Source: an uncultured Pseudomonadales bacterium
Lineage (GTDB): Bacteria > Pseudomonadota > Gammaproteobacteria > Pseudomonadales > Azotimanducaceae
NCBI GenBank assembly: GCA_943846605.1
Contig: OX044361.1
Coordinates: 2,098,673 to 2,162,672 of the forward strand
Direction: 5' to 3'
Length of the DNA stretch: 64,000 nt
The notes under the pieces were generated by a model that saw only the letters and a list, made by a program, of their open reading frames with translations, did no database searches and was not told the DNA's origin. Below are positions 1 to 64,000 of this stretch, piece by piece (positions within the stretch are counted from its first letter, which is position 1; the number at the start of each line of letters is the position of its first letter). The translations under genes and the position numbers were made by a program.

Positions 1-213
1 GACCGGCATGGCATAAACCAGCGCGGCGTAGCTGCCGTATAACAGGCCCGCATCTCGATCACCAAATAAGAAGTGTTTGGTGAGGTAAAGAATCAGTAAT
101 GCCCGCATGCCGTAATAACTGAATCTTTCCCACATTTCCGTCAGAAATAAAACATATAAGCCGCGAGGGTGGCCCATGAGTTCACCCTGCGGGTGGGGAA
201 TTGTAGTATTCAT
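1..213 (-). CDS. POT/PTR family peptide:H+ symporter, 5' part only (runs off window start)
   Basis: Not in the ORF track. Manual translation from ATG 213 gives [71 protein letters not shown], containing the POT-family GHP..L and [12 protein letters not shown] signature. Confidence 0.93.
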
Positions 214-459
214 AAATTTAATGGCATTAGATGTTTGGTTTAACACGACAAATTCAGTGTGCTGTATGTCGCGAGCGCGGCAGTGCACAACGTCGTCGCA
301 AGATGGTGCTGATTGATAAAAATGTCAACTTGATAAGGGTTATTGTATCTTTGTATTGTGTATTTAAGAGCTTCCGGTATCTGTTAAGGCGGGTTCCGCC
401 GGCTGTGGTAAGGCGCCTTTATGAATTTTTATCCGTTTTTGCAGCCCTGTTGAGATCCT

Positions 460-834
460 ATGCCTAAGCCAGGAGAAACCGGATTTGCGCGAATTTATTC
501 TGCGACTCGTTATTCGTGGCAGGGATTAACAGCTACTTGGGAAAATGAGTCAGCGTTCCGACAAGAGTGCGTGTTAGCCGCTGTGCTCACCCCGGTCGCT
601 GGTCTGCTCGCCGAGAATGTGACTCAATGGATATTGCTGATCGCAGTAATGGCGGTTGTGCTGATTACTGAATTATTAAATTCTGCCGTCGAATCGGTTG
701 TTGACCGCGTTGGTGATGAAATGCATGAATTGTCTGGTCGAGCCAAAGACCAAGGCTCCGCTGCTGTATTTGTCTCTCTGAGTCTTGCGGTTTTTGTGTG
801 GTCGTCAATTGTGGTGGCAAATTTCTTGATTTAA
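460..834 (+). CDS. dgkA: Diacylglycerol kinase (DgkA family)
   Basis: 124 aa, hydrophobic. Motifs YSWQGL, E.AFRQE, ELLNSAVESVVDRVG and HELSGRAKDQGSAAV match prokaryotic DAGK. Confidence 0.95.
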   Translation: MPKPGETGFARIYSATRYSWQGLTATWENESAFRQECVLAAVLTPVAGLLAENVTQWILLIAVMAVVLITELLNSAVESVVDRVGDEMHELSGRAKDQGSAAVFVSLSLAVFVWSSIVVANFLI

Positions 835-845
835 CGCTTGGCACT

Positions 846-2093
846 TTACGTCACTTTGCTCCGCCGCCGGCGGGCTTTTAGTTTTTTTCGGCCAGCGGCT
901 TTGCCTGAGCTTTTGACGCGAACGGGGCCGCGGTAATTAGCCACCAAACCAGAGACTTTGCGGTGCGTGAAGCGGGTTTTTAAATGTCGTTCGATACGCG
1001 ACATCTGGTTCCATTCGGTGGAATCCACTAGGCTGATTGCAGTGCCTGTGCGGCCTGCGCGGGCAGTGCGGCCGACTCGGTGAATATGATCGTCAACTGA
1101 TAAGGCGACATTGAAGTTAATGACCAAGGTGATGCCTTGGATATCAATGCCTCTAGCGGCCACGTCTGTGGCCACTAAAATACCGAATTGACCGCTGCGG
1201 AATTGGTTGATGATGCGTTTTCGGTCCCTTTGTGAGAGTTCTCCGTGTGTAAAATCGGCGCGAAGTTTATGGGCTTTCAATGCGTTGCCAAGTGCTTGGC
1301 ATTGTTTGCGCGTATTACAAAAAATAATCGAGCGCGGCGCCTGTTCTTTTGCCAATAACGCGATTACCAACCGTTTTTTGTGCTGCAGATCATCAGCCAG
1401 CACAACCTGTTGTATCAGTGAGGTTTGACTCTGCTGATGAGGATCAATTGTGATCGTCTGCGGGTCGTGCAGGAAGGTGGCGATGTCCCAGGTGTGCTGT
1501 TGCGAAAGAGTGGCCGAGAACAACAAGGTTTGGCGTTGATGTGGACAGGCCTTGGTAATCGTTTTTACTTCAGGTGCAAACCCTAATTCCAGTATGCGGT
1601 CCGCTTCGTCTAGCACCATCATGTCGAGTTTACTGAGATCAACGGTGGCTTTTACGATGTGTTCAACAAGCCGCCCCGGGGTGGCGATGATGACTTCGGG
1701 TTGTTTGTCGATATTGGTGCGCTGCCGGCTAAAGGTTTCTCCGCCGATTACGAGCACGCAGCTAAGATCTGTATGGCGGGCGAGAGTCTCAAAGGTTCTT
1801 CGCGTTTGTAGTGCTAATTCTCGGGTCGGCAGTAAGATCAGCAGACGCGGCGCGCTCTTGGAATCGCAATTGTTGAGCAATTTATGCAAGGCGGGCAGCA
1901 TAAATGCGGCTGTTTTGCCGCTACCGGTCTTGGAGCAAACAATTAAATCTTTGTCCAATAGCACCTGCGGTATGGTTTGGGATTGAACCGCGGTGGCTTC
2001 TATAAATCCCGCTTCCTCAGCAGCGCGCAGCAAATGGGGGTGTAATGAAAATTGTGCAATCACCGGCGGATAATAGCCTGCCTGCTCTGACAA
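846..2093 (-). CDS. srmB: DEAD-box RNA helicase, SrmB-like
   Basis: SKTGSGKT, PTRELA, TPGRL, LDEAD, SAT, ARGID and HRVGRTARAGR (TAR variant as in SrmB), plus a basic C-tail. The real start may be GTG 2063. Confidence 0.85.
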   Translation of the reverse strand: MSEQAGYYPPVIAQFSLHPHLLRAAEEAGFIEATAVQSQTIPQVLLDKDLIVCSKTGSGKTAAFMLPALHKLLNNCDSKSAPRLLILLPTRELALQTRRTFETLARHTDLSCVLVIGGETFSRQRTNIDKQPEVIIATPGRLVEHIVKATVDLSKLDMMVLDEADRILELGFAPEVKTITKACPHQRQTLLFSATLSQQHTWDIATFLHDPQTITIDPHQQSQTSLIQQVVLADDLQHKKRLVIALLAKEQAPRSIIFCNTRKQCQALGNALKAHKLRADFTHGELSQRDRKRIINQFRSGQFGILVATDVAARGIDIQGITLVINFNVALSVDDHIHRVGRTARAGRTGTAISLVDSTEWNQMSRIERHLKTRFTHRKVSGLVANYRGPVRVKSSGKAAGRKKLKARRRRSKVT

Positions 2094-2290
2094 TACTGCT
2101 TTTGTTTAGACAAGGTTCGAACGATGGCTAGGATGACGCTGGCGTGCATCGCAACGATAAGCCATTGACTTCTTGCTTGTTAGATATGAGAGAATAAAAA
2201 GCGGTGCTGCAAGTGTTGGCGCGCCCTTTAATGGCGTGAATAAGAAATATAAAAGCGTAAGTAAGCAATAGCCTCTAGGCAGGGAATACG

Positions 2291-2635
2291 ATGGCATATG
2301 AGTTGACGGGAAAGATTAAACTGATCCAAGACACCCGAACGTTTGATAGTGGGTTCACCAAACGCGAAATGGTTGTGATTGTTGATGACGGTAGGTATCC
2401 GCAAGAAATAAATCTTGAGTTTGTGCAGGATAAGGTGGCGCTGCTTGAAAGCCTCAGGCCAGATCAGGAAGTGACGGTGACCTTTGATATTCGTGGCCGC
2501 GAATATAATGGCCGATATTTCAATAATCTTCAGGGCTGGAAAGTTCAGGCGGCTGATGATGGCGAGGCGCTTCCTCCAATTGATGCTAATTATCCCATGC
2601 CCGAAGATTTTGATGACGAAGACATCCCTTTTTAG
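2291..2635 (+). CDS. DUF3127 family protein (OB-fold-like) with acidic SSB-like C-terminus
   Basis: GFTKREMVV, YPQEINLEFVQDK, VTVTFDIRGREYNGRYFNNLQGWK, ending DFDDEDIPF. AGGGA RBS upstream. Confidence 0.85.
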   Translation: MAYELTGKIKLIQDTRTFDSGFTKREMVVIVDDGRYPQEINLEFVQDKVALLESLRPDQEVTVTFDIRGREYNGRYFNNLQGWKVQAADDGEALPPIDANYPMPEDFDDEDIPF

Positions 2636-2680
2636 GGGCTGTGTGTTGATCATCCCAACTGGCTGGGAGCGTTGATCGCT

Positions 2681-2701
2681 AGGCAGTAGGCAGTAGGCAG
2701 T
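2681..2701. repeat. Heptamer tandem repeat (AGGCAGT)x3 in convergent intergenic gap
   Basis: aggcagt aggcagt aggcagt read directly; a short hairpin TCCCA-ACTGGC-TGGGA lies at 2653-2668. Confidence 0.8.
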
Positions 2702-2723
2702 CAGCGCAGCAGAGGCGGACTGT

Positions 2724-3599
2724 TCACTGATTTTGTGCGATGACTGGCGGCTTTAATTTTCGTAGGTAGAGGATAGATATCAGGATTAAGAGCATCGGCA
2801 GGGGCCACTTTAAGGCGTAGCTGACATGCTCAAAATAATATTTTTTGGTGATGAAATGTTCAACGTCTCGCCACTCTTGAAATTCTTGCCGGTATAGGTC
2901 GAGAAAAAATGATTCGTCTGTTTTTGTATACCCGGCGTTGACATACCGACTGGCGAGCGTGTCAGGGTTTTGTGCCCAGGTTGGTTTCCTGGTCATTGCG
3001 GTAACGCCAAAATCCGCGTCGAGTATGGCCTGCTCGCCGTTGTTAAATGTGGCCAAGACCACTACATGTCCAGGAAAGCTCAGTATCGTATTTTCTATGC
3101 CCTGTAGATCCAAGACTTGTGAAAGTATCATAGAGGCGTCACCGCAGATGCCGATGCCTCGCTTTAGGCTTTTTTTATAGTCCGCGAATTGGTAGCGCCG
3201 GTACTCTGGAATGGTAGAAAATTTGCCCATGAAATGTAGAAAGTAATTTTCCCAAACCGGAATCCGTTGATTGAACTGTGCAGGGTCGTATCTTTCCCAA
3301 TGGATATGCGCCAGACCATCGTCGATGACCTGTGTGACTCGCATCGCATAAGCCCGGTCTGTTTCGTTCTGTTTCCGTGTCAGATCGGTCATTGTTTGTT
3401 GGTAATTTGTAGGTTGATCACCGTAAAAACGCAGTTCACTGTTAAAAAAGTGATTCACCCGCATGTTCTGAAACAGGCCATAGATATTGATTGCCAGCAA
3501 TGTCGCGCCAATGCAAAAGGTGAGTTGAATTAGCCTTTTTTTTAGCTTAGACAAAGGTATCACCGGACGCGCTTTTGATGAGCGCGACCTCTGCCGCAA
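2724..3599 (-). CDS. Membrane-anchored protein with transglutaminase-like (Cys-His-Asp) domain
   Basis: N- and C-terminal hydrophobic helices. GICGDASMILSQVL...FPGHVVV...ILDADFG gives a C-H-D triad in transglutaminase-like spacing. Lies 8 bp downstream of the large heme-protein gene. Confidence 0.7.
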   Translation of the reverse strand: MRQRSRSSKARPVIPLSKLKKRLIQLTFCIGATLLAINIYGLFQNMRVNHFFNSELRFYGDQPTNYQQTMTDLTRKQNETDRAYAMRVTQVIDDGLAHIHWERYDPAQFNQRIPVWENYFLHFMGKFSTIPEYRRYQFADYKKSLKRGIGICGDASMILSQVLDLQGIENTILSFPGHVVVLATFNNGEQAILDADFGVTAMTRKPTWAQNPDTLASRYVNAGYTKTDESFFLDLYRQEFQEWRDVEHFITKKYYFEHVSYALKWPLPMLLILISILYLRKLKPPVIAQNQ

Positions 3600-3607
3600 A
3601 GTATAGC

Positions 3608-6600
3608 TTACTGGTCATGCGCAACTGAGAAGGTGCGCGTGACGCGGTTGATATTACCCTGATGGTCTTTGATTGAAATCGAAAGGGTGCCGGTGAATCC
3701 CTCTGCAAGGGGTTCTAGCAAAGGGTAAACGTAGACACCATCATTTGCGGAGCTGAATAAATAGTTCAAGTTTTCTCCTGCTGGGTAACCATCGATTTCG
3801 AAATCAGCTGTAACGGACAGAGAATTGATGTCGATGCCTGAGTATGCATCAGCGAAGCCAATAATAAGTTTTTCAACCGGTTTTTGATTTTGACCCTCTC
3901 TAGGTGCTGAGACGGTCAATACTGGACGTAGGTCGTCGGCAAACCAGCCATAACCTTGTTTTGTTTCGCCGCGGCTCTGATCGATGGCACATCCCAGATC
4001 AATCCAACGGGCAAAAGTCATTTTTTCTTCAGTTGTCAGTGGGGCGTAACCTTCACCGGGAATCGGCATGATGCTGCCTACCAGATCAAGGTCAGCGTCG
4101 TTGATACGAGCGCCGGGCGGTAAGGTATTGGCATCACCAAGGACTGCCGCACTGGGATGGCTGCTATTGTCCCAGCCGTCGGTCCGCTGCCCCCATAATT
4201 TCCACATGAGCAGGCTGCGTCGGCTTTGAAATTTTCTGACATAGCGGCTTGCATTGGTTTGACGCCAGCTCCCAACTAAAGGGGGGATGCCCCAAGTCGC
4301 TTTAGGATCGTTACATAGCCTTGCATAATCGCCAGGTAATCCGTCGTAATTGTTCAGATCGTCAAGTACCAGATCTGCAGGCGGTGTGTCATTTGTTGTC
4401 GTATGGCAACCGACACATTTGCTTTCTAACACAGGCCGGATGTCTTTGAAGAATTCGACGTCTACGGCGGTGACATCAGTTTCTTTGATGATTGGATGAC
4501 CGTTGGTGTCCTGACTCACCAGAGGTGTTTTTTGTGTGAGGTCCCAAACCGCATAATCGGGGCTGGCAGCGGCAGTGGTTTGGAAATCGAGTGATTGCTG
4601 GCTGTGTGAATGACAGCCGCCACAGGTTCTCAGTTCACCGGGTCGCACCTGATGCCAAGTTTGAGATGCATTGAGCACGGCACCGTTTTTATCAATGGTC
4701 TGGAAGGTAAATGGTGCATCGGCAGGGATTTTTGCCAGGAAACTGGTGTCGGGGTTGCCCTCGAGGTCCATAACAGCCGAGCCGTCTGAGTTATATTTAC
4801 GCAGGGGTATTTCACCCAGAATCCGCAGCCGTTCGTTGGCATGATTGTGGAACCATACACCACCTTCGGGGTTAGAATTAGGGCCATAACCGCGATCTGG
4901 GTTGGGCTCCATGAGCAAAATTCGCAGTGCCCAAATATCGCTGTTGTCGTAGAGACCAGCGTCAGCACCTTGACTGATCCAATTCGTGCTTTGATGATTC
5001 TCGCTGGAATTAAATGCGTCTAAGCCATCCCAATTTTCACCGATTGAGTTAGGCGCGCTGCCTCGTTTGTACAAAGTGCTGGCACCAATAAGGCCATAAG
5101 GGGTGCCCTCAGGCAACATTGGGTGTTCGCGACCATCGTTGGGAAGCCAAGGGAGTTCTTTGGGTTCGGGTATGCCGTGGATAGACTCATAGGGTACAAC
5201 AGCGCGGGGCCAAGCCTCGTTGAAGTTGGGGTCATTTTTGATGAGGATGAGTTTGCTCATATCATCCACGGGCTCTCCGCCTGCCATTATATAGATGCCG
5301 GAGTCGACGGCGGGCCAGGGGGTAGGTCGGTTGAGTTTGTTGACTGGACCATCGGACCAGGCGACCAGTAAGTCATTATTGGGTGCTGCTGACGGATGTG
5401 TGTACTTGCCATAACCGTCGATTGCTGCATTGTCGTTTGAGGTTGACAGTGGAGTGATTGAAGATAACCCTTTGGGAGTAAAAGGCATTCGCATAGTCCC
5501 TTGATCATTATGCTTTATTTCAGGGTTTTTAGTGATGTCAGGGCTATGGAAGGCCGGTTGGTTCGAATCTGTGTGTTGAGGAATGCGGTATAGAGAGCCG
5601 AAGCCAAAGTTATTCAGGTTGTAGTAGTTCTCGACTACCACGCTTCGGTCAGACAACTGTGTTGTGAAGTGAAAAACTTTGGGTTGGTCAAAGGCACTGG
5701 CTACGGGTTCCCAGTAACGGCCGTCGGGCCATATGGACCAAACGCCCCACAGGCGATGATCGCGTAACCCTTGGCTTTCGTAGCTGCTAAACATGATTCT
5801 GCCATCTGCCAAAGGGGTCGGGTGTAGCGCAGAACTGTTGGTCATGGGAGCTATTGGCGTGACATTTTTGGTGTCTAAATCCATCACGAAGAGTTGCATG
5901 GTGGGGTAAGAAAACCCTTTGGTCGGGCGAAACCCGTTGCGATTGCTGGTGAACACTAATTTGTTTCCGGCAATAGGCGCAGGTGCTGTATTTAAAATGC
6001 CATAGCCCATTCGGTTGGCACCAGTGGCTGGGTCCACGGGGTTGCTTTCATCCCATTGGCCGGTTCCGGTGTTGGGGGTGAATTCCTGAAAGGTCAGTTG
6101 TTCAATTTGTCGCGTGGTGAGATGCAGACGGTAAATATCTGAGCCTCGCTTGGGTAAATTGCCGCGTTGATAATTGAGGTTTTCTTCGCGTAAATCGTAG
6201 AAATGGCTGTAGTAGACCCACTGCCCATCAAAAGAAATGAACGGGTCGGTGATTGCGCCGTGCTCAGTATCAATTAAGACCTCTTCGGAGCCATCGGGAT
6301 GCAGCAGCATGAGATCAGAGTTGACTGCAAGCTTTGCCGGATTAACCCCTGCCCATTTGATATGCGCATGATCACCAGCACGTGGTTTTCTAACGTAGAC
6401 GATATCATAGTCGACGGGCGCTGCTTCATCCCTGATTTGATCGCCAATGCTAATGACGTCAATGGGGTTTATTGCAGCTTGAACGGTCACGGTAATGCTC
6501 GATTGACTTTCTCCGCCGGCGCCCGAGCAGCGCAGAGTAAATTGAGTGTCGCCGGATAGGGTGTCGGAGCGAAAGCTTCCCTGTAAGGGTTGAGGACCAT

Positions 6601-7843
6601 TGAAACCGCCATCTGTACTTGATGCATAGCATTGCTGGGCATCTGTGCTGTCCCAATTCAACTGCGCATTCGAGTTGGCCTCTAGGTGCGCAGATACTGT
6701 TTCCAGGCGAATAGTAGGCTGGCGCTTGTTTTCAGGAAGGTTGGCGCTTTGGTTGATCTCCTCATCGGAAAGGCTGTTGCCTTGAGCGATGTCTTTGGCG
6801 ATGTTTTCGATAGTGTTTTTTACTTGGACGTCGAAGGTCCGGTCTGCGACTTCCCGAACAGAGTCAGGTTCGGTGCCTTCCAAAGAGCCCATGACATGGG
6901 TGAGCGTTGAATCGGGATGAATATTCTCGACAAGTGCTATTGCTTTTAGCAGTCCAGTGATGCTCCGGTCGCTCACAGGCACGTCGCGAACATCAATTGA
7001 GGCTGCTTCTGGCAAGATTGACGTGATTGCGGCATTCATTGCCGAGGTGGCCGTAAAGCCGTCAACCTGCAGGCGGCCCGCGAGCACTTCCAAGCGAATC
7101 CCTATCTCGACGGTTTTGGTTACCGCGAGAAGTCTGGGATCACTGGTTTTGCTGATATCGTATGGTTGGGGGTTTGCTGTTGTGTCAGCAAAGTTGCAGG
7201 CCATCGCGTTAATGGTTTCATCCATTGTTTTTTCTGGATATTGTGCGTCGACGCGGCGGATCCATTCTGCCGACGCTTCGTTAGACAAGGTGGCGGTAGC
7301 GGCGTTGCTTGGGTCAATTGTGCTGCGCAGAGGGTGATAGGATTGAGTAGGGTCTAGTCCAATATCGAGATTTTCCTCCACACTGGACCATAACGCATTG
7401 AGATGTCCTTCGGTTTCGTTGTTAGCGCATTTTGCTGCCTTGGCAACGAGTGTGGATATTGGGGACAGGTTGGCTGTCTGATCGCCTGATCTGGCAACCA
7501 AGGTTGTCATCTCGAAGTCGGCTGCACGATTAGTGACCAAGTCTGTTCCGCCGGAGGCCGTTATGCTGATCGGGAGCGGAGTGTTTTCCGGCAATTCGAT
7601 TGAATAGCTGGCAGATTGGTCGCTAGTACCTTGGGCTATCAGGATTCCGTTTGCGTCAAAAACCCGAATGTCAGCGCCGACAACGGGGCCATCAAACACT
7701 CGGCCTGAAAGCCGAAACTCGGCTATTTTTTGGACCGGCTCAGAGGCGATTGGCGCTGGAGAAGGGCTTGAACTGCCGCCACCTGAGCAGCCGCTCAATA
7801 AAAATAAAGAACCCATGACATTCGTGAGCAAATTGTTTTTCAT
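3608..7843 (-). CDS. Large lipoprotein: beta-sandwich/Ig-like stalk + beta-propeller + HzsA-like middle domain + cytochrome c domain (two CxxCH) + C-terminal Ig-like domain
   Basis: Lipobox LSGC after ATG 7843 (track starts at GTG 7852). PD40-like repeats (DPFISFDGQWVYYS, LVFTSNR, PTPLADGRIMFS). KIPADAPFTFQTIDKNG..QTWHQVRPGELRTCGGCH matches the hydrazine synthase alpha middle-domain pattern. FFKDIRPVLESKCVGCH...EEKMTFARWIDLG resembles planctomycete-type cytochrome c. Confidence 0.8.
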   Translation of the reverse strand: MKNNLLTNVMGSLFLLSGCSGGGSSSPSPAPIASEPVQKIAEFRLSGRVFDGPVVGADIRVFDANGILIAQGTSDQSASYSIELPENTPLPISITASGGTDLVTNRAADFEMTTLVARSGDQTANLSPISTLVAKAAKCANNETEGHLNALWSSVEENLDIGLDPTQSYHPLRSTIDPSNAATATLSNEASAEWIRRVDAQYPEKTMDETINAMACNFADTTANPQPYDISKTSDPRLLAVTKTVEIGIRLEVLAGRLQVDGFTATSAMNAAITSILPEAASIDVRDVPVSDRSITGLLKAIALVENIHPDSTLTHVMGSLEGTEPDSVREVADRTFDVQVKNTIENIAKDIAQGNSLSDEEINQSANLPENKRQPTIRLETVSAHLEANSNAQLNWDSTDAQQCYASSTDGGFNGPQPLQGSFRSDTLSGDTQFTLRCSGAGGESQSSITVTVQAAINPIDVISIGDQIRDEAAPVDYDIVYVRKPRAGDHAHIKWAGVNPAKLAVNSDLMLLHPDGSEEVLIDTEHGAITDPFISFDGQWVYYSHFYDLREENLNYQRGNLPKRGSDIYRLHLTTRQIEQLTFQEFTPNTGTGQWDESNPVDPATGANRMGYGILNTAPAPIAGNKLVFTSNRNGFRPTKGFSYPTMQLFVMDLDTKNVTPIAPMTNSSALHPTPLADGRIMFSSYESQGLRDHRLWGVWSIWPDGRYWEPVASAFDQPKVFHFTTQLSDRSVVVENYYNLNNFGFGSLYRIPQHTDSNQPAFHSPDITKNPEIKHNDQGTMRMPFTPKGLSSITPLSTSNDNAAIDGYGKYTHPSAAPNNDLLVAWSDGPVNKLNRPTPWPAVDSGIYIMAGGEPVDDMSKLILIKNDPNFNEAWPRAVVPYESIHGIPEPKELPWLPNDGREHPMLPEGTPYGLIGASTLYKRGSAPNSIGENWDGLDAFNSSENHQSTNWISQGADAGLYDNSDIWALRILLMEPNPDRGYGPNSNPEGGVWFHNHANERLRILGEIPLRKYNSDGSAVMDLEGNPDTSFLAKIPADAPFTFQTIDKNGAVLNASQTWHQVRPGELRTCGGCHSHSQQSLDFQTTAAASPDYAVWDLTQKTPLVSQDTNGHPIIKETDVTAVDVEFFKDIRPVLESKCVGCHTTTNDTPPADLVLDDLNNYDGLPGDYARLCNDPKATWGIPPLVGSWRQTNASRYVRKFQSRRSLLMWKLWGQRTDGWDNSSHPSAAVLGDANTLPPGARINDADLDLVGSIMPIPGEGYAPLTTEEKMTFARWIDLGCAIDQSRGETKQGYGWFADDLRPVLTVSAPREGQNQKPVEKLIIGFADAYSGIDINSLSVTADFEIDGYPAGENLNYLFSSANDGVYVYPLLEPLAEGFTGTLSISIKDHQGNINRVTRTFSVAHDQ
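3789..6382. repeat. Direct repeat copy A (~2.6 kb), near-identical to 8281-10874
   Basis: Constant offset of 4492 bp; shadow ORFs recur with that offset (4078/8570, 4630/9122, 5020/9512). Six substitutions spotted by eye: 3796, 3820, 4961, 5817, 5835, 5914. Confidence 0.95.
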
Positions 7844-8051
7844 CACCAACACTTTCCCGATAATTAGGCGGATATTTCGCGTAAATTCGAAAGAAAGTTT
7901 ACGGTTCTGCGCCTGGGATCATGTGATCTGCAGCACAGTTTGTTCGAGAAATGTAAATGTGTGAGGTAGTTCTAAAAAGCAGGCTTATTGGCGCGGGCTA
8001 ACGCTTCCAGATTGGGGGCATTGCATGCGTGTAAGTTCGCCTTAAAACGCT

Positions 8052-10943
8052 TTACCGCGGCGAACCTGTTGAGGGGCTCTCATAACCTGCTGAGGATAAA
8101 AAGGCTTTTTTTTCGATGCTAAAGGGCCGGCTGACACGATTAATGTTGCCTTGAAGATCTCTGACCGATACAGACAGTGTGCCCCGTAAATTGTCGGCCA
8201 ACGGTGTTTCCAGTTGATATTGATAAATGCCATCGGCGATTGATTGAAAGCGATCTTTCAAATTTTGACCCGCGTGTATGCCATCGACTTCGAAATCAGC
8301 TGTAACGGACAAAGAATTGATGTCGATGCCTGAGTATGCATCAGCGAAGCCAATAATAAGTTTTTCAACCGGTTTTTGATTTTGACCCTCTCTAGGTGCT
8401 GAGACGGTCAATACTGGACGTAGGTCGTCGGCAAACCAGCCATAACCTTGTTTTGTTTCGCCGCGGCTCTGATCGATGGCACATCCCAGATCAATCCAAC
8501 GGGCAAAAGTCATTTTTTCTTCAGTTGTCAGTGGGGCGTAACCTTCACCGGGAATCGGCATGATGCTGCCTACCAGATCAAGGTCAGCGTCGTTGATACG
8601 AGCGCCGGGCGGTAAGGTATTGGCATCACCAAGGACTGCCGCACTGGGATGGCTGCTATTGTCCCAGCCGTCGGTCCGCTGCCCCCATAATTTCCACATG
8701 AGCAGGCTGCGTCGGCTTTGAAATTTTCTGACATAGCGGCTTGCATTGGTTTGACGCCAGCTCCCAACTAAAGGGGGGATGCCCCAAGTCGCTTTAGGAT
8801 CGTTACATAGCCTTGCATAATCGCCAGGTAATCCGTCGTAATTGTTCAGATCGTCAAGTACCAGATCTGCAGGCGGTGTGTCATTTGTTGTCGTATGGCA
8901 ACCGACACATTTGCTTTCTAACACAGGCCGGATGTCTTTGAAGAATTCGACGTCTACGGCGGTGACATCAGTTTCTTTGATGATTGGATGACCGTTGGTG
9001 TCCTGACTCACCAGAGGTGTTTTTTGTGTGAGGTCCCAAACCGCATAATCGGGGCTGGCAGCGGCAGTGGTTTGGAAATCGAGTGATTGCTGGCTGTGTG
9101 AATGACAGCCGCCACAGGTTCTCAGTTCACCGGGTCGCACCTGATGCCAAGTTTGAGATGCATTGAGCACGGCACCGTTTTTATCAATGGTCTGGAAGGT
9201 AAATGGTGCATCGGCAGGGATTTTTGCCAGGAAACTGGTGTCGGGGTTGCCCTCGAGGTCCATAACAGCCGAGCCGTCTGAGTTATATTTACGCAGGGGT
9301 ATTTCACCCAGAATCCGCAGCCGTTCGTTGGCATGATTGTGGAACCATACACCACCTTCGGGGTTAGAATTAGGGCCATAACCGCGATCTGGGTTGGGCT
9401 CCATGAGCAAAATTCGCAGTGCCCAAATATCGCTGTTGTCGTAGAGACCAGCATCAGCACCTTGACTGATCCAATTCGTGCTTTGATGATTCTCGCTGGA
9501 ATTAAATGCGTCTAAGCCATCCCAATTTTCACCGATTGAGTTAGGCGCGCTGCCTCGTTTGTACAAAGTGCTGGCACCAATAAGGCCATAAGGGGTGCCC
9601 TCAGGCAACATTGGGTGTTCGCGACCATCGTTGGGAAGCCAAGGGAGTTCTTTGGGTTCGGGTATGCCGTGGATAGACTCATAGGGTACAACAGCGCGGG
9701 GCCAAGCCTCGTTGAAGTTGGGGTCATTTTTGATGAGGATGAGTTTGCTCATATCATCCACGGGCTCTCCGCCTGCCATTATATAGATGCCGGAGTCGAC
9801 GGCGGGCCAGGGGGTAGGTCGGTTGAGTTTGTTGACTGGACCATCGGACCAGGCGACCAGTAAGTCATTATTGGGTGCTGCTGACGGATGTGTGTACTTG
9901 CCATAACCGTCGATTGCTGCATTGTCGTTTGAGGTTGACAGTGGAGTGATTGAAGATAACCCTTTGGGAGTAAAAGGCATTCGCATAGTCCCTTGATCAT
10001 TATGCTTTATTTCAGGGTTTTTAGTGATGTCAGGGCTATGGAAGGCCGGTTGGTTCGAATCTGTGTGTTGAGGAATGCGGTATAGAGAGCCGAAGCCAAA
10101 GTTATTCAGGTTGTAGTAGTTCTCGACTACCACGCTTCGGTCAGACAACTGTGTTGTGAAGTGAAAAACTTTGGGTTGGTCAAAGGCACTGGCTACGGGT
10201 TCCCAGTAACGGCCGTCGGGCCATATGGACCAAACGCCCCACAGGCGATGATCGCGTAACCCTTGGCTTTCGTAGCTGCTAAACATGATTCTGCCATCTG
10301 CCAAAGGGATCGGGTGTAGCGCAGAATTGTTGGTCATGGGAGCTATTGGCGTGACATTTTTGGTGTCTAAATCCATCACGAAGAGTTGCATGGTGGGGTA
10401 AGAAAGCCCTTTGGTCGGGCGAAACCCGTTGCGATTGCTGGTGAACACTAATTTGTTTCCGGCAATAGGCGCAGGTGCTGTATTTAAAATGCCATAGCCC
10501 ATTCGGTTGGCACCAGTGGCTGGGTCCACGGGGTTGCTTTCATCCCATTGGCCGGTTCCGGTGTTGGGGGTGAATTCCTGAAAGGTCAGTTGTTCAATTT
10601 GTCGCGTGGTGAGATGCAGACGGTAAATATCTGAGCCTCGCTTGGGTAAATTGCCGCGTTGATAATTGAGGTTTTCTTCGCGTAAATCGTAGAAATGGCT
10701 GTAGTAGACCCACTGCCCATCAAAAGAAATGAACGGGTCGGTGATTGCGCCGTGCTCAGTATCAATTAAGACCTCTTCGGAGCCATCGGGATGCAGCAGC
10801 ATGAGATCAGAGTTGACTGCAAGCTTTGCCGGATTAACCCCTGCCCATTTGATATGCGCATGATCACCAGCACGCGGTTGATTGACGTAGATGATGTCGT
10901 AGTTGACGGATGCAAAAGTAGCTGTGCCGGGAAGGCCGCTCAT
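8052..10943 (-). CDS. Second HzsA-like di-heme beta-propeller protein (short form, no stalk); true start probably upstream of ATG 10943
   Basis: Same core as 3608..7843 including CGGCH and CVGCH, with diverged N- and C-termini. The frame stays open upstream to a stop at 11052-11054 and encodes a signal-peptide-like segment. Confidence 0.85.
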   Translation of the reverse strand: MSGLPGTATFASVNYDIIYVNQPRAGDHAHIKWAGVNPAKLAVNSDLMLLHPDGSEEVLIDTEHGAITDPFISFDGQWVYYSHFYDLREENLNYQRGNLPKRGSDIYRLHLTTRQIEQLTFQEFTPNTGTGQWDESNPVDPATGANRMGYGILNTAPAPIAGNKLVFTSNRNGFRPTKGLSYPTMQLFVMDLDTKNVTPIAPMTNNSALHPIPLADGRIMFSSYESQGLRDHRLWGVWSIWPDGRYWEPVASAFDQPKVFHFTTQLSDRSVVVENYYNLNNFGFGSLYRIPQHTDSNQPAFHSPDITKNPEIKHNDQGTMRMPFTPKGLSSITPLSTSNDNAAIDGYGKYTHPSAAPNNDLLVAWSDGPVNKLNRPTPWPAVDSGIYIMAGGEPVDDMSKLILIKNDPNFNEAWPRAVVPYESIHGIPEPKELPWLPNDGREHPMLPEGTPYGLIGASTLYKRGSAPNSIGENWDGLDAFNSSENHQSTNWISQGADAGLYDNSDIWALRILLMEPNPDRGYGPNSNPEGGVWFHNHANERLRILGEIPLRKYNSDGSAVMDLEGNPDTSFLAKIPADAPFTFQTIDKNGAVLNASQTWHQVRPGELRTCGGCHSHSQQSLDFQTTAAASPDYAVWDLTQKTPLVSQDTNGHPIIKETDVTAVDVEFFKDIRPVLESKCVGCHTTTNDTPPADLVLDDLNNYDGLPGDYARLCNDPKATWGIPPLVGSWRQTNASRYVRKFQSRRSLLMWKLWGQRTDGWDNSSHPSAAVLGDANTLPPGARINDADLDLVGSIMPIPGEGYAPLTTEEKMTFARWIDLGCAIDQSRGETKQGYGWFADDLRPVLTVSAPREGQNQKPVEKLIIGFADAYSGIDINSLSVTADFEVDGIHAGQNLKDRFQSIADGIYQYQLETPLADNLRGTLSVSVRDLQGNINRVSRPFSIEKKAFLSSAGYESPSTGSPR
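8281..10874. repeat. Direct repeat copy B (~2.6 kb), near-identical to 3789-6382
   Basis: Begins ccatcgac.. at 8281 versus ccatcgat.. at 3789; identity breaks after ..atcaccagcacg at 10874/6382. Confidence 0.95.
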
Positions 10944-11213
10944 GGCGATAAGGATCAGAAGGCGGATCCTGTCAAAGATAATCTTACGACCGGTCGCACA
11001 AAGACAGCTGCTGTTGGATTTGATGAAGGAAATACCTAAGTTTTGTTGATTTTAGGGTGTCAAAGGGTTCTTCGAAGGATGCAATTTGAATGCCAAAGGA
11101 GATAAATATCAACAGATCAATAGGTTACGAATATAGGTTTATCTTGGGGGGAGGTAAGTGTAAAAAATCATGACAATCGGATGTGTTTTCACCCGGCACT
11201 ACGTCAATAAATT

Positions 11214-12590
11214 TTACAGTGTTTTTGGCCCCTTTTTGAGGCTGTACAGCGGCAGCTGAGCAATACGCGCATCGATATTTGCGCGTGCGGTTGAGTACAG
11301 GCTGCTGTCTAGATTGCCGTAGTTTTGGGCAAATTGTGCCGCGCTTAATCCTTCGGGTAAGTCGTTGATATCCGGGAAAAAAAATGCCGGATCACGCAGC
11401 GCCTGTGCATGCTGCTGGATCCTTTCTGCGCTTTTTGGGTCGAGTGCCATATCCGTGAATTTCAGTCCTGCGCGGTCTGCGGCAAGGTCTGCGAAACTAA
11501 ATCCGCTGCCACCTTTTCCGGCGTCTGCTAACTCTTTTAACTCGCCGATGGCGAAACTCGTTGCCGTGTTTGTGATGAGTTGAACTGCCGCTGAAACAAT
11601 AAAATGTTGGCGTAAATCTTTGCGGCCCAGCACGGTGACCGCATCTCCCACAGGGCGGCAGTCTTTGCGAGATTGCGCGACATCACCGATCAGTGTTTCG
11701 AAGAGGTCACTGCCGAGCAAGATAGATAGGGACAACAGCGCTAATTTATTTTCGGTGGCTGGTTTTTGGCTCAGTTCAGTGCGATATCGGGCGTAGCTAA
11801 ATGCCCAGGCGAGGTAATCGCCAAGTTGGGCATCGGGTGCGGCTTTGCCCTGGTCGCAAATATGTGCAAAGTAGTCGTGTACGCTGTCGGGATCGCTCAG
11901 CAACTGGAACTGATCGCGCATTGCAAAAGCGCGTGTTCTGAGCCCACCGGCTTGATTAACCAGATCGCCGAGGGGCCCGTAATTAATTTGGATCGCGCCG
12001 GGCAATATGTCTACGTGGTGAACAGCGGCAAATAGCTGATCACCAAGTTTTTTGTCCAGTGTTTGGTTCACCAACCAGCGTGCCGATGCGATCAACCATT
12101 GGCCGCGCAGGCTGATTTCGCCCACGCTCAAGGTATCAAATATGAGCTTTCTATCCTCAGCTATCAACGTCAGCGTGAGGTTGATGTATCGGCCTAGTGG
12201 ATTTTCTGGTATCCGTGCGGTGGCGTTTAGGGTCAACTTGCCGTTGTTGATCTCAACTTGTCCCGCGAATGCGACAACATCACTGATTGTTCGTTGCGCA
12301 AAGGCCACGATAGTATTGGCCGCGTTTTCTGTGATTGTTGTGGCGACCAAGTGGTGTTCCGCGCGCGCGATGTCTTTGATGATTGTTCGCATGAGCCGGT
12401 TGGCGGCCGCTGCCTCGTTGCCGGTTAATGGTTTTGATAACGTTATCAGAGGCTGGTTGCTGCTGATTGTGCTCAGGAGCGTGATTACGATGACCATGGC
12501 CATTATCACCACGTAGACAGTGCGTCTCAGTACGCGCAATGGCCAAGCATCTTTGGGCTTAGGGATAATGTTTGCATTGACAGAGGTCAT
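11214..12590 (-). CDS. Uncharacterised membrane-anchored protein with C-terminal YfiM/DUF2279-like motif
   Basis: N-terminal TM helix. C-terminal QHFIVSAA...GELKELAD..GGSGFSFADLAADRAG resembles the QHF..SA / KE..D / GSG.S..DLA.D.AG pattern I recall for YfiM. Confidence 0.6.
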   Translation of the reverse strand: MTSVNANIIPKPKDAWPLRVLRRTVYVVIMAMVIVITLLSTISSNQPLITLSKPLTGNEAAAANRLMRTIIKDIARAEHHLVATTITENAANTIVAFAQRTISDVVAFAGQVEINNGKLTLNATARIPENPLGRYINLTLTLIAEDRKLIFDTLSVGEISLRGQWLIASARWLVNQTLDKKLGDQLFAAVHHVDILPGAIQINYGPLGDLVNQAGGLRTRAFAMRDQFQLLSDPDSVHDYFAHICDQGKAAPDAQLGDYLAWAFSYARYRTELSQKPATENKLALLSLSILLGSDLFETLIGDVAQSRKDCRPVGDAVTVLGRKDLRQHFIVSAAVQLITNTATSFAIGELKELADAGKGGSGFSFADLAADRAGLKFTDMALDPKSAERIQQHAQALRDPAFFFPDINDLPEGLSAAQFAQNYGNLDSSLYSTARANIDARIAQLPLYSLKKGPKTL

Positions 12591-12702
12591 TTTCAGGCGT
12601 GGTTATGGTGCAACCAACAACGGTTAGGGCACCATAAATGATTCGGCGTGGTACAAACGCTGATGGTAACCTAGTTTTTCCCTCGAATCGCCGGATATCG
12701 CC

Positions 12703-13548
12703 TTGAGTACTCAATTGAGTAAAAGTGTCACGCTTGAAACGCCAGCCAATCATGTTGAACTAATCTGTGTCAACAACCTATGGGCTCATGCATCGATCAG
12801 TCTATTTGGTGGACATTTGCTCAGCTATGTCCCGAGCTACGACCAGCGCGAACGGTTGTGGTTAAGTCGCGATGCTTGGTTGGATGGCACGCGATCCATA
12901 CGCGGTGGCGTGCCAGTATGCTGGCCATGGTTCGGCGATCATCCCGCTAGAAATTTACCCGCGCATGGCTACGTGCGAAACCAACAGTGGCGGCTTGTCA
13001 GCAGCGTTGATACAGACGATGCCACCATCGTTCGCCTGCGCCCATGCGCGATACAAAATGCAATGAACGAAGATGGGCTTGAGTTAGAGCTTAGCATCAC
13101 AGTGGGTCGACAGCTCACACTTGCGTTAAGCACCCGAAATACAAGCGATAGGCCGCGTAACTTTGGCGCTGCTTTGCACAGTTATTTCGAAATCTCAGAT
13201 ATTCACAACACGTGTCTTAAGGGATTGAGCGGGCAATGCCTAGACAAAACTGAAGACTTTGCTCGTAAAGTGACGCCGAATCCTTACCTTTTCGAAGCCG
13301 AAACGGATCGGATTCACGTGCACCCGGGAAACCGCTGCTGGATCGAAACACCCGATTATGCAATCGAGGTTAACTCTCGCGGCCATGACAGTGTTGTAGT
13401 GTGGAATCCTTGGCGTGCAAAATCAGCGGAACTTGAAGATTTTCATGACGAGGGTTTCCAAAGCATGCTTTGCGTTGAGTCAGCAATCACTCAGGGATTC
13501 ACCTTGGCTGCTCAGCAGACGCATACACTCACCCAGACCTTTGCCTAG
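12703..13548 (+). CDS. yeaD: D-hexose-6-phosphate mutarotase (aldose 1-epimerase family)
   Basis: IRGGVPVCWPWFG, HGYVR, ALHSYF, ETDRI, VVWNPW and MLCVE motifs. Confidence 0.93.
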   Translation: MSTQLSKSVTLETPANHVELICVNNLWAHASISLFGGHLLSYVPSYDQRERLWLSRDAWLDGTRSIRGGVPVCWPWFGDHPARNLPAHGYVRNQQWRLVSSVDTDDATIVRLRPCAIQNAMNEDGLELELSITVGRQLTLALSTRNTSDRPRNFGAALHSYFEISDIHNTCLKGLSGQCLDKTEDFARKVTPNPYLFEAETDRIHVHPGNRCWIETPDYAIEVNSRGHDSVVVWNPWRAKSAELEDFHDEGFQSMLCVESAITQGFTLAAQQTHTLTQTFA

Positions 13549-13632
13549 CGATAGGCCTTGGGTTGGCATTGTTGGCCAACAGGCTGTTGTGGACTAGGCG
13601 GCGACTTGTTTTTGTGTGGATAAATGCTCAGG

Positions 13633-14733
13633 TCAAGTCAGCAGATCTTGATAGAGCTCGCTGTACTCATGCGCCATTCGTTGAGCTGAAAAGTGCTCAA
13701 CAATAAACTGTCGGCCGGATTTTGCCAGTTGCTCAGAAAGGGCTTTGTCGAGGAGTAATTGCTCCCAGCAGTCGGCCAGTGCCGCCTGATCACCGTAAGT
13801 AGCCAGCAGCCCCGTTGTGTTGTGGGTCACCAATTGGTCTATGCCAGGGATATCATAGGCAGCGACGGGGATTTGCATGGCCATCGCTTCCATGAGACAG
13901 CGCGGTATGCCTTCAAGTTTTGATGTCATCACAAATAGGTCAAATGTCTTGAGCCAGTTCAGTCTGTTTTCCCGAAAACCAAGAAATGTGATGGCCTCTG
14001 CTGCCGCGGAAGCTTGAGCGTAGGCCTGCATTTCTTCGAGCTGATCTCCGTCACCCAGTAGCACTAACTCGAGGTTGTGATGTTTCGCGGCCAGGGTGTT
14101 GAAAATATCGATGATATCCACCAGGTTTTTGCGCTGGGTGATCTGGCCGATGAAGCCGATGCGTTGTTTATGCATCGGTTTTTCGCTTTCATCGGCGGCA
14201 GTAACTATCAGTTGGTCCACTTCGTCGATGTCGACGCCGTTTTGAATATAATCTACTTTGTCCTGGCGGACGCCAAGGTCTTGCATATCTCTGCACAGCT
14301 GTCGTGACAGCGGAACAACTCGGTCAAACCACTTCAGGAACTTGTTGCCGATAGTGAAGTACAGCTTCAGCTTCCAATCATTAAGTCCCACAAAACCGTG
14401 GGGGGTAGATATCGCCTTGATTCCGCACAAGCGTGCGGCAAGCAAGCCGATGATGTCTGATTTGTAGCCGTGAGTGTGGATGATGTCGATCTGTTGTGAC
14501 CGGATCAACTTTGCAAGCTGCAAAATCATTCGCAGGTCAAAACGACCTCCAACCTTAATTTGGTGGACCGTTTTCCCCAATGCCGAGTATTCACGCGCGA
14601 GTTCTACATGTCCGTTATCTGCTTCTAACGTAATCGCAAGATCGCAGGGCATCATTGGATCGTTCATATTCTTGCCCAACGCGAGTATCCAGCGTTCTGC
14701 ACCGTAAAAGCCGCTTGGGCAGGTAAACTGCAA
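13633..14733 (-). CDS. Glycosyltransferase family 4 (GT-B, retaining); start codon uncertain
   Basis: GFYGAERW, IIHTHGYK, HGF, IQNGVD and the EGIPRCLMEAMA (Ex7E) motif. TTG 14733 falls inside the first beta-strand (LKILQF). Confidence 0.9.
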   Translation of the reverse strand: MQFTCPSGFYGAERWILALGKNMNDPMMPCDLAITLEADNGHVELAREYSALGKTVHQIKVGGRFDLRMILQLAKLIRSQQIDIIHTHGYKSDIIGLLAARLCGIKAISTPHGFVGLNDWKLKLYFTIGNKFLKWFDRVVPLSRQLCRDMQDLGVRQDKVDYIQNGVDIDEVDQLIVTAADESEKPMHKQRIGFIGQITQRKNLVDIIDIFNTLAAKHHNLELVLLGDGDQLEEMQAYAQASAAAEAITFLGFRENRLNWLKTFDLFVMTSKLEGIPRCLMEAMAMQIPVAAYDIPGIDQLVTHNTTGLLATYGDQAALADCWEQLLLDKALSEQLAKSGRQFIVEHFSAQRMAHEYSELYQDLLT

Positions 14734-14903
14734 AATTTTTAAAGTTTGTGGCGCGATTTTTTCTTCCTCGAATAATCATTGGATTGTCGTTGTGCCGTGC
14801 AGCATAAAACGGCGGTAAAAGGTGTCAACTAAAGATGCGAAATGGTCCCAAATGCGGCACTGGACTGACGGTCCTGCTGGATCAGTTTGTATGACATGCT
14901 GGG

Positions 14904-15674
14904 TCAGGTTCTAACCACGCTAGACATACCGTTGTCCACAACAAATTCGGCCGCGTTAATGTGTTTGGCCTCATCACTGGCCAGAAAGGCAACCATATGA
15001 GCGACGTCGTTAGGTTCGCCGATGCCTAATTGCAGGCGCAGCGCTTCGGGATCTTGCGCTGCCTCGAAGTCGATGCCGGCGCTATGGGCAAGGGCGGCGT
15101 GCACCATGGGTGTGCTGATGCTGCCTGGATAGATTGAGTTGCAACGTATGTTGTAGCCTTTGGCCAGGCAATGCGCTGCGATAGATTTGGTCATGCTGCG
15201 GATGGCACCCTTTGCCGCTGCGTAGGCGATATAATCGGCATAGCCCTGTAATGCCACAACAGAGGACATGTTAATGATCGATCCGCCCTGCTGGTCTTTT
15301 TTCATCAACTGAACTGCCCGCTGGCAGCCGAAAAATGTGCCGTTTAAATGGATGTTGAGTGTCTGGCTCCACTGTTGGGTGGTTGTACTTTCGATATTGG
15401 CGATGACGGCGATGCCTGCGTTATTGACCAAGACATCAAGTCTGTCGTAACGGGCGTTGATGTGGGACATCAACTCATCCCAACTGTCTTCGTCGCTCAC
15501 ATCCTGATGTCGGTAATCTGCTCCGATGTCTTTGGCTACCGCCTCGCCGCGCTCGTCGTTGATGTCAGTCATGACAACACGAGCGCCTCGTTCGGTCAGG
15601 ATTCGTGCGTCGGCTTCGCCGAGTCCTTGGGCGGCCCCGGTAATAACAACCACTTTTCCGTCGAGATTTCCCAC
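14904..15674 (-). CDS. Classical SDR oxidoreductase (hydroxysteroid/cyclic alcohol dehydrogenase-like)
   Basis: TGAAQGLG, NNAG, NMSS, YAAAK, CNSIYPG. Confidence 0.93.
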   Translation of the reverse strand: MGNLDGKVVVITGAAQGLGEADARILTERGARVVMTDINDERGEAVAKDIGADYRHQDVSDEDSWDELMSHINARYDRLDVLVNNAGIAVIANIESTTTQQWSQTLNIHLNGTFFGCQRAVQLMKKDQQGGSIINMSSVVALQGYADYIAYAAAKGAIRSMTKSIAAHCLAKGYNIRCNSIYPGSISTPMVHAALAHSAGIDFEAAQDPEALRLQLGIGEPNDVAHMVAFLASDEAKHINAAEFVVDNGMSSVVRT

Positions 15675-15878
15675 AGAGATGCTTCCTTTTTCAAACGTTA
15701 AACCGCGAATGGTAGCATGATAAATTGGCGGGCATGGCGGTACCCAAAAATTTTAACTGGGCGTGACCGGCCAATGGCTTGGGCTGCGAGTGCCGATCCG
15801 TTTTGCTCGATCCAGTGCTTGTCCGGGCGTATCAAAGCCTGCACTATGAGCACTTAAATGCAGCATCGGGTGTAGTGA

Positions 15879-16817
15879 ATGAAGGCAGTTGGATTGATGG
15901 TACATGGTGGTCCCGAGGTGCTTCATATTATCGATGTGCCACCGGTGAGTGCAGGTCCTGGGCAGGTCCGAATTCGCATTCATGCGGCGGCTGTCAACCC
16001 GACAGATATTGTTGCGCGAAATGGTATGCGAGCTGAGTTTCAGCGCCAAAAGCCGCCGCCCTATGTGCCAGGCATGGATGCCGCGGGTGTTGTAGATCAA
16101 GTGGGCGCAGAGGTTACGACTGGGATTAAGGTGGGTGATCCAGTGATGGCCATGGTTGTGCCCAGTGGCATCCACGGGGCCTATCGGGAACAGATTGTTT
16201 TGGATCAGAACGCGGTGGTGCCCGCGCCGGCGGGTTGTACTCATGTTGAAGCCTGTACGCTGCCAATGAATGCGCTCACGGCAAGGATGTCTTTAGATTT
16301 GCTGGGTCTTCAATCTGGCCAAGTACTTGCGGTTACCGGTGGTCCGGGCGCATATGGCGGTTACGTGATTCAATTGGCCAAGGCAGCAGGGTTGCAGGTT
16401 ATCGCCGATGCAGCGGATTCTGATCGCGACTTGTTGGTAGCGCTGGGGGCAGACGTTATTGTCAGTCGAGGCGAGCGGTTTGCTGAAAAAATACGAGAAC
16501 ATTTCCCTTTGGGTGTTGATGGCCTTGCTGACGGTGCCCTGCTCAATGGCTTGGCAATTGATGCGGTTAAAGACGGCGGGCATTTCACGGCAATTCGTGG
16601 TTTTAAGGGGGGAGATGTCAGGGGTATTCATTTTACGGCGACGTGGGTTACCGGTTATGACGGCGCTTATGCAAAGTTAGACCGTTTGAGAGAGCAGGTT
16701 GAATGCGGTCAATTGACATTGCGAGTGGCGCAAGCTGTCGCACCTGAAGAGGCGAGTTATGCGCACCGGCAGCTTGAGGCTGGCGGCACGAGAGGGCGTA
16801 TGGTGATCAAATTTTGA
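15879..16817 (+). CDS. MDR family NADP-dependent oxidoreductase (quinone reductase-like, Zn-free)
   Basis: GGPEVL, AAVNPTD, PGMDAAG, TGGPGAYGGY, GRMVI; no Zn-ligand cysteines. Confidence 0.9.
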   Translation: MKAVGLMVHGGPEVLHIIDVPPVSAGPGQVRIRIHAAAVNPTDIVARNGMRAEFQRQKPPPYVPGMDAAGVVDQVGAEVTTGIKVGDPVMAMVVPSGIHGAYREQIVLDQNAVVPAPAGCTHVEACTLPMNALTARMSLDLLGLQSGQVLAVTGGPGAYGGYVIQLAKAAGLQVIADAADSDRDLLVALGADVIVSRGERFAEKIREHFPLGVDGLADGALLNGLAIDAVKDGGHFTAIRGFKGGDVRGIHFTATWVTGYDGAYAKLDRLREQVECGQLTLRVAQAVAPEEASYAHRQLEAGGTRGRMVIKF

Positions 16818-16824
16818 TCGCTGT

Positions 16825-18234
16825 ATGGCCAAGACAAAGGCACATGGAGGTGCTGTTGTGACAAATCCCAGGCCAGACCAAGGTGCTGCTCTGTTTTCGT
16901 CGAAGAAGGTGCTGGCGAACTTTGTTGTGCTGGTGCTGTGTTCTCAGTTCGCTTTTTCTGTGCTGGCCATGAAAGGTGTATTGCTGCCGCAAATGCTTGA
17001 ACTTTGGCAGATTTCTAAAACTCAATTTGGCATTCTGATGTCAATTTACGGCATCGTTCACAATATCTTATATGTCGCATTAGCGTGGGCGCAGGATCGC
17101 TTTTCCGCGCGAATACTCATTCCAGTGAATATGGTTTTGGGCGGGATAACTACTTTTTTTCTGGGCACAACGACAGATTTTGCGGTGCTGTGCTTTCTAT
17201 TTGTCATGCTGGCTGTTTGGTGTGAAGGTGCGTTCTGGCCAGCGGTACTCTCAGCGGTGCGCAAGTCTACCTCTGATGAAAATCAGGGAAAGGTTTTTGG
17301 CCTTTTGGAAGGTGGTCGAGGAGGCATCGAGCTGTTACAAAATCTGCTGACGGTTGGGTTGTATACCCTATTGGGCTATAGCCTTTTAGGGCTGGAAGTC
17401 GCGTTTATGGTGAACGCGGCGATTATGGTTGTTCTGGGGGTGGTCGCGTGGTTTATGTTGCCGAACGAAACCCTCTTGAAATCGGGCTCAGACCGAACTA
17501 AAGCCAATCAAGAGGTGGTTGCGGGAATGGGCATTATGCTGCGTTTGCCAGAAGTTTGGCTGGCCGGCTTTGTCGGCTTTACGGTCTATGTGGCCTATAC
17601 CAGTATGCCGTTTTTTTTGACGTATTTGACTGACTTGCATGTTCTGCCGGTTCTCGCGATCTCTTTTTTTGGCATTGCGTCTACCTCTGGTGGCCGCATC
17701 GGCATGGCTTTACCGGCCGGTTTTATTGCGCAACGTTTTTTTGGTGGCGCGGTAGGCGGGATGCGCTTTGGCTTAATTATGGTGGTTCTCTTAAGCGTGC
17801 TGATGACTCTGTTGCCAGCGTCTAATGCGTTTGCTGTGCCGGCCATGTTGGTTATGGCCGCGCTCGGTTTTACATTTTTTTTCATGCGCGCGCTGTATTT
17901 TGCTCCCTTCGGTGAAATGGGCCTGCCGCAGCGTTTTTCAGGCGCAGCAATTGCCATCGCCGCGTTTATGATCTACCTACCGACCTCGTTTGCTTACCTG
18001 CTGTGGGGCGCATTGTTGGATCGCTATCCGGGTGTTCTGGGTTATGCCTTTTTATTCTCTGCGCTTGCCGGGGTTGCTCTGTTGGGTGTTTTGGCGGCAC
18101 ATGTATTGAAACATCGGCTGAACCAGGGCACAGCTGGCAGAATTGCACAAAAGGTGCAGGCATTGGATGAAAAGCTTGGACTAGATGGAAAAGAAAAGAC
18201 GCTCAGTGAATTGATCGATTCTGCCCCAAAGTGA
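16825..18234 (+). CDS. MFS transporter
   Basis: About 12 hydrophobic segments, AQDRFSAR loop motif, NQGKVFGLLEGGRG; 7 bp after the MDR gene. Confidence 0.88.
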   Translation: MAKTKAHGGAVVTNPRPDQGAALFSSKKVLANFVVLVLCSQFAFSVLAMKGVLLPQMLELWQISKTQFGILMSIYGIVHNILYVALAWAQDRFSARILIPVNMVLGGITTFFLGTTTDFAVLCFLFVMLAVWCEGAFWPAVLSAVRKSTSDENQGKVFGLLEGGRGGIELLQNLLTVGLYTLLGYSLLGLEVAFMVNAAIMVVLGVVAWFMLPNETLLKSGSDRTKANQEVVAGMGIMLRLPEVWLAGFVGFTVYVAYTSMPFFLTYLTDLHVLPVLAISFFGIASTSGGRIGMALPAGFIAQRFFGGAVGGMRFGLIMVVLLSVLMTLLPASNAFAVPAMLVMAALGFTFFFMRALYFAPFGEMGLPQRFSGAAIAIAAFMIYLPTSFAYLLWGALLDRYPGVLGYAFLFSALAGVALLGVLAAHVLKHRLNQGTAGRIAQKVQALDEKLGLDGKEKTLSELIDSAPK

Positions 18235-18270
18235 GGCAATTTATGAGAGGTTGCGGGTGCGCCGTGCGGG

Positions 18271-19263
18271 TTATTGAACGGTTTTTAAAAAAGACTTGAG
18301 TTGCGTGGGGGTAGTCGCTTCGCCGTTCAGCTCGCCGAAGAAGAAATCGAAGTAGTAGCGGAAAGAATCGAGGAACGCGTTTACATCTCGCTTGTTTTTG
18401 GTATAGCCGGTCGTCCCGGCAACTACGGTGGGACTGTGAAAGTTCCAGGTAAAGGTTCGCAACCCTTGATCGAGCAAAGATCGAGTCAGTTTCACATGCT
18501 CTGCAGGCGTATAACCCTCTGGTGACAGGATCAGTCTGTCAACAATTGACAGGCGAGATAGAATCCAGCGGGCTTTAAATAAATCGAGATGGCCGGCTAT
18601 ATCATAGAGGGTCTTTGAATGTCGGCCTGCAGCGCCGATAAAACCGCCAGACAAAGGTATCTCGAGCAGTTTTTGGTTCTGACCAAACCAGTAGGGGTGC
18701 GACGTATACTGACTGAAGTCGGGTCCACCGTCAGCTTCGTAGTTGAATCCTGTACAAATGGAAACATCAATATCAAAGCCCAAGGATTCCATTATGCGAG
18801 CGGTGTTGGGTCCGATGCCATATCTTCCGGCCTTATAAATATGTGGGCTATCACCAAAAGACTGTTCGATTTGTTCTTTTAGCGTTTTGAGCTTGTTGTA
18901 TTCGGTGTCTTTGGGCAGGTTGCCGGGGTACATGTTAGCAAAAGTCAAAGCCTCACAGTGCGGGGGGTTTACCCAAGGGTGCAGGTGAGCACCGATCTCA
19001 CATCGTTTGTCGTCAAAAATTTCTTTTAATAGGGCGACGCTGGACGGGTTAGCCGCGACCGGGTAGTCGATGACGTAGCAAGGGACGATATTGTATTCGT
19101 CGAAAATATCTTGCACACGATAGAGTTCCGACATTGCAGAAACGGAAGTGGCGTTCCGGTCCGGGGGCTTGGACCAGTCAAATTCCTCCTCTGTATCTAC
19201 GACTACAATCAACTGAGGTTTGATGTCTGCGCCCAGCGCTATTAACTTGTTCTCGTTGATCAT
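18271..19263 (-). CDS. Polysaccharide deacetylase family protein (WalW-like, exopolysaccharide-locus type)
   Basis: VVVDTEEEFDW, EIGAHLHPWVNPP, YKAGRYG, LLEIPLS, FHSPT. Confidence 0.88.
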   Translation of the reverse strand: MINENKLIALGADIKPQLIVVVDTEEEFDWSKPPDRNATSVSAMSELYRVQDIFDEYNIVPCYVIDYPVAANPSSVALLKEIFDDKRCEIGAHLHPWVNPPHCEALTFANMYPGNLPKDTEYNKLKTLKEQIEQSFGDSPHIYKAGRYGIGPNTARIMESLGFDIDVSICTGFNYEADGGPDFSQYTSHPYWFGQNQKLLEIPLSGGFIGAAGRHSKTLYDIAGHLDLFKARWILSRLSIVDRLILSPEGYTPAEHVKLTRSLLDQGLRTFTWNFHSPTVVAGTTGYTKNKRDVNAFLDSFRYYFDFFFGELNGEATTPTQLKSFLKTVQ

Positions 19264-19746
19264 TTTTCAGTTTGTTTGCGGTTTCAAAGCTCAATTCCAT
19301 TCATGGGGAGGCTCAAAGTGAACGCTGTCGGAATTTAGTATAGAGCTTTATCAGATAGCCGCACACACCCTAGCTGTGCGCTAGTCCTTAAATATCGAAA
19401 TTGTTGGGGGTTAATTGTGCGATTTTGATTTTGATTGCAGTGCGGTTGGGACTCGATTTTTAAATTTGCACCAATTTAAGGTGTTTTGAGAGAGTCAGTG
19501 CTTACCCCGAAAGGCATGCCCAGCGATTGCGGGGAGCGGGGGCGAACTTTTTAGCACGGATAACATCTCTGCTGGATGTGGATTGCTCACGATTTTGTTT
19601 GCTAACTTTGGCTGACAGCGTTCAGGGTTTTTTTGTCCGCGTCTGACTCGTATAGTACAACCGATAGATTCGCGCTTGGTCTAGGCGAGCTTTATTTAAG
19701 GGTAAGGGCAACGAGACTCGAAATTGTTTGGTTATAGGGGTTAGAG

Positions 19747-20874
19747 ATGGCGGATGTTTTTGGACAATGTGATTCACGTTTTTCCGCGGTGAGAGATATT
19801 TTTGCTGACAACCTTGCCAGTGGAGCAGATTTAGGAGCTTCATTTGCGCTCACGATTAATGGCGAGATGGTCATAGATCTTTGGGGCGGGTATCTTGATG
19901 AGGCTCAGGTAGAGCCTTGGCAAGAGGACACTATTGTTAACGTTTGGAGCACCACCAAGACTATGTCGTTTTTATGTGTTTTGCTCTTGGCCGATCGAGG
20001 GTTGCTCGATTTTGATGATGCGGTTGCTCAGTACTGGCCGGAGTTTGCGCAGAACGGAAAAGAGAACGTTAAAATTTGGCATTTGATGAACCATGCCGCG
20101 GGGCTCTCCGGCATGGACAAGATAATGACACCGGATCAGATGTACGATTGGGAAATGATGGTGTCCTTGCTTGCGGCGCAAGCGCCTTGGTGGCCGCCGG
20201 GATCGGCGACGGGTTACCATGCGATCACTCAAGGTTATTTGTTGGGTGAATTAGTCAGGAGAATTACCGGCAAAACGATGGGCACTTTTTTTCAAGAGGA
20301 GATCGCAACACCTCTGGATGCGGATTTTTTTATTGGGGTGCCCGATAGCGAGTTTTCGCGGATCGGCAAACTCGTTCCCTTCGAGGGCGGCGCTGCGCCG
20401 AGCGCAGAAGCAGGTACGATCGCTGCGCGAACGTTTAGTAGCCCCTTTGCGCCCGCGGCGCATTCATGGACACCGGGGTGGCGGCGTGCGGAAATACCTG
20501 CTGCCAATGGTCATGGCAACGCTCGATCCGTCGCCAAACTGCAAGCGCCACTGGCATGTAAGGGTAGCGCTTTTGGGGTAAAGCTCTTCTCGCAGGACAC
20601 CGCTGAATCGGTGATGAAGCCCCGAATATCGGGTACCGACCTTGTGCTTGGTGTCCCGCTTTCTTTTGGGCTGGGCTTTGGGTTGAATTCAGAGGCTATG
20701 CCGCTGTCGCCGAATAAAAATGCCTGCTACTGGGGTGGTTGGGGTGGTTCAGTCATCCTAGTGGATCAAGACGCGGCATTGAGTTTGTCTTTTGTCATGA
20801 ACAAAATGCACGATAGCGTTGTGGGTGATCCTCGATCCTTAAAGCTGATTCAAGCTGTGTACAACGCGTTATGA
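19747..20874 (+). CDS. Serine hydrolase, beta-lactamase class C-like family VIII esterase
   Basis: VWSTTK (SxxK), HLMNHAAGL, GYHAITQG, PAANGHGNARS, WGGWGGS. Confidence 0.92.
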   Translation: MADVFGQCDSRFSAVRDIFADNLASGADLGASFALTINGEMVIDLWGGYLDEAQVEPWQEDTIVNVWSTTKTMSFLCVLLLADRGLLDFDDAVAQYWPEFAQNGKENVKIWHLMNHAAGLSGMDKIMTPDQMYDWEMMVSLLAAQAPWWPPGSATGYHAITQGYLLGELVRRITGKTMGTFFQEEIATPLDADFFIGVPDSEFSRIGKLVPFEGGAAPSAEAGTIAARTFSSPFAPAAHSWTPGWRRAEIPAANGHGNARSVAKLQAPLACKGSAFGVKLFSQDTAESVMKPRISGTDLVLGVPLSFGLGFGLNSEAMPLSPNKNACYWGGWGGSVILVDQDAALSLSFVMNKMHDSVVGDPRSLKLIQAVYNAL

Positions 20875-22085
20875 ATCAAAATCAAAACAGTGCTCGATCG
20901 CCGGTTGCTGAGCTTCCTACTGTGGATTGGCTTGATCTGGCGAACAACAAGCAGAAATTTATGGGTGATCTCAGGCATGCACTTGCGGACTGCGGTTTTT
21001 TGGTCCTGACCAATGCGCCGGGCTTTGATGATGAATTTCAGCAGCACGCGTTTACTCAAGTTAGGGCTTTTTTTGACGCACCTATGGAGATCAAAAAGAC
21101 CGCACATATTTCCAATACGCCTTATTTTCGTGGCTATACGCTGCCCACACCGGCTGATCGCGGGCACGGACAGGTAATCGAAAATTTTCAATATGGTTTT
21201 GAACAGACCCCTGTTTGTGCGCATGATGATGCCTCCCAGCCCATTCATAAGCGTTTGTTCCGTGGGCCGAATACTTGGCCCAAAACCGACAGTTTGCCGG
21301 GATTTCGGCCGCTGATTGAGACGCTAAACAACAGTTATCACCAACTCACTCACGCCCTGTCGGAGCTCATTGTAGAATCGCTGGGTGTGGATCCCCGGGA
21401 ATTTCGCAAGTATTTCGATTTCTCCGAACCGGATCTGGCCGCAAGCCTGAATCACAATTTTAGTTTGGATGTATTTTCTCCGGAGGCGCAGGAGCAGGTG
21501 CGCCAAGCATATGATGAATTTGACAGTCCAAATGTCGGCACACACATTGATGGGCCGCCTTTTATTGCGTTACTGATTAACGATCGACCTGGATTGCAGG
21601 TGGTCGCGGATGAGGGTCAATGGGTGAATGCTCCCGTGACCTGTCGTACGGCTCCGGGAGATTATCCAGTATCGGTAATACCCGGTTCGGTAATTGTGAA
21701 TACCGGCGGCACGCTGATGCATTTGAGTCAGGGGCGCTATAGCGCGACGCTTCATCGAGTCAACACCACGCTGATTCCTGCTGGTCAGACCCGCGTTTCA
21801 ATGCCTTATTTTCTGCTCCCCAAAATGGAGGGTGATTTAATCCCTTTTGCTGGCCCTGGTGTAGAGCATCCAGTGAGTTCGGGCTATAACGCGGGCCGTG
21901 ATCGCGGGGCCAACGCCTGCGTCAACCGAATGGGCACATTTCCGCAGGTAACTCGTCGTTGGTGGGTTGACGAGTTTAAGGCGCTCAGCGAGCAGCAGCG
22001 CAAAGAGGTGGAATCCGAAACAGCGGCGGCCTTTAAATTGGCTCGTGAGCGTGGTCTGCGTCGCTCAACGCCTAAGATGGGTTAG
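20871..22085 (+). CDS. 2-oxoglutarate/Fe(II)-dependent oxygenase, IPNS family
   Basis: GFLVLTN, YFRGY, HID (HxD), TLHRV, RVS (RxS); ATGA overlap with the esterase gene. Confidence 0.9.
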   Translation: MNQNQNSARSPVAELPTVDWLDLANNKQKFMGDLRHALADCGFLVLTNAPGFDDEFQQHAFTQVRAFFDAPMEIKKTAHISNTPYFRGYTLPTPADRGHGQVIENFQYGFEQTPVCAHDDASQPIHKRLFRGPNTWPKTDSLPGFRPLIETLNNSYHQLTHALSELIVESLGVDPREFRKYFDFSEPDLAASLNHNFSLDVFSPEAQEQVRQAYDEFDSPNVGTHIDGPPFIALLINDRPGLQVVADEGQWVNAPVTCRTAPGDYPVSVIPGSVIVNTGGTLMHLSQGRYSATLHRVNTTLIPAGQTRVSMPYFLLPKMEGDLIPFAGPGVEHPVSSGYNAGRDRGANACVNRMGTFPQVTRRWWVDEFKALSEQQRKEVESETAAAFKLARERGLRRSTPKMG

Positions 22086-22123
22086 CCGCGCGTATACCTT
22101 TTAGTTTGCAACGGGAAACAGGG

Positions 22124-22615
22124 TTACGGTTGGCGGTCAAGGGGTGTCAATTTGATGATGGGTATGGTCCGCTTTACGCGGTTTTGGTACTGCGTAAAAC
22201 CTGGATTAAATTGGGTAAATTGTCGCCAGAGCTCGGTTTGCTGAGGGCCGTGCACAGTGCTCGCTTTGTAAGGCGCGGCGATGCCATCGCGCGTGACCGT
22301 GACGTTTGAATTATGCTGCAGGTTTAGAAACCACGCGGGTGGTTGTGCTTGACCGCCGCTGGAACCGATGACGTAAAGAATGACTGGTGTGGCAGAGTCC
22401 TTCAGGTACAACAGCGGGGTTGCTCGATTTATTCCAGTTTTGCGGCCGATGGTGGTCAGCAACAATGTCGGTGCCCCCAAGCCGGCGATGCTGATCCGCC
22501 CTGAACTTTTCGTGAGCAACCAGCGATCTAAAGGGGATAGCAAAAAAACAAACAACAGGCCGCCCGCACGCGTGCTCGAAAAGCGCAGCAGCAATCGGAA
22601 AATGGCGTGTTTCAT
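22124..22615 (-). CDS. Deazaflavin (F420)-dependent nitroreductase family protein (FDOR-A, Ddn-like)
   Basis: LLLTTIGRKTG..RATPLLY, SSGG..PPAWFLNL, RTIPIIKL. Confidence 0.88.
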   Translation of the reverse strand: MKHAIFRLLLRFSSTRAGGLLFVFLLSPLDRWLLTKSSGRISIAGLGAPTLLLTTIGRKTGINRATPLLYLKDSATPVILYVIGSSGGQAQPPAWFLNLQHNSNVTVTRDGIAAPYKASTVHGPQQTELWRQFTQFNPGFTQYQNRVKRTIPIIKLTPLDRQP

Positions 22616-22861
22616 CGCGGGCCTGGTCTCGTTTTACGACCTATCTCTAGGTTGGGGTAATCAAGCAGCTATGAGCGCGGGTTGAGCCGGTTCAATGCAT
22701 AGCTGCTGCGTCTTGACCTGCAGGGTAAGGCAGGCTGTTTTTGATAGGAAGTATTTTTCGCAAACGGCACTGGCGCCTTGTCCGGATCACCTGCAGAGCA
22801 GGCTGCCGGTTGAAAAATCAGTGAAATCATTTAGGTTTAGAGTTAACGGTTAACAGATAAA

Positions 22862-23569
22862 ATGAAAGGTGATCCTCTGCACACCCAGTTGTTTGAATAT
22901 GAAATAGCAGCTGAAACCATAAGCAAACAGGCGTGGCTTCAGAACTGGTCAGAACGGACGCAAGATGCGCTGGGTGCTGAACCGGGCCTGCAGGCCTGTG
23001 CTGCCATGGGCTCATTGGATTGCGACGAACAGGTAGTTATTTTTGAACGTCTCGAGAACGGCACGGCGGCGCGCGAAACCCTTGCTGAGCGTCCTGACCA
23101 TGCGGCTTTGAGGCAAAGGATGGGTCAAACAGATATGACGCGCAGCCGGGTTAGGAGCCTGCGGTTTGTGGATTTGCCAGACTATGGCTGGTGGCGGCGG
23201 CCAGAACGTCACGACAAAAGATTTGCAGCCGGTGTTGCGGTAACCTTAATTGCCACGCGATTCGCCGATGACAATTCGCGCCAAACTTACCTGAGATTGA
23301 CGCGCGATCATGCTCGATATTGTTATTTAAAAGAGTCAGGCACGTTAATATACAGCGCAGGTGAGGCTTGTGTTGACAGTGAGCGTGCACTTGGGGTGCA
23401 GTCGGGGGATTTATTATTTGTTGCCGCTTTTGCAGATGATGCCTCGGCTGAAAAGCACCGTGTGGATCTGGCGCATGTTAAGTTGCAAGAGAAACTCGTC
23501 AATGTGCCCCGAACGCGGGTGTTTGTCCGATCTTATGTAACGACGGGATATGGCTTCTTGTGGACATAG
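22862..23569 (+). CDS. Hypothetical protein, probable tandem dimeric alpha+beta barrel (ABM/NIPSNAP-like)
   Basis: 235 aa ORF filling the gap. Two halves ending AARETLAERPDH and ASAEKHRVDLAH, and KESGTLIY, resemble ABM-type domains. Confidence 0.5.
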   Translation: MKGDPLHTQLFEYEIAAETISKQAWLQNWSERTQDALGAEPGLQACAAMGSLDCDEQVVIFERLENGTAARETLAERPDHAALRQRMGQTDMTRSRVRSLRFVDLPDYGWWRRPERHDKRFAAGVAVTLIATRFADDNSRQTYLRLTRDHARYCYLKESGTLIYSAGEACVDSERALGVQSGDLLFVAAFADDASAEKHRVDLAHVKLQEKLVNVPRTRVFVRSYVTTGYGFLWT

Positions 23570-23638
23570 CTCAAATTGCGGTGCTCAGGCTATGATAATA
23601 ATGATTTCAAACACAGACAAAAATAGAGTTACCTGCTT

Positions 23639-24823
23639 ATGACCCACGCATCGCTTGTTGTTTTGCTGCTCTGCCTTATTGGATGCGGCGGTGGCGGCGG
23701 TCAGTCCGAATCAACACCTACGAGTTTTGCGGGTGCGGATAACGACGCAGCCGGTGGGCAGAATCAGGACGAAACGGGCTCGGGCGAAACTGGAGCTGAT
23801 GAGAGTTGGTCTCTTGAGCGTGTTACGCCGGAGACCGTAGGTCTGGATAGCGCCCAGATCGACCAGCTATTTTCTCACATTTATACCGATTCAGCCGTCC
23901 AGTCGGCGACTTTGGTCAAGGATGGCATGATCATTGGCGAGCGTTTTGCGGAGGGTGTCTCGGCGGACACCATCGGCACCAGTTGGTCTGTTGCGAAGAG
24001 TTTCTATGGGGCTGCGATCGGCGTCGCGATTGACCAAAATTGGATCACCGGTGCCGACCAAAAAGTCAGCGACTTTATCACCGAATGGCGTGGGTCAAAC
24101 AAAGAGGACGTGACCGTGGGGCAACTCTTGGAGATGCGTGCTGGCATTCCCGATCGGTCCGGCCTCTTTTTGGCCCGAGATCAAACTGCGTTTGCGATCG
24201 GTACCGACAAGACCGCGGCTGCCGGCGTAAGGTTTGTCTACTCGAACCCGACCTCGCAATTGTTTGAACCTCTATTACAGCGATCGGCAGGGCTGGATGC
24301 GCATGCATTTTTGCGCCAGGAGATACTTAGCCCAATTGGCATTGACGTCAATCGCATCGGCATGTGGCTCGACCCTACCGGTGCCCAGCCTTTGACCTAC
24401 ATGGGCCTGGACATGCGCCCTGAAGATTTCGCTCGATTTGGCGTACTGATGGCGCGTGGTGGTTTATGGGAAGATGAACAGATTCTCTCCAGCGCCTTTG
24501 TCGCGCAAAGTCTGTCGGCAAAGAGTCCGTTCTATGGCTACCAGTGGTGGCAGCTCAATGCCGCATATTTTGGTCAACCCGTGCCAGTGACCGTGTCTGC
24601 CGCGCTGGGTCTCGATGGGCAAGCGATCTATGTCTGGCCCGAGGCTGATCTGGTTTTGGTGATCCTAACTAAGTATCAACACAGTCGAAATCAGGGTTAT
24701 GTGTTGAGTGAAACTAATTTCCCTGACACCTGCACAGGGCGTGGCCGTTGCCCGCCTGGTGCCGAGACCGTTGAGAGATATGATCAATTTGAGCTTATTC
24801 GATTGCTCAGCGAGCTGAATTAA
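23639..24823 (+). CDS. Lipoprotein serine hydrolase (beta-lactamase-like, NylB/6-aminohexanoate-dimer hydrolase-like)
   Basis: Lipobox LIGC followed by a Gly/Ser linker, SWSVAKS (SxxK), FVYSN (YxN), ARFG, YGYQWW, ALGLDGQ. Confidence 0.88.
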   Translation: MTHASLVVLLLCLIGCGGGGGQSESTPTSFAGADNDAAGGQNQDETGSGETGADESWSLERVTPETVGLDSAQIDQLFSHIYTDSAVQSATLVKDGMIIGERFAEGVSADTIGTSWSVAKSFYGAAIGVAIDQNWITGADQKVSDFITEWRGSNKEDVTVGQLLEMRAGIPDRSGLFLARDQTAFAIGTDKTAAAGVRFVYSNPTSQLFEPLLQRSAGLDAHAFLRQEILSPIGIDVNRIGMWLDPTGAQPLTYMGLDMRPEDFARFGVLMARGGLWEDEQILSSAFVAQSLSAKSPFYGYQWWQLNAAYFGQPVPVTVSAALGLDGQAIYVWPEADLVLVILTKYQHSRNQGYVLSETNFPDTCTGRGRCPPGAETVERYDQFELIRLLSELN

Positions 24824-24872
24824 CCATGATTTTTTTGCTGCGGTTGTGACGTTTGTGGCTGGATCGTTGTGG

Positions 24873-26720
24873 TCAACGATCGGTCGGTGGTGCAAACACC
24901 AGTAATGCATTTCCGGCCATTCGGTCGCCGAATAAGTAGCCGGAGTTGATTAGCACGTGCCCTCGGTAAATCACCGGGCCGTCGGACTCGATGCTGCCGC
25001 CTGCGGCGGTCTCCCCCGAGACAGAAGCGAACTCGGCATTGGTATTAAAGTCCCATAAAATCTCGCCGTTGCTGCTGTCATAGGCGCGCAGGTGTCCGTC
25101 AAAGGCACCGGCAAATACGACGCCAGGTATCGCCGTGGCGGCTGCCGATAAACCCGGATCACAGGCGGGTCGATCGTTCGGCTCACACACCTCTGGCGCG
25201 GGCGTATACCACATGATTTTTCCGTCGACGGCGCTCAACGCGTATAGTCCGGGCGAGCGTGGTCCCTTAAAGCGCCCTGTAAACGTGGTGTCTGCATTGG
25301 GTGCAAAGATGGTGGTGCCCTGTGCAGCGAGGCCCCAGTGAATGCCTCCAGCAAATCCGCCGCGACCGATTTTTTTGCGCCAGATGAGTTCACCATTGTC
25401 TGGATTTAAGGCAAAAACGTGCCCAGATTTTTGACCAGCGATCACCCGGTCTTGGCCATCGACCGATACCAATATTGGGGGTGCGCCAATATCTAGATCA
25501 GGACCGTCCTCCTCGGGACAATTGGCCCCGCCACCGATGAAACAGGCCATATTCCAGGCATCTCCGCTGAGCGACTGGTAGTGCCAGACGATCTTGCCGG
25601 TGGTCAGATCAATGGCCAGAACTGAATCGCTTGTATCGGCAGCTGGGGATGTATACGCCTCGCCGGTGCCAACGTAAAGCTGGTTGCGTTTGGGGTCTAT
25701 CGTTGGGGAATTCCATATTGGAGCGCCTGCGGGATGAAATAGGGGGCTGCCGGCTTCATTATTTCGACCGGTCGCGGCAGGGGTTTGGGGGATGGCATAG
25801 GTGGTCCATAATTTTTCGCCATTGGCGGCGTCAAAGGCGACTACGCCACCCCGAAAAGTACAACAACTATATCCGGGATCAGCGGCACTGCCCCATTCTG
25901 TGGAAGATAGCGGTACATAGAGTTTGTCTTGGTGAAGTGTGGGTGATCCAGTTAACGTTGTGTCAGGGTGAGCGTCTGCTCGAGCGCGCCAGATTTCTGT
26001 GCCGTTTGATGGATCGATCGCGTAAACGGTGCCTCGAATGTCACCAAAATAAGCGCGCGTGCCTGTCTCGTTGATAGCAAGTGCGCTGCGTACTTCTGCA
26101 TCAGCGCTATAAGTCCAATGTGTGCAGCCGTCCTCTAAATTGAGGGCATAAACCGTGCCATCTTGGCTGCCAACCAGCAGTGCGTTGCCGAAGGGCGAGG
26201 GTTGACTGCGCGCGCGCGTGGCACCTGGGTAGGCAAAAACCCATTTAAGCTGAAGGTCACCCAGAACATTTTTACTCAGTTGGGCCACATCAGCCGGTAT
26301 GAAGCGCGTGCCTTGCTTGGACAGGCTCCAGCCTGCTGTGACCGGCTTGACTGCGGGTATTTCGGTCGCCTCACAGCGTTTGACGGGTATACGAGCGATG
26401 CTTTCTCCCCCCAAATAAGCAGCCAGAGTTTTGATCTCGTTGCGGGTTAGGTCTGATGCATAGGTCGCCATGACGCCCTCGTTTAGGGCAGATTCAATGG
26501 CTTTTGCGCCAATGAGTTGAAATTTGATTTGGTGAGGTGCTTTGGCAACGCTGCCGTCGTGACAATGCGCGCAGCGATTGTTGAATGTTGCTTGCGCATC
26601 AAAGGTTGCGGCTGGAGTTTCTGTTGAATTGGCGGATGAAATAGGGTTTTGTCCAGCGCTCAAGTCTGCCACTGAACACAAGGCCGCGATGGCAACGGCG
26701 GTTAGGTTAAAAATTTTCAT
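24873..26720 (-). CDS. Quinohemoprotein PQQ-dependent dehydrogenase with N-terminal cytochrome c (polyvinyl-alcohol dehydrogenase-like)
   Basis: Signal peptide from ATG 26720, CAHCH heme site, vicinal SCCTFRG, APIWNSP, GPDLDIG, AGQKSG, and Trp-docking PQQ repeats. Confidence 0.9.
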   Translation of the reverse strand: MKIFNLTAVAIAALCSVADLSAGQNPISSANSTETPAATFDAQATFNNRCAHCHDGSVAKAPHQIKFQLIGAKAIESALNEGVMATYASDLTRNEIKTLAAYLGGESIARIPVKRCEATEIPAVKPVTAGWSLSKQGTRFIPADVAQLSKNVLGDLQLKWVFAYPGATRARSQPSPFGNALLVGSQDGTVYALNLEDGCTHWTYSADAEVRSALAINETGTRAYFGDIRGTVYAIDPSNGTEIWRARADAHPDTTLTGSPTLHQDKLYVPLSSTEWGSAADPGYSCCTFRGGVVAFDAANGEKLWTTYAIPQTPAATGRNNEAGSPLFHPAGAPIWNSPTIDPKRNQLYVGTGEAYTSPAADTSDSVLAIDLTTGKIVWHYQSLSGDAWNMACFIGGGANCPEEDGPDLDIGAPPILVSVDGQDRVIAGQKSGHVFALNPDNGELIWRKKIGRGGFAGGIHWGLAAQGTTIFAPNADTTFTGRFKGPRSPGLYALSAVDGKIMWYTPAPEVCEPNDRPACDPGLSAAATAIPGVVFAGAFDGHLRAYDSSNGEILWDFNTNAEFASVSGETAAGGSIESDGPVIYRGHVLINSGYLFGDRMAGNALLVFAPPTDR

Positions 26721-26887
26721 TGTGTAGGCTCTTCGGGTTAGTGGCTCTTCAAGGGAACGATTAGGCACACGAGGTGTAAAGGTAACGCGGTTGGGCTTTG
26801 GTTCTCAAGCGAGTTTGTCAGCTTGACGCTTATTGCAATTCATTTTCCTTTCGAGCAACCTGACTAAAAATATCGTCGGAGAGGGGT

Positions 26888-27379
26888 ATGCGTATTGGTT
26901 TTTTGGGCATTTGGCTGCTGGCTTCAGTCAGTGCCGGTTCTGTTTGCGCTGAGCAGCAACCGGGCACGCATGATGAGGTTGCAAAAATAGAAGGTCTCTA
27001 TGCCACTTGGCGTGATGCCGTGGAGAAAGGTGACAGACAGGCCTACGTTAGTCTGCTGCACCCGCAAGTGCGGATGCTGCCTCCGGGTGCACCGGCGATT
27101 GACACTGCGGATAGCTATAGCGAATTTTTGCGTCCTGTTTTTGCGATGGCGACCTACACGATAGAAGTTGATCAGGCGCCAGAGGTAGAGGTGATGGGTG
27201 ATGTTGCCGTGGCTCAGTATGACTATACCATCAGCCTAAACCTTAAAAACCCGTCTGTTGGCGTTTCTGAGCCTGGCGCTCTGACCGCGTCGCAGACCTC
27301 AGCACGCTATTTTGATGTGTTGCGTAAGACTGATACCGGTCAATGGCTGGTCTGGCGGCATGGCTGGCAGGTTTGGTAA
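26888..27379 (+). CDS. Exported NTF2-like / SnoaL-like (DUF4440) protein
   Basis: Signal peptide, W..AVEKGD..AY, MLPPGAP, EVMGDVAV, VLRKTDTGQWLV. Confidence 0.8.
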   Translation: MRIGFLGIWLLASVSAGSVCAEQQPGTHDEVAKIEGLYATWRDAVEKGDRQAYVSLLHPQVRMLPPGAPAIDTADSYSEFLRPVFAMATYTIEVDQAPEVEVMGDVAVAQYDYTISLNLKNPSVGVSEPGALTASQTSARYFDVLRKTDTGQWLVWRHGWQVW

Positions 27380-27413
27380 CGATGGCTGTATAGGGTTGCG
27401 AAGGAGCGTGGTG

Positions 27414-29333
27414 ATGCGTCGATATTTTAGTCTTGGGTTGATTTTGATTTTTTGTGCAGTCAGCCATGCGCAAGAGGTTGATTGGCCGGCTTACGGGGGC
27501 AGTGATGGTGGCGGGCACTATTCACCGGCCACGCAAATTAACCGCGAAAATGTCAAGCGCCTGCAGCAGGCGTGGGTCCATCGCTCCGGTGACTTTAAAG
27601 GCGGTGTGCAGTCGTTAACGGAAGTGGTTTCCGAAGAACTGCAATCGAGCCGGCCAACCTCATTCATTGGCACACCGATTGTCACGCAGGGCAAGATGTT
27701 CTATTGCACGCCCTACAATAGAGTGTTTGCGTTGAATCCAGCTACCGGTGAAGAGCTTTGGGTTTTTGACCCCGAAGTTGATATGACCCAAGAGAATTTG
27801 ACCAATTGCCGCGGTGTCAGCAGTTGGGGGGCGGTAACACCGCAGGGCTTGGTCTGTGAGCATCGCATTGTACTGGCGACCCTTGATGCACGGTTGATTG
27901 TTATGGATGGGCAAACCGGGCTGCCCTGCGAATCTTTTGGTGATGGTGGTGAAGTGGACTTGACTCAGGGACTTACTGCACATATCGGCAGTGAATATGG
28001 CGTTACCAGTGCGCCAGCAATTATAGGCGACTTAATTGTGACTGGCGCCTATGTGACCGATAGCATTCGGCAAGACATACCCTCAGGTGTGGTTCGCGCA
28101 TACGATATTCGTTCTGGAGAATTTGTCTGGGGTTGGAATCCCGTTCACCCCGACCTGCCACAGCGTGATGCGCAGGGGAAATTTGTCGCAGCAACAACAA
28201 ACGTTTGGTCGACCATCTCGGTGGACCGCGAGCGAAACTTAGTCATTGTTCCAACCGGTAACTCCTCCCCGGATTATTACGGAGGCGATCGTGAGGGACA
28301 TCAGGATTATTACTCCAGTTCGGTGGTGGCGCTTGACGGCACCACGGGTGAAGTCGTCTGGTCTTACCAAACGGTGCATCATGATATTTGGGACTTTGAT
28401 GTCCCTGCGCAGCCAACATTGACCGATGTCACAATCGATGGGCAAACGCGTGCGGCGGTTGTGCAGGTCACAAAGATGGGGCTGACGTTTGTACTTGATC
28501 TAGAAACCGGTGAGCCATTGCATCCAGTGGAGGAACGGCCTGTTCCGCAAACCGGTCAGGTGCCCGGAGAATATTTATCGCCAACACAACCTTTCCCGCT
28601 CAAACCTAAACCTCTGCATCCGTTGGGTATTACCCCGGATGACGCGTGGGGGTTCACTTTCTGGGATAAGCAAAAATGCCGTGCACTTTTGTCGCAGGCG
28701 ACAACCGGGCCGATATATACGCCGTTGACGACAAAAGGTACGGTGATGTACCCGTCTAATCTCGGCGGTAATAACTGGGGCGCTCCTGCAGTGGATCCTG
28801 AGCGTCAAATTATGATTACGAATACCAAACGCACGCCAATTCAAGTGAAACTTGTGCCGCAGGCTGAGTGTGCGGGCGGTGAGGCATTTCCACAAAAAGG
28901 CTCGCCCTATTGTGCAGAAATGAAGCCGTTAATCTCTCCCTGGGGTGCCCCCTGTACGAAGCCTCCATGGGCAACGTTGGATGCTGTTGATTTATCCTCA
29001 GGTGAAATTCTGTGGAGTGTGCCGTTAGGCACGTTGAAGCATCTGGCGCCGTGGCCGGTGACGTTATTTGTCAAAGGTGGGCTAGAGGCCGGTGGGCCGA
29101 CCGTTACGGCCTCGGGTTTGGTGTTCATTGCTGCGACCTCAGATGGCTATTTCAGGGCATTTGATGTGGATGACGGGGCTGTGCTGTGGGCACATGAATT
29201 ACCAGCGACAGGCAACGCTGTGCCGGTGACGTATATGCACGAGGGTCGGCAGTATGTTGCTGTTGCGGCGGGTGGTCATTTCACCTCACCGCTGCCCTCT
29301 AATGACTTCCTGATCGTATTTGCGTTGCCTTAG
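27414..29333 (+). CDS. PQQ-dependent dehydrogenase, glucose/quinate/shikimate family, soluble periplasmic type
   Basis: AAGGAG RBS before GTG 27411/ATG 27414, signal peptide, CRGVS, GVVRAYD, PTGNSSPDYYGG, HHDIWDFD, GRQYVAVAAGGH. Confidence 0.92.
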   Translation: MRRYFSLGLILIFCAVSHAQEVDWPAYGGSDGGGHYSPATQINRENVKRLQQAWVHRSGDFKGGVQSLTEVVSEELQSSRPTSFIGTPIVTQGKMFYCTPYNRVFALNPATGEELWVFDPEVDMTQENLTNCRGVSSWGAVTPQGLVCEHRIVLATLDARLIVMDGQTGLPCESFGDGGEVDLTQGLTAHIGSEYGVTSAPAIIGDLIVTGAYVTDSIRQDIPSGVVRAYDIRSGEFVWGWNPVHPDLPQRDAQGKFVAATTNVWSTISVDRERNLVIVPTGNSSPDYYGGDREGHQDYYSSSVVALDGTTGEVVWSYQTVHHDIWDFDVPAQPTLTDVTIDGQTRAAVVQVTKMGLTFVLDLETGEPLHPVEERPVPQTGQVPGEYLSPTQPFPLKPKPLHPLGITPDDAWGFTFWDKQKCRALLSQATTGPIYTPLTTKGTVMYPSNLGGNNWGAPAVDPERQIMITNTKRTPIQVKLVPQAECAGGEAFPQKGSPYCAEMKPLISPWGAPCTKPPWATLDAVDLSSGEILWSVPLGTLKHLAPWPVTLFVKGGLEAGGPTVTASGLVFIAATSDGYFRAFDVDDGAVLWAHELPATGNAVPVTYMHEGRQYVAVAAGGHFTSPLPSNDFLIVFALP

Positions 29334-29342
29334 GGGAGGGGC

Positions 29343-30545
29343 CTAGACACATTGCCCTGCGCAATGCCCGGAGGACCAGGCCCATTGAAAGTTGAAGCCG
29401 CCTAAATGGCCGCTAACGTCGAGGACCTCGCCGATAAAAAATAACCCGGTGTGATCTTTCGCCTCCATGGTTTTGGAACTGATTCCGTCGGCGCAGACGC
29501 CACCGAGCGTGACCTCTGCGGTTCGGTAACCTTCAGTGGCTGCGGGTTTAAGCGCCCAATGCTGTAATTGTTGAGCCACCTGACGTAGTTGGGCATCTGC
29601 AATGCTGTCCAGGCGTCTCCCGTCTAATGTGGACCAAAATTCTTGCATCAACTCGGTGACCAAAGATTTGGCCAACACTTGGCTGAGAAGCGTTTTAAGA
29701 TGAATTGAAGGCTGACTTCGTTTTGTGTCCAATAACCAGTGGTGTGCATCGATTTCGGGAAAAAGGTTGATAATCAGGAGATCGCCTGGATGCCAATAGT
29801 TGGATATTTGTAAAATTGCCGGCCCGCTCAACCCGCGGTGGGTGAACAACATGTTTTCCGTAAAGCTTTGATCATTGCAGCGCACTTCGATCTCCAGCGC
29901 GAGCCCGGACAAGCGCTCGCATAAGTTTTTTGTGCTGCCTGTGAACATAAAGGGTACAAGCCCGGCGCGCCGCTCGATCAGCTTTAAGCCAAATTTGCGG
30001 GCAATGGCATAGCCAAAGTCGCTTCCGCCCAGTGTTGGAATGGATAAGGCGCCGGTTGCAATCACCAGTGACTCACAGCGCTGGGTTTGACGTGTATTAT
30101 CATGCTCAAAAGTCAGGCAATAGCCAGAATTTTCCGCGGTGGGTGTGACGTCGACTGAGTTGCAGTGGGTTAAAATATTGACGCCAGCTGAATGGCATTC
30201 AGCCAACAGCATCGTCACAATGTCTTTGGCCGAATTTTGGCAAAATAGCTGGCCGTGGCGACGTTCTTCGTATTCGATACCGTGTGTTTCGACCAGATCA
30301 ATGAAGTCTTCAGGGGTGTAGCGATGTAGTGCGGATTTTACAAAGTGGGGGTTACTACAGATGAAATTTTCGGCCGTCACGTGATAGTTGGTGAAGTTGC
30401 AGCGGCCTCCCCCAGACATGAGGATTTTTTTGCCGACTTTGTTGGATTTTTCCAACACAAGTACGCTCCGCCCGCGCTGAGCAGCGGTCAAAGCGCACAT
30501 TAATCCTGCTGCACCAGCGCCTAAGATGATGACATCGGGGTGCAT
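29343..30545 (-). CDS. yhiN: HI0933/YhiN (BaiN-like) flavoprotein
   Basis: GAGAAG, GKKILMSGGGRCNFTN, LFTHRGLSGP, AEVTLGGV, GGFNFQWAWSSG. Confidence 0.95.
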   Translation of the reverse strand: MHPDVIILGAGAAGLMCALTAAQRGRSVLVLEKSNKVGKKILMSGGGRCNFTNYHVTAENFICSNPHFVKSALHRYTPEDFIDLVETHGIEYEERRHGQLFCQNSAKDIVTMLLAECHSAGVNILTHCNSVDVTPTAENSGYCLTFEHDNTRQTQRCESLVIATGALSIPTLGGSDFGYAIARKFGLKLIERRAGLVPFMFTGSTKNLCERLSGLALEIEVRCNDQSFTENMLFTHRGLSGPAILQISNYWHPGDLLIINLFPEIDAHHWLLDTKRSQPSIHLKTLLSQVLAKSLVTELMQEFWSTLDGRRLDSIADAQLRQVAQQLQHWALKPAATEGYRTAEVTLGGVCADGISSKTMEAKDHTGLFFIGEVLDVSGHLGGFNFQWAWSSGHCAGQCV

Positions 30546-30664
30546 CGAGTTAATTGCTGAAGTTGTGCTGAGGATGATTTTTGCTGACCACCCGAGGTGT
30601 CGAGGTGGTTATGGGGTTCAATAAAAACATTAGGTTTAATAAATTTAAAAAAGGGTCTGTCTGA

Positions 30665-31108
30665 ATGTTGTTAGCGAGAATCACGGGAACGTTAAGCCTG
30701 TTATTAATAGCGAGTTGCGCCGAGTACCTTCCGTTGTCGGGGGGCGCGCTGGAGGGCCCATTGAGTGCTACGCCGAGCAGTTGGGAAGGTGTCGCGGCAG
30801 ATAATATCATACAGCTTGAAACGCGGGCAGAGCAGCCGTATTCGGTTAACCTATGGACGGTCATAGTTGATGGAGACCTGCACATTTTCGCGGGCGATAA
30901 TTATGCGACTTGGGTTGCGCATATTGAGAATAATCCCGCGGTTCGCTTGCAGTCTGAGGCTGGGCTATATGCGTTCAAGGCGCAGCGCGTCACGGATGAA
31001 GCTCACTTTAAGCTTTTCTCGCAGGCTTGGGAGGAAAAATACGGCGCCCCGCCCAAAAATGAGCGAGTTGACCAAACCTTTTTGTTTCGTTTGACCTCGC
31101 TCGACTGA
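30665..31108 (+). CDS. Lipoprotein, DUF2255/split-barrel-like hypothetical
   Basis: Lipobox-like LIASC; PYSVNLW..VDGDLHI, W..IENNPAVRL and F...W.EKY resemble the split beta-barrel pattern. Confidence 0.55.
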   Translation: MLLARITGTLSLLLIASCAEYLPLSGGALEGPLSATPSSWEGVAADNIIQLETRAEQPYSVNLWTVIVDGDLHIFAGDNYATWVAHIENNPAVRLQSEAGLYAFKAQRVTDEAHFKLFSQAWEEKYGAPPKNERVDQTFLFRLTSLD

Positions 31109-31433
31109 GTTGTTGTCACGGGTCTTTGTGCGGCTTATTTTACCCGCAGCATCGCCTTGGGTTGGTCTGCTTAGACCTTTGCTTGATTGAATCAGGCGGA
31201 CGCTATGATTAGTTTGTGATAAGTTACCTGAGCCAAAAATAAGTCAGGTTTAAGCAGTGGAATGCGCTAGTTCGAGTGTGTCCTATGTGCTTTTCGTTTC
31301 GGGCTTGCGATGGCGAGTGGCTGTCTCGGCTGTGCCACACCCAGCTGGGTTAGAGGCGCCGTAAGGACGTGGTTTTTTTTGCGGCCGGGTCGAGTGTTCG
31401 AGTAGTTCAGCGGATTTATAAGTAGGTAAAAAG

Positions 31434-32093
31434 GTGAATTTGATGGCAAGGAGCCGACTGCAGAGTTTGGGGGAGATGTGGACTCACGATACAAACGTCA
31501 GGTTTACGCATGTGAGTTTAACGCTCGCCGTGATGTTCGCGCTCGCCGCGTGCAGCACCACGAAGGCCGTCGACCATTGGCAAGCAGAAAGCTTCAGTCG
31601 CAGTTCTATTGATCATGTGTTGATCATCGGCGCGACGACCAATCGAGGCTATCGTTTAATTTTTGAAAACGAGTTTGAGCAGCGGTTGACGAAAGGGGGG
31701 TTGAAGAGCGTAAAAAGCGTTGATGTGCTCGGAGATCAAGTGCCCGATAGAGAAGCGGTCGAGGCATACGTGGCTAAACACAATATCGATTATGTTGTCG
31801 CGACCAAGCTCGAAAGAGCGGACGTCGAAACCACGTATGTGCCTCCTTCAGCTGTCACCTATTACACCGGTCCTTATTATCCAAGCTATGGGCAGCTGTA
31901 TGGCAGCACCGTCACTTTAGTGAAGGAAGGATATAGTGATACGCGCAGCACGTTGATTCTAGTCACAACTATTTTTGATGCGAAATCGGGTGATCCTGTT
32001 TGGGTTGGTCGCTCTGCGACCTTTGAGCCGGGTTCAATAGGTGTGCTAGCAGGTGAAATTGCCAGAATAACATGGACCAACATAGCGCCTTGA
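31434..32093 (+). CDS. Lipoprotein, DUF4136-like hypothetical; start probably later (GTG 31512)
   Basis: Lipobox LAAC, Tyr/Gly-rich segment (YYTGPYYPSYG), C-terminal ..FDAKSGDPVWVG. Confidence 0.6.
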   Translation: MNLMARSRLQSLGEMWTHDTNVRFTHVSLTLAVMFALAACSTTKAVDHWQAESFSRSSIDHVLIIGATTNRGYRLIFENEFEQRLTKGGLKSVKSVDVLGDQVPDREAVEAYVAKHNIDYVVATKLERADVETTYVPPSAVTYYTGPYYPSYGQLYGSTVTLVKEGYSDTRSTLILVTTIFDAKSGDPVWVGRSATFEPGSIGVLAGEIARITWTNIAP

Positions 32094-32191
32094 GAGGTGT
32101 TTTATTGTCAATTGAAGGTCGCAAGGGACGGTTTAATGACGTCTTTAGTGGCTAGACGGCAGGGTGAGTGATCGTTTAATTACAAGGGAGA

Positions 32192-33823
32192 ATGACATTG
32201 GCGCAAAAACAACCAGATTATGATGTGATCGCAGTCGGTGCGGGTTTTGCAGGACTGGGATTGATCCACTATATGCGCGAAGCCGGACTATCCGTGCGCG
32301 TATTTGATAAGGCGACAGATATTGGGGGTACCTGGACCTGGAATCGATACCCCGGCGCTGCCAGTGACAGTGAGTGTTATTACTATTGTTTGAGTTTTTC
32401 AAAAGAGTTGCTGCAAGAGTGGCGTTGGTCTGTTCGCTACCCCGGTTGGGAAGAAAATCTCAGTTATATGCATTTTGTTGCCGACAGGTGTGATATGTGG
32501 CCACATATCCAGCTTAATACGGAAATTGTAAGTGCGGATTTTCAGGAAGACACAGGATTTTGGCTGATTAAATCGGCCGACGGCGACGAATTCACCTGCA
32601 AATACTTTACCAGCGCGATGGGTATGATTTCTCAGCCGGTGATCCCTGATTTTAGAAACATGGATAAGTTTCAAGGCCCTTGTTTCCATTCCTCTCGCTG
32701 GCCGCACGAAGGGCTGGACTATGCGGGCAAACGCGTAGCGATTATAGGATCGGGTGCGACCACGGTTCAAATGCTGCCAGTTGTCGCGCAAACAGCGGAA
32801 AGTGTGACGGTCTTTCAGCGCACCGCCAACTTTGTGATGCCTGCTGTGCAAAAAGAGATGACATCCGATTGGGAAAAAGAGATTAAGGACAATTATGACG
32901 AGATCATCAGTAAACGTCGTAATCATGTCTTTGGTATGCCCTTCGACAGCCCCGTCGGGCGTGATCTGGCGGACACACCGGCTGACGAAGTGCAGGCCAT
33001 TCTCGAAGAGCATTGGTCCCGGGGCAGCTTCAGATTCGTTTTTGAGACTTTTGACGATCTGCTCACCAATGCAGAATCAAATCGCATTGCAGGGGACTTT
33101 GTGATCCGTAAAATGCTAGAAAAGGTTAGGGACCCTGACGTGGCAGATATGCTGACACCCAAAGGATATCCTTTTTTTGCCAAGCGTCCGCCTCTGGACC
33201 ACGGGTATCACGAAACATTTAATCGCGAAAACGTAAATCTTGTAGATATCAAAGATCGCGAGCCGATTGTTGAGTTCACATCCACAGGAATTCGCACCAC
33301 GCAAAACGACTATGACTTTGACATTATTGTTCTGGCAACAGGTTTTCAAGCGTATACCGGTGCCCAAGAATCGCTGGCCATTCGTGGTCGCAACGGTCTA
33401 TTGCTGAAGGATAAATGGGAAGAGGTTTCGGCGTCGATTATGGGGGTCTTTGTTGCGGAGTTTCCAAACTTATTTATGGTGACGGGCCCGCAGGCGCCGT
33501 TTGCCAACCTGCCGACGTCGATTGAGCAAAACGCGATGTACATTGCTGACTGCCTCAAAAAAATGGAAGGAGAAGGGTTGGCAATTTGCGAACCAAAGCA
33601 ATCGGCTGAAGATGCATGGGTGGCGGAGACTGCAGCCATTCATGAACAAACACTGATGGCTCAAGGCGACAAAGTGAACTCCTGGATGATGGGTGCAAAC
33701 CTGAAAGACAAAAAACCGCGAGTGCTGATCTATTTTGGTGGCGCCAATGTTTACTACGATAGGATGCGCGAGTCAGTGGAAGCTGGGTTTCCTGAAGTTC
33801 AATTTGAGCAGCAGGTGAGCTAG
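32192..33823 (+). CDS. Type I Baeyer-Villiger monooxygenase
   Basis: GAGFAG, GGTWTWNRYPGA, fingerprint FQGPCFHSSRWP, GSGAT, ATGF. Confidence 0.95.
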   Translation: MTLAQKQPDYDVIAVGAGFAGLGLIHYMREAGLSVRVFDKATDIGGTWTWNRYPGAASDSECYYYCLSFSKELLQEWRWSVRYPGWEENLSYMHFVADRCDMWPHIQLNTEIVSADFQEDTGFWLIKSADGDEFTCKYFTSAMGMISQPVIPDFRNMDKFQGPCFHSSRWPHEGLDYAGKRVAIIGSGATTVQMLPVVAQTAESVTVFQRTANFVMPAVQKEMTSDWEKEIKDNYDEIISKRRNHVFGMPFDSPVGRDLADTPADEVQAILEEHWSRGSFRFVFETFDDLLTNAESNRIAGDFVIRKMLEKVRDPDVADMLTPKGYPFFAKRPPLDHGYHETFNRENVNLVDIKDREPIVEFTSTGIRTTQNDYDFDIIVLATGFQAYTGAQESLAIRGRNGLLLKDKWEEVSASIMGVFVAEFPNLFMVTGPQAPFANLPTSIEQNAMYIADCLKKMEGEGLAICEPKQSAEDAWVAETAAIHEQTLMAQGDKVNSWMMGANLKDKKPRVLIYFGGANVYYDRMRESVEAGFPEVQFEQQVS

Positions 33824-33919
33824 CGCTGTAAGCTCTGTAAGAAGGGTTGCCGATGATTGATGAAAGTTGTTGGTGCAGCATCAAAAATTGATGAGACTGA
33901 GATTTAAAGGAGATCAAGT

Positions 33920-34690
33920 ATGAGTAATGAAACCCCTGAAAAAGCAATTTTGGTGGAGCGGCGTGGGCGAGTGATGATCATCACGCTGAATCGACCTGAA
34001 GCGATGAATGCCATTAATGGTGAACTGTCTCATGGCTTGCTGGATGCGGTTAGGGCGTTGGATGACGATGATTCGTTGACGGCGGGAATCATTACGGGCA
34101 ACGGCCGCGCATTTTGTGCGGGTATGGATTTGAAGGCGTTTGCCCGGGGTGAGGATATTGGGCCGCTGACCACTTTTATTCGGGAAGGTTGTTCAAAGCC
34201 TCTGATCGCAGCCATTGAAGGTTTTGCATTAGCCGGTGGTTGTGAAATAGCGCTTACGTGTGATCTCTTAGTTGCCTCGAAAGGGTCTAAAATAGGTATT
34301 CGCGAGGTCAAAGTAGGCCTGTTTGCTGCTGCCGGCGGTGTATTTCGTTTGCCGGCGAGGGTGGGGTATACGCGAGCCATGGAAATGGCCATCACTGGAG
34401 AACCCATCACGGCTGAGGTGGCGCTGGAGAATGGGATGCTCAGCGAACTGACCGAGGCAGGCGGTGCTTTGGATGCTGCGCTTGGATGGGCTGAACGGAT
34501 TGCTGAAAACGCGCCTTTGGCGGTATCTGCCTCCAAATCGCTGGTGCGCGCAGCGGCGCAGGGTTATGACGAGGAAAGTTTGTGGAAAATGCAGGAGCCC
34601 CTGTCGAAGAAAGTGTTTAGCTCCAATGACGCAAAAGAAGGTCCAAAAGCGTTTGCTGAAAAGCGGGCACCTAACTGGACCGGCAGCTAA
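33920..34690 (+). CDS. Enoyl-CoA hydratase/isomerase family protein
   Basis: LNRPEAMNAI, FCAGMDLK, ALAGGCE, REVKVGL, KEGPKAFAEKRAP. Confidence 0.95.
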   Translation: MSNETPEKAILVERRGRVMIITLNRPEAMNAINGELSHGLLDAVRALDDDDSLTAGIITGNGRAFCAGMDLKAFARGEDIGPLTTFIREGCSKPLIAAIEGFALAGGCEIALTCDLLVASKGSKIGIREVKVGLFAAAGGVFRLPARVGYTRAMEMAITGEPITAEVALENGMLSELTEAGGALDAALGWAERIAENAPLAVSASKSLVRAAAQGYDEESLWKMQEPLSKKVFSSNDAKEGPKAFAEKRAPNWTGS

Positions 34691-34750
34691 TATTTGGTGG
34701 TAGAGGCATAATCGCTTGCTGAAGAGGTTCTCCAGCAAGCTTTTCACGGG

Positions 34751-35896
34751 CTATATATCTAAAGGTCGGTAGTAGTCTTTGCCTTGGCTAATATACTCGC
34801 TGATCCTCTGTCTGAATGTATTTCCCGCAGATCCTTCTTCAGTCAGAGTTAAATTCTGTCGGAAGAAGTTAATACTCTCTGGGTTTAACGTCTGGGCGAG
34901 CGCCCAGTAATGGTCTGCTAGATCGTTGTGGCCATGAACTCGAAAAAAGTTGCCCAGACAAAAGGCTGCGTCAGCTTTCAATTGCTCTTTGCTGTGAGTG
35001 CGTATGTTCTCGCTGACCTGTTCTGGTGCGTTGATATAAGGACTGTTTTCGCCGTTCTCGATCCAGTCTTTTAACGCCGGTGTATAAACGTCGTTGCCAA
35101 ATGTGATGGTTTCTTGGCCGTCGCTGATGGCATGGATTTGTGAGTATGTGCCTTCATCAATTCGGACGATCCGCCCTGTTTCGTCGATCCAAGCGGAGGA
35201 GGGAACGTTGACGAAGTTGAACAGACTGCTGATGCGGTGATTTTCGTCCACAATTTGTATGTAGGTTGCGCCAGCCGCGTCAAAAATGGGCCCCGCAACG
35301 GCTTCGCCCCCTGTGTCCTGCGCGGCGCAGATGATGACAAAATCAGGATTGTCGATTTCTTCATATATACGTTGCCACACGGGCACGTCTAGATAGCATC
35401 CTCACCAAGATGACCAAGTGACGATCAGTGCTTTTTTACCTTTGAAGTCTGACATTCGAATGACGGCGCCCTTGCGATCGGTCAATTCAAATTCCGGTGC
35501 CATTGCTGCTGATAGCGTGGATTCGCGTTTTGCTGGTATTTCGGCAAAGCTCCAGACTCGATTTTGGGTGTCTGCAACGAACGGTTGGCCGATGAAACGT
35601 GCGAAAGCGCTGAGGTTGAACCAGTTCTGGTCGGCAAGGGTTACGTTAAAGGTGTCTTGCAGCGGAATACATAGATCTCCAAGGCATACGCCCTCAGCTT
35701 TGACTTCAAAACCATTGATTCGGGTTAGGTCCTCTGCCCGTATAAGGAGTTCGTCGTCCGCACCGGTAGTGCTCAGGGTCAGCGTTTTGCCTTGGTAAAG
35801 TACACTGGTGCTGCCCGGAGGGTGAAGGGCGCTAGTTGTGAATGGGTGCCGGAGTTGCGGAAACGCCATCATGGGTTTAGCCATAAGCCTCATCAA
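34751..35896 (-). CDS. Thioredoxin-fold/peroxiredoxin-like selenoprotein (ResA-like WAxxUGC type); Sec at UGA 35404-35402
   Basis: The two track ORFs are in the same frame: ...ACT TGG TCA TCT TGG TGA GGA TGC TAT CTA GAC GTG CCC GTG TGG = TWSSW-U-GCYLDVPVW. The AhpC/TSA-like segment (APEFELTDRKG..MSDFKGKKALIV) continues after UGA with NVPSSAWIDETGRIV. Confidence 0.88.
35362..35395 (-). promoter_or_regulatory. Bacterial SECIS-like hairpin
   Basis: mRNA UAUCUAG-ACG-UGCC-[CGUGU]-GGCA-A-CGU-AUAUAUG. The apical loop starts 21 nt after UGA and has G at position 2 followed by U, fitting the bacterial SECIS consensus as I recall it. Confidence 0.65.
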
Positions 35897-36063
35897 TTTT
35901 TTTTGTTTGGACTTTCATCCTAGTTGATCTAGGTCGCTGGGAATAGCTGTATCCGCACGATATGTTTTTTATGGGCTTAAAATTTCTATCCATTTGAGCC
36001 ACTCGAGTACGGTCCTGGCTCGTGACAGGGTATCCTAGGGGAATAGTTTTTGAGGATGAAAAA

Positions 36064-36558
36064 GTGACGCAGTTTAAAATAGAGGTAAATGGGCAAACGC
36101 ATGAACTGGATGTTAGTCCTGAAATGCCCCTGCTGTGGGTGTTGCGAGACAAATTAAAGCTCAAGGGAACCAAGTATGGCTGTGGAATCTCGCAGTGCGG
36201 CGCGTGTACCGTGCACGTGGATGGTGTTGCCGTTCGCTCTTGTGTGCTGCCTATTGCTGCGGTCACTTCGGCCGTAACGACCATTGAGGGCCTTGCTGAT
36301 GGTGGCGATTTGCACCCGTTACAAAGTGCGTGGATTGAGCACGATGTGCCGCAGTGTGGCTATTGTCAGTCGGGCCAGATCATGAGTGCAGCGGCTTTAC
36401 TGTCCAACACGCCTCAGCCCAGTGATGAGGACATTGATGCCGCGATGGCGGGTAATTATTGTCGCTGTGGCACCTACATCAGAATTCGCAAAGCGGTGCA
36501 TACGGCAGCGTCCTACTATGATGCAAGCGCGCCGAGTGCAATCGGAGACAAAGGATGA
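36064..36558 (+). CDS. iorA: (2Fe-2S)-binding small subunit, isoquinoline 1-oxidoreductase alpha-like
   Basis: [37 protein letters not shown]; GAGGA RBS before GTG 36064. Confidence 0.92.
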
Positions 36559-38795
36559 ATGAAGTTAAATTAAGTCGGCGCAAGCTCTTTAAAGCCAGCG
36601 CTTTAGCCGGGGGTGGTTTTTTACTGCAGATGGCGCTGCCAATATCGGTATTAGCCGCAGAAAAAGACACTCTGGTGCGCTCGAAAGCGCTCAACGTATA
36701 TGTACAGATTGATGCTGACGGGCAGATCACCATTTATTCGGCGCACCCCGAAATGGGGCAAGGCATTATGACCTCTTTGCCCATGATTGTTGCCGAGGAA
36801 ATGGGTGCTAATTGGGAAGATGTGAAAGTTTTGCAGGCACCGGTAGACACCGCCCAGTTTGGTTTTCAAGGTGCAGGAGGGTCTACTTCTATCCCCAGAA
36901 ATTATCAGGCGATGCGCGAGATGGGTGCGTCGGCACGCGAGATGTTAATTGCTGCAGCGGCTCTGTTAATGGAGGTAGATACGCAAGATCTGGAGGCGCG
37001 AAACAGCGAGGTGGTGCATGCTTCGGGCAACCGTCGAACGTTCGGTCAACTGGCTGCGTTGGCCGCGCAGCAAGAAATGCCTGATCCAGAAATGTTGTCT
37101 TTTAAAGATCCGCGTGCTTACACCATTATTGGCACTTCGGTGGGTGGTGTGGACAACTTGGTGATTGCGACAGGCCAATCCCAATTTGGTATTGATGTGG
37201 ATTTGCCAGGCATGAAATATGCGACCTACTCGCGTTGTCCTCGGCTCGGGGGGAAGGCTGTTGCATTTAATGAAGTTGAAATCAAAAAGCTGCCGGGGGT
37301 GACGGACGCTTTTATCTTGCAACCCGATGCGCGGGCCGGCAAGGCCTCAATGTCGTTTATACAAGGCATGGCCTCTTTAAGAGGGGGCGTTGCCATCATC
37401 GGCAACGATACCTGGTCGGTCATTGATGCAAAAAACAAATTAAAAGTGCAGTGGGATGAAACCGCGTCATCAGATGACAGCTGGTCGGGGATGGTTCAAC
37501 AAGCGCAAGCGTTGGCACGTTCAGATCACGGGGAGGTCAAGCGCGATGATGATCAACTAGAGGCTGCGATGTCAGATCCAAGTCATCTTGCTTTGGAATC
37601 GTTTTATGAATTTCCCTTCGTAGCACATGTTTGCATGGAGCCGATGAATTGCACCGCGCATTTCATTAAGGGGCGGGGTGGCGAACCAGATTCAATGGAA
37701 CTTTGGATGGGCAGTCAGTTTCCAGCACAGGCTAAAGAAATAGCCAGCAATATGTTGGGTATCGCACCGGAAAACGTGAAGGTTAACCTGAAGCGTCTTG
37801 GCGGTGGATTCGGGAGAAGGGCCATCCATGACTTTGCTGCCGAAGCGATGGCAATCGCTTACCGGGTAGACGGCCCGGTTAAGCTAACTTGGACGCGCAC
37901 GGATGATATTCACCATGACTTTTTTAGGGTTGGTGGGTTTGAGAATATGCGTGCGGCAATTGATGCCAATGGCAAGCTTGCCGCATGGGATCAACATTAC
38001 ATTGGTTTTGCGCATGATCAGAAACCTGTCATTGGTTCAGGTTTCAGGGGTAACGAGCTGCCGATGACGGTTTTAGAGCGAGCCAGAGTTCGTCAGTCGA
38101 TGATTGCTTTAGATACGCCGTGCGGCGCTTGGCGGGCACCGGGAGCCAATACCAATGCGTTTGTGGAACAGAGTTTCATTCACGAGCTTGCCGTCTTGGC
38201 ACAGCGCGATCATGTTGAGTTCTTGATTGAGCTGATGGGCGCGCGGCGTTGGACAGCTGAGGGTAATGTCAATGCCCTCAATACCGGACGTGCCATTGAT
38301 GTGATTAAAATGGCTGCTGAAAAAGCCGCTTGGGGTAAGCCAATGCCATCAGGTTCGGCGCAGGGTTTTGCATTTTATTTCTGTCATGCGGCGCATATTG
38401 CACAAGTTGCAGAAGTGTCGGTGGATGGTAGCGGTAATTATCACGTCGATAAGGTGGTTGTCGCCGTAGACGTTGGCCCAATAATCAATCGTAGCGGTGC
38501 ACTGAGTCAGGTAGAGGGGTCGATAATCGACGGGTTAAGCACAATGGCAGGGCAACAGATTACGATGGAAAAAGGCGTGATTGAGCAGGACAATTTTCAT
38601 CAATATCCGGTAACGCGGATTGCTCAGACACCTAAGATCGAGGTTCATTTTATTGAGAGCGACCATCCCTCGACTGGCTTGGGGGAGCCTGCGCTTCCGC
38701 CTTTGGCTCCGGCGGTGACCAATGCTATTTTTGCGGCGACCGGTGACCGTATTCGATCCATGCCATTGAGTGCGCAGGGCTACCAGTTGGTTTGA
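36555..38795 (+). CDS. iorB: Molybdopterin-binding large subunit, isoquinoline 1-oxidoreductase beta-like, Tat-exported
   Basis: SRRKLFK Tat motif, [32 protein letters not shown]; ATGA overlap with the small subunit. Confidence 0.92.
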
Positions 38796-38850
38796 GTGCG
38801 GTGGGTTGGCGGCACGCCTGTTCTCAGGCGTACCTGCTTTCTCTCAAGGC

Positions 38851-40599
38851 CTAGCCGCGAATCACGCGTCCCGGTCTTGCGCCTGTATCGTGATCATGCT
38901 GGCGAGTTTTAACACCGTGGACAAAGGTATTTAGGTATCCGCTTGCGGGTTGTAAAATGCGCGATCCGCCGGCGGGCAGATCGTGATGCACCTGTAGTTC
39001 CCCAAGATCTAATTTTTGTAAGTCAAAGAGGTTGAGATCAGCTCGTTTTCCAGCCGCGATTTGACCTCGGTCATGCAGGCCAAACAGTTGGGCGTTGCGC
39101 AGCGTTTGTTTATGAACCATCAGCTCAATCGGCATGCGTGGGCCGCGTGTGCGGTCTCTAACCCAGTGGGTGATTTGATAAGTAGGATTGACTGCGTCAA
39201 AGATAAGGTTGACGTGGGCGCCGGCGTCAGACAAACCAATGGTTGTATCCGGGTGTTGAATCATCTCCTCCATAACACTGAAACTGCCATCGACGAAATT
39301 TGCGCCTAGGAGGATGGCAAATCGGTTGCCTTGATTGGAAATCAAAAAGTCGTACATAAATTCAGCGACGTCTTGGTTGGCTGCCATGGCCAAGGCGCCG
39401 ATATTGCTGTCAGACTGCGGCTCGTAGTTAATGGGCAGGTCAATAGGAAACATATTGGGTGCGGCCATTGCCATGAGACCAAAGACGTTGGCCATGGCGC
39501 CAGTTTGTGTCGGTGGGATGTCAGCGTCACTGAGAATGGCGGCTTTTACCTCTGGTTTGTGCATTTCGGCCAACATACGTTCGAAGGGCAGTTGGGCCAG
39601 CTTGAGGAAGGTTTCCCGTCTTTGGAACATGTGATAGGTGCGTAAACTGGTGACCAACCCGATGGGCCGAGTTGTGATTTGTGGTCGCAGCATTAGCCCT
39701 CGTGCGTTGGCTTGTTCAACGATGTCTAGGCAATTGCGCCATTGGTCAGGCCGGTTGGAATTTTGCACCAGAGTAAATGTACAGTTGCGTCCGGAAGATT
39801 CTGCAATCTCCGCAAACAGCTCCACTTCTTGTTCGGTTGTCCAATGTTCTGGCCCGGCAATATCTCCCACAACACCAGCTGGAACCGCTTGAAAAACGCC
39901 GCGCCCGGCATTTTTCATCGCCAGGCCAATGGCCAATAGCTCTGATTTTTCGGCAAAGGTGCCCGGAATCGGTTCACCCACAATAGACCGATGACCAATG
40001 GTTCTTGATGTCGAGAATCCCAATGCGCCAGCTCGAAGGGCCTCCTCAACTATTTGTTGCATATGAACTAGGTCGGCTGAGGTGGCGTCTTCATGATTTA
40101 ATGCGCGTTCGCCCATTACGTAGTTGCGCAATGCCGAATGAGGGATTTGAGTGCCGACATCCAAGGTGTATTGGCGGGTTCCCAGGTAATCAATATACTC
40201 CGGGAATGTCTCCCAGCGGCCCCACTCAATTCCTTCATAAAGAGCTGTGCCGGGAATGTCTTCCACGCCCTCCATTAATTCGATCATCCCCCGCTCTCCG
40301 CCGGGTGGGCAGGGCGCAAAACCTACGCCGCAGTTGCCCATGACAACACTGGTCACCCCGTGGCTGAACGACGGATCGAGCTGATCATCCCAACTGACTT
40401 GACCGTCATAATGGGTGTGAACGTCAACCCAACCAGGTGCCGCGGTTGCCCCTTGCGCGTTGATGGTCTCTTTGGCGCTGCCGGTGGCGTTTCCGACATC
40501 CACAATTAGCCCGTCTTGGATCGCAATATTGCCCTCAAAGGGCGCGGCACCAGTGCCGTCTACGATGGTCGCATGCTTAATCAGGTAGTCATAGCTCAT
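38851..40599 (-). CDS. N-acyl-D-amino-acid deacylase family amidohydrolase
   Basis: [48 protein letters not shown]. Confidence 0.92.
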
Positions 40600-40611
40600 G
40601 AGTGTATAGCC

Positions 40612-41934
40612 TTAATGTTTGCGGGTGATTTGCACGGGTAAGTGTGTATAGCCTTTGACGAACGAGGAGAGCGTGCGCTCGGGTTCGGCCTGCACTTCGA
40701 TGGTTTGAAAACGCTGTAAAATTTCTTCCCACAGTATTTTTAACTGAAGCTCGGCAAGTCGATTACCCATGCAGCGATGAATGCCAAAGCCAAAGGATAA
40801 GTGCTGTCGCGCATTGTGACGTTCGATGTCGATCTGATCAGCATTGTCGAAAACGTCTTGGTCACGGTTACCTGAGACATACCACATCAACAGTTGGTCA
40901 CCTTGCTTGATTTGTTTGCCTCGAATTTCACAGTCCTGATTGGCCGTGCGTCGCATGTAGGCCAGTGGTGTTTGCCAACGAATGATTTCAGCCACCATTT
41001 GTGGAATTAATCCCGGGTTTTTGACCAACTTAGCAAATTGTTCAGGAAATTTGTTCAGTCCATACACGCTGCCAGACATTGTATTGCGGGTCGTGTCGTT
41101 GCCACCCACAATCAACAGCAAGAGGTTGCCTAGATACTCCATTGGCGGCATGTCTTTTGTATCGTCGCCGTTAGCCAGCATGGAGACCAGATCGTTGCCG
41201 GGAATACCTTTTCTTTGTTCACGTAGTTGGTTGAAGTAGGCCAAGCATTCCAATAGCTCGTCGCGTCGTTGCTCAATGGACTCAACAATGCCGCCAGGTT
41301 GAGGTACGGCAAACGTGACGTCCGACCATCGAGTCAGTTTGCGTCGATCTTCAAAAGGAAAATCAAACAAGGTGGCTAGCATCATGGTAGTGAGCTCAAT
41401 AGAGACAGTATCCACCCAGTCGAAGGTTTCATTCTCAGGCAATTGATCTAGAACCTGCCCCGTGCGTTGCCTGATGAGCGCCTCCATATTGGCGAGGTTG
41501 CCAGGTGCCGCGGCGCCGGCTACTGTTTTGCGCTGAACATCGTGTATGGGTGGGTCTTGTGCAATGAACGTGCTGAGCTCGAGCATACCTTCGGGCAGTT
41601 CGGCATCCACTGGAAAGCCCAAAGTGATGCCTTTGGAGGAGGTGAAGTGCTGCCAATCTGTATCGACGCGTTTGATGTCGTCATATCGGGTCAAAGACCA
41701 AAAGCGCCCTGCCATATCGGTTTCATTAAAGTGAACGGGGTCCTCTGCGCGCAGTCGCTCGAAGTATTCCTGCCAGCGGTTTTCGCGAAACAAGCGGGGG
41801 CTGATCGGCATGATGTCCGCCAAGGGGAGATCGTATGCTGAGGGAATCTGCCCTTTGCTTTGCGCGCCTTCAGCAGAAGGCATTTGGACGGGCGCATCGG
41901 TAGGGGTTGCAGATCGAGAGTCGACCTCGCTCAT
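40612..41934 (-). CDS. Cytochrome P450, CYP153-like
   Basis: LLIVGGNDTTRN, EIIRWQTPLAYMRR, HLSFGFGIHRCMGNRLAE; GGAGA RBS before ATG 41934. Confidence 0.92.
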   Translation of the reverse strand: MSEVDSRSATPTDAPVQMPSAEGAQSKGQIPSAYDLPLADIMPISPRLFRENRWQEYFERLRAEDPVHFNETDMAGRFWSLTRYDDIKRVDTDWQHFTSSKGITLGFPVDAELPEGMLELSTFIAQDPPIHDVQRKTVAGAAAPGNLANMEALIRQRTGQVLDQLPENETFDWVDTVSIELTTMMLATLFDFPFEDRRKLTRWSDVTFAVPQPGGIVESIEQRRDELLECLAYFNQLREQRKGIPGNDLVSMLANGDDTKDMPPMEYLGNLLLLIVGGNDTTRNTMSGSVYGLNKFPEQFAKLVKNPGLIPQMVAEIIRWQTPLAYMRRTANQDCEIRGKQIKQGDQLLMWYVSGNRDQDVFDNADQIDIERHNARQHLSFGFGIHRCMGNRLAELQLKILWEEILQRFQTIEVQAEPERTLSSFVKGYTHLPVQITRKH

Positions 41935-42178
41935 GTAGTTTCTCCAGCGTTGTCTATTGAAAAATTGCGGCGGACTGTTGATATGCCACAACATAGTTAT
42001 CAGCTAGATTTTGACGCTTTTTTTAAAAAATTGATACTTTCAAGGGCTATTCCCAGTCACTATAAGGTTTTGCGGCAACCTTAAGACAGGTCAACGTTAA
42101 CCCTCTGCAACGTGCGGTGGGTTAGCATTAATTTGTCATCAGCCCATAATGGTCCAGATCACTGGAGCGGGTGGAGAC

Positions 42179-42652
42179 ATGGATAAAATTGGATTGTTTG
42201 TGGATGTGCAGAATATCTACTACACCACGCGAGATACGTATCAAAGGACATTTGATTATCGTTCCTTTTGGCAGCGTCTGTCCAAGACGGGAGATTTGGT
42301 AATAGCCACGGCCTATGCCACATCCCGCGGCGATATAGGCCAGCAGAAATTTCAGGCTGCGCTGCGGCACATTGGCTTCAACGTCAGATTAAAGCCGTTT
42401 GTGCAGCGCGGCGATGGCTCGGCCAAGGGTGACTGGGATGTAGGCATTACGTTAGACATCATAGAGCATGCCCCTAAATTGGATCGGGTGGTGCTGTTGT
42501 CGGGGGACGGTGATTTTGATTTGCTGCTTGATAAGGTGCGTGCCGTTTATGGGGCGCAGGTTGAGGTCTATGGGGTGGCGGCTTTAACGGCGAAGGCGTT
42601 AATCGATGCCGCAGATGTGTTTCACCCGATAGATCAGTCGATGTTGGTCTGA
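42179..42652 (+). CDS. NYN domain protein (LabA/DUF88 family)
   Basis: FVDVQNIYY, KGDWDVGITLD, LLSGDGDF; GGAGA RBS before ATG 42179. Confidence 0.92.
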   Translation: MDKIGLFVDVQNIYYTTRDTYQRTFDYRSFWQRLSKTGDLVIATAYATSRGDIGQQKFQAALRHIGFNVRLKPFVQRGDGSAKGDWDVGITLDIIEHAPKLDRVVLLSGDGDFDLLLDKVRAVYGAQVEVYGVAALTAKALIDAADVFHPIDQSMLV

Positions 42653-42665
42653 TGCGTCAGCATGC

Positions 42666-44057
42666 TTACACCAGACGGCGCGCACGCACTATTTTGCCTT
42701 TGACCCGACCCTGATCCAGATATTCGACGGCCGCTTTAGCCGAGCTGTTTTTAACCGCCACAAAACTGGCTTGATCGAAGATATCTATTTTACCGATGGC
42801 CTCCGCCGGGAGTCCCCCATCACCGGTTAAGGCACCCAGCAAATCGCCAGGACGAATTTTGTTTTTACGTCCGGCGTTAATTTCGATTGTGGTCATTGCG
42901 CCATAGATTTTGAGGTTGCTGTGCCGGTTTAGGCTGGCGTAAACGTCTTGAATGGCAGGGGCATTAGTGAAGGTTTCAATGGTGTTGATACGCTGCTGTT
43001 CGGCGCTGGTGAACAGGCTGAAAGCTCGACCCTGTTCGCCTGCGCGACCCGTGCGGCCGATGCGATGGACGTAAATTTCAGGATCGTGGGGGAGCTCGTA
43101 ATTGATCACAGCCTCTAATAATTTAATGTCCAAGCCGCGCGCAGCAACATCCGTGGCGACAAGCACAGGACAACTGTGGTTGGAAAACTGGAGCAATACC
43201 CGGTCGCGCTCTCGTTGGTCGAAATCGCCATGAATAGCTAACGCCTGAATGTTGTGTGAATTAAGGTGGGCTGCAACTTGGTCACATTGAATTTTAGTGC
43301 GACAAAATACCAGCGTGGATTGCGGTTGGTAGTGTTCAAACAAAGCCAACAGCGTATTGTTGCGCTCGTGTTTTTGGACGTGATAGAAAATTTGCTCAAT
43401 AACTTCGGCTTGGTGTTGTGATTCAACTTTGACTTGGGTTGGATTTTTTTGGAAGCGTCTGCTGATGTGTTGAATAGAATCGGGAAAGGTTGCTGAGAAT
43501 AACAATGTCTGCCGATGGTTGGGGGTATGCTCGACAATATGTTGCATATCCTCTGCAAATCCCATGTCAAGCATTCGATCGGCTTCATCAAGCACAAATG
43601 TTTTTAGCGCATGTAGACGCAGCGTTTTTTTGCTCAGGTGGTCAAGGACTCTGCCAGGCGTGCCGACTGCGATGTGGGCTCCGTGAATCAGTGATCCTTT
43701 TTGAGGGCCAAAAGGTTTGCCGCCACACAGGGAGACCAGCTTGATGTTTGGAGTGGCTCTGGCAAGACGCCGCAATTCTTTACCCACCTGATCGGCCAAC
43801 TCACGAGTGGGGCATAAAATGAGTGCTTGGATTCGAAGGTCGCTGGCGTTGATTTTTTGCAGCAGTCCCAAACCAAATGCTGCAGTTTTTCCGCTGCCGG
43901 TTTTAGCTTGTGCTATGAGGTCTTTGCCCTGCAGTATTGGCGGCAAGCTAATCGCTTGCACTGGTGTCATTTTGGTGTACCCGAGTTGCTGCAGATTCTC
44001 CAATTGTGCAGCGGAGAGGTTGATGCTGGAAAAATCTTGTGACTCAGAATTGCTCAT
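42666..44057 (-). CDS. dbpA: ATP-dependent RNA helicase DbpA
   Basis: AKTGSGKT, PTRELADQV, LDEADRMLDMGF, HRIGRTGR, and C-terminal DbpA RNA-binding domain (GRKNKIRPGDLLGALTG). Confidence 0.96.
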   Translation of the reverse strand: MSNSESQDFSSINLSAAQLENLQQLGYTKMTPVQAISLPPILQGKDLIAQAKTGSGKTAAFGLGLLQKINASDLRIQALILCPTRELADQVGKELRRLARATPNIKLVSLCGGKPFGPQKGSLIHGAHIAVGTPGRVLDHLSKKTLRLHALKTFVLDEADRMLDMGFAEDMQHIVEHTPNHRQTLLFSATFPDSIQHISRRFQKNPTQVKVESQHQAEVIEQIFYHVQKHERNNTLLALFEHYQPQSTLVFCRTKIQCDQVAAHLNSHNIQALAIHGDFDQRERDRVLLQFSNHSCPVLVATDVAARGLDIKLLEAVINYELPHDPEIYVHRIGRTGRAGEQGRAFSLFTSAEQQRINTIETFTNAPAIQDVYASLNRHSNLKIYGAMTTIEINAGRKNKIRPGDLLGALTGDGGLPAEAIGKIDIFDQASFVAVKNSSAKAAVEYLDQGRVKGKIVRARRLV

Positions 44058-44246
44058 AGCTTATCGTTAACAGCGATGTGTCGGGCGGGGCGCAAAGTCT
44101 AGCCTATAACGTCCTGCTGCGCTTGCTTGTAATGGTTATGATAGCAGTGAGGCGCTATCGTGCCTCTGCAGTGTAGTGCGGCTCCGAGCGAACCTTTGGC
44201 CTGTGGTGAAAATGTCCTTATCAAGTAACGCGAAAGGAGTCGAACA

Positions 44247-45428
44247 ATGAGACCTCTTAACGTCATGATTGTTGGCGGTGGCATCGGCGGCATGACGCTG
44301 TCTTTGTGTCTAGCACAGCAGGGACATCAAGTATCTATTTTTGAACGCGCCGTGATGGACAGTGACGCGGGCGCTGGTGTGCAATTATCACCTAATGGCG
44401 CGCGGGTGCTGCATAGCTTGGGTTTGGCTTCAGCTCTGGAGGGCTGTGCGTTTTTGCCGCAAGGGGGCCAGTTTAGACACTTTCGCAGCGGTCGACTGAT
44501 TGCGCAAACTGCTTTGGGCGCTCAGGTGGCGGAACGCTATGGCGCTCCCTACTACCACATCCATCGGGGTGACCTTCATCATTTGCTTTTGCAGGCTGTG
44601 AAATTGTCGCCGAATATCGTGCGCCATGCGGGTGTATCGGTGGACAATTTTGAGCAGCACGGCCGCGGTGTTGAAATTAAATTCTCTCAGGGTGTGCAGC
44701 GCGGCGATTTGCTGGTGGGTGCGGATGGCATTCACTCAACCATTCGCGATTTGTTATGGGGTGCGCAACCGCCGCATTTTACCGGTCAGGTTGCTTGGCG
44801 CACGTTGGTCCCCGCGGCGCGGTTGCCAAAAAACAGGATCCGACCCATGGCCTCTGTGTGGTGGGGGCCGGGTAAACATTTTGTGCATTATTATGTGCGG
44901 CGCGGAGAGCTGGTTAACTGTGTATGTGTTGTTGAGAAGTCTAATTGGCAGGTCGAGTCCTGGAGCAGCAAAGGAGATTATGCTGAGCTGAAAAAGGATT
45001 TTGCGGGATGGCATGATGATGTTCAGCATTTAATTGACCAAGCCGATCACCAATCGCTTTATAAATGGGCGTTGTATGATCGTGCGCCCATGTCCAAATG
45101 GGGGAAGGGGCGAGTGACATTGTTGGGTGACGCCTGTCATCCTACGTTGCCGTTTATGGCGCAAGGTGCCGCTATGGCCATTGAGGATGCTGCGGTGCTG
45201 ACGGCGTGCGTGAAATCCGCTGCAGGCGTTGCTGAGGCGTTGCAGCGTTATGAGAAATTGCGTCGCCCCAGGACAGCCTACGTTCAAAGGGGCTCCAGAC
45301 GACATGCCCGAGTCTTCCACCTGTCGGGGGTCGGTGCTTGGATGCGTAACCTTGTTGCGGCTAAAGCGGGTGAACGTACCGCAAGCAGGTTGTTTGCCTA
45401 TGATGCGCGTGCGGCGACGAAATTTTAG
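44247..45428 (+). CDS. Class A FAD-dependent monooxygenase (salicylate / 3-hydroxybenzoate 6-hydroxylase-like)
   Basis: GGGIGG, GAGVQLSPNG, IHRGDL, GADGIHS, LLGDACHPTLPFMAQGAAMAIED. Confidence 0.92.
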   Translation: MRPLNVMIVGGGIGGMTLSLCLAQQGHQVSIFERAVMDSDAGAGVQLSPNGARVLHSLGLASALEGCAFLPQGGQFRHFRSGRLIAQTALGAQVAERYGAPYYHIHRGDLHHLLLQAVKLSPNIVRHAGVSVDNFEQHGRGVEIKFSQGVQRGDLLVGADGIHSTIRDLLWGAQPPHFTGQVAWRTLVPAARLPKNRIRPMASVWWGPGKHFVHYYVRRGELVNCVCVVEKSNWQVESWSSKGDYAELKKDFAGWHDDVQHLIDQADHQSLYKWALYDRAPMSKWGKGRVTLLGDACHPTLPFMAQGAAMAIEDAAVLTACVKSAAGVAEALQRYEKLRRPRTAYVQRGSRRHARVFHLSGVGAWMRNLVAAKAGERTASRLFAYDARAATKF

Positions 45429-45518
45429 TGCGTGTGTTGAAACGCGCTTATTACGGGTTATGCTAACGGCGGTCCCGCGAATTTGGCGAGATAGGGTCTG
45501 TTGAGGGAGAAAGCGCGT

Positions 45519-46229
45519 ATGGTGAATAAAGTGCAAGGCTTGCATCATCTGGCCGTGTGCACGTCAAATATGAAAGAACAAATCGAGTTTTTTACCGATA
45601 AACTGGGTATGGAATTGCAGGCGCTATATTGGATGCATGGGGCTGAAAATACCTGGCATGGTTTTTTGCGATTAAATGATGAGAGTTCAATTGCGTTTGT
45701 CTCCAATCCGCAGATTAAGGATATTGCGGGTGTTTTAGGAACATCACACGCGGGCAATCCGGGCGCTAATAGCGCCGGTGGCACGATGCAGCATTTGGCG
45801 CTGAAAGTGGACAATCATCAGGTACTATTGGCCATGAGAGACCGTCTGCGCGCAAAAGGTGTTCCGGTCATGGGTCCTGTTGAGCACGGTATGTGTTGCT
45901 CCATCTATTTTGCAGGTCCTGAGAGCCTTTCTTTGGAATTGAGTTATTCCATGCAGCCGATAGATAATGAAGTTTGGATTGATCCAGAGGTGGTCGAGCT
46001 GGCGGGAATCACGCCGCAGGAACTGGCGCGTTTTAAAAATCCCAGTGACTATGCTGATCAGGGTGGAGCGGTTGGTCAGCCTGACTTGAGGCAAACGACA
46101 GGCCCCCACATGACGAACTATCCAGCTGGAATGTATGAAGCGATTATGAATGCGCCGGATGAACTCATTCTCAACTCGGTGCCCAACGCGCCGCCGGTTA
46201 AGCGGCCGCCTAAAAAAGAGGAACCCTAA
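45519..46229 (+). CDS. VOC (glyoxalase/dioxygenase superfamily) protein
   Basis: GLHHLA, MQHLAL, HGMCCSIYF..P...LEL; GGAGA RBS before ATG 45519. Confidence 0.85.
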   Translation: MVNKVQGLHHLAVCTSNMKEQIEFFTDKLGMELQALYWMHGAENTWHGFLRLNDESSIAFVSNPQIKDIAGVLGTSHAGNPGANSAGGTMQHLALKVDNHQVLLAMRDRLRAKGVPVMGPVEHGMCCSIYFAGPESLSLELSYSMQPIDNEVWIDPEVVELAGITPQELARFKNPSDYADQGGAVGQPDLRQTTGPHMTNYPAGMYEAIMNAPDELILNSVPNAPPVKRPPKKEEP

Positions 46230-46837
46230 TGCTGACACTTCATTTTGCCCCTAACTCTAGAGCGGGACGAATTTTATGGTTGCTGGAAGAGTTACAGCTG
46301 CCCTACAAGTTGAATCGTATGGATTTTCATCCGAAAGATTTGAAATCTGATGAACACCGTAGTCGCCATCCGCTCGGGCGAGTGCCCGTGCTGGACGATG
46401 GTGATGTCAGTATTTATGAATCCGGGGCCATTGTTGAGTACGTTCTTGAGCGGCATAAAAATGCAGGTATGAAGCCGTCGACAGATGCACCGGAGTTTCC
46501 GGCTTATCTGCAGTGGTTCCACTATTGCGAGGGTATGGTGATGCCGCCGGTCAATACAATAGTGGTGCAGACTGTTCTGTTGCCCGCCGCGCGTCGCGAC
46601 GAGACAGCATTGGCGCAAGCACAAAAATTGCTGAATCGCTCGCTGGTGCCGGTAGAAGAGGCGTTAGAAGGTAAAGAATATTTGATTGGGGATTTTTCTG
46701 CGGCAGACATCATGTTGGGGCATGCCTGTTTTATGGCTAATCGTTTGGGTTGTGTGACGCAGGAGATGGCTAATCTTAAAAGTTACGTTGCGCGCATTGC
46801 ACAGCGCCCTGCGTTTGATAAAGCGATCAACGCATAG
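46229..46837 (+). CDS. Glutathione S-transferase family protein
   Basis: PNSRAGRILWLLEEL, HPLGRVPVL, ESGAI, FSAADIMLG; TAATG overlap with the VOC gene. Confidence 0.95.
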   Translation: MLTLHFAPNSRAGRILWLLEELQLPYKLNRMDFHPKDLKSDEHRSRHPLGRVPVLDDGDVSIYESGAIVEYVLERHKNAGMKPSTDAPEFPAYLQWFHYCEGMVMPPVNTIVVQTVLLPAARRDETALAQAQKLLNRSLVPVEEALEGKEYLIGDFSAADIMLGHACFMANRLGCVTQEMANLKSYVARIAQRPAFDKAINA

Positions 46838-46879
46838 CGGAGCCCACTGATCCTCGGGCAAGTCGAATAGGAATGTTCT

Positions 46880-48469
46880 TTGACGCTTAATTTTGGTGAC
46901 CTGCTGGAGTCTGTCGCTCAGGTAGTGCCTGAGCGACAGGCGATTATTTATGCGGATAAGCGTTATACCTGGGCAGAATTCGATACTCAGGCAAATCGAT
47001 TGGCGCGAAACTTGATTGAGCTGGGCCTGATGCCTAACAGTAAAGTCGCCTTTTATCTGCGCAATAGCCCAGCTTACGTCGTGTTGCTGGCCGCTTGTTT
47101 TAAGGCGCGCCTGGTGCATGTCAATGTGAACTATCGCTATGTTGATCAGGAACTGCATTATGTTATCGATAACGCTGATGCTGAGTTGGTCGTTTTTGAT
47201 CAAGAATTTGCAGGCCAGATCGATCAGTTGGCACCGCGATTGCCGAAGGTAAAAGCGTTTTTAGCGGTAGGCCCGGCGGAGGATTCAGTGCGAGCATTGA
47301 GCTTTGAGCGGCTCTGTTTGCAAGGTGAAGGCGCACCGGTGACCCTGGCGCGGTCCGGTGACGACCTGTACTTTATGTATACGGGGGGGACCACGGGTTA
47401 TCCCAAAGCGGTTATGTGGCCGCATAAAAGCAGAATAGCTGTCATCGGTATGGCGGCAGCTGAAACAGCGGCAGCGCACGCGCGTGCGGTGGCTGGGTCG
47501 GCGCGTTTTCCAGTGACGCTGCCGGTCTGCCCGATGATGCATTCAACTGGGTTCACCACGGTATTGTCTGCATTGTGTGCAGGTGGTTGTGTGGTGTTAA
47601 TGCCCGGGTCCAGGTTCGACGCGCATGCCTGCTTGGCTGCGATTGGCGCGCACAAGGTGACGACGGTTGTGTTGGTGGGAGATGCATTTAGCGTCCCCAT
47701 GATTGAAGCATTAGTTGAGTCTGCGGATCGCTATGATTTGTCTTCAGTGACAACCTTATCATCGGCCGGTGCAATGTGGAGCGCAAAATCGAAAGCTCAA
47801 TTACTGAAGTATTTTTATAACGCGATCGCGAGGGATTCATTGGGCTCATCTGAAGGGTCGCGATTGGCCGGTTCGGAAATGCGTGCCGGAGAATCCGGGC
47901 AAACGGGGCGGTTCAAGCTGGGGCCTGACGTGAAAGTATTTACGGAAGATCATCTGGAAGTTCAGCCGGGCTCTGGTCAGGCAGGTCTGCTTGCGACGTC
48001 AGGCCCAATTCCTCTGGGCTATTACAAAGACGATAAGCGCACTGCTGAAACCTTCCCAATAATCAATGGGGTGCGTTATTCGATGCCCGGCGACTGGTGC
48101 ACTTTGGAGTCTGACGGGACTATTAACCTTTTGGGACGAGGCAGCCACTGCATTAACACAGGTGGAGAAAAGGTCTATCCGGAAGAAGTGGAAGAAGCAT
48201 TGAAAAGTCATGCGCGGGTTCTTGATTGCGCTGTGTTTGGTGTGGCTGATGAGCGGTGGGGTCATGCGGTGAACGCTGTCGTGCAGTTACGTGCACCAGC
48301 GGAAGTGTCTGAATCGGATTTGTATGATCATTTAAGGGGGCAGTTGGCCGCTTATAAAAGGCCTAAAACGATCGTTTGTGTGCAGGACTCTTTTCGCGCG
48401 GAAAATGGCAAGATGGACTATAACCAGGCCAAATATCTGTTTAATGTAAATTTGCGACAGGCTGACTGA
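46880..48469 (+). CDS. Acyl-CoA synthetase (FadD19-like AMP-binding enzyme)
   Basis: YTGGTTGYPKAVMW, GSSEG, SMPGD, GRGSHCINTGGEKVYPEEVE, NGK. Confidence 0.92.
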   Translation: MTLNFGDLLESVAQVVPERQAIIYADKRYTWAEFDTQANRLARNLIELGLMPNSKVAFYLRNSPAYVVLLAACFKARLVHVNVNYRYVDQELHYVIDNADAELVVFDQEFAGQIDQLAPRLPKVKAFLAVGPAEDSVRALSFERLCLQGEGAPVTLARSGDDLYFMYTGGTTGYPKAVMWPHKSRIAVIGMAAAETAAAHARAVAGSARFPVTLPVCPMMHSTGFTTVLSALCAGGCVVLMPGSRFDAHACLAAIGAHKVTTVVLVGDAFSVPMIEALVESADRYDLSSVTTLSSAGAMWSAKSKAQLLKYFYNAIARDSLGSSEGSRLAGSEMRAGESGQTGRFKLGPDVKVFTEDHLEVQPGSGQAGLLATSGPIPLGYYKDDKRTAETFPIINGVRYSMPGDWCTLESDGTINLLGRGSHCINTGGEKVYPEEVEEALKSHARVLDCAVFGVADERWGHAVNAVVQLRAPAEVSESDLYDHLRGQLAAYKRPKTIVCVQDSFRAENGKMDYNQAKYLFNVNLRQAD

Positions 48470-48531
48470 TTAATCAAAGGTGTAGCAGACGAGCCCCCGG
48501 CTTGCCGTTAAATCGCCGCGATTGTCCAAAT

Positions 48532-48581
48532 AAGGGCCTTGGCATGCTTTGCCGTTAGAGCATAAATGCGCCCAGGCCCTT
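48532..48581. terminator. Long imperfect hairpin between convergent genes (possible bidirectional terminator)
   Basis: AAGGGCC(T)TGG ... CCAGGCCCTT outer stem enclosing an ATGCTTT-GCCGTT-AGAGCAT inner stem; no clear U-tract. Confidence 0.45.
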
Positions 48582-48592
48582 TCGCAGTTGGA

Positions 48593-49894
48593 TTACTTGC
48601 GGTGGTTTAAAACCAATTTATCGTCGATACCGGTATAGCGCTCGCCTTCGTATTTTCTCCTTTCATGTCGCCCGACGACCATGTGGTGAACCTCATCTGG
48701 CCCGTCTGCCAGCCGCAGATTGCGTTGTTGGGCATACATTCGGGCGAGGGGAGTCCATTGCGAGACGCCGGTGGCGCCGTGGATCTGTATAGCCTCGTCG
48801 ATAATCTTACACATTTTTTCTGGCACCATAGCTTTGACGGCGCTGACGTAGATGCGGGCCTCTTTATTGCCCAGAACATCCATCGCTTTTGCTGCCTGAA
48901 GTACCATGAGTCGGCATGCATCGATTTCAATGCGTGCGCGAGAGACTAGCTCAATATTTTTGCCCAGCTGTAAAATTGGGCGCCCGAATGCAGTGCGCCC
49001 CAGGCCGCGCCGTACCATTAATTCTAAAGCCTTTTCGCCCGCCCCGATCGAGCGCATGCAGTGGTGAATTCGTCCTGGCCCGAGCCGTACCTGAGAAATT
49101 TCAAATCCCCGGCCTTCGCCGAGTAACATGTTTTCTTTGGGTACCCGCACGTTATCAAAAACGATATGCATGTGTCCGTGTGGCGCGTCATCCTCGCCGA
49201 ACGATTCCATACCTTCCAGAATCTTCACGCCGGGGGTTTCAATGGGCACTAAAATCTGGGATTGCTGTTTGTGCGGCGCAGCGTCAGGGCTGGTTTTAAC
49301 CATGGTGATCATGATCTTGCAGCGTGGATCGCCGGCGCCGGAAATATAATATTTCTCTCCATTGATGACCCACTCGTCGCCGTCGAGCACCGCTTGCGTG
49401 CTCACGTTCTTAGCGTCTGAGGAGGCAACCGCGGGCTCGGTCATGGCATATGCAGAGCGTATTTCTCCATTCAGTAATGGTTCCAACCATTGTTTTTTTT
49501 GTGCCGCAGTGCCAACGCGTTCGAGCACTTCCATATTGCCGGTGTCAGGTGCTGAACAATTTAGCGTTTCTGATGCCAGTGGATATTTCCCCAGTTCGTT
49601 GGCAATGTAGGCATAGTCCAAGTTTGACAAGCCCTCGCCTGTTTCCGCATCGGGGAGGAAAAAGTTCCACAGTCCAGAGGCCTTAGCTTTGGCTTTGGCA
49701 CCGTCTAAGAGCTCCATTTGACGAGGGTGCCATGCCCAGCGTTCCTGTTTTTCCTTGTCCAGCGCGTAAAATTCTTCGCTAATTGGCGCGACGTTTTCTT
49801 GAATATGTTGTTTGACGGCATCTAACAAGGGACGTGCTTGTTCGGACATTGACAACTCAAATAGGTCAGGGTTTTCTAGGGCTACTTCTGCCAT
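48593..49894 (-). CDS. Acyl-CoA dehydrogenase (ACAD10/11-like bacterial group)
   Basis: NCSAPDTGNMEVL, AMTEPAVASSDA, QVRLGPGRIHHCMR, RLADGPDEVH. Confidence 0.95.
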   Translation of the reverse strand: MAEVALENPDLFELSMSEQARPLLDAVKQHIQENVAPISEEFYALDKEKQERWAWHPRQMELLDGAKAKAKASGLWNFFLPDAETGEGLSNLDYAYIANELGKYPLASETLNCSAPDTGNMEVLERVGTAAQKKQWLEPLLNGEIRSAYAMTEPAVASSDAKNVSTQAVLDGDEWVINGEKYYISGAGDPRCKIMITMVKTSPDAAPHKQQSQILVPIETPGVKILEGMESFGEDDAPHGHMHIVFDNVRVPKENMLLGEGRGFEISQVRLGPGRIHHCMRSIGAGEKALELMVRRGLGRTAFGRPILQLGKNIELVSRARIEIDACRLMVLQAAKAMDVLGNKEARIYVSAVKAMVPEKMCKIIDEAIQIHGATGVSQWTPLARMYAQQRNLRLADGPDEVHHMVVGRHERRKYEGERYTGIDDKLVLNHRK

Positions 49895-49963
49895 TTTTAT
49901 GATCCTTGTAAAGTTCTAAATTTGAAATGGATTGCGCGGATCGAACAGTCATTGTCCGCGGTG

Positions 49964-51175
49964 TCATTCATCGGAGACTAAAACCAGTGTGCCGGTTGTG
50001 GACAGCGCCCCGCCGGTGCCGTTGACCACGCAGGTCCGGGCGTTGGTCTGTTTGCCTTTGTCGCCATGGACACCGTCTTCTGCTGTGCCAGATAATTGGC
50101 GATAGGCCTCAATGAGCAGGGGCATACCGTACATGCCGCTGTGGTTAAATGATAGGCCACCTCCGTTAGTGTTGATGGGTAGACGCCCACCTGGCGCTGC
50201 ATGCCCTTCTTTCCAGAGCAGGTGGCCTTGCCCTCTTGGTGCCAAACCCAACATCTCAGCAGTAATGGCTGCGGTGATGGTGAAAGAATCATAAATCAAG
50301 GCAAGCTCCATCTCGCTTGGTCCCATGCCGGCCATGGTGTAGGCGGCATCCGCAGAATGACAAGCCGATGTTGCGGTGAAATCTGGCATCTCCAGCATGT
50401 TGGAATGCCCCATACTCTCTCCTGCGCCGGCGACCCATACGGGTGCTGTGTTTAGTCCGGCGGCAATTTTGGGGCTGGTAAGCATCACCGCGCCGCCGTG
50501 ATCGGCCACCATACAGCAATGTAAAATGGTCATCGGCCAAGTGATCATTCGTGATGACTCCACTTGTTCAACCGTAATGGGTCCGCCAAAGGGGTGTTTT
50601 TCTTTGGAATACATGGCAGCACGGGGGTTCAGCGTGGCCCAGTCTCTGGTGACTTTGGCAATATGTGCAAAATCCTCTGTGGTGGTACCGTAACGGTGCA
50701 TATGCCGAACCATGGCGTGGGCGTAGTTGGAAGATGCGCCCCCGATGCCGTAAGCCGCGGTCATTTCAAAGCCGGGCGAAGTTGCCCCGCCGCCCAGACC
50801 ATAGTTGGCAATCCCGCGACCGCCGATTTTCTGCGCGGAATGGCCGTTCTCGCCATGAGAAACCACCGCGATGTCGATGATGCCGGCGTGGATGGCTGCC
50901 ATAGCATGATGGACATGCATCTCGAAGGAGCAGCCGCCCACTGCGGTGGTGTCGATATATTTTGGTCGTATGCCCAGGTGTTCACACAGCTCTGATGACC
51001 AACCGGTGGAAAAAACACCTTCGATTTTTGCGATCGGTACGCCAGTTTGTTCGCTGAGATTCTTGATCGCCTCTATGTGCAACTGTAGTGACGTTACGGG
51101 TTGCTTGAGAAAACCGATTTCATTGGCTTCTGCTGCGCCGACGATAGCCGCGGCTCTAGATAGTTTTCCGGGCAT
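49964..51175 (-). CDS. Thiolase-fold protein, SCP-x/Ltp2-like
   Basis: DTTAVGGCS, CMVADHGGAV, LIYDSFT, NTNGGGLSFNHSGMYG. Confidence 0.9.
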   Translation of the reverse strand: MPGKLSRAAAIVGAAEANEIGFLKQPVTSLQLHIEAIKNLSEQTGVPIAKIEGVFSTGWSSELCEHLGIRPKYIDTTAVGGCSFEMHVHHAMAAIHAGIIDIAVVSHGENGHSAQKIGGRGIANYGLGGGATSPGFEMTAAYGIGGASSNYAHAMVRHMHRYGTTTEDFAHIAKVTRDWATLNPRAAMYSKEKHPFGGPITVEQVESSRMITWPMTILHCCMVADHGGAVMLTSPKIAAGLNTAPVWVAGAGESMGHSNMLEMPDFTATSACHSADAAYTMAGMGPSEMELALIYDSFTITAAITAEMLGLAPRGQGHLLWKEGHAAPGGRLPINTNGGGLSFNHSGMYGMPLLIEAYRQLSGTAEDGVHGDKGKQTNARTCVVNGTGGALSTTGTLVLVSDE

Positions 51176-51176
51176 G

Positions 51177-51623
51177 TTATTCTCCTACTAAGCGCCAAAA
51201 AGGAATATGTGTGTCGTCGTCCGCGGGTTCGAATTCAACGGTGACCGCGGCGCCTATCTTGATGTCTTGGGGTCTCAATGGGTCCACACCGCGCAGGACC
51301 GTCAGCATGCGGTCGCCTTCTTTGAGGTCGATATAGGCGGTTACGTAAGGGGCTTCTTTTGCCCAAGCTCCGAATGCCATATGTTGGACTGCGTAGGTGT
51401 GTATGGTGCCTTCGCCGCTGGCCTGAATCCACTCAAGATCAGATGAGTGGCAGAACGGGCAAATAAAACGTGGGTACCAGTGCACGCGATTACAGTCGGT
51501 GCACCGCGGTAACATTAACTGCCCTGCTTTGGTGCCGTCCCAAAAGGGTTGGGTATGTGTTCCCTTGGCAGGGATAGGTAATTTATAACTCACGGTCTTA
51601 TAGCTCCTTGTCATGTAGGCCAT
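51177..51623 (-). CDS. DUF35 Zn-ribbon/OB-fold protein
   Basis: PFWDG, CTDC...YPRFICPFC, GEGTIHTY, PYVTAYIDLKEG; 1 nt from the thiolase start. Confidence 0.92.
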   Translation of the reverse strand: MAYMTRSYKTVSYKLPIPAKGTHTQPFWDGTKAGQLMLPRCTDCNRVHWYPRFICPFCHSSDLEWIQASGEGTIHTYAVQHMAFGAWAKEAPYVTAYIDLKEGDRMLTVLRGVDPLRPQDIKIGAAVTVEFEPADDDTHIPFWRLVGE

Positions 51624-51629
51624 TATTCA

Positions 51630-53873
51630 TCAGCGGGTTTGCTCGAGTGCATCCAGTACACGTTCGGGTGTTAACGGCAGGTCAGGCATGCGTTTGCCAA
51701 TCGCGTGACTTACTGCGCTGGCGACAGCCGCCAGTGGTGCGACGATAGGGGTTTCGCCAACGCCGCGCACGCCGTAGGGGTGGGTGTCACTGTGCACCTC
51801 TACAATTTTTGTGTCGATCATCGGCAGATCGGACGCAACAGGTATTCGGTAGTCTAAGAAGCCCGGATTATCTTGTGCGCCCTGGTGGTTATAAACATAG
51901 GCCTCATTGAGCGCCCAGCCGATCCCTTGGGCGGCACCCCCCTGCATCTGGCCTTCGACATAATCGGGATGAATGGCGCGCCCCGCGTCTTGAATGGCCG
52001 TATAGCGCACGACGTGTGTTTTGCCGGTGTCCGGGTCTATTTCAACGTCACAGAGATTAACCGCAAACGAAGGGCCGGGGCCCTGCGCGTTGAGTGAGGC
52101 GCGCGCTGAAATCGGCCCGCCAGTTTTTGGAAACGCGCGCGCCAGTTTAGCAAGCGTCAGTGGCGGTGCGTCGACGTTGATGCCCGGTTTTGGATGAGCC
52201 GATCCGTTGTGCCAGTCGACTTGATCAGCTTCAATACCCCAGGTCAGAGCCGCTCGCCCCTTGAGTTGATTGATGATGTCGTCGCAGGCATTAATCACCG
52301 CCATGCCGGTCGCGAATGTGGTTCGGCTGCCGCCGGTGGTGTTACAAAAACCGGTGCTTTGAGTATCACCAATGCGAACTTTGATGCGCTCGTAGGGAAT
52401 CTGCAGTTTTTCTGCCGCCATGATTGCCATCGCAGCGCGGCTGCCGCCGATGTCCGGGCTGCCTTCAACAATTTGAATCATGCCAGATTCCGCAACATGA
52501 ACTTCGGCGCTGGAATTGTTACCTGCATTGAACCAAAACCCAGCGGCGACACCGCGGCCTTGATTCGCACCTAGCGGCTGGCTGTAGTGCGGGTGAGACT
52601 TGGCCGCTTGCAGGCATTCAATAAACCCGATTTTTTTAAATTTTGGGCCATAGGTGGCACGTGACCCTTCTTTTGCGGCATTTAAAAGCCGCAAATCAAT
52701 GGGGTCCAGGCCCAGCGCCTGGGCTAACTCATCCAGAACTGACTCACCTGCAAACATCGCTTGAGGTGCGCCGGGCGCGCGGTACGCGGCAACGCGAGGT
52801 TTGTTCACAACCACCTCATTACCCTCGATGTGGATGTTGGCGACATCGTAGGGCGCAAAGATACACATAGCCCCTGCGCCCAGTGGGCTGCCGGGAAAGG
52901 CTCCTGATTCGAACAGTAAATCTGCAGCCATAGCAGTGATTTTGCCGTCTCGCGTGCAGCCGATTTTAACCGTGTTGATCGTGCCAGGCGCGGGCCCGGT
53001 TGCGCGGAATACTTCATCGCGCGTCATGACCATCTTCACGGGTCGTCCGGTCTTTTCGGATAATTTGATGGCAAGCGGCTCCAGATAGACGACTGTCTTG
53101 CCGCCAAAGCCGCCGCCAATTTCGGCTGGTTGAACACAAATTTGGCCGGTGTCCATCCCCAGTGCCAATGCCGCCATATCGCGGATGCCAAAATGCCCCT
53201 GGCTTGAGCACCACAAATGACAGTTCCCGTCGGCCTGTTTATCGGCGACGCAGGCATGTGGCTCAAGATACCCTTGATGTACCATTGGGGTAGTGAAGGT
53301 TCGTTCAATGATGACATCAGCCTGTGCAAAACCTGCGGCAACATCCCCTTTGGTCAGGGTGGTGAATTGTGAAATGTTGGATGGTTTTTCAGGAGGGGTT
53401 GGCAGGCCCTGAGTGAACATATCCTCATGCAGTAAAGGCGCTTCGGGCTGCATGGCCTCGCGCATATCTAAAACGTGTTCCAAGACCGTGTAATCGACGC
53501 GGATGAGCTGCGCGGCTTGTTCTGCTAAGGCTTTGGTCTGTGCGGCAACAGCCGCTATAGGGTGGCCGTTGTAGAGTGTTTTTTTACTCGCCAGAATATT
53601 TTCGAAGAAACGTTTTCTGCCGACGCTGATATCTGTCCGAGCCGGGAAATCTGCCGCGGTGACGACCGCGTAAACGCCGTCGAGAGCTAAGGCGTCGGCA
53701 GGGTCGATGGCGTTGATTTGCGCATGTGCATGTGGGCTGCGAAGGACAGCGCCGTGCAGCATGCCCGGTTGCGTGGTATCGGCGCCAAAGTTGGCTTTTC
53801 CGGTGACTTTCTCTAGGCCGTCCGGGCGAATAGGCCGAGTGCCGATGTAGGTGTGGTCCTGCGTTTGAGCCAT
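51630..53873 (-). CDS. Xanthine dehydrogenase family molybdopterin-binding large subunit
   Basis: DGLEKVTG, LRSPHAHA, QGYLEPH, IGGGFGGK, AYRAPG, GGSRTT, QGIGWAL, RGVGE. Start placed at ATG 53873 (track TTG/ATG 53969 adds an unlikely leader). Confidence 0.9.
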   Translation of the reverse strand: MAQTQDHTYIGTRPIRPDGLEKVTGKANFGADTTQPGMLHGAVLRSPHAHAQINAIDPADALALDGVYAVVTAADFPARTDISVGRKRFFENILASKKTLYNGHPIAAVAAQTKALAEQAAQLIRVDYTVLEHVLDMREAMQPEAPLLHEDMFTQGLPTPPEKPSNISQFTTLTKGDVAAGFAQADVIIERTFTTPMVHQGYLEPHACVADKQADGNCHLWCSSQGHFGIRDMAALALGMDTGQICVQPAEIGGGFGGKTVVYLEPLAIKLSEKTGRPVKMVMTRDEVFRATGPAPGTINTVKIGCTRDGKITAMAADLLFESGAFPGSPLGAGAMCIFAPYDVANIHIEGNEVVVNKPRVAAYRAPGAPQAMFAGESVLDELAQALGLDPIDLRLLNAAKEGSRATYGPKFKKIGFIECLQAAKSHPHYSQPLGANQGRGVAAGFWFNAGNNSSAEVHVAESGMIQIVEGSPDIGGSRAAMAIMAAEKLQIPYERIKVRIGDTQSTGFCNTTGGSRTTFATGMAVINACDDIINQLKGRAALTWGIEADQVDWHNGSAHPKPGINVDAPPLTLAKLARAFPKTGGPISARASLNAQGPGPSFAVNLCDVEIDPDTGKTHVVRYTAIQDAGRAIHPDYVEGQMQGGAAQGIGWALNEAYVYNHQGAQDNPGFLDYRIPVASDLPMIDTKIVEVHSDTHPYGVRGVGETPIVAPLAAVASAVSHAIGKRMPDLPLTPERVLDALEQTR

Positions 53874-54057
53874 GATGGATGCTCTCTTGGATTGAATGAT
53901 GTCAACTTGGGTGGGTATGATCTTAATGGAGCTGCGCTCATCACGCATGTAAATTTGTGTTCGAGTCAATTATAACCGTTGCTCGGCTGCTGATGAATTT
54001 GCTCTAATCGAGCAGTTAAAGGGTGTCGTCGCAGTCAGTGATTTTTGGAGAAAGTTT

Positions 54058-54822
54058 ATGCAGCCGGTTTGTTTGGTCTTGGGTGCTGGTGCGGGTATCG
54101 GGGGATGCGTAGGGGCTCGGTTTGCGGCGCAAGGCTATCATGCGGCATTGTGTCGTCGGAGTGATCAGGCAGGACTGGACCGGTTGGTTGAAAATATCAG
54201 GGGCGCGGGCGGTGCCGCATCGGGCCATTTGTTAAATGCAGTTGACGAATATGTGATTGAAGACCGGGTTTCTGCCATTGAGGCGGACATCGGTCCGATT
54301 GAGGTGGTTATCTACAATCTGGGCGCTCAAATTGGCAATCGATCGTTGCTAGACACGACGCCAAAAGCCTTTGAATTGGGCTGGCGAATGGCGACATTTG
54401 GTCTGTTTCGCGTGGCGCAGGCCACGTTCCCGTCAATGGTGGCGCGTGGCGGTGGAACGCTGCTGGTGACTTCGTCCACTGCAGCCGTGCGAGGCAACGG
54501 CGGTCAGCATTCGCACGCAGCGGCGATGGGCGGTAGGCGTATGTTATGCCAGAGCTTAAACGCAGAGTTCTCGTCTCAGAATATACATGTTGCGCATATT
54601 GTGATTGATGGCGCAGTCGATGCGCCGGATACGCTGGGTAAAATGTTAGGATCAGAGCAATTTGCAGCGCTGCGTGAGCGCCTTGGGGGAGAGCATGACG
54701 GGCTGATGTTGCCGGAAAAAATTGCAGAAACCTACTGGCATATTGCGCAGCAGCACCGCTCAGTTTGGACCCACGAGATTGATTTGCGTTCTTACTCGGA
54801 TAAACCTTGGTGGAACAGTTAA
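54058..54822 (+). CDS. Atypical SDR family oxidoreductase
   Basis: GAGAGIG, YNLGA, HSHAAAMGGRR, IHVAHIVIDGAV, WTHEIDLR. Confidence 0.9.
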   Translation: MQPVCLVLGAGAGIGGCVGARFAAQGYHAALCRRSDQAGLDRLVENIRGAGGAASGHLLNAVDEYVIEDRVSAIEADIGPIEVVIYNLGAQIGNRSLLDTTPKAFELGWRMATFGLFRVAQATFPSMVARGGGTLLVTSSTAAVRGNGGQHSHAAAMGGRRMLCQSLNAEFSSQNIHVAHIVIDGAVDAPDTLGKMLGSEQFAALRERLGGEHDGLMLPEKIAETYWHIAQQHRSVWTHEIDLRSYSDKPWWNS

Positions 54823-54956
54823 GGTTTGCGCGCCGCATGCCTTGGCGAGCGTCACCTGTGATCTGCACGCGCCGTGCCTAAGCGGAGGTGGCGTGAGTCA
54901 ATGGTCAACAAACAGCAACCCATGAATGATTTATAGAACACTTGGAGCATATTGAT

Positions 54957-56804
54957 ATGTCAATAAAAATAGATCCGCGGACAGGTTTGAAGTCCTTCCA
55001 AACTCGCGCTGCAAAATCGACGGATCGCATTGCGGGACAGGGTTATTCGTTGGTCAGTGATGAATCGTTGAAAACTCTGCCGGCTTCGACTCCTGGCGCG
55101 GCGTTTGATGCAGCAGAACAAGCGAAGTACGACGCGTTTAAGCAAGCGCGAGCCGGTGCTGCCGACTATATGCCCATGGAAGGCGAATTCAGTAAATACC
55201 TGCAGGATGTGTATTCAGCTGAACCTGTTGCACGCGAAAAGCTGGATGATACCTGCGAAATTCTTGTCGTGGGCGCTGGATTTGCAGGCTTGCTCTTGTG
55301 GTACAAGTTGCGGGAGGCCGGGTACGAAGATGTTCGGTTTTGTGAGAAAGGAGGGGATGTTGGAGGCACCTGGTATTGGAATCGTTATCCCGGCATTGCC
55401 TGCGATGTGGAGGCCTACAGCTATTTGCCACTGTTGGAAGAAATGGGTTATGTCCCCTCGGTAAAATTTGCCTCTGGTTTTGAAATTATGGCCTATTGCC
55501 AAGACATGGCGCAGCGTTTTGGCTTTTATGACCGCTGTCTGTTCCATACCACGGTAGAAAAGACAAATTGGGATGAATCAACGCAGCGTTGGACGGTCTA
55601 TACGGATCGCGGAGACACCATGCAGGCCAAATATGTGGTGCTTGCCAATGGTATTCTCACGACACCCAAGTTGGCGCGTATTCAGGGCATGGAAACCTTC
55701 AAAGGGAGCGCATTTCACACCTCCCGCTGGGACTACAATGTAGACCTGAAAGACAAGCGGGTTGGTATTATCGGTACGGGTGCAACCGCGGTTCAGGTGG
55801 TGCCTGAGATTGCCAAAACGGTCAAAGAATTGTTTGTTTTCCAACGCACACCCTCTTCAATCGATGTCCGAGACCAGCGCGAGACCACTCAGGAGGAGCG
55901 CCAGCAGTGGGCGCAGGAGCCTGGATGGGCGCGTGCGCGCCGTGCTCGATTTGCCAAAATTTCAGCGGGCCGCAGTGCGATCAAAGCAAATGATGATTAT
56001 CTGGCCGGAAAAGTACCCGATTTTAAAGCGCGTAAAACTTTCGATAAACCGTTGTCTGCGCAAGAAATGATCGAGCGACAGTTGGGCTCAAACTTTCGGA
56101 TTATGGAGCAGATCCGTGCTCGGGTAGATGCAATTGTTGAGGACCCCAAGACGGCGGCAGCGCTAAAACCCTACTATCCTTATGGATGTAAGCGCCCAAC
56201 TTTTCATGATGAATATTTGCCAACGTTTAATCTTCCCCATGTCACCTTGGTGGATGCCGCGCCTCGGGGTGTCAATTGTATTAACGAACAAGGTGTGGTG
56301 CACGAGGGCGTTACCTATCCGCTGGATGTATTGATCTATGCTACGGGTTTTCAATGGATGGCCACTTCGACCTTTAACATGATCACGGGCCGCGAGGGCA
56401 TAACGTTGCAGGATAAGTGGCGCGAACAAGGCACAAAAACCTTCCTGGGTATCCATAACCATGGATTTCCCAACCTGTTTGTTGTATCCGGTCCGCAGGG
56501 TGGCGGCGGTAGTTTTAACTTCACTGATGCCATTGATCAACATGCGGACTACATTGTTTGGATGCTCAAGACGTTGCGCGAGCGCGGTGATGATGTGGTG
56601 GATGTTGCGCAAGAGGCGGAAGACCAATACGCGGCGCATTGTCGCGATGCAGACATTGCCACCGCTGCGTTGCGTGATTGTATTACCTATTATAACGGCG
56701 AAGGTCAGGCTGAACCGGGTAGTCTGGCTTACTATGGAGGCGGGCAATGGCATAAGTTTCGTAAGCGTGCCCAGGAGAATCTTGCGCCCTATATTTTTGG
56801 GTAG
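54957..56804 (+). CDS. Type I Baeyer-Villiger monooxygenase, long (CDMO/CPDMO-like) form
   Basis: GAGFAG, GGTWYWNRYPG, FKGSAFHTSRWDY, GTGAT, CKRPTFHDEYL, YATGF; GGAG RBS before ATG 54957. Confidence 0.93.
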   Translation: MSIKIDPRTGLKSFQTRAAKSTDRIAGQGYSLVSDESLKTLPASTPGAAFDAAEQAKYDAFKQARAGAADYMPMEGEFSKYLQDVYSAEPVAREKLDDTCEILVVGAGFAGLLLWYKLREAGYEDVRFCEKGGDVGGTWYWNRYPGIACDVEAYSYLPLLEEMGYVPSVKFASGFEIMAYCQDMAQRFGFYDRCLFHTTVEKTNWDESTQRWTVYTDRGDTMQAKYVVLANGILTTPKLARIQGMETFKGSAFHTSRWDYNVDLKDKRVGIIGTGATAVQVVPEIAKTVKELFVFQRTPSSIDVRDQRETTQEERQQWAQEPGWARARRARFAKISAGRSAIKANDDYLAGKVPDFKARKTFDKPLSAQEMIERQLGSNFRIMEQIRARVDAIVEDPKTAAALKPYYPYGCKRPTFHDEYLPTFNLPHVTLVDAAPRGVNCINEQGVVHEGVTYPLDVLIYATGFQWMATSTFNMITGREGITLQDKWREQGTKTFLGIHNHGFPNLFVVSGPQGGGGSFNFTDAIDQHADYIVWMLKTLRERGDDVVDVAQEAEDQYAAHCRDADIATAALRDCITYYNGEGQAEPGSLAYYGGGQWHKFRKRAQENLAPYIFG

Positions 56805-56845
56805 TCGTGATGACAATCAAATGAGAAGTCGTTCTCGTAAATCTA

Positions 56846-56864
56846 AATAAGAAAGATTTGCATT
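56846..56864. promoter_or_regulatory. Candidate Fur box upstream of porin cluster
   Basis: AATAAGAAAGATTTGCATT matches 14 of 18 positions of the 9-1-9 repeat AATGAGAAT-n-ATTCTCATT and lies 50 bp before the porin ATG. Confidence 0.5.
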
Positions 56865-56914
56865 TAGAATTGGAGTGGGTATAGTGCGCACTCCTTTCAT
56901 TTGCAGAGATTGTT

Positions 56915-58207
56915 ATGGTGTTAGTTCGTGCGTTGGTGATTTTGGGTATCCTTGGTGCGGGTTGGTCAACCCGTGCGTATGCACAAGAGCCAAGTCTTGT
57001 GGATTTGTACAAATTAGTGGCCGCGCAGGGGGAGCAAATAAAATTGCTAACCCAAGAGCTTGATGCAACAAAAGCCAAATTGGCCAGTACAGATGCTGAT
57101 GTGAAGATTACCGAAGAACGCTTGGTTTCGACGGTGGAGTTTGTCGAACAGCAATCTACTGGCAACGCTGATGGGGCGAATTGGTGGGATCGTACTCGAG
57201 TAGGTGGTTACGCTGAGGTTCATTACAATAATATTGATGCTGAAGATGACAGCAGAAATAAGAAGGAAACAGACATACATCGGTATGTTCTGTATGTAAA
57301 CCATGAGTACAACGATCGGGTTCGCTTCTTTTCTGAACTTGAGGTCGAGCATGGTTTGGTGAAAGACACTGCAGATGGGAGCAACTCCGGAGAAGTCGAA
57401 ATTGAACAAGCCTTTATAGAGGTTGACCTCAACGGAAATCATCAGGCAAAGGCGGGTTTGTTTTTGCTACCCGTGGGTATTCTCAATGAAACCCATGAAC
57501 CCAATACGTTTTACGGGGTTGAACGTAATAACGTAGAAAGCATTATTCTGCCGGCGACTTGGTGGGAAAACGGAGCGGCAGTTAGCGGTCAATACGCGAG
57601 TGGAATTTCATGGGATTTTGCAGTTCATTCGGGTTTGGAGATGCCAACATCGGGTAGCAGCAGTTACCGAATTCGTAGCGGCCGCCAAAAGTCGTCAAAT
57701 GCTAGCGCAGAAGATTTGGCGTTTACCGGTCGTCTGAGCTTTTCTGGTGTGCCCGGATTGCAGTTGTCAGGTGCGTATCAGCACCAGACGGACATGAGCC
57801 AGGAGGCAGGCGATGGCGTGGGTGAAGGTAGGTTGCTGACGGCCCATGCCATTTACAATCAGGGCGGGTTTCAATTGCGTGCACTTTGGGCGCAGTGGGA
57901 AATCGATGGTGATTTGATCGGTCAGGCCGGTGCTGATGATCAATCGGGTTGGTATGTTGAGCCATCTTACCGCTTTGCTTTGCCTACCAGTAATTTGTTC
58001 ACTGCAATGGGTGTTTACAGCCGTTTCGAAGATCTACAAGGGTATCGTGAACAAGATCAGTTTGAGCAATGGGAAGTGGGTATGAATCTGTGGCCGACGG
58101 ATAATGTCGTCTTCAAGATCGATTATCGCGACCGATCGCATCAGGTCTCTGCGGCGCAAGGCAGGGATTTTAAAGCGATCGACTTGGGCGTAGGTTTACA
58201 ATTTTAA
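56915..58207 (+). CDS. Outer-membrane porin (OprO/P-like with N-terminal coiled coil)
   Basis: Signal peptide (AYA), heptad coil, GGYAEVHY, FFSELEVEH, EIEQAF, GLFLLPVGILNETHEP, C-terminal Phe. Confidence 0.85.
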   Translation: MVLVRALVILGILGAGWSTRAYAQEPSLVDLYKLVAAQGEQIKLLTQELDATKAKLASTDADVKITEERLVSTVEFVEQQSTGNADGANWWDRTRVGGYAEVHYNNIDAEDDSRNKKETDIHRYVLYVNHEYNDRVRFFSELEVEHGLVKDTADGSNSGEVEIEQAFIEVDLNGNHQAKAGLFLLPVGILNETHEPNTFYGVERNNVESIILPATWWENGAAVSGQYASGISWDFAVHSGLEMPTSGSSSYRIRSGRQKSSNASAEDLAFTGRLSFSGVPGLQLSGAYQHQTDMSQEAGDGVGEGRLLTAHAIYNQGGFQLRALWAQWEIDGDLIGQAGADDQSGWYVEPSYRFALPTSNLFTAMGVYSRFEDLQGYREQDQFEQWEVGMNLWPTDNVVFKIDYRDRSHQVSAAQGRDFKAIDLGVGLQF

Positions 58208-58255
58208 GTCAAAATCACGTAAATAATCGTATCAATCTTTGATCTTTTTGGCACA

Positions 58256-58831
58256 ATGTCGTTTATGCAAATGAGAATGATTATCGGATTTATTACGCTT
58301 TGTGCGGCGTTGCTCTGTCTACCGATGGCGGCGGCAGGCGCGCCTGCTCAGGCTGATCAGGTATACATCAATGCTTCGACTTACGTAGCCGAACGCTTTG
58401 CGGGTGAACCGCCGGCCCAAGAGACGCTGTGGCCCTCAAGTGACTTGCGGACTCAATTGAAAAATATTTTAGGGCACGCGCCAAGTTTGCGTTTCAAATA
58501 TTGGGGGGCAGGGGGTAAAACGGTCTGGATTCTTGATGAAATCGGAAAGGATCGTCCGATCACCGCTGGAGTTACCATCACGGACAACAGAATTGAAGAT
58601 GTGCAGGTCTTGGTTTTTCGTGAAAGTCGAGGGTGGGAAGTGAAATATGAATTTTTCACTTCTCAGTTCGCCAATCTTTGGCTAGATCGAGACCAGCAAT
58701 TGAGCGGTAAAGTTGACAATATTACTGGTGCGACGTTGTCCGTTAAGGCCATGAAGCGAATGGCGAAGGCAGCGCTTTTGATGCATCGCGCAACCCCACA
58801 GGCACAGACTACGCTCGCCGACGCGCGTTAG
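58256..58831 (+). CDS. Exported FMN-binding (flavinylation substrate) protein
   Basis: Signal peptide, PITAGVTI, FRESRG.EVK, VDNITGATLS (the [S/T]GA[S/T] flavinylation motif). Confidence 0.88.
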   Translation: MSFMQMRMIIGFITLCAALLCLPMAAAGAPAQADQVYINASTYVAERFAGEPPAQETLWPSSDLRTQLKNILGHAPSLRFKYWGAGGKTVWILDEIGKDRPITAGVTITDNRIEDVQVLVFRESRGWEVKYEFFTSQFANLWLDRDQQLSGKVDNITGATLSVKAMKRMAKAALLMHRATPQAQTTLADAR

Positions 58832-58841
58832 CGGTACTGGC

Positions 58842-59561
58842 GTGCGTTTCTGGTCTCATCGGACGCTTCATCGGTTAACAGGCATCTGTGTGGCGTTACC
58901 TCTGCTGGTTTTTGTGGCCACGGGCTTGCCGCTGCAGTTTACTGCTGAATTGCGGCTGGGCAGCCAAGGGGTGTCATTGGCTTGGGTGCAGGACCGATAT
59001 GGTGTCGAGGCGCCCGCGCAGGTGACTGTTTTGCCAGATGTCCAGCAGGCAGAGGTCCTGCAAGCGGATGCTACATTGATGACTGCGACTCGGCAGATGA
59101 CCGTATCCGGCCGTCTGCTCGGGGCATACTCGATGCCGCAATGGACCATTTTTGCGACCTCCGAAGAACTGCTGATTATCCCAAATATAGAACAGGTTCC
59201 AGTGGAACGCCTGGCGTTGCCGCAGACAATTACCGCTTTTGGGCGCACGGATGACCCTTATTTACTGATTGAATCGTCTGCAGGCATCGAGTTTTCTGCT
59301 GACCTCGGATTGACCTGGCGTCAGTACACTGGCGCCGCTGGCGTTTGGCAAATCCCAAGCTTTAGAGCGCCGACTCGGCAAGAAGCTCAGCGCTATGCCG
59401 CTACACAATTGTCTTGGGAGCGATTGCTCCAAGATTTGCACAGCGGTCGGTTTTTTGGCCAGATTGGGGTTTGGTTTATGTCGTTTGCGGGATTGGCCTT
59501 GGTAGTGCTCAGTTTCACCGGCTTGTATCTGTGGTACGCGTCAAAGCGGTTTGGGCGATAG
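58842..59561 (+). CDS. PepSY-associated TM helix domain protein
   Basis: N-terminal HRTLHRLTG..ATGL and C-terminal LQDLHSGRFFG followed by a TM helix. Confidence 0.85.
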   Translation: MRFWSHRTLHRLTGICVALPLLVFVATGLPLQFTAELRLGSQGVSLAWVQDRYGVEAPAQVTVLPDVQQAEVLQADATLMTATRQMTVSGRLLGAYSMPQWTIFATSEELLIIPNIEQVPVERLALPQTITAFGRTDDPYLLIESSAGIEFSADLGLTWRQYTGAAGVWQIPSFRAPTRQEAQRYAATQLSWERLLQDLHSGRFFGQIGVWFMSFAGLALVVLSFTGLYLWYASKRFGR

Positions 59562-59645
59562 ATTGAAATTCTGCCAAAGGGTCGCATGGCATTGCGATGC
59601 GTGCGCTGGGTAGGGTACCTTGTTCAGGTAAGACAGGGAGGAAAT

Positions 59646-60473
59646 ATGCACGGCAAACGGGTTTTGATTACGGGTGGTAACAGCGGTATCGGCTTGGTGA
59701 CCGCCATTGAGTTAGCGCGACAGGGGGCAGAGTTGGTGCTGGCGTGTCGTGAGGGGCCCAAAACGGACAATGCGCTGGCCGAGATTAACGCCGTTGCAGT
59801 GACACAGGCGGTGAATATACCTGTAGATCTCGCCGCGCTTTCCAGCGTTCGCGCGCTCGCTGCAGAATTTCTTTCTCGTTATGACGCGTTGCATGTGCTG
59901 ATTAATAATGCCGGGACCTTTCCCACTCGTCAGCAACGAACGGCAGAAGGGTTTGAACTGCAAATAGGGGTTAATCATTTCGCGCATTTTCTGCTGACGC
60001 ATTTGTTACTGGACTGCCTGAAAAGCAGCGCGCCGGCCCGTATTGTCAACGTCTCATCGATGTTATACGCAAAAGGTCAAATTGATTTCGACAGCTTTTG
60101 TGGTGTTGATAAATACAGCGCCCAAGTGGCCTATAATCAGTCCAAGTTGGGGAATATTCTGTTTAGTCTTGAGCTGGCGAAACGTTTGTCCGCATCCGGT
60201 GTGACTTCTAACGTCCTGCATCCAGGAGCCGTTGCAACAGATATCGTTCGCGACCTGCCGTGGCTGGTGCGCAAGGTCATCGGTTGGTTTTTTATTGCCC
60301 CTGCCAAAGGCGCCCAAACAACCATAATGTTGGCCAGTGATGAAGAACTGGAAGGTGTTACCGGTGAATATTATAACCAAGGTGAGCGGCAGGAGGTTTC
60401 TCCGATCGGAAAAGATTTGGAGTTAAGAGAAAAATTTTGGGCAGCCAGTGCTGAGGCGGTTGGCCTGAATTGA
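59646..60473 (+). CDS. SDR, retinol dehydrogenase/WWOX-like
   Basis: TGGNSGIG, INNAG, GVNHFAHFLLT, YNQSK, LHPGAVAT. Confidence 0.93.
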   Translation: MHGKRVLITGGNSGIGLVTAIELARQGAELVLACREGPKTDNALAEINAVAVTQAVNIPVDLAALSSVRALAAEFLSRYDALHVLINNAGTFPTRQQRTAEGFELQIGVNHFAHFLLTHLLLDCLKSSAPARIVNVSSMLYAKGQIDFDSFCGVDKYSAQVAYNQSKLGNILFSLELAKRLSASGVTSNVLHPGAVATDIVRDLPWLVRKVIGWFFIAPAKGAQTTIMLASDEELEGVTGEYYNQGERQEVSPIGKDLELREKFWAASAEAVGLN

Positions 60474-60519
60474 GACAACCGGCGCATCGATCAGAGATTA
60501 ACTAAAACGAGGATGAAAC

Positions 60520-60954
60520 ATGGCGCAGTATATACCCCCCACAATTGACTGGGTGCGCGAGCAAGTGGAACTTTATGAAGGTAGCGGTGGCACCAAAGGG
60601 TCCACTTTGTTAGATACCGGTATGCCGTGCATCATCGTCACGCATACAGGTAACAAAACCGGGGCAATTCGCAAGATACCATTGATGCGTGTAAAGGTTG
60701 GTGAGGCGTATGTCTTGGTCGGTTCGATGGGGGGGCAGCCTAAAAACCCGGTGTGGGTTTATAATCTTCGAGATAACCCGCTGGTGGAAATTCGTGATCA
60801 AACGGTTGTGACGGCTATGCGCGCGCGCGAGGTGTTTGATGATGCCGAGCGCGAGTCGCTTTGGGCGGCTAGTGAGGAAGCATTTCCGCCGTATACGGAG
60901 TATGCGGCAAAAACAACCCGTAAAATCCCGGTCTTTATCGCTGAACCTGTGTAG
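60520..60954 (+). CDS. Deazaflavin (F420)-dependent nitroreductase family protein (FDOR-A, Rv1558-like)
   Basis: WVREQVELYE, TGNKTGAIRKIPLMRV, GSMGGQPKNPVWVYNL, TTRKIPVF. Confidence 0.92.
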   Translation: MAQYIPPTIDWVREQVELYEGSGGTKGSTLLDTGMPCIIVTHTGNKTGAIRKIPLMRVKVGEAYVLVGSMGGQPKNPVWVYNLRDNPLVEIRDQTVVTAMRAREVFDDAERESLWAASEEAFPPYTEYAAKTTRKIPVFIAEPV

Positions 60955-61044
60955 CGGGCAGCAGGTGGTCTGTGCCGGGGGGTGCCTTTAGCCCCTGCGA
61001 TGGTACAATTTAATGTTGAGAGTGACGGCAAAAGAGAAAATATT

Positions 61045-62256
61045 ATGAGCGAAGCGCACAATTTAGAAGCATTTAGAACCTCTGTTCGTGAGTGGTTGGC
61101 GAGCAATTTTCCCGAAAATTTAGTTGGCTTTAGCATGGGGATGGAAGGCTCGGCAAATGCTCTTCACGAGAGTGATTTGGAATTATGGCGGCAGCGTCTA
61201 GCGGAGAAAGGTTGGGGAGCGCCGACCTGGCCAGTCATATACGGTGGCGCTGGATTAAGTCACCCGCAAGCAAAAGCGTTGGGCCAAGAAATGGGTAAAA
61301 TCGGCGCGTTTAACCCTATTCCCATCCTTGCCGGTATGGGTGTCACTATGGTCGGGCCCACCGTTTTAGAATATGGCACGGACGATCAAAAAGCCCGACA
61401 TTTGCCCGGGATTGCAAGCGGTGCGATCCGCTGGTGCCTAGGATTGTCAGAGCCCAATGCGGGTTCTGATCTGGCTTCGCTTGCTACAAAAGCCGTGGAC
61501 CAAGGCGATTGTTTTATGGTGAATGGTCAAAAAGTCTGGACGTCTGGCGCAGACATTTCTCAGTGGTGCGGGGCGGTGGTGCGCACCGACCCAAGTGCTA
61601 AGAAACGCGACGGTATCTCTTTTGTCATGTTGCCTATGAACCAAGCAGGGGTTGAGACGCGGCCAATTAAGCTTATATCCGGTGTGTCGCCTTTTTGTGA
61701 AACATTCTTTAACGATGCACGGGTTGAAAAAACCGATTTGTTAGGCGATTTGAATGACGGTTGGAGCGTGGTTAAACGTCTTTTACAGCATGAACGTCAA
61801 AGCCAAACAAGCGCTCGCAGTGCGGTCAGTGCGGAGAAGGAATCGTTGCCGGCGATGGCCATGCGATATGCGGGCACAGATGCTGAGGGTAAACTGGCAG
61901 ACGCCGATTTGAGAACACGTATGGTGCGCCATTTGATGGCCGAACAGGCGCACGGTTTGACAGTCTCGCGAATCACAGCGGAAGCCAAAGGCAAGGTGGA
62001 GGTCAGTGCCGCAGCCTCTATCCTTAAAAATTCTGCAACGGCCATCAGTCAGTCTAAGTCTGAATTGACGTTGGAGTTTATGGGCAGTCAGGGACTGGGT
62101 TGGCAAGGTGAGCAATTTGCCGAGGAGGAGCTAAGTACGGTGCGTGATTGGCTCTGGGGTAAAGCAATTTCGATATACGGCGGCTCTTATGAGGTCCAGA
62201 ACAACATCATTTCCAAAAATATATTGGGTTTACCGGAAACCACTCAAAAAGGGTAG
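61045..62256 (+). CDS. Acyl-CoA dehydrogenase, catalytic subunit of heteromeric pair
   Basis: WCLGLSEPNAGSDLASL, NGQKVWTS, ETFFNDA, LQHER, IYGGSYEVQ. Confidence 0.93.
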   Translation: MSEAHNLEAFRTSVREWLASNFPENLVGFSMGMEGSANALHESDLELWRQRLAEKGWGAPTWPVIYGGAGLSHPQAKALGQEMGKIGAFNPIPILAGMGVTMVGPTVLEYGTDDQKARHLPGIASGAIRWCLGLSEPNAGSDLASLATKAVDQGDCFMVNGQKVWTSGADISQWCGAVVRTDPSAKKRDGISFVMLPMNQAGVETRPIKLISGVSPFCETFFNDARVEKTDLLGDLNDGWSVVKRLLQHERQSQTSARSAVSAEKESLPAMAMRYAGTDAEGKLADADLRTRMVRHLMAEQAHGLTVSRITAEAKGKVEVSAAASILKNSATAISQSKSELTLEFMGSQGLGWQGEQFAEEELSTVRDWLWGKAISIYGGSYEVQNNIISKNILGLPETTQKG

Positions 62257-62341
62257 GCCGGTAAATGGGCGTGTGTAGAAATTGACGTTAAATCCCGGCC
62301 AGTGAAAATACGGCCGGCCAAACCAAAGGCAGCATAGAACA

Positions 62342-63478
62342 ATGGCAGCATTGACAGAAGAACAAACCTTAATCAGGGATCAAGCGAAATCTTGGGCCAG
62401 TGAGCAGGCACCCGTTGCCGAGTTCCGCCAAATGCGTGATAGCGGCATTCCTGAGAAATTTATGCCAGCGACATGGTCAGCTATGGTGGACATGGGCTGG
62501 ACGGGCATTCTTATTCCTGAAGAGTACGGCGGTTCAGACCTGGGTTACCTCACATTTGGGGTGATTTTAGAAGAGTTAGGACGGCAACTAACGGCATCTC
62601 CTTTGTTTGCATCTGCACTGGTAGGTGCAACGGCAGTTTTGCTCGGGGGCAATGCGCAGCAGAAGCAGAATTTTTTGCCTAAAATTGTTGATGGCAGTGA
62701 AATATTGACATTGGCGGTCGATGAAAGCCCGCGTCATGATCCTCAGCAGTTGGCCCTCCAAGCTGACAGGGAAGGCGCGGATTTTGTATTGCAGGGCGGC
62801 AAAACGTTTGTGCTTGAGGGAATGGCTGCAACAACATTTGTGGTCGCGGCGCGCACGTCTGGCCAGGCCGGGGAAGCGGCTGGGATTACGCTGTTTTTGG
62901 TGTCTGCAGAATCGTCGGGACTCAAACGCACGGCGATGGATACAGCCGACAGTCGCGGTTATGCCCAGCTTTCATTCGACGGCGTTAGCGTTGACTCGCA
63001 GGCTGTGCTGGGAGAGGTGGATAACGGTTTTGGTTTGCTTGAGGCTTTGTTGGATCGGGCCGCAGCTGGTCTGGCTGCTGAAATGTTGGGAACCGCAGCT
63101 CAAGCATTCGACATGACGTTAGCTTATCTTAAAACGCGAGAGCAATTTGGGCGACTCATAGGGTCCTTTCAGGCGCTTGGGCATCGTGCGGCGGTATTGT
63201 TTTCGCAGATGGAGTTGGCTCGTTCATGCGGTGAGGCTGCGCTGCAAAGCATAGACGCCGATCACGGCAATACATCCGAAATGGCCTCTTTGGCGCAGGC
63301 GAAAGTGGGTGAATTTTTGTTTGATATGTCCAATCAGCTGATTCAAATTCATGGTGGGATCGGCATGACAGATGACTTTGATGCAGGCTTCTATCTGAAA
63401 CGAGCCCGCAGTTTGGAGACGTTATTCGGGAACCAGGCGTTCCACAGAAATCGGTATGCGCGTCTTTTGGGCTTCTAG
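62342..63478 (+). CDS. Acyl-CoA dehydrogenase, partner subunit of heteromeric pair
   Basis: MGWTG..IPEEYGGS, REQFGRLIGSFQALGHR, IQIHGGIGMT; C-terminus LFGNQAFH lacks the catalytic Glu motif. Confidence 0.92.
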   Translation: MAALTEEQTLIRDQAKSWASEQAPVAEFRQMRDSGIPEKFMPATWSAMVDMGWTGILIPEEYGGSDLGYLTFGVILEELGRQLTASPLFASALVGATAVLLGGNAQQKQNFLPKIVDGSEILTLAVDESPRHDPQQLALQADREGADFVLQGGKTFVLEGMAATTFVVAARTSGQAGEAAGITLFLVSAESSGLKRTAMDTADSRGYAQLSFDGVSVDSQAVLGEVDNGFGLLEALLDRAAAGLAAEMLGTAAQAFDMTLAYLKTREQFGRLIGSFQALGHRAAVLFSQMELARSCGEAALQSIDADHGNTSEMASLAQAKVGEFLFDMSNQLIQIHGGIGMTDDFDAGFYLKRARSLETLFGNQAFHRNRYARLLGF

Positions 63479-63537
63479 ATTGTGATCGCGCTTGCGTTGT
63501 ATGGCATTGCCAAAGAAATTCGAGGGAGGGTTTTGCG

Positions 63538-64000
63538 ATGAAAGGGTATTTAGGCCTGTTGATTGCCTGTCTAGTGGTGTCCGCGCACGCTGAGATCAAG
63601 CGAACGCCTAGCGGCAAACCTGATTTCTCGGGTGTTTATGATATAGGAACCTTGACCCCACTGAATCGCCCAGAGGCATTTGGTGATAACAAGTTCATGA
63701 CGCAGGACGATGCGGCCAAAGTGGTCGCGCGCACCAAAGCGATTTTTGATTTTGCTAACCGTGAAAGTGATCCTAACCGGGGCGCGCCGCAGAAGGGGGG
63801 AGATGGCAACAACACAGCTGGTGCTGGCGGTGTCGGCGGGTATAACGCGTTTTGGATCGATCCGGGCACGCAAGCGTTTGAAATCGATGGTCGATTTCGG
63901 ACGTCAATTATCTATGACCCGGCCAATGGCCGGCAACCGCCGCGGAGCGCAGAAGCTATATCCAACATGCGCACAGCGTATAAATCCTTTGCGCATGACA
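63538..64000 (+). CDS. Uncharacterised secreted protein, 5' part only (runs off window end)
   Basis: Not in the track. Manual translation: MKGYLGLLIACLVVSAHA-EIKRTPSGKPDFSGVYDIGTLTPLNRPEAFG...GGYNAFWIDPG...RTSIIYDPANGRQPP; open to 64000; GAGGGAGG upstream. Confidence 0.8.
   Translation, partial: MKGYLGLLIACLVVSAHAEIKRTPSGKPDFSGVYDIGTLTPLNRPEAFGDNKFMTQDDAAKVVARTKAIFDFANRESDPNRGAPQKGGDGNNTAGAGGVGGYNAFWIDPGTQAFEIDGRFRTSIIYDPANGRQPPRSAEAISNMRTAYKSFAHD

Follow-up and report, generated by a model that had tools for sequence, protein, structure and literature searches.

What do two adjacent genes resembling the alpha subunit of anammox hydrazine synthase (HzsA) encode in an apparently aerobic heterotroph? 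The pair and its two flanking genes share one strand of the window, the 64,000-nucleotide stretch of an uncultured Pseudomonadales genome analysed here:

2724..3599, (-), transglutaminase-like protein of 291 aa, membrane-anchored, 9 bp past the end of the long gene
3608..7852, (-), long HzsA-related gene, 1414 aa from GTG 7852 (ORF list and translation)
8052..10943, (-), short HzsA-related gene, 963 aa from the first ATG (ORF list and Pfam)
11214..12590, (-), 458-aa protein, hydrophobic helix at the N-terminus, encoded upstream of the short gene in the species-specific block

Both open reading frames are real, and each has the propeller, heme and Ig-like build and the segments quoted in the initial annotation. 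The span given there, 3608-10990, holds for the genes, but its end overruns the ATG at 10943 into an open, signal-peptide-like frame. Gene callers start the long gene at ATG 7843, and the resulting 1411-aa protein is found on 42 public contigs. The short copy is present as an identical 963-aa protein on 17 contigs and as allelic 963-aa variants on more than 40. The proteins share 96% identity over 933 aa. The tandem pair was independently assembled in six metagenome contigs, and is therefore not an assembly artefact. Neither flanking protein has a Pfam match. The 458-aa gene adjoins the pair in six other strains. The 291-aa gene, probably co-transcribed with the long gene, was not found in 30 relatives and has one paralogue elsewhere in its own genome; its product has 251 homologues, some named 'Transglutaminase-like domain-containing protein' in UniRef, and Cys152, His178 and Asp194/196 are invariant in this family.

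Each copy combines a propeller of PD40/TolB type with a PF18582 (HZS_alpha) domain containing CGGCH, a second site, CVGCH, and a terminal beta-sandwich:

5072..6409, (-), PD40/TolB-like beta-propeller, long form, identical to that of the short form (PD40 19 bits)
4610..4756, (-), HZS_alpha middle-domain match, long form (Pfam, aa 1033-1081)
4610-4624, (-), heme site 1 CGGCH, long form, ending the HZS_alpha match, with an invariant His at +2
4403..4417, (-), heme site 2 CVGCH, long form, in the C-terminal cytochrome c domain (translation)
3623..3922, (-), C-terminal beta-sandwich (Ig-like), long form (AlphaFold2 strands at short-form aa 844-943)
9102..9248, (-), HZS_alpha match, short form (Pfam, aa 566-614, 57 bits)
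9102-9116, (-), heme site 1 CGGCH, short form, within the HZS_alpha match
8895..8909, (-), heme site 2 CVGCH, short form (translation; alignment to 5c2v_A)

Among the domains expected by the initial annotation, HZS_alpha exceeds its Pfam cut-off of 26.6 (55 bits in the long copy, 57 bits in the short), PD40 falls just below its own (19-20 bits, cut-off 20.9), and Pfam gives no PSCyt1 (PF07635) match for the C-terminal domain at E<=0.1. AlphaFold2 models the short form (pLDDT 83, pTM 0.86) with an all-beta N-terminus of about 24 strands, counted as six four-stranded blades; the middle and C-terminal part is of mixed structure, and the beta-sandwich at the C-terminus (aa 844-943) is predicted with confidence. 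In Foldseek, HzsA (5c2v_A) is the top and only whole-length match to this model (E 3e-28, 971 columns; TM 0.51 by query, 0.62 by target), with TolB next (E 2e-10). Alignments to 5c2v_A by phmmer and profile (E 3e-8 and 3e-17) are colinear over the propeller, middle and C-terminal domains. Domain match, alignment and whole-length superposition thus bear out the suggestion that these are full-architecture homologues of HzsA.

HzsA of Kuenenia stuttgartiensis (PDB 5C2V/5C2W chain A) shares with the pair the order of propeller, heme-1 middle domain and class-I cytochrome c with heme 2. Both CxxCH sites align, and W-x-x-x-R-P-x-x-x-R-x-C-x-G-C-H around heme 1 is common to the pair and HzsA. However, identity is 16%, and the pair has an invariant His at CxxCH+2 and Gln in place of the Tyr591 ligand (Gln618 here; Q in 22/28 family members, Y in 0/28), which weakens the initial guess of N-N chemistry. 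It also adds a C-terminal Ig-like domain, and the long copy an N-terminal lipoprotein module. The partners HzsB and HzsC are missing: as first noted, no hzsB/C lies near the pair, and the genome has only sub-threshold matches (hydrazine_beta 42 bits against a cut-off of 560, hydrazine_gamma 22 bits against 625), both to a single distant protein of 1105 aa whose distribution does not follow that of the HzsA-related family. The host, unlike that of HzsA, is an oxygen-respiring heterotroph, and its genome has a heme-copper oxidase. Both genes encode two-heme HzsA-like proteins that are predicted to be exported, not hydrazine synthases. Assignment to the hydrazine synthase equivalog (NF052339) was rejected at 50 bits against a cut-off of 800.

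The non-anammox homologues of clades I-IV (Hagglund et al. 2025, PMC12758564) are likewise alpha-like, with the heme alpha-I site and without Tyr591 or Cys303, and were concluded to be 'homologous, not anammox' (PMC12758564); this verdict applies to the window's pair too. However, what defines those clades is a fused beta-gamma homologue at the same locus, in most cases accompanied by a CRTAC1 FG-GAP gene, and neither is found at the pair or in 80 related loci. The Tyr591 position is a two-residue gap in the published homologues, whereas here it is ungapped and occupied by Gln.

The segment IPADAPFTFQTIDKNG...QTWHQVRPGELRTCGGCH, ending in heme site 1, is present in both copies (short aa 575-614, long aa 1042-1081), as is FFKDIRPVLESKCVGCH (short aa 667-683, long aa 1134-1150). 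At heme 1, C-G-G-C-H-x-H is invariant in 28/28 family members (C610, H614, H616; short-form numbering), as are W599, H600, R603, E606 and R608 nearby. C679/C682/H683 of heme site 2, which aligns to the HzsA heme alpha-II site, are also invariant in these members, and M795 is present in 25/28. Heme 2 is probably ligated by His/Met, not bis-His as in HzsA, an assignment that we take from the resemblance of its IMPPP motif to the PSCyt1 (PF07635) family. Across the propeller blades, dozens of polar residues are invariant, among them H210, H261, Y276, Y277, N278, E225, R171, R218 and R230. The genome search for a Ccm system proposed at the outset found ccmC/E/F.

The two copies have different N-terminal ends:

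7787..7852, (-), lipoprotein signal peptide of the long copy, lipobox L-S-G-C (Cys22), Ser at +2 (translation ...SLFLLSGCSGGGSSSPSPAP)
6443..7786, (-), N-terminal module of about 450 aa, long form: beta-sandwich, domain of about 11 helices, Ig/PKD-like beta-sandwich
10944..11051, (-), open frame upstream of ATG 10943, signal-peptide-like, reading ...KIIFDRIRLLILIA(M)SGLPGTATFA|SVNYD
10980-10982, (-), candidate ATT start of the short copy, non-canonical, putatively used

The proposal that one form is lipid-anchored on a long stalk agrees with the lipobox (LLSGC), which is followed by a Gly/Ser/Pro linker, disordered in the AlphaFold2 model, and then by the long module (pLDDT 83); the long copy would be lipidated. 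Ig-repeat proteins of surface type that have no HZS_alpha, from marine Pseudomonadales MAGs, begin with the same module (26-39% identity), and Foldseek matches only its beta-sandwiches, with no match for the helical domain. The other form was described as short and soluble. It is short (963 aa), but its solubility is uncertain, as codon-by-codon reading finds no in-frame ATG, GTG or TTG in its signal-peptide frame. There is no Shine-Dalgarno-like sequence before ATG 10943 or ATT 10982, and the upstream signal stretch is identical in six other strains. Some bacterial genes start at ATT or ATC. Judged from its sequence, the short copy may have weak translation from a non-canonical start, or it may be silent.

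The pair was taken at first to be undescribed; however, the family is named 'HzsA-related protein' in UniRef/NCBI, and such homologues are discussed in two 2025 papers (PMC12758564, PMC11828985). A family search gives more than 2826 matches, with 455 representatives at E<=1e-30. Identity is 57-66% in Gammaproteobacteria, Acidobacteriota, Chloroflexota, Binatia and Myxococcota, and 43-50% in Planctomycetota. In all relatives a Sec signal lies directly before the mature start (V)DYDIVYV, and some members carry add-on domains of extracellular type (dockerin, FN3, PKD, CARDB, TSP3). There is no conserved gene neighbour: 120 immediate neighbours belong to 153 Pfam families, the commonest occurring in only 6. 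In the tree, the pair nests in one supported gammaproteobacterial clade with Oleiphilus, Algibacillus and Hahella. Cultured orthologues (Oleiphilus messinensis OLMES_2021, Saccharobesus litoralis C2869_18720, Hahella sp. CCB-MM4 BTA51_10355 and Algibacillus agarilyticus) are 59-66% identical over the whole core and share the invariant residues, Sec signals and clade; however, they are single copies with C-terminal add-on domains, whereas the pair is tandem with a homogenised core, and it has an N-terminal add-on module and a signal peptide lacking its start codon. The pair are ordinary members of a very large named family, and it is their local gene-conversion history that is unusual:

3789..6417, (-), converted tract of the long copy, matching 8281-10909 in the short copy
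8281..10909, (-), converted tract of the short copy, matching 3789-6417 in the long copy

Over the tract the copies align without gaps for 2629 bp, with 15 mismatches, of which 11 lie no more than about 35 bp from the ends. The 2.6-kb core is 99.8% identical between copies, with dS 0.005, while the tails differ at 80/189 nt and their dS is saturated; about the last 63 codons of the long-form Ig-like domain lie outside the tract. Strain SNPs are common to both copies, and tract ends differ between strains. Identical cores, saturated tails and common SNPs show that conversion is ongoing. On the sequence evidence, the copies are old paralogues whose 2.6-kb core it keeps identical, with differing targeting ends. 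A paired, heterodimeric enzyme, as envisaged initially, is unsupported, given these conversion-homogenised cores, the single copy in 72/77 related loci with a scorable copy, and the lack of a conserved partner gene. A search of 18 same-genus genomes found neither the block of about 10 kb (458-aa gene, short, long, 291-aa gene) nor orthologues of the pair or of the genes on either side, consistent with the block having been acquired by this species. The tail unique to the short copy, outside the tract, includes EKKAFLSSAGYESPSTGSPR and the diverged Ig domain.

The whole best explanation, with a probability of roughly 0.7, is that the two are HzsA-related, self-contained oxidoreductases, paralogues homogenised by conversion and not hydrazine synthases. 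As the most likely working model, both proteins would be Sec-exported and Ccm-matured with two c-type hemes, built from a PD40 propeller with six blades, a heme-1 middle domain, a class-I-type cytochrome c with heme 2 and an added Ig-like domain. Heme 1 (CGGCH-x-H) would be His-ligated, not Tyr-ligated, and lie under the propeller with its ring of invariant His, Tyr, Arg and Glu, where it may catalyse a reaction of some small diffusible substrate; catalysis is suggested by this conservation. Heme 2 (CxxCH plus the Met of IMPPP) may swap electrons with general periplasmic carriers. The long copy would be a lipoprotein held on its surface-protein module of about 450 aa, and the short copy appears to retain signal-peptide sequence with its canonical start codon lost. 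Heme alpha-II of hydrazine synthase is reportedly beyond efficient electron-transfer distance from the other hemes (PMC12607021); if the same distances hold here, the step in which heme 2 feeds heme 1 fails. The di-heme cytochrome c peroxidases offer a functional analogy only, as stand-alone exported enzymes with an electron-transfer and a catalytic heme and general periplasmic donors; there is no sequence or fold relation, and the pair has no PF03150 match.

It is possible, if rather less than an even chance, that the short copy is not or barely expressed, conversion from the long copy keeping it open, so that the lipoprotein is the one working enzyme. Its signal peptide, present in all relatives, lacks an in-frame start and a Shine-Dalgarno-like sequence, a product from ATG 10943 would have no signal and thus no heme via Ccm, and its core is identical to that of the long copy. 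However, its own tail beyond the tract encodes an intact Ig-like domain that keeps family consensus positions (dN 0.27-0.38 against saturated dS), seven strains share the same intact signal-peptide-like reading, intact 963-aa alleles occur on more than 50 contigs, and ATT or ATC starts are used by some bacterial genes. A role as accessory redox enzymes of an exosortase/PEP-CTERM-type exopolysaccharide (EPS; biofilm matrix) system, acting on polymer or matrix proteins at the surface, is unlikely. The Hahella orthologue does lie inside an EpsH/EpsI exosortase EPS locus, syntenic with Paraglaciecola and Thalassotalea loci, and these exosortase EPS loci hold homologues of the 291-aa protein encoded 9 bp downstream of the long copy, whose only paralogue here is in a PEP-CTERM/flippase locus with three copies of another exported di-heme protein; the extracellular-type add-on domains of the family point the same way. 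However, EPS genes are within 10 kb in only 1/80 related loci (Hahella), an Exosortase_EpsH match is found in only 1/5 other genomes with the family, and in this genome some 620 kb separate EpsH from the window.

Hydrazine-synthase-like N-N or N-O chemistry carried out alone (on hydroxylamine, NO or ammonium) would make the pair an unrecognised nitrogen-cycle enzyme in aerobes, and PMC11828985 implies a nitrogen-cycle role for divergent 'HzsA' clades. HzsA is the sole structural relative, with the same core motif at heme 1, and its heme alpha-I is the proposed site of NH2OH and NH3 condensation, on oxidised heme with no electrons needed. This reading is nevertheless very improbable: the Tyr591 ligand is missing, the equivalog model scores 50 where the cut-off is 800, a gamma subunit to provide hydroxylamine is lacking, no PF13447 (HAO/HDH-type multi-heme) match was found in a search whose controls were silent, and PMC12758564 concludes likewise for other non-anammox homologues. 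It is also quite doubtful that the proteins are not enzymes at all, but surface or periplasmic electron carriers or ligand binders with the TolB-like propeller as a platform and the hemes as relays or sensors. The invariant His600 and His616 beside heme 1 could give bis-His coordination, making it six-coordinate and hence an electron carrier, not a catalyst; PD40 propellers, TolB among them, frequently serve as binding modules; and no conserved partner or operon points to a pathway. However, 57-60% identity over about 950 aa across phyla, with dozens of invariant propeller residues, is more typical of an active site.

Two genes arranged head to tail on the minus strand encode proteins related to the alpha subunit of hydrazine synthase (HzsA):

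3608..7852, minus strand: long HzsA-related gene, 1414 aa from a GTG start, or 1411 aa from the ATG at 7843
8052..10943, minus strand: short HzsA-related gene, 963 aa

The segments quoted for this gene pair in the initial annotation, including both heme-binding motifs (CGGCH at heme site 1 and CVGCH at heme site 2), are present in both reading frames, confirming the two-gene observation. The long and short proteins are 96% identical over 933 residues, without gaps (BLASTP). They score 55.4 and 57.0 bits with HZS_alpha (PF18582; Pfam gathering score 26.6), with the match in both confined to profile positions 49-97 of 98 (its C-terminal half), and PD40 scores slightly below threshold in both. 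The short form was modelled with AlphaFold2 from 28 family sequences (mean pLDDT 83, pTM 0.86). The model has about 24 beta strands at aa 16-457, counted as six four-stranded blades, then a mixed region that holds both CxxCH sites, and a confident beta-sandwich at aa 844-943. In a Foldseek search of the PDB with this model, Kuenenia HzsA (5c2v_A) ranks first over the whole length (E 3e-28; TM 0.51 by query and 0.62 by target, 971 columns), and the next matches, TolB and other propellers, are restricted to the N-terminal part. Sequence searches of the PDB match 5c2v_A only (E 3e-8 with the single sequence, 3e-17 with the family profile), and the aligned pieces are colinear: they lie in the propeller, near each of the two heme sites and in the final helix. 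Both proteins have the three-domain order of HzsA, that is a beta-propeller, a middle domain with heme alpha-I and a C-terminal domain with heme alpha-II. The PF18582 match, the whole-length structural match and the colinear alignments bear out the description of the pair as full-architecture HzsA homologues, and a probability of about 0.7 is given to this overall identity and architecture.

Hydrazine synthase is unlike any other enzyme in its biochemistry, and how it evolved is a matter of debate. The pair, judged by sequence and gene content, are not hydrazine synthases. With the NCBIfam equivalog model for HzsA (NF052339) they score 49.9 and 51.1 bits, versus a curated cut-off of 800. In HzsA, Tyr591 is the proximal ligand of the heme alpha-I iron, and the CxxCH histidine, His587, is diverted to a zinc ion shared with Cys303 (PMC12607021, PMC12758564). 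The HzsA segment CSGCHYGSY aligns without gaps with CGGCHSHSQ in the pair, which has Gln618 (short-form numbering, as for all residues of the pair below) in place of Tyr591; in 28 family members this column holds Q in 22, K in three, R in two and S in one, and Tyr in none. The second site may differ as well: heme alpha-II of HzsA is bis-His, with His772 as distal ligand, and in the pair and its family the loop ahead of the conserved (P)L(T/S)xxE...WIDLG helix reads IMPPP, with Met in 25 of 28 members and no conserved His.

Anammox HzsA is encoded, and works, with HzsB and HzsC, whereas no relative of either is found among the window neighbours of the pair. The reported lack of hzsB and hzsC extends to above-threshold matches in the complete 3.56-Mb genome, where the two genes of the pair are the only PF18582 matches and the best hits to hydrazine_beta (41.7 bits, cut-off 560) and hydrazine_gamma (21.7 bits, cut-off 625) both fall on one non-partner protein about 680 kb away:

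G000:C1:2844375-2847689 in the genome itself (locus L110:8376-11693), plus strand: 1105-aa protein with an N-terminal YVTN-type propeller

This protein has two CxxCH sites (CASCH at 518, CGDCH at 679), a beta-gamma-like layout, and weak matches to the hydrazine_beta (42 bits), hydrazine_gamma (22 bits) and CCP_MauG models. As a hidden beta-gamma partner it is rejected, because it is not co-distributed with the HzsA-related family: it is found in congeners that lack the pair, and among five other family-carrying genomes it has no match in four and weak partial matches in the fifth. The genome also encodes ccmC/E/F and a heme-copper oxidase. No PF13447 multi-heme (hydroxylamine-oxidoreductase-type) match was found in the genome, which is weak evidence since the search controls were silent.

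The family to which the pair belongs is large. A word-indexed search returned more than 2826 relatives, and the best 120 of these, a list that includes the window's own long form at 96%, have 55-66% identity over 96-100% of the query. Sources of these best 120 are Gammaproteobacteria, Thermoanaerobaculia, Caldilineae/Anaerolineae, Binatia and deltaproteobacterial-type MAGs. Exhaustive phmmer against 1.84 billion cluster representatives gave 455 matches at E<=1e-30 and 2387 at E<=1e-3, and a scan of one genome per species gave 80 loci with a family gene; Planctomycetota copies are 43-50% identical. A Sec signal peptide lies directly before the conserved (V)DYDIVYV start in every relative inspected, and extracellular-type add-on domains are common (dockerin, FN3, PKD, CARDB, TSP3, LamG). 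The system had been proposed as undescribed, which does not hold: some relatives carry the UniRef label 'HzsA-related protein' or hydrazine synthase alpha subunit domain (59-66% identity over 97-98% of the query), and the family is discussed in PMC11828985 and PMC12758564. The pair are thus real and correctly recognised HzsA homologues, yet members of a known and named family whose function is uncharacterised. As this large, highly conserved, exported and heme-bearing family is present in cultured, tractable bacteria (Hahella, Oleiphilus, Saccharobesus and Algibacillus), it is worthwhile for biochemical characterisation.

No conserved partner gene was found at the family loci. When 985 ORFs from about 80 loci with 10-kb flanks were clustered by all-against-all BLAST, the best non-self cluster occurred in eight loci, and a Pfam tally of 120 immediate neighbours gave 153 families, the commonest of which, DUF1501, occurred six times, always in Planctomycetota or Verrucomicrobiota. 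Therefore the family gene stands alone, without a conserved operon partner. This differs from clades I-IV of hydrazine synthase homologues, which are defined by a co-located fused beta-gamma homologue, usually together with a CRTAC1 gene (Hagglund et al., PMC12758564). Neither a fused beta-gamma homologue nor a CRTAC1/FG-GAP gene is among the window neighbours of the pair, and neither is among the frequent families of the 120 immediate neighbours at related loci.

Of two papers from 2025, one takes divergent HzsA-like genes in ten phyla as a sign of 'anammox potential' (PMC11828985), and the other treats non-anammox HzsA-like proteins as homologues without the key residues (PMC12758564). The pair adds a clean case to the latter side, as the complete genome of an oxygen-respiring marine gammaproteobacterium holds two full-architecture HzsA homologues with no above-threshold beta or gamma subunit and no Tyr591. 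Matches to PF18582, or HzsA-like matches, must not serve as anammox markers.

The pair lies in a block of about 10 kb, between two further minus-strand genes:

11214..12590, minus strand: 458-aa gene, upstream of the short copy
2724-3599, minus strand: 291-aa protein, 9 bp downstream of the long copy; two-TM, membrane-anchored and transglutaminase-like, with invariant Cys152, His178 and Asp194/196

Eighteen genomes of the same genus were searched, and no orthologue of the pair, the 458-aa gene or the 291-aa gene was found; thus the block looks species-specific. Several of these congeners carry a different HZS_alpha-type protein of about 900-940 aa (loci L099-L106, e.g. G001:C1:2396044-2396208), which matches the pair around heme site 1 only (aa 566-619, 36-44% identity). 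This type is absent from the genome that carries the pair, and therefore the genus holds two HzsA-like subfamilies, never together in one genome among those searched.

The DNA of the long copy (6417..3789) and that of the short copy (10909..8281) form a gap-free alignment of 2629 bp. It has 15 mismatches, of which the 35 bp at its start hold nine and the 33 bp at its end two. Divergence is very low across short-form codons 23-880, where only six of 2574 nucleotides differ and dS is 0.005. It is far higher across the final 63 aligned codons (80 of 189 nucleotides, dN 0.27-0.38), where dS has reached saturation. By this pattern the copies are old paralogues whose core has been homogenised. The order 458-aa gene, short copy, long copy, downstream gene is found on six independent metagenome contigs (33-579 kb), on which the downstream gene is called at 246 aa by gene callers, versus the 291-aa ORF of the window. 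Across these six contigs the core is 100% identical between copies in most strains; strain L114 carries the same two SNPs, at core positions 346 and 1456, in both copies, and in strain L115 the identical tract reaches further into the tail. Strain SNPs shared by both copies, identical cores and a variable tract end are together the signature of ongoing gene conversion.

In the family tree, the two copies are sisters within a supported gammaproteobacterial clade that also contains Oleiphilus, Algibacillus, Hahella and two MAGs. Two or three adjacent family copies are also seen in two Gemmataceae MAGs (L076, L077) and an Alcanivoracaceae MAG (L025). Unlike the pair, the Gemmataceae tandem copies are anciently diverged, as are the adjacent copies in L025. 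Homogenisation of the core thus belongs to the window's species rather than to the family at large. Restricted to the core as it is, the conversion makes a tidy natural case of concerted evolution, but it is not new biology. Two proteins of 947 aa are present in public assemblies (P0123 and P0133, on contigs of 5.4 and 11.2 kb), and are chimeras in which the N-terminus comes from the short copy and the tail from the long one. They may be real deletion recombinants between the 2.6-kb direct repeats or repeat-collapse artefacts of assembly.

Outside the core, the copies differ in their N-termini. The long form starts with a lipoprotein signal (LFLLSG/C, with Ser at +2), followed by a Gly/Ser/Pro linker and an N-terminal module of about 450 aa, modelled by AlphaFold2 (pLDDT 83) as a beta-sandwich, a domain of about 11 helices and an Ig/PKD-like sandwich. 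Several proteins of marine Pseudomonadales MAGs begin with this module too; they have Ig repeats, end in FN3 and lack HZS_alpha. Within the PDB, only the Ig/PKD-like sandwiches of the module have structural matches, and the helical part has none. The earlier wording, lipid-anchored on a long stalk, is a fair description of this arrangement, in which the long form would be lipidated and exposed at the surface.

From its first ATG the short form reads MSGLPGTATFA/SVNYD, and so starts in the middle of a signal-peptide-like sequence. Upstream of this ATG the frame stays open (10944-11051, minus strand) as far as a stop codon at 11052-11054. Read through into the ORF, with ...KIIFDRIRLLILIA preceding the Met, it gives a basic n-region, then a hydrophobic core, and a cleavage site at T-F-A. 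No in-frame codon of this upstream stretch is ATG, GTG or TTG, and seven strains (the window and six others) share it unchanged. An N-terminal Sec signal is needed for heme attachment by the Ccm system. The short copy would either use an ATT/ATC-type start or be silent. Its private tail has evolved under constraint (dN 0.27-0.38, dS saturated), which argues for function at least until recently. A promoter and terminator scan gave counts not above those of shuffled sequence. The idea of a heterodimer or paired system is not borne out, since the cores are the same protein and nothing points to a heterodimer; a paired system is not demonstrable. Three features are new at this locus: gene conversion limited to the core, a surface module at the N-terminus, and a signal-peptide sequence without a canonical start codon.

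The conserved residues suggest how such a protein might work. In 28 family members both CxxCH sites are invariant, as is H616, two residues after the first CxxCH, and there are dozens of invariant polar residues on the propeller (including H210, H261, Y276, Y277, N278, E225, R171, R218 and R230) and around heme 1 (including W599, H600, R603, E606 and R608). By analogy with heme alpha-I, heme 1 would be His-ligated and form a reaction centre under the propeller. Heme 2, in a domain with the motif ...IMPPP...PLS..E....WIDLG (Met in 25 of 28), may be a His/Met electron-transfer heme that exchanges electrons with general periplasmic carriers, which would explain why a partner gene is not needed. 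The substrate would be small and common, because the family is spread over marine, soil and freshwater aerobes. The relay from heme 2 to heme 1 is opposed by the report that heme alpha-II of hydrazine synthase lies outside efficient electron-transfer range of the other hemes (PMC12607021). The chances of a catalytic heme 1 served by a relay heme 2 are judged about even, and any one named substrate would be very improbable. A broader proposal is that this family, which stands alone and is 57-60% conserved across phyla, represents an enzyme that is widespread but has gone unrecognised. Heme 1, a cluster of invariant His (H210, H261, H600, H614/H616) and Glu/Arg residues would form its active site, with a second metal next to the heme or some other unusual make-up. 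At the surface of aerobic cells this site would act on small molecules by N-oxide, hydroxylamine or peroxide chemistry, and the family would be the scaffold from which anammox HzsA evolved. Taken jointly, these points are a long shot; if they hold, gene conversion would keep a tethered and a free isoform identical as a means to set dosage or localisation.

A further lead is a possible link of the pair and its family to the exosortase EpsH/EpsI exopolysaccharide system. The Hahella orthologue sits in such a locus, syntenic with loci of Paraglaciecola and Thalassotalea, and the 291-aa protein, which matches no Pfam model, has 251 homologues, mostly from Alteromonadales, with genes inside exactly those loci. 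Its only paralogue in the genome, of 270 aa, lies among genes for two PEP-CTERM proteins, a Polysacc_synt_3 flippase and three MauG/MbnH-like proteins:

G000:C1 about 520.3-522.7 kb (locus L096:4275-6737), minus strand: 820-aa di-heme protein, CCP_MauG 73 bits
G000:C1 about 523.8-526.3 kb (L096:7840-10302), minus strand: second copy, CCP_MauG 73 bits
G000:C1 about 530.2-532.6 kb (L096:14162-16624), minus strand: third copy, CCP_MauG 73 bits

Against this link, Hahella's is the sole one of the 80 loci with exopolysaccharide-type genes, four of five other carrier genomes have no EpsH match, and in the pair's own genome EpsH is about 620 kb away; near the pair there are one gene of the type found in these loci, the 291-aa gene, and a GT4. 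The link is considered unlikely. Nor is the 291-aa gene related to the genes that flank the Oleiphilus orthologue, a possibility that was considered and rejected.

The three 820-aa proteins are exported and identical (with identical scores), have CxxCH at aa 117 and 461, and are closest to the MbnH family in NCBIfam; they are interspersed with the PEP-CTERM, flippase and 270-aa genes, and make up a second tandemly repeated heme-protein locus in this genome. As HzsC-like genes they are rejected, being MbnH/MauG/CCP-like and 1.58 Mb from the pair. Within the window, two large propeller proteins, judged by eye to be PQQ-dehydrogenase-like, are encoded at 24873-26768 (minus strand) and 27312-29333 (plus strand); the former has an N-terminal CAHCH cytochrome c motif and, also by eye, resembles a quinohemoprotein.

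Follow-up and report, generated by a model that had tools for sequence, protein, structure and literature searches.

Two neighbouring genes on the minus strand of the window, the whole 64,000-nucleotide stretch of DNA analysed here, share a core of 2594 nt that is nearly identical in the two copies and is flanked on both sides by strongly diverged sequence. This near-identity very probably reflects interlocus gene conversion between old tandem paralogues, i.e. concerted evolution. Gene conversion between older paralogues had been proposed in an earlier, sequence-only reading of the locus, and the proposal is well supported, since saturated synonymous sites in the gene tails lie next to a core with dS of 0.005 (dN 0.002), and the pair is an outlier among 2278 pairs of the family. 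The features of the locus are as follows.

2724..3599, minus strand: D, the downstream neighbour, a membrane protein of 246-291 aa depending on the start chosen; no family match
3608..7852, minus strand: gene A, encoding a di-haem beta-propeller protein related to HzsA, with a predicted N-terminal lipoprotein extension
3608..3788, minus strand: A tail, diverged 3′ tail of 59 codons plus stop; second half of the C-terminal beta-sandwich
3789..6382, minus strand: core copy A, 2594 nt long and differing from copy B at six sites
6383..6418, minus strand: A head, diverged, PVDYDIVYVRKP; adjoins the core 5′ in gene orientation
6419..7852, minus strand: A N-terminal extension, absent from B; roughly 470 aa
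7853..8051, no strand: B-A spacer, intergenic
8052..10943, minus strand: gene B, HzsA-related protein, 963 aa from ATG 10943; usual family length
8052..8280, minus strand: B tail, diverged 3′ tail, 75 codons plus stop, exceeding the tail of A by 16 codons
8281..10874, minus strand: core copy B, 2594 nt; six differences from copy A
10875..11054, minus strand: B head region, with the diverged head SVNYDIIYVNQP and the ATG at 10943, plus a signal-peptide-like stretch lying upstream in frame
11214..12590, minus strand: U, the upstream neighbour, 458 aa, with an N-terminal membrane helix; no family match

A fixed-offset comparison of positions 3789-6382 with 8281-10874 (offset 4492) shows that the two cores differ at exactly six sites in 2594 nt (0.23% divergence). 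The sites, given as copy A/copy B on the plus strand, are 3796 (T/C), 3820 (G/A), 4961 (G/A), 5817 (G/A), 5835 (C/T) and 5914 (A/G). All six are transitions, three of them are grouped at 5817-5914, and codon by codon four are non-synonymous (F/L, S/N, T/I and I/V) and two are synonymous (Asp and Leu), in agreement with the sequence-only reading, which had counted the same number and types of difference by eye. In protein terms, the core spans the beta-propeller and the two CxxCH haem sites and ends after the first half of the C-terminal beta-sandwich; its GC content is ordinary and gives no hint of foreign origin. A search of the 3.56-Mb genome shows exactly two copies of the gene, A and B.

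Beyond each edge of the core, identity falls to ~50% within 10 nt. On the tail side, the 30 nt adjoining the core are ~50% identical between A and B, without a gradient, and on the head side the adjoining 36-39 nt are ~72-74% identical, with no homology further out. The earlier description of the genes as homologous but diverged just outside the core therefore holds in a restricted form: this diverged homology extends over no more than ~165-180 nt on the 3′ side of the core and ~36 nt on its 5′ side, where the quoted peptides PVDYDIVYVRKPR and SVNYDIIYVNQPR and the tails GYPAGEN.. and GIHAGQN.. are found as claimed. Both core junctions lie at exactly homologous, in-frame positions of A and B.

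The age of the two genes can be read from these ends. The tails are 52.7% identical in nucleotides, 24% at third positions and 54.5% in amino acids, with dS undefined owing to saturation; the heads are 74% identical in nucleotides, with dS of 0.72 over 13 codons. Across the family, pairs with tails that are 50-60% identical have cores that are 50-81% identical (mean 65%, n = 500), whereas A and B have a tail identity of 54.5% and a core identity of 99.5%; in none of the 2278 family pairs does so diverged a tail accompany a core that is more than 81% identical. The A and B tails are mutual nearest relatives (54.5% identity, compared with at most 52% to any of ~190 homologues), and in a maximum-likelihood tree they fall into one small clade (support 0.79) at a distance of 1.1 substitutions per site. 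Tails that are nearest to each other, yet this far apart, identify A and B as paralogues of deep age and not as a fresh duplication. The similarity of tails and heads to 119 homologues gave no usable signal as to which copy was the donor.

Both proteins match Pfam PF18582 (HZS_alpha, the middle domain; gene A 55.4 bits, gene B 57.0 bits, cut-off 26.6), and both loci are also recovered with this family in the genome search. By sequence, gene B matches PDB 5C2V_A (E 2.9e-8); its AF2 model (pLDDT 82.9, pTM 0.87) has the same chain as its best PDB fold match in Foldseek (E 1.8e-28, TM 0.61), and the haem motifs CGGCH and CVGCH align with CSGCH and CAMCH of HzsA. The protein shares with HzsA of Kuenenia stuttgartiensis (5C2V chain A) a beta-propeller at the N-terminus, followed by a middle and a C-terminal domain, and a CxxCH haem site lies in each of the matched domains, as judged for B from the predicted model. 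It differs from HzsA in that the identity between them is a mere 16%, in carrying an additional C-terminal beta-sandwich, and in its host, which is an aerobic marine heterotroph-type gammaproteobacterium. We rejected an assignment to hydrazine synthase alpha proper (NCBIfam equivalog NF052339), for which the score, ~50 bits, lies below the cut-off of 800. A and B are thus HzsA-related proteins, not hydrazine synthase, from an uncharacterised, widespread family with members in many non-anammox phyla. In the B model, and by homology in A, the tail-side boundary of the core cuts the C-terminal domain in its middle, at a point between strands.

The two genes differ most at their 5′ ends. Gene A encodes 1414 aa when read from GTG 7852 and 1411 aa when read from ATG 7843, the start used in public records, and the 1411-aa protein is found as an identical copy in more than 40 public contigs. 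Its extra ~1.4 kb, without counterpart in B, encodes a predicted lipoprotein signal peptide and a Ser/Pro linker, together with a beta-sandwich resembling CarboxypepD_reg, a helical region and an Ig-like region, with weak Pfam matches to PF13620 and Big_6. The lipobox consensus of bacterial lipoprotein signal peptides is [LVI][ASTVI][GAS]C. Inspection of the gene A translation by eye reveals a putative signal peptide with a terminal lipobox (LLSGC, MKNNLLTNVMGSLFLLSGC), as expected for a lipoprotein. The extension has no homology to B, U or D; its homologues (32-37% identity) all belong to other large proteins that lack an HzsA part, and it stands beside HzsA-like genes in 0 of 80 other loci. 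In all homologues the head motif is the start of the mature protein and is directly preceded by a signal peptide. Upstream of B, the corresponding signal-peptide-like stretch (..KIIFDRIRLLILIAMSGLPGTATFA) is in frame and contains no ATG, GTG or TTG. In the B-A spacer we find no convincing minus-strand promoter or terminator, and the scan scored nothing above shuffles; a search of window positions 1-14,000 against Rfam returned no RNA family.

Twenty-four genomes of the same genus give domain-level matches only, with no A or B genes, and the best homologues are at most 63% identical among GTDB representatives and at most 66% identical in a set of 5.8 billion proteins. None of these searches turned up another species with an orthologous B/A pair, the nearest relatives being single-copy nearby. 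U and D are not conserved beside homologues elsewhere (80 homologous loci). The genome encodes CcmF.

The step-like discordance in divergence is real in independent assemblies and is present population-wide. Five Flye-style contigs from other samples (L120, L121, L123, L124 and L126) carry both genes with 6-8 core differences, and three of the five contain homopolymer indel errors typical of long reads. At 5914, 5835, 5817, 3820 and 3796 their copy-specific alleles are those of the window, in the same phase, and it is on this agreement that the SNP phase in the window's own assembly rests. Short-read assemblies of the locus have a core collapsed to 0-3 differences, with both copies alike at 5914, 5835 and 5817. 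In scaffold L107 the B core is replaced by 100 N; we rejected this scaffold as a contig without B, its apparent absence being the scaffold gap. Both genes are retained in every contig longer than ~30 kb and in every contig of long-read type. The near-identical core is also present across the natural population of the species, in which the flanks are ~99.9% identical, with no shared polymorphism in the 1.7-kb upstream or the 1.9-kb middle segment and three uninformative polymorphic sites in 3.8 kb of downstream flank.

Within the core, variation is concentrated at the tail-side edge, where two of the six differences (3820 and 3796) lie within 32 nt of the boundary (post hoc binomial p ~0.009). 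The haplotypes at 3820/3796 that adjoin the A tail are CA in 21 contigs, TA in two and TG in three, and those that adjoin the B tail are TG in 22 contigs and CG in two. All four two-site haplotypes are therefore present, three of which fit a simple mutation series. These edge haplotypes fit weaker homogenisation at the edge of the tract together with at least one further exchange or recurrent mutation. An apparently shared polymorphism at 4961 in copy B is seen only in two contigs with a poorly polished B copy and is unreliable.

That an assembler or polisher homogenised diverged paralogues, or wrote one collapsed repeat twice, is highly improbable. Such behaviour does occur at this locus, as the 0-3 differences left by short-read assemblies and the 100 N of L107 show, and the assembly of the present genome has its own 100-N gap, which immediately follows a different tandem repeat of 100% identity, so this assembly is not flawless near repeats. 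However, the window retains its six differences, collapse cannot make razor-sharp edges beside flanks that are 50% identical, and five long-read-type contigs from different samples have 6-8 differences, of which five sites are in identical copy-specific phase. The same SNP phase in five independent contigs largely excludes assembly homogenisation for the window's genome. We give equally little credence to a young duplication without conversion, in which a recent copy of the whole gene would have diverged fast at its ends by positive selection. In its favour, it is at their ends that the genes differ in localisation (signal peptide versus lipoprotein module) and possibly in partner binding, and the two tails are nearest to each other; but third positions of the tails are at the random level (24%) and their dS is saturated beside a core dS of 0.005, and selection acting on the protein sequence cannot drive synonymous sites to saturation a few codons away from an identical tract. 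A more serious contender, which we still regard as unlikely, is a single recent overwrite, in which paralogues ~65% identical throughout persisted until a single rare event, either homeologous or by template switching, pasted one core over the other, with no concerted evolution over the long term. The razor-sharp edges, with ~50% identity immediately beyond and no gradient, would follow from it, as would the small number of internal differences, all transitions, as for new mutations since one event. Divergence of ~50% at the tail edge without a gradient is not predicted by slow erosion of the edge alone; the sharp tail edge needs either a long-stable boundary kept by selection or a discrete event. 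Against the single overwrite, homologues at ~65% amino-acid identity have 0-1 exact runs of at least 20 nt in common across the 2.6 kb of the core, so that at such a distance recombination guided by homology would very rarely proceed with both ends in register, and the differences are enriched and polymorphic at the edge, fitting repeated events.

The core repeat also underlies the idea, put forward as a possibility in the sequence-only reading, of an anchored-versus-released switch. For such a switch, crossing-over within the core would regularly delete 4492 bp, and cells or populations would alternate between anchored and released enzyme. We consider this very unlikely, and the claim is not supported: the deletion is irreversible, and the long contigs are all two-copy. 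One element of it is borne out, in that a core crossover leaves an in-frame gene. The product is a 947-aa chimera of B head and A tail, from which the lipoprotein form is removed; it was checked against proteins P0009 and P0019, which occur in five public contigs from five samples (ERZ807291, ERZ651775, JGI 3300025876, JGI 3300050182 and the sample of GCA_022426285.1). A direct repeat of 2.6 kb is moreover a good substrate for RecA-dependent deletion. However, the contigs that encode the 947-aa form are all 3-11 kb long and short-read, three being labelled with 2.7-6x coverage, and two copies are present in every long and every long-read-type contig. The deletion form adds no k-mer to the two-copy form, so an assembler can build it from two-copy cells, and the complementary path (end of the B core, middle, whole A) is equally common (L108, L129, L131-L133). 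The interior SNPs of these contigs are mosaics, and no flank SNP marks a deletion lineage. A deletion that cannot revert amounts to loss, not switching. Furthermore, the chimera would inherit the B head, which has no canonical start codon before the signal-peptide-like stretch, so that release of an exported chimera is not assured. What we observe is not phase variation in the sense of both states in genuine molecules with reversion between them, and the A/B pair is not a demonstrated genetic switch. A broader two-isoform reading is improbable when all its parts are taken jointly: B would be a free periplasmic protein made from a non-canonical start and A would be tethered as a lipoprotein, conversion would be retained to co-evolve the catalytic cores with selection holding the boundary in the last domain, and unequal crossing-over would yield real one-copy (947-aa) bloom cells, a copy-number and localisation polymorphism.

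Under the favoured reading of interlocus gene conversion, B and A would be ancient tandem paralogues encoding exported di-haem beta-propeller proteins, of which A would in addition have gained the module for lipoprotein anchoring. Homologous recombination of a non-reciprocal kind between the copies would have rendered 2594 bp of coding sequence virtually identical, and ~57 aligned codons at the 3′ end and ~12 at the mature N-terminus would have escaped homogenisation and are anciently diverged. The mechanism was presumably RecA-type recombination with homology guiding both ends, because both junctions are exactly homologous and in frame. The core may have been homogenised more or less continuously since the duplication, and not by one overwrite, since genes diverged like the tails offer almost no identical stretches of at least 20 bases at which recombination could start; this step is less certain. 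The last homogenising event is recent, but would slightly predate, or overlap in time with, the ancestor shared by the sampled population.

The tufA and tufB genes of Salmonella and E. coli are an example of concerted evolution of bacterial paralogues by interlocus gene conversion. As in that system, two homologous genes on one chromosome share a defined tract of near-identity with diverged sequence outside. In contrast to tufA/tufB, the copies here are tandem and co-oriented, the tract ends within homologous coding sequence in the middle of a folded domain, and one copy bears a 470-aa anchor module. In the same genome, tufA and tufB are 99.9% identical over 1220 nt, and there are two further tandem sets of near-identical paralogues.

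The A/B pair is a clean, ordinary case of gene conversion in an uncharacterised family, and it reveals no new mechanism. Its value lies in providing a well-documented natural conversion tract that ends inside a folded domain, backed by data from numerous metagenomes of a single, very clonal marine species. The locus also carries a warning, in that short-read assemblies here wipe out real differences between paralogues and create chimeric 'deletion' genes, and the resulting 947-aa proteins have now entered public protein databases. For the organism, a bloom-associated marine gammaproteobacterium, the finding means that it retains two HzsA-related di-haem copies that are predicted to be differently targeted.

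Two neighbouring HzsA-like genes, A and B, are the largest ORFs of the region and lie on the same strand, flanked by an upstream and a downstream neighbour (U and D):

3608-7852, minus strand, gene A: ORF of 1414 aa from GTG, or 1411 aa from an ATG at 7843
8052-10943, minus strand, gene B: ORF of 963 aa
11214-12590, neighbour U: unknown membrane protein
2724-3599, neighbour D: unknown membrane protein

A fixed-offset comparison places a common 2594-nt core at 3789-6382 in A and 8281-10874 in B (offset 4492), with only six mismatches (3796, 3820, 4961, 5817, 5835 and 5914), all transitions, four protein-changing (I/V, T/I, S/N and F/L) and two silent. Identity drops within a few bases at both edges, to ~50% over the first 30 nt outside the core towards the tail (the diverged 3′ end of each gene), and to ~72-74% over 36-39 nt towards the head, after which homology ends because a signal-peptide-like stretch follows in B and an N-terminal extension in A. 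Together with codon analysis, this confirms the sequence-only reading in all checkable details of the repeat: the core, its six transitions and its sharp edges. In an AlphaFold model of B (78 family sequences as input; pLDDT 82.9, pTM 0.87), the tail-side boundary falls after residue 888, which is predicted to lie between strands four and five of the C-terminal beta-sandwich (residues ~842-943) and not at a domain border.

The genome assembly is a single 3.56-Mb sequence with a 100-N gap immediately after a different, 100%-identical tandem repeat, so caution about its repeats is justified, and assembly homogenisation had been proposed as the main alternative cause of the near-identity. At 90% identity, A and B cluster with proteins from many metagenomes (62 members in all), and we compared 37 loci of the same species, with flanks ~99.9% identical to the window. 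Five of these contigs (L120, L121, L123, L124 and L126) carry Flye-style names and reach 2.35 Mb, and three of the five have single-base homopolymer indels as in long-read consensus; from names, sizes and error type we infer a long-read origin. All five hold both genes with 6-8 core differences, and their alleles at 5914, 5835, 5817, 3820 and 3796 equal those of the window, copy by copy. Near-identity of the two cores is thus genuine, as are about six differences between them. Homogenisation by assemblers is a real, separate effect: in short-read assemblies interior alleles are equal in both copies, leaving 0-3 differences, and contigs frequently end at the repeat edges or have an N gap there. 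All four indels of L120 (three of them single-base insertions) are in the B gene and two of the four in L124 are in the B core, with none in the identical A core of either contig, which probably comes from uneven polishing within one repeat copy and not from true pseudogenisation.

The tails share 52.7% nucleotide identity and only 24% at third positions (55 aligned codons), indicating saturated synonymous sites, whereas the core has a dS of 0.005 and a dN of 0.002. Among 2278 pairs of family homologues used for calibration, a tail identity of 50-60% goes with a core identity of 50-81% (mean 65%); A and B, whose tails are 54.5% and whose cores are 99.5% identical, fall outside this range. The two tails are each other's closest relatives (54.5%, against at most 52% to ~190 homologues), and in a maximum-likelihood tree of the tail they group in one small clade (support 0.79), separated by 1.1 substitutions per site. 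Such saturated, deeply split tails beside a near-identical core indicate that the ends are old paralogues and that the middle coalesces very recently. Furthermore, each junction falls in frame and at precisely the homologous position of both genes, which implies that homology guided the exchange. The proposed gene conversion therefore stands, and interlocus conversion between A and B is very probably the process.

As to its course, we favour long-term concerted evolution, in which the core would have been homogenised continuously since the duplication, over one recent overwrite between fully diverged genes. The overwrite is unlikely: at the divergence that the tails imply, two homologues have only 0-1 exact runs of at least 20 nt in common over the whole core. 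An excess of differences close to an edge (two of the six within 32 nt; post hoc p ~0.009, our own arithmetic) fits weaker homogenisation at tract ends and favours a continuous process. Against it, divergence does not rise gradually beyond the edge, which speaks rather for a discrete event or for selection maintaining the boundary. Both of these edge sites, 8 and 32 nt inside the core on the tail side, are polymorphic and tied to the tails within k-mer distance: beside the A tail we found haplotypes CA (21 contigs), TA (2) and TG (3), and beside the B tail TG (22) and CG (2, both from one duplicated record). A series of mutations from TG through TA to CA could account for the A haplotypes; CG in B calls for recurrent mutation or a short exchange. 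In reliable assemblies, 6071 and 3916 vary in B only, 3836 in A only, and 4961 in A; 4961 was not counted as a polymorphism common to both copies, its B=C calls being limited to two contigs with a badly polished B. The flanks are nearly free of polymorphism: at a minor-allele count of at least 2 there are no sites over 3.6 kb and three over 3.8 kb. The last homogenisation therefore came roughly before, or overlapped in time with, the common ancestor of the population. Between D and a DUF3127 gene, near ~2702, L123 and L126 show a 7-nt insertion/deletion polymorphism, which shifted gene coordinates also suggest for L111, L114 and L116.

Elsewhere in this genome, tufA and tufB are 99.9% identical and two more sets of exported redox proteins stand in tandem as near-identical copies, so intrachromosomal recombination is evidently active. 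One set, outside the window, is a tandem of two 910-aa multicopper-oxidase-like genes (C1:1849447-1856711; C1 is the genome's own sequence) with 2863 nt at 100% identity; the repeat begins inside signal peptides that otherwise differ, a SCO1/cytochrome-c-like ORF sits between the genes, and the second copy ends exactly where the 100-N gap starts. The other, also outside the window (C1:520156-533553), is an 826-aa peroxidase-like ORF with two haem motifs (CASCH, CVACH), present in three ~3-kb copies that are 99.7-99.9% identical; a PEP-CTERM-tailed ORF lies between them. The genome's large near-identical repeats, the HzsA-like pair included, are all tandem exported redox proteins, except for tuf and one intragenic repeat array (C1:1000433-1004186, within a gene of >1690 codons).

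Occasional RecA-mediated deletion is expected between 2.6-kb direct repeats. A core crossover would indeed remove 4492 bp and, as had been suggested, create a chimeric gene that stays in frame (947 aa, B head and A tail), and 947-aa chimeric proteins (P0009, P0019) occur in five public contigs. The further suggestion of an anchored-versus-released switch, regulated or recurrent, is unsupported. Every sequence word of the deletion form already exists in the two-copy form; the five contigs are short-read, 3-11 kb long, with mosaic interior SNPs (three labelled 2.7-6x coverage); the complementary path, from the last ~100 nt of the B core through the middle segment (6383-8280) to full A, is equally common in comparable contigs (L108, L129, L131-L133); and all contigs above ~30 kb and all long-read-type contigs keep both genes without exception. 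Together, these points mean that the 947-aa contigs are no evidence for deletion. Moreover, the deletion is irreversible and the chimera would take over the start-codon problem of B: its signal-peptide-like stretch (KIIFDRIRLLILIAMSGLPGTATFA followed directly by SVNYD; 10911-11054, minus strand) lies in frame, upstream of and spanning the first ATG (10943), and is preceded by ATT, ATC and CTG codons only, with no ATG, GTG or TTG. All homologues have a normal signal peptide at exactly this place, and from its sequence B would either use a rare start codon or stay unexported. There are two ways in which short-read assemblers resolved the collapsed 2.6-kb repeat (L102-L106, L108, L129, L131-L133), and one of them placed the 947-aa chimera in public databases, NCBI nr and MAG GCA_022426285.1 among them, a caveat on database quality.

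Both proteins score above the cut-off for the Pfam HZS_alpha middle domain and match hydrazine synthase alpha (HzsA, PDB 5C2V_A) over both haem sites, their CGGCH and CVGCH aligning to CSGCH and CAMCH; the same chain is the top fold match of the B model (E 1.8e-28, TM 0.61). They fall far short of the NCBIfam equivalog that defines genuine hydrazine synthase alpha, at 50 bits for a cut-off of 800. UniRef names the family 'HzsA-related protein'; it occurs in Planctomycetota, Acidobacteriota, Chloroflexota and many Gammaproteobacteria, and its members usually have 960-1050 aa, as does B, often with extra surface-type modules. We found essentially no literature on its function. The genome also has a CcmF haem-maturation gene; U and D are not associated with HzsA-related genes at other loci. 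At its start A has a lipobox (LLSGC) and a ~470-aa extension, whose homologues are only other large proteins without an HzsA part. This module (6419-7852) consists of a lipoprotein signal followed by a CarboxypepD_reg-like sandwich, a helical part and an Ig-like part. Versions of it with 32-37% identity stand at the N terminus of large proteins with Ig-like/Reeler-like domains (P0002-P0006), so it appears to be a portable module for anchoring. It is mildly interesting that a copy of soluble type is paired with one of lipoprotein type. Gene conversion of tandem paralogues is a known process, and A and B provide a clean, well-corroborated example of it in an HzsA-related family that is itself uncharacterised.

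Follow-up and report, generated by a model that had tools for sequence, protein, structure and literature searches.

The window analysed here is a 64,000-nucleotide stretch of DNA from an uncultured Pseudomonadales bacterium. Between positions 27312 and 41994 it carries a series of oxidative catabolic genes, amid which the gene studied here, at 34751..35884, is the only one on the minus strand. Its neighbours encode a PQQ dehydrogenase (27312-29333), a monooxygenase of the FMO/Baeyer-Villiger type (32192-33823), an enoyl-CoA hydratase (33920-34690), a 2Fe-2S and molybdopterin hydroxylase pair (36022-38795), and an amidohydrolase together with a cytochrome P450 (38851-41994). This arrangement is not conserved in the orthologues. 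Strong matches to the flanking genes (>70% identity) were found at only 2 of 12 orthologue loci, and on different sides of the gene. No neighbouring family recurred at more than 9 of about 88 loci, and those that did recur tracked lineage, so that we found no conserved neighbour that would point to a substrate.

One reading frame with a single internal TGA

Two minus-strand open reading frames, of 164 aa (35402-35896) and 211 aa (34751-35386), lie in the same frame with a lone TGA at 35404-35402 between them, as the initial annotation had proposed. Read-through of the joined frame gives the sequence KKALIVTWSSW-U-GCYLDVPVWQRIY around this codon. The complete coding sequence (34751..35884, minus strand) is a single frame with one TGA that ends in a TAG stop codon at 34753-34751 and specifies 377 residues, including a predicted selenocysteine, Sec161 (U161), encoded at 35402..35404. 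The assignment of U161, which falls in the motif W-S-S-W-U-G-C, is based on the TGA/Cys column among homologues and on alignment to CxxC proteins. Orthologues conserve 160 codons before the TGA and 216 after it; the latter figure had earlier been given for the codons beyond GGA TGC, which in fact number 214, as 216 counts GGA and TGC too. We also moved the likely start from the TTG at 35896 to the ATG at 35884, because 11 orthologues share a Met at MAxxxMAxPELRHPF in the alignment and have stops shortly upstream. Gene callers were expected to split this gene, and indeed 108 of the best 120 database matches are C-terminal halves of ~211-220 aa; the 211-aa C-terminal product of the window gene itself stands in the databases as P0002. 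The two open reading frames are one 377-residue gene.

We compared the codon at the motif column across 89 homologous loci from many phyla and found TGA in 20, TGC or TGT in 69, and nothing else. Homologues with Cys at this site, a check that the initial annotation had suggested, were found in abundance (69/89, against 20/89 with TGA), and Trp was never found there. The TGA of the 20 loci, which represent several phyla, always falls in the same column. The full-length database homologues are single open reading frames of 372–401 aa that share 45–51% identity with the window protein. At the UGA column they have Cys, within the overlapping invariant motifs WASWCGC and W-C-G-C-x-L-D-V. In 41 related genomes, all 22 long-form matches, among them a second copy in the source genome, contained exactly one in-frame TGA, a pattern that is far beyond chance. 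The 216 codons 3’ of the TGA stay open, and the protein segment that they encode is 63–76% identical to that of the orthologues.

This second copy of the gene (locus L021, G000:C1:3500599-3501729, minus strand) is 59% identical, has its own in-frame TGA, and carries the same hairpin as that described below for the window gene (AUGUGCC-CGUGU-GGCAGCAU). As many as four members of the family occur in a single related genome, and the subfamilies lie near 65%, 43%, 34%, and 30% identity.

Selenocysteine machinery and a candidate SECIS hairpin

The genome from which the window is taken (one 3.56-Mb contig, 99.6% complete) was searched for the selenocysteine machinery, as the initial annotation had advised, and all of its parts were found. 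Matches to selA (519.7 bits), selB (409.7 bits), and selD (268.1 bits) were each above the curated cut-off, and ARAGORN detected a tRNA-SeC with the anticodon TCA. All four genes lie inside ~10 kb, at 3.014–3.024 Mb. TGA terminates 10 of the 29 long open reading frames within the 64-kb window, indicating that it is an ordinary stop codon there and that the genetic code is standard. In our sample of related genomes, selA was present in 21 of the 24 genomes that belong to the same genus, in 1 of the 16 from other genera, and in 10 of the 11 relatives bearing the TGA form, the exception being a 520-contig draft; these counts describe a pattern and are not a statistical test. Judged from sequence, the TGA at 35404-35402 is a selenocysteine codon.

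The machinery genes form a compact cluster, with selA, selB, and tRNA-Sec contiguous on one strand (G000:C1:3014385-3018363) and selD ~5 kb further. The selD match (locus L018, G000:C1:3023567-3024472, minus strand) lies inside an open frame of 723 aa, over twice as long as a usual SelD; this is probably an NADH dehydrogenase-SelD fusion like that mentioned in PMC2398784.

A candidate bacterial SECIS hairpin (stem strands ACGUGCC and GGCA(A)ACGU, loop CGUGU) is found at 35369..35388 on the minus strand, nucleotides +17 to +36 from the U of the UGA. All 20 TGA forms have a hairpin of 5–7 bp at 17–36 nucleotides past this U, and stems of 5 bp or more in the SECIS register were present in 20/20 TGA forms compared to 19/69 Cys forms. 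Among the Cys forms that share the peptide D-[LV]-[PS]-x-W-Q, 14 of 26 have the hairpin, which indicates that the peptide accounts for part of the hairpin but not for all of it. In more remote Sec clades, this position is taken by CCUGCC-CGGGU-GGCAGG or CCUGUC-AGGUU-GGCAGG, and the apical loop CGUGU of the window gene contains the G/U expected in the loop of a bacterial SECIS.

In a codon alignment of 12 orthologues, 48 four-fold codons are fully conserved at the amino acid level, and only 2 of these are restricted to a single codon, both in the hairpin. Within the hairpin, Val +6 and Val +8 are encoded by GTG in 12/12 orthologues and Pro +7 by CCC in 11/11, while Val codons outside the hairpin in the same gene use all four forms. 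The GTG at 35386, which is the table-11 start of the 211-aa open reading frame, is the Val +6 codon itself. This freezing of synonymous sites points to constraint at the RNA level and is the clearest evidence for it. In the pair count, 92.9% of cells were paired, compared to 14–60% with the partner slid. Covariation in the hairpin is weak, with one compensatory pair (CG 8, UA 3, unpaired 3), and the observed score was equalled or exceeded in 28 of 500 shuffles. The folding energy of the 71-nt segment of the window was unremarkable against shuffles (z = 0.58), mean minimum free energies did not discriminate TGA forms from Cys forms (−9.8 versus −9.6 kcal/mol), and a search of Rfam at permissive thresholds returned no family, only two chance matches. 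Of the RNA folding tests, the register-specific hairpin test alone was informative.

Hairpins of 6 bp, such as CUGCC-CGGCU-GGCAG, also occur in the SECIS register of six Cys forms (L058, L060, L061, L078, L091, and L108), which fall outside the Sec-containing subtree of the phylogeny described below. Their hairpins could be relics of a Sec ancestor, or could be due to the coding of L-P-x-W-Q in GC-rich genomes.

Domain architecture, family, and predicted location

AlphaFold2 modelling from a 66-sequence alignment gave a confident three-domain prediction (pLDDT 93.5, pTM 0.91). The N-terminal domain (approximately residues 22–125; 35510..35821, minus strand) is mostly β and places C67 (35686-35684) and C72 (35671-35669) on a β-hairpin. 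These two residues, noted initially within the sequence GVCLGDLC, form a CxxxxC pair that is invariant in 66 sequences and provides the only invariant columns in the alignment of this domain. The extra N-terminal domain that had been suspected is thus present and conserved, and it was also predicted well on its own (pLDDT 88). It matched no family in Pfam and nothing significant among PDB folds (best E 0.22, TM < 0.45). A weak match of the whole protein to tRNA_bind_3 (E 0.0017) was not reproduced with the N-terminal domain alone.

The central domain (approximately residues 126–262; 35099..35509, minus strand) has a ResA/TlpA-like thioredoxin fold and contains U161-G-C163. In the 381-residue translation from TTG 35896, residues 132–249 match the Pfam families Redoxin (PF08534, 1.5e-08) and AhpC-TSA (PF00578, 7.1e-08). 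HMM matches to structures of the ResA/TlpA type have E values of 1e-24 to 1e-17, and the phmmer match to 3kcm is 3.8e-15. The best Foldseek matches for this region were 3kcm, 4nmu, and 1st9/2f9s (ResA), with TM scores on the target of 0.74–0.81 and rmsd values of 1.6–2.0 Å. In the alignment to 3kcm and ResA, U161 and C163 match the first and second Cys of WCxxC, respectively, and one residue is missing from the motif, in agreement with the initial placement of the TGA at the redox-motif position of a thioredoxin-fold domain. Outside the motif, D213, H216, N226-V-P228, W232, E235, W274, and R342 are invariant family-wide.

The domain shares with the ResA/TlpA/CcmG-type reductases (PDB 1st9, 1jfu, and 3kcm) a thioredoxin fold with a central insertion (TM 0.74–0.81) and an active site at the N-terminus of a helix after a Trp, and its V-P aligns with the G-V-P of the templates, at the cis-Pro position of the thioredoxin fold. 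However, these reductases have a C-x-x-C active site, which is absent here; the window protein has U-x-C, with selenium for sulfur and one residue fewer than in WCPPC, and U/C-G-C is invariant across the family. The U-x-C spacing that had been remarked on as unusual is therefore real, but it is typical for the whole family and not special to the window gene. The peroxiredoxin motif P-x-x-x-T-x-x-C/U is also absent, as U161 is preceded by I-V-T-W-S-S-W, which has Ile rather than Pro at −7 and Ser rather than Thr at −3.

The C-terminal region (approximately residues 267–377; 34754..35086, minus strand), which carries the invariant R342, is all-helical in the model (H267-280, H287-293, H299-316, H320-333, H338-346, and H355-366). 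The C-terminal TPR-like helix pair that had been proposed is present and conserved: one such pair is predicted at approximately residues 299–333 (34886-34990, minus strand) by the model and by alignment to a TPR profile, profile positions 304–344 align with consensus TPR repeats, and some homologues have precomputed PF00515/PF07719 matches.

The link to a WAxxUGC ResA-like family, made from the sequence at the outset, held as homology. The protein matches the NCBIfam model NF041054 (‘WAxxUGC_long’) at 234.9 bits (E 1.6e-69) over profile positions 7–322 of 354. The homology thus spans almost the whole length, and the three-part layout and the U/C-G-C motif are shared. However, this score lies below the curated cut-off of 300 bits, and the W-A-x-x-U/C-G-C motif of the model does not occur in the window’s clade, in which Ser replaces Ala throughout (W-S-S-W in place of W-A-S-W, giving W-S-S-W-U-G-C). 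We scored ten members against the model, the window protein and nine others. The window’s clade scored 229–250 bits, other Sec clades 234–286 bits, and the full-length Cys forms P0009 and L058 275 and 291 bits, respectively. Only L099, a Cellvibrionales Cys form that is 27% identical to the window protein, passed the cut-off, at 529.8 bits.

In the literature, ‘WAxxUGC’ as a search term returned no papers. Table 2 of the 2008 GOS survey by Zhang and Gladyshev (PMC2398784) lists a ‘Prx-like (UGC-containing)’ family in pfam00578, with 46 Sec and 855 Cys sequences, a ‘UGC-containing Prx-like protein’ is listed in PMC9312934, and the UGC-containing Prx-like/TlpA family appears in reviews of 2022 and 2026 (PMC9312934, PMC13188914), in which MBL6689828.1 and MDE0950781.1 are named as examples. 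The window protein resembles these selenoproteins in its U-G-C motif, which lies, as in the GOS family, in a pfam00578-type domain (AhpC-TSA/Redoxin, cd02966-type thioredoxin fold), and also in having many Cys homologues and in the association with aquatic and marine bacteria. We infer that it belongs to this UGC-containing family, with the three-domain long form equated to the family by motif and domain only. The family entries in these sources (PMC2398784, PMC9312934, PMC13188914) do not describe an N-terminal CxxxxC domain, a TPR part, or a leaderless clade. The window gene is therefore a solid, unsurprising member of a family that had been catalogued before.

In an unrooted maximum-likelihood tree, the window protein falls in an all-Sec clade of 10 rows with 100/100 support and deep branches. 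This clade is nested in a 29-row subtree that holds every Sec form as well as two nested Cys clades. On this unrooted tree, the distribution of Sec requires at least 3 changes, consistent with a single gain and two reversions. We found no hydrophobic N-terminal stretch in 11 orthologues of the window protein, where the maximum 12-residue Kyte-Doolittle mean was ≤1.1 and stops occur shortly upstream, a result that comes from a crude hydrophobicity scan rather than a dedicated signal-peptide predictor. In contrast, leaders of the Sec or twin-arginine type are found in the sister clades, whether these have Sec or Cys in the motif. Having no signal peptide, the WSSW-U-GC clade is probably cytoplasmic, whereas its relatives are exported. 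This also sets it apart from the ResA/TlpA/CcmG proteins, which are extracytoplasmic, whereas the window’s clade has neither signal peptide nor membrane anchor and has two extra domains.

Two Cys forms, from an Acidimicrobiia MAG (L057:3902-5074) and an Acidobacteria MAG (L059:3878-5050), carry the twin-arginine-like leaders RRDFIQLG and RRNFLKIG, which suggests that some family members are exported already folded.

Competing explanations and a proposed mechanism

We considered whether the TGA might instead mark a nonsense pseudogene, a dead gene in which a Cys codon, TGC or TGT, had become TGA. TGA is indeed one base from the TGC/TGT of the 69 homologues, and the public gene calls hold only the two halves. 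However, 20 loci of several phyla retain this TGA, as do both of the diverged copies in the source genome, the 216 downstream codons are open and encode protein with 63–76% identity to the orthologues, the all-Sec clade is deeply branched and supported at 100/100, and the genome has the Sec machinery; this conservation effectively refutes the idea. It is only slightly easier to imagine two genes, a 160-aa N-terminal protein ending at the TGA and a 211-aa protein starting from GTG 35386. Both open reading frames exist under table 11, and the databases hold the 211-aa product (P0002), yet the boundary between the two products would fall at the active-site helix of the thioredoxin fold, homologues of the Cys form consist of one open reading frame of 372–401 aa, and GTG 35386 lies inside the conserved hairpin and corresponds to an internal Val in every homologue. 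We consider this arrangement very improbable, and the same is true of a UGA decoded as some other residue, such as Trp or Cys, by near-cognate read-through or a reassigned code. Although the assignment of Sec here is sequence-based, which leaves some room for such decoding, TGA ends 10 of the 29 long open reading frames of the window, as in a standard code, the homologues have Cys and never Trp at the UGA column, and the gene has a dedicated hairpin in a genome with a complete Sec system.

A different kind of alternative accepts the selenoprotein and questions its chemistry. U-G-C, C67/C72, H216, and D213 could form a metal or metalloid site (Cu, Hg, or As; Sco-type), or the protein could be a peroxidase. 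The CxC spacing is atypical for thioredoxin-fold reductases, and four invariant Cys/Sec residues with an invariant His and Asp would suit a metal site, while a weak GSHPx match (E 0.014) and the literature name ‘Prx-like’ are in line with a peroxidase. Against this, the best sequence and fold matches are to the reductases ResA, TlpA, StoA, and Etrx and not to Sco or Prx, the Prx PxxxTxxC motif is absent, and metal-handling neighbours do not recur. Such chemistry is unlikely, if still worth bearing in mind.

The reading that we favour, with a probability of about 0.9, is that the whole locus is explained by one 377-residue gene for a ResA/TlpA-type protein in which UGA is decoded as Sec161 and which would act as a thiol/selenol-disulfide oxidoreductase. 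SelB and Sec-tRNA(Sec) would decode the UGA at 35404-35402, directed by the candidate hairpin 17–36 nucleotides downstream. Sec161 sits at the N-terminus of the active-site helix, in the place of the attacking Cys of CxxC, with Cys163 in the resolving position and the deletion of one residue giving U-G-C. By homology, the enzyme would cycle between the selenol/thiol form and a strained selenenylsulfide, and the Cys pair of the N-terminal domain and the TPR part may serve in substrate binding or recognition or as an electron relay; both the catalytic cycle and the role of C67/C72 are extrapolated from related proteins.

More tentatively, the leaderless WSSW-U-GC clade may be a distinct cytoplasmic selenoenzyme, in which the new N-terminal fold with C67-x4-C72 would provide a second centre, of redox or metal type, through which electrons or a ligand pass to and from the strained selenenylsulfide of U161-G-C163. 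We regard this as conceivable but somewhat doubtful. If true, the two centres would form a relay, and the substrate would differ from those of the ResA/TlpA proteins.

What is new here is modest: a clade that is missed by the NF041054 model, split in the databases, leaderless, and equipped with an N-terminal domain without a solved relative. In practical terms, the window gene and hundreds of close relatives stand in public databases as two meaningless halves. Because its members score under the cut-off, the window’s clade is missed by the curated NCBIfam model, and a clade-specific model would mend many annotations in marine Gammaproteobacteria. The family entries in PMC2398784, PMC9312934, and PMC13188914 include no member with a described function. 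Knowledge of selenoproteins is unchanged by this finding; the family nonetheless provides a natural series of Sec and Cys forms of one strained C-x-C redox motif, together with an N-terminal domain that has no solved relative, and is a reasonable target for structural and enzymological work.
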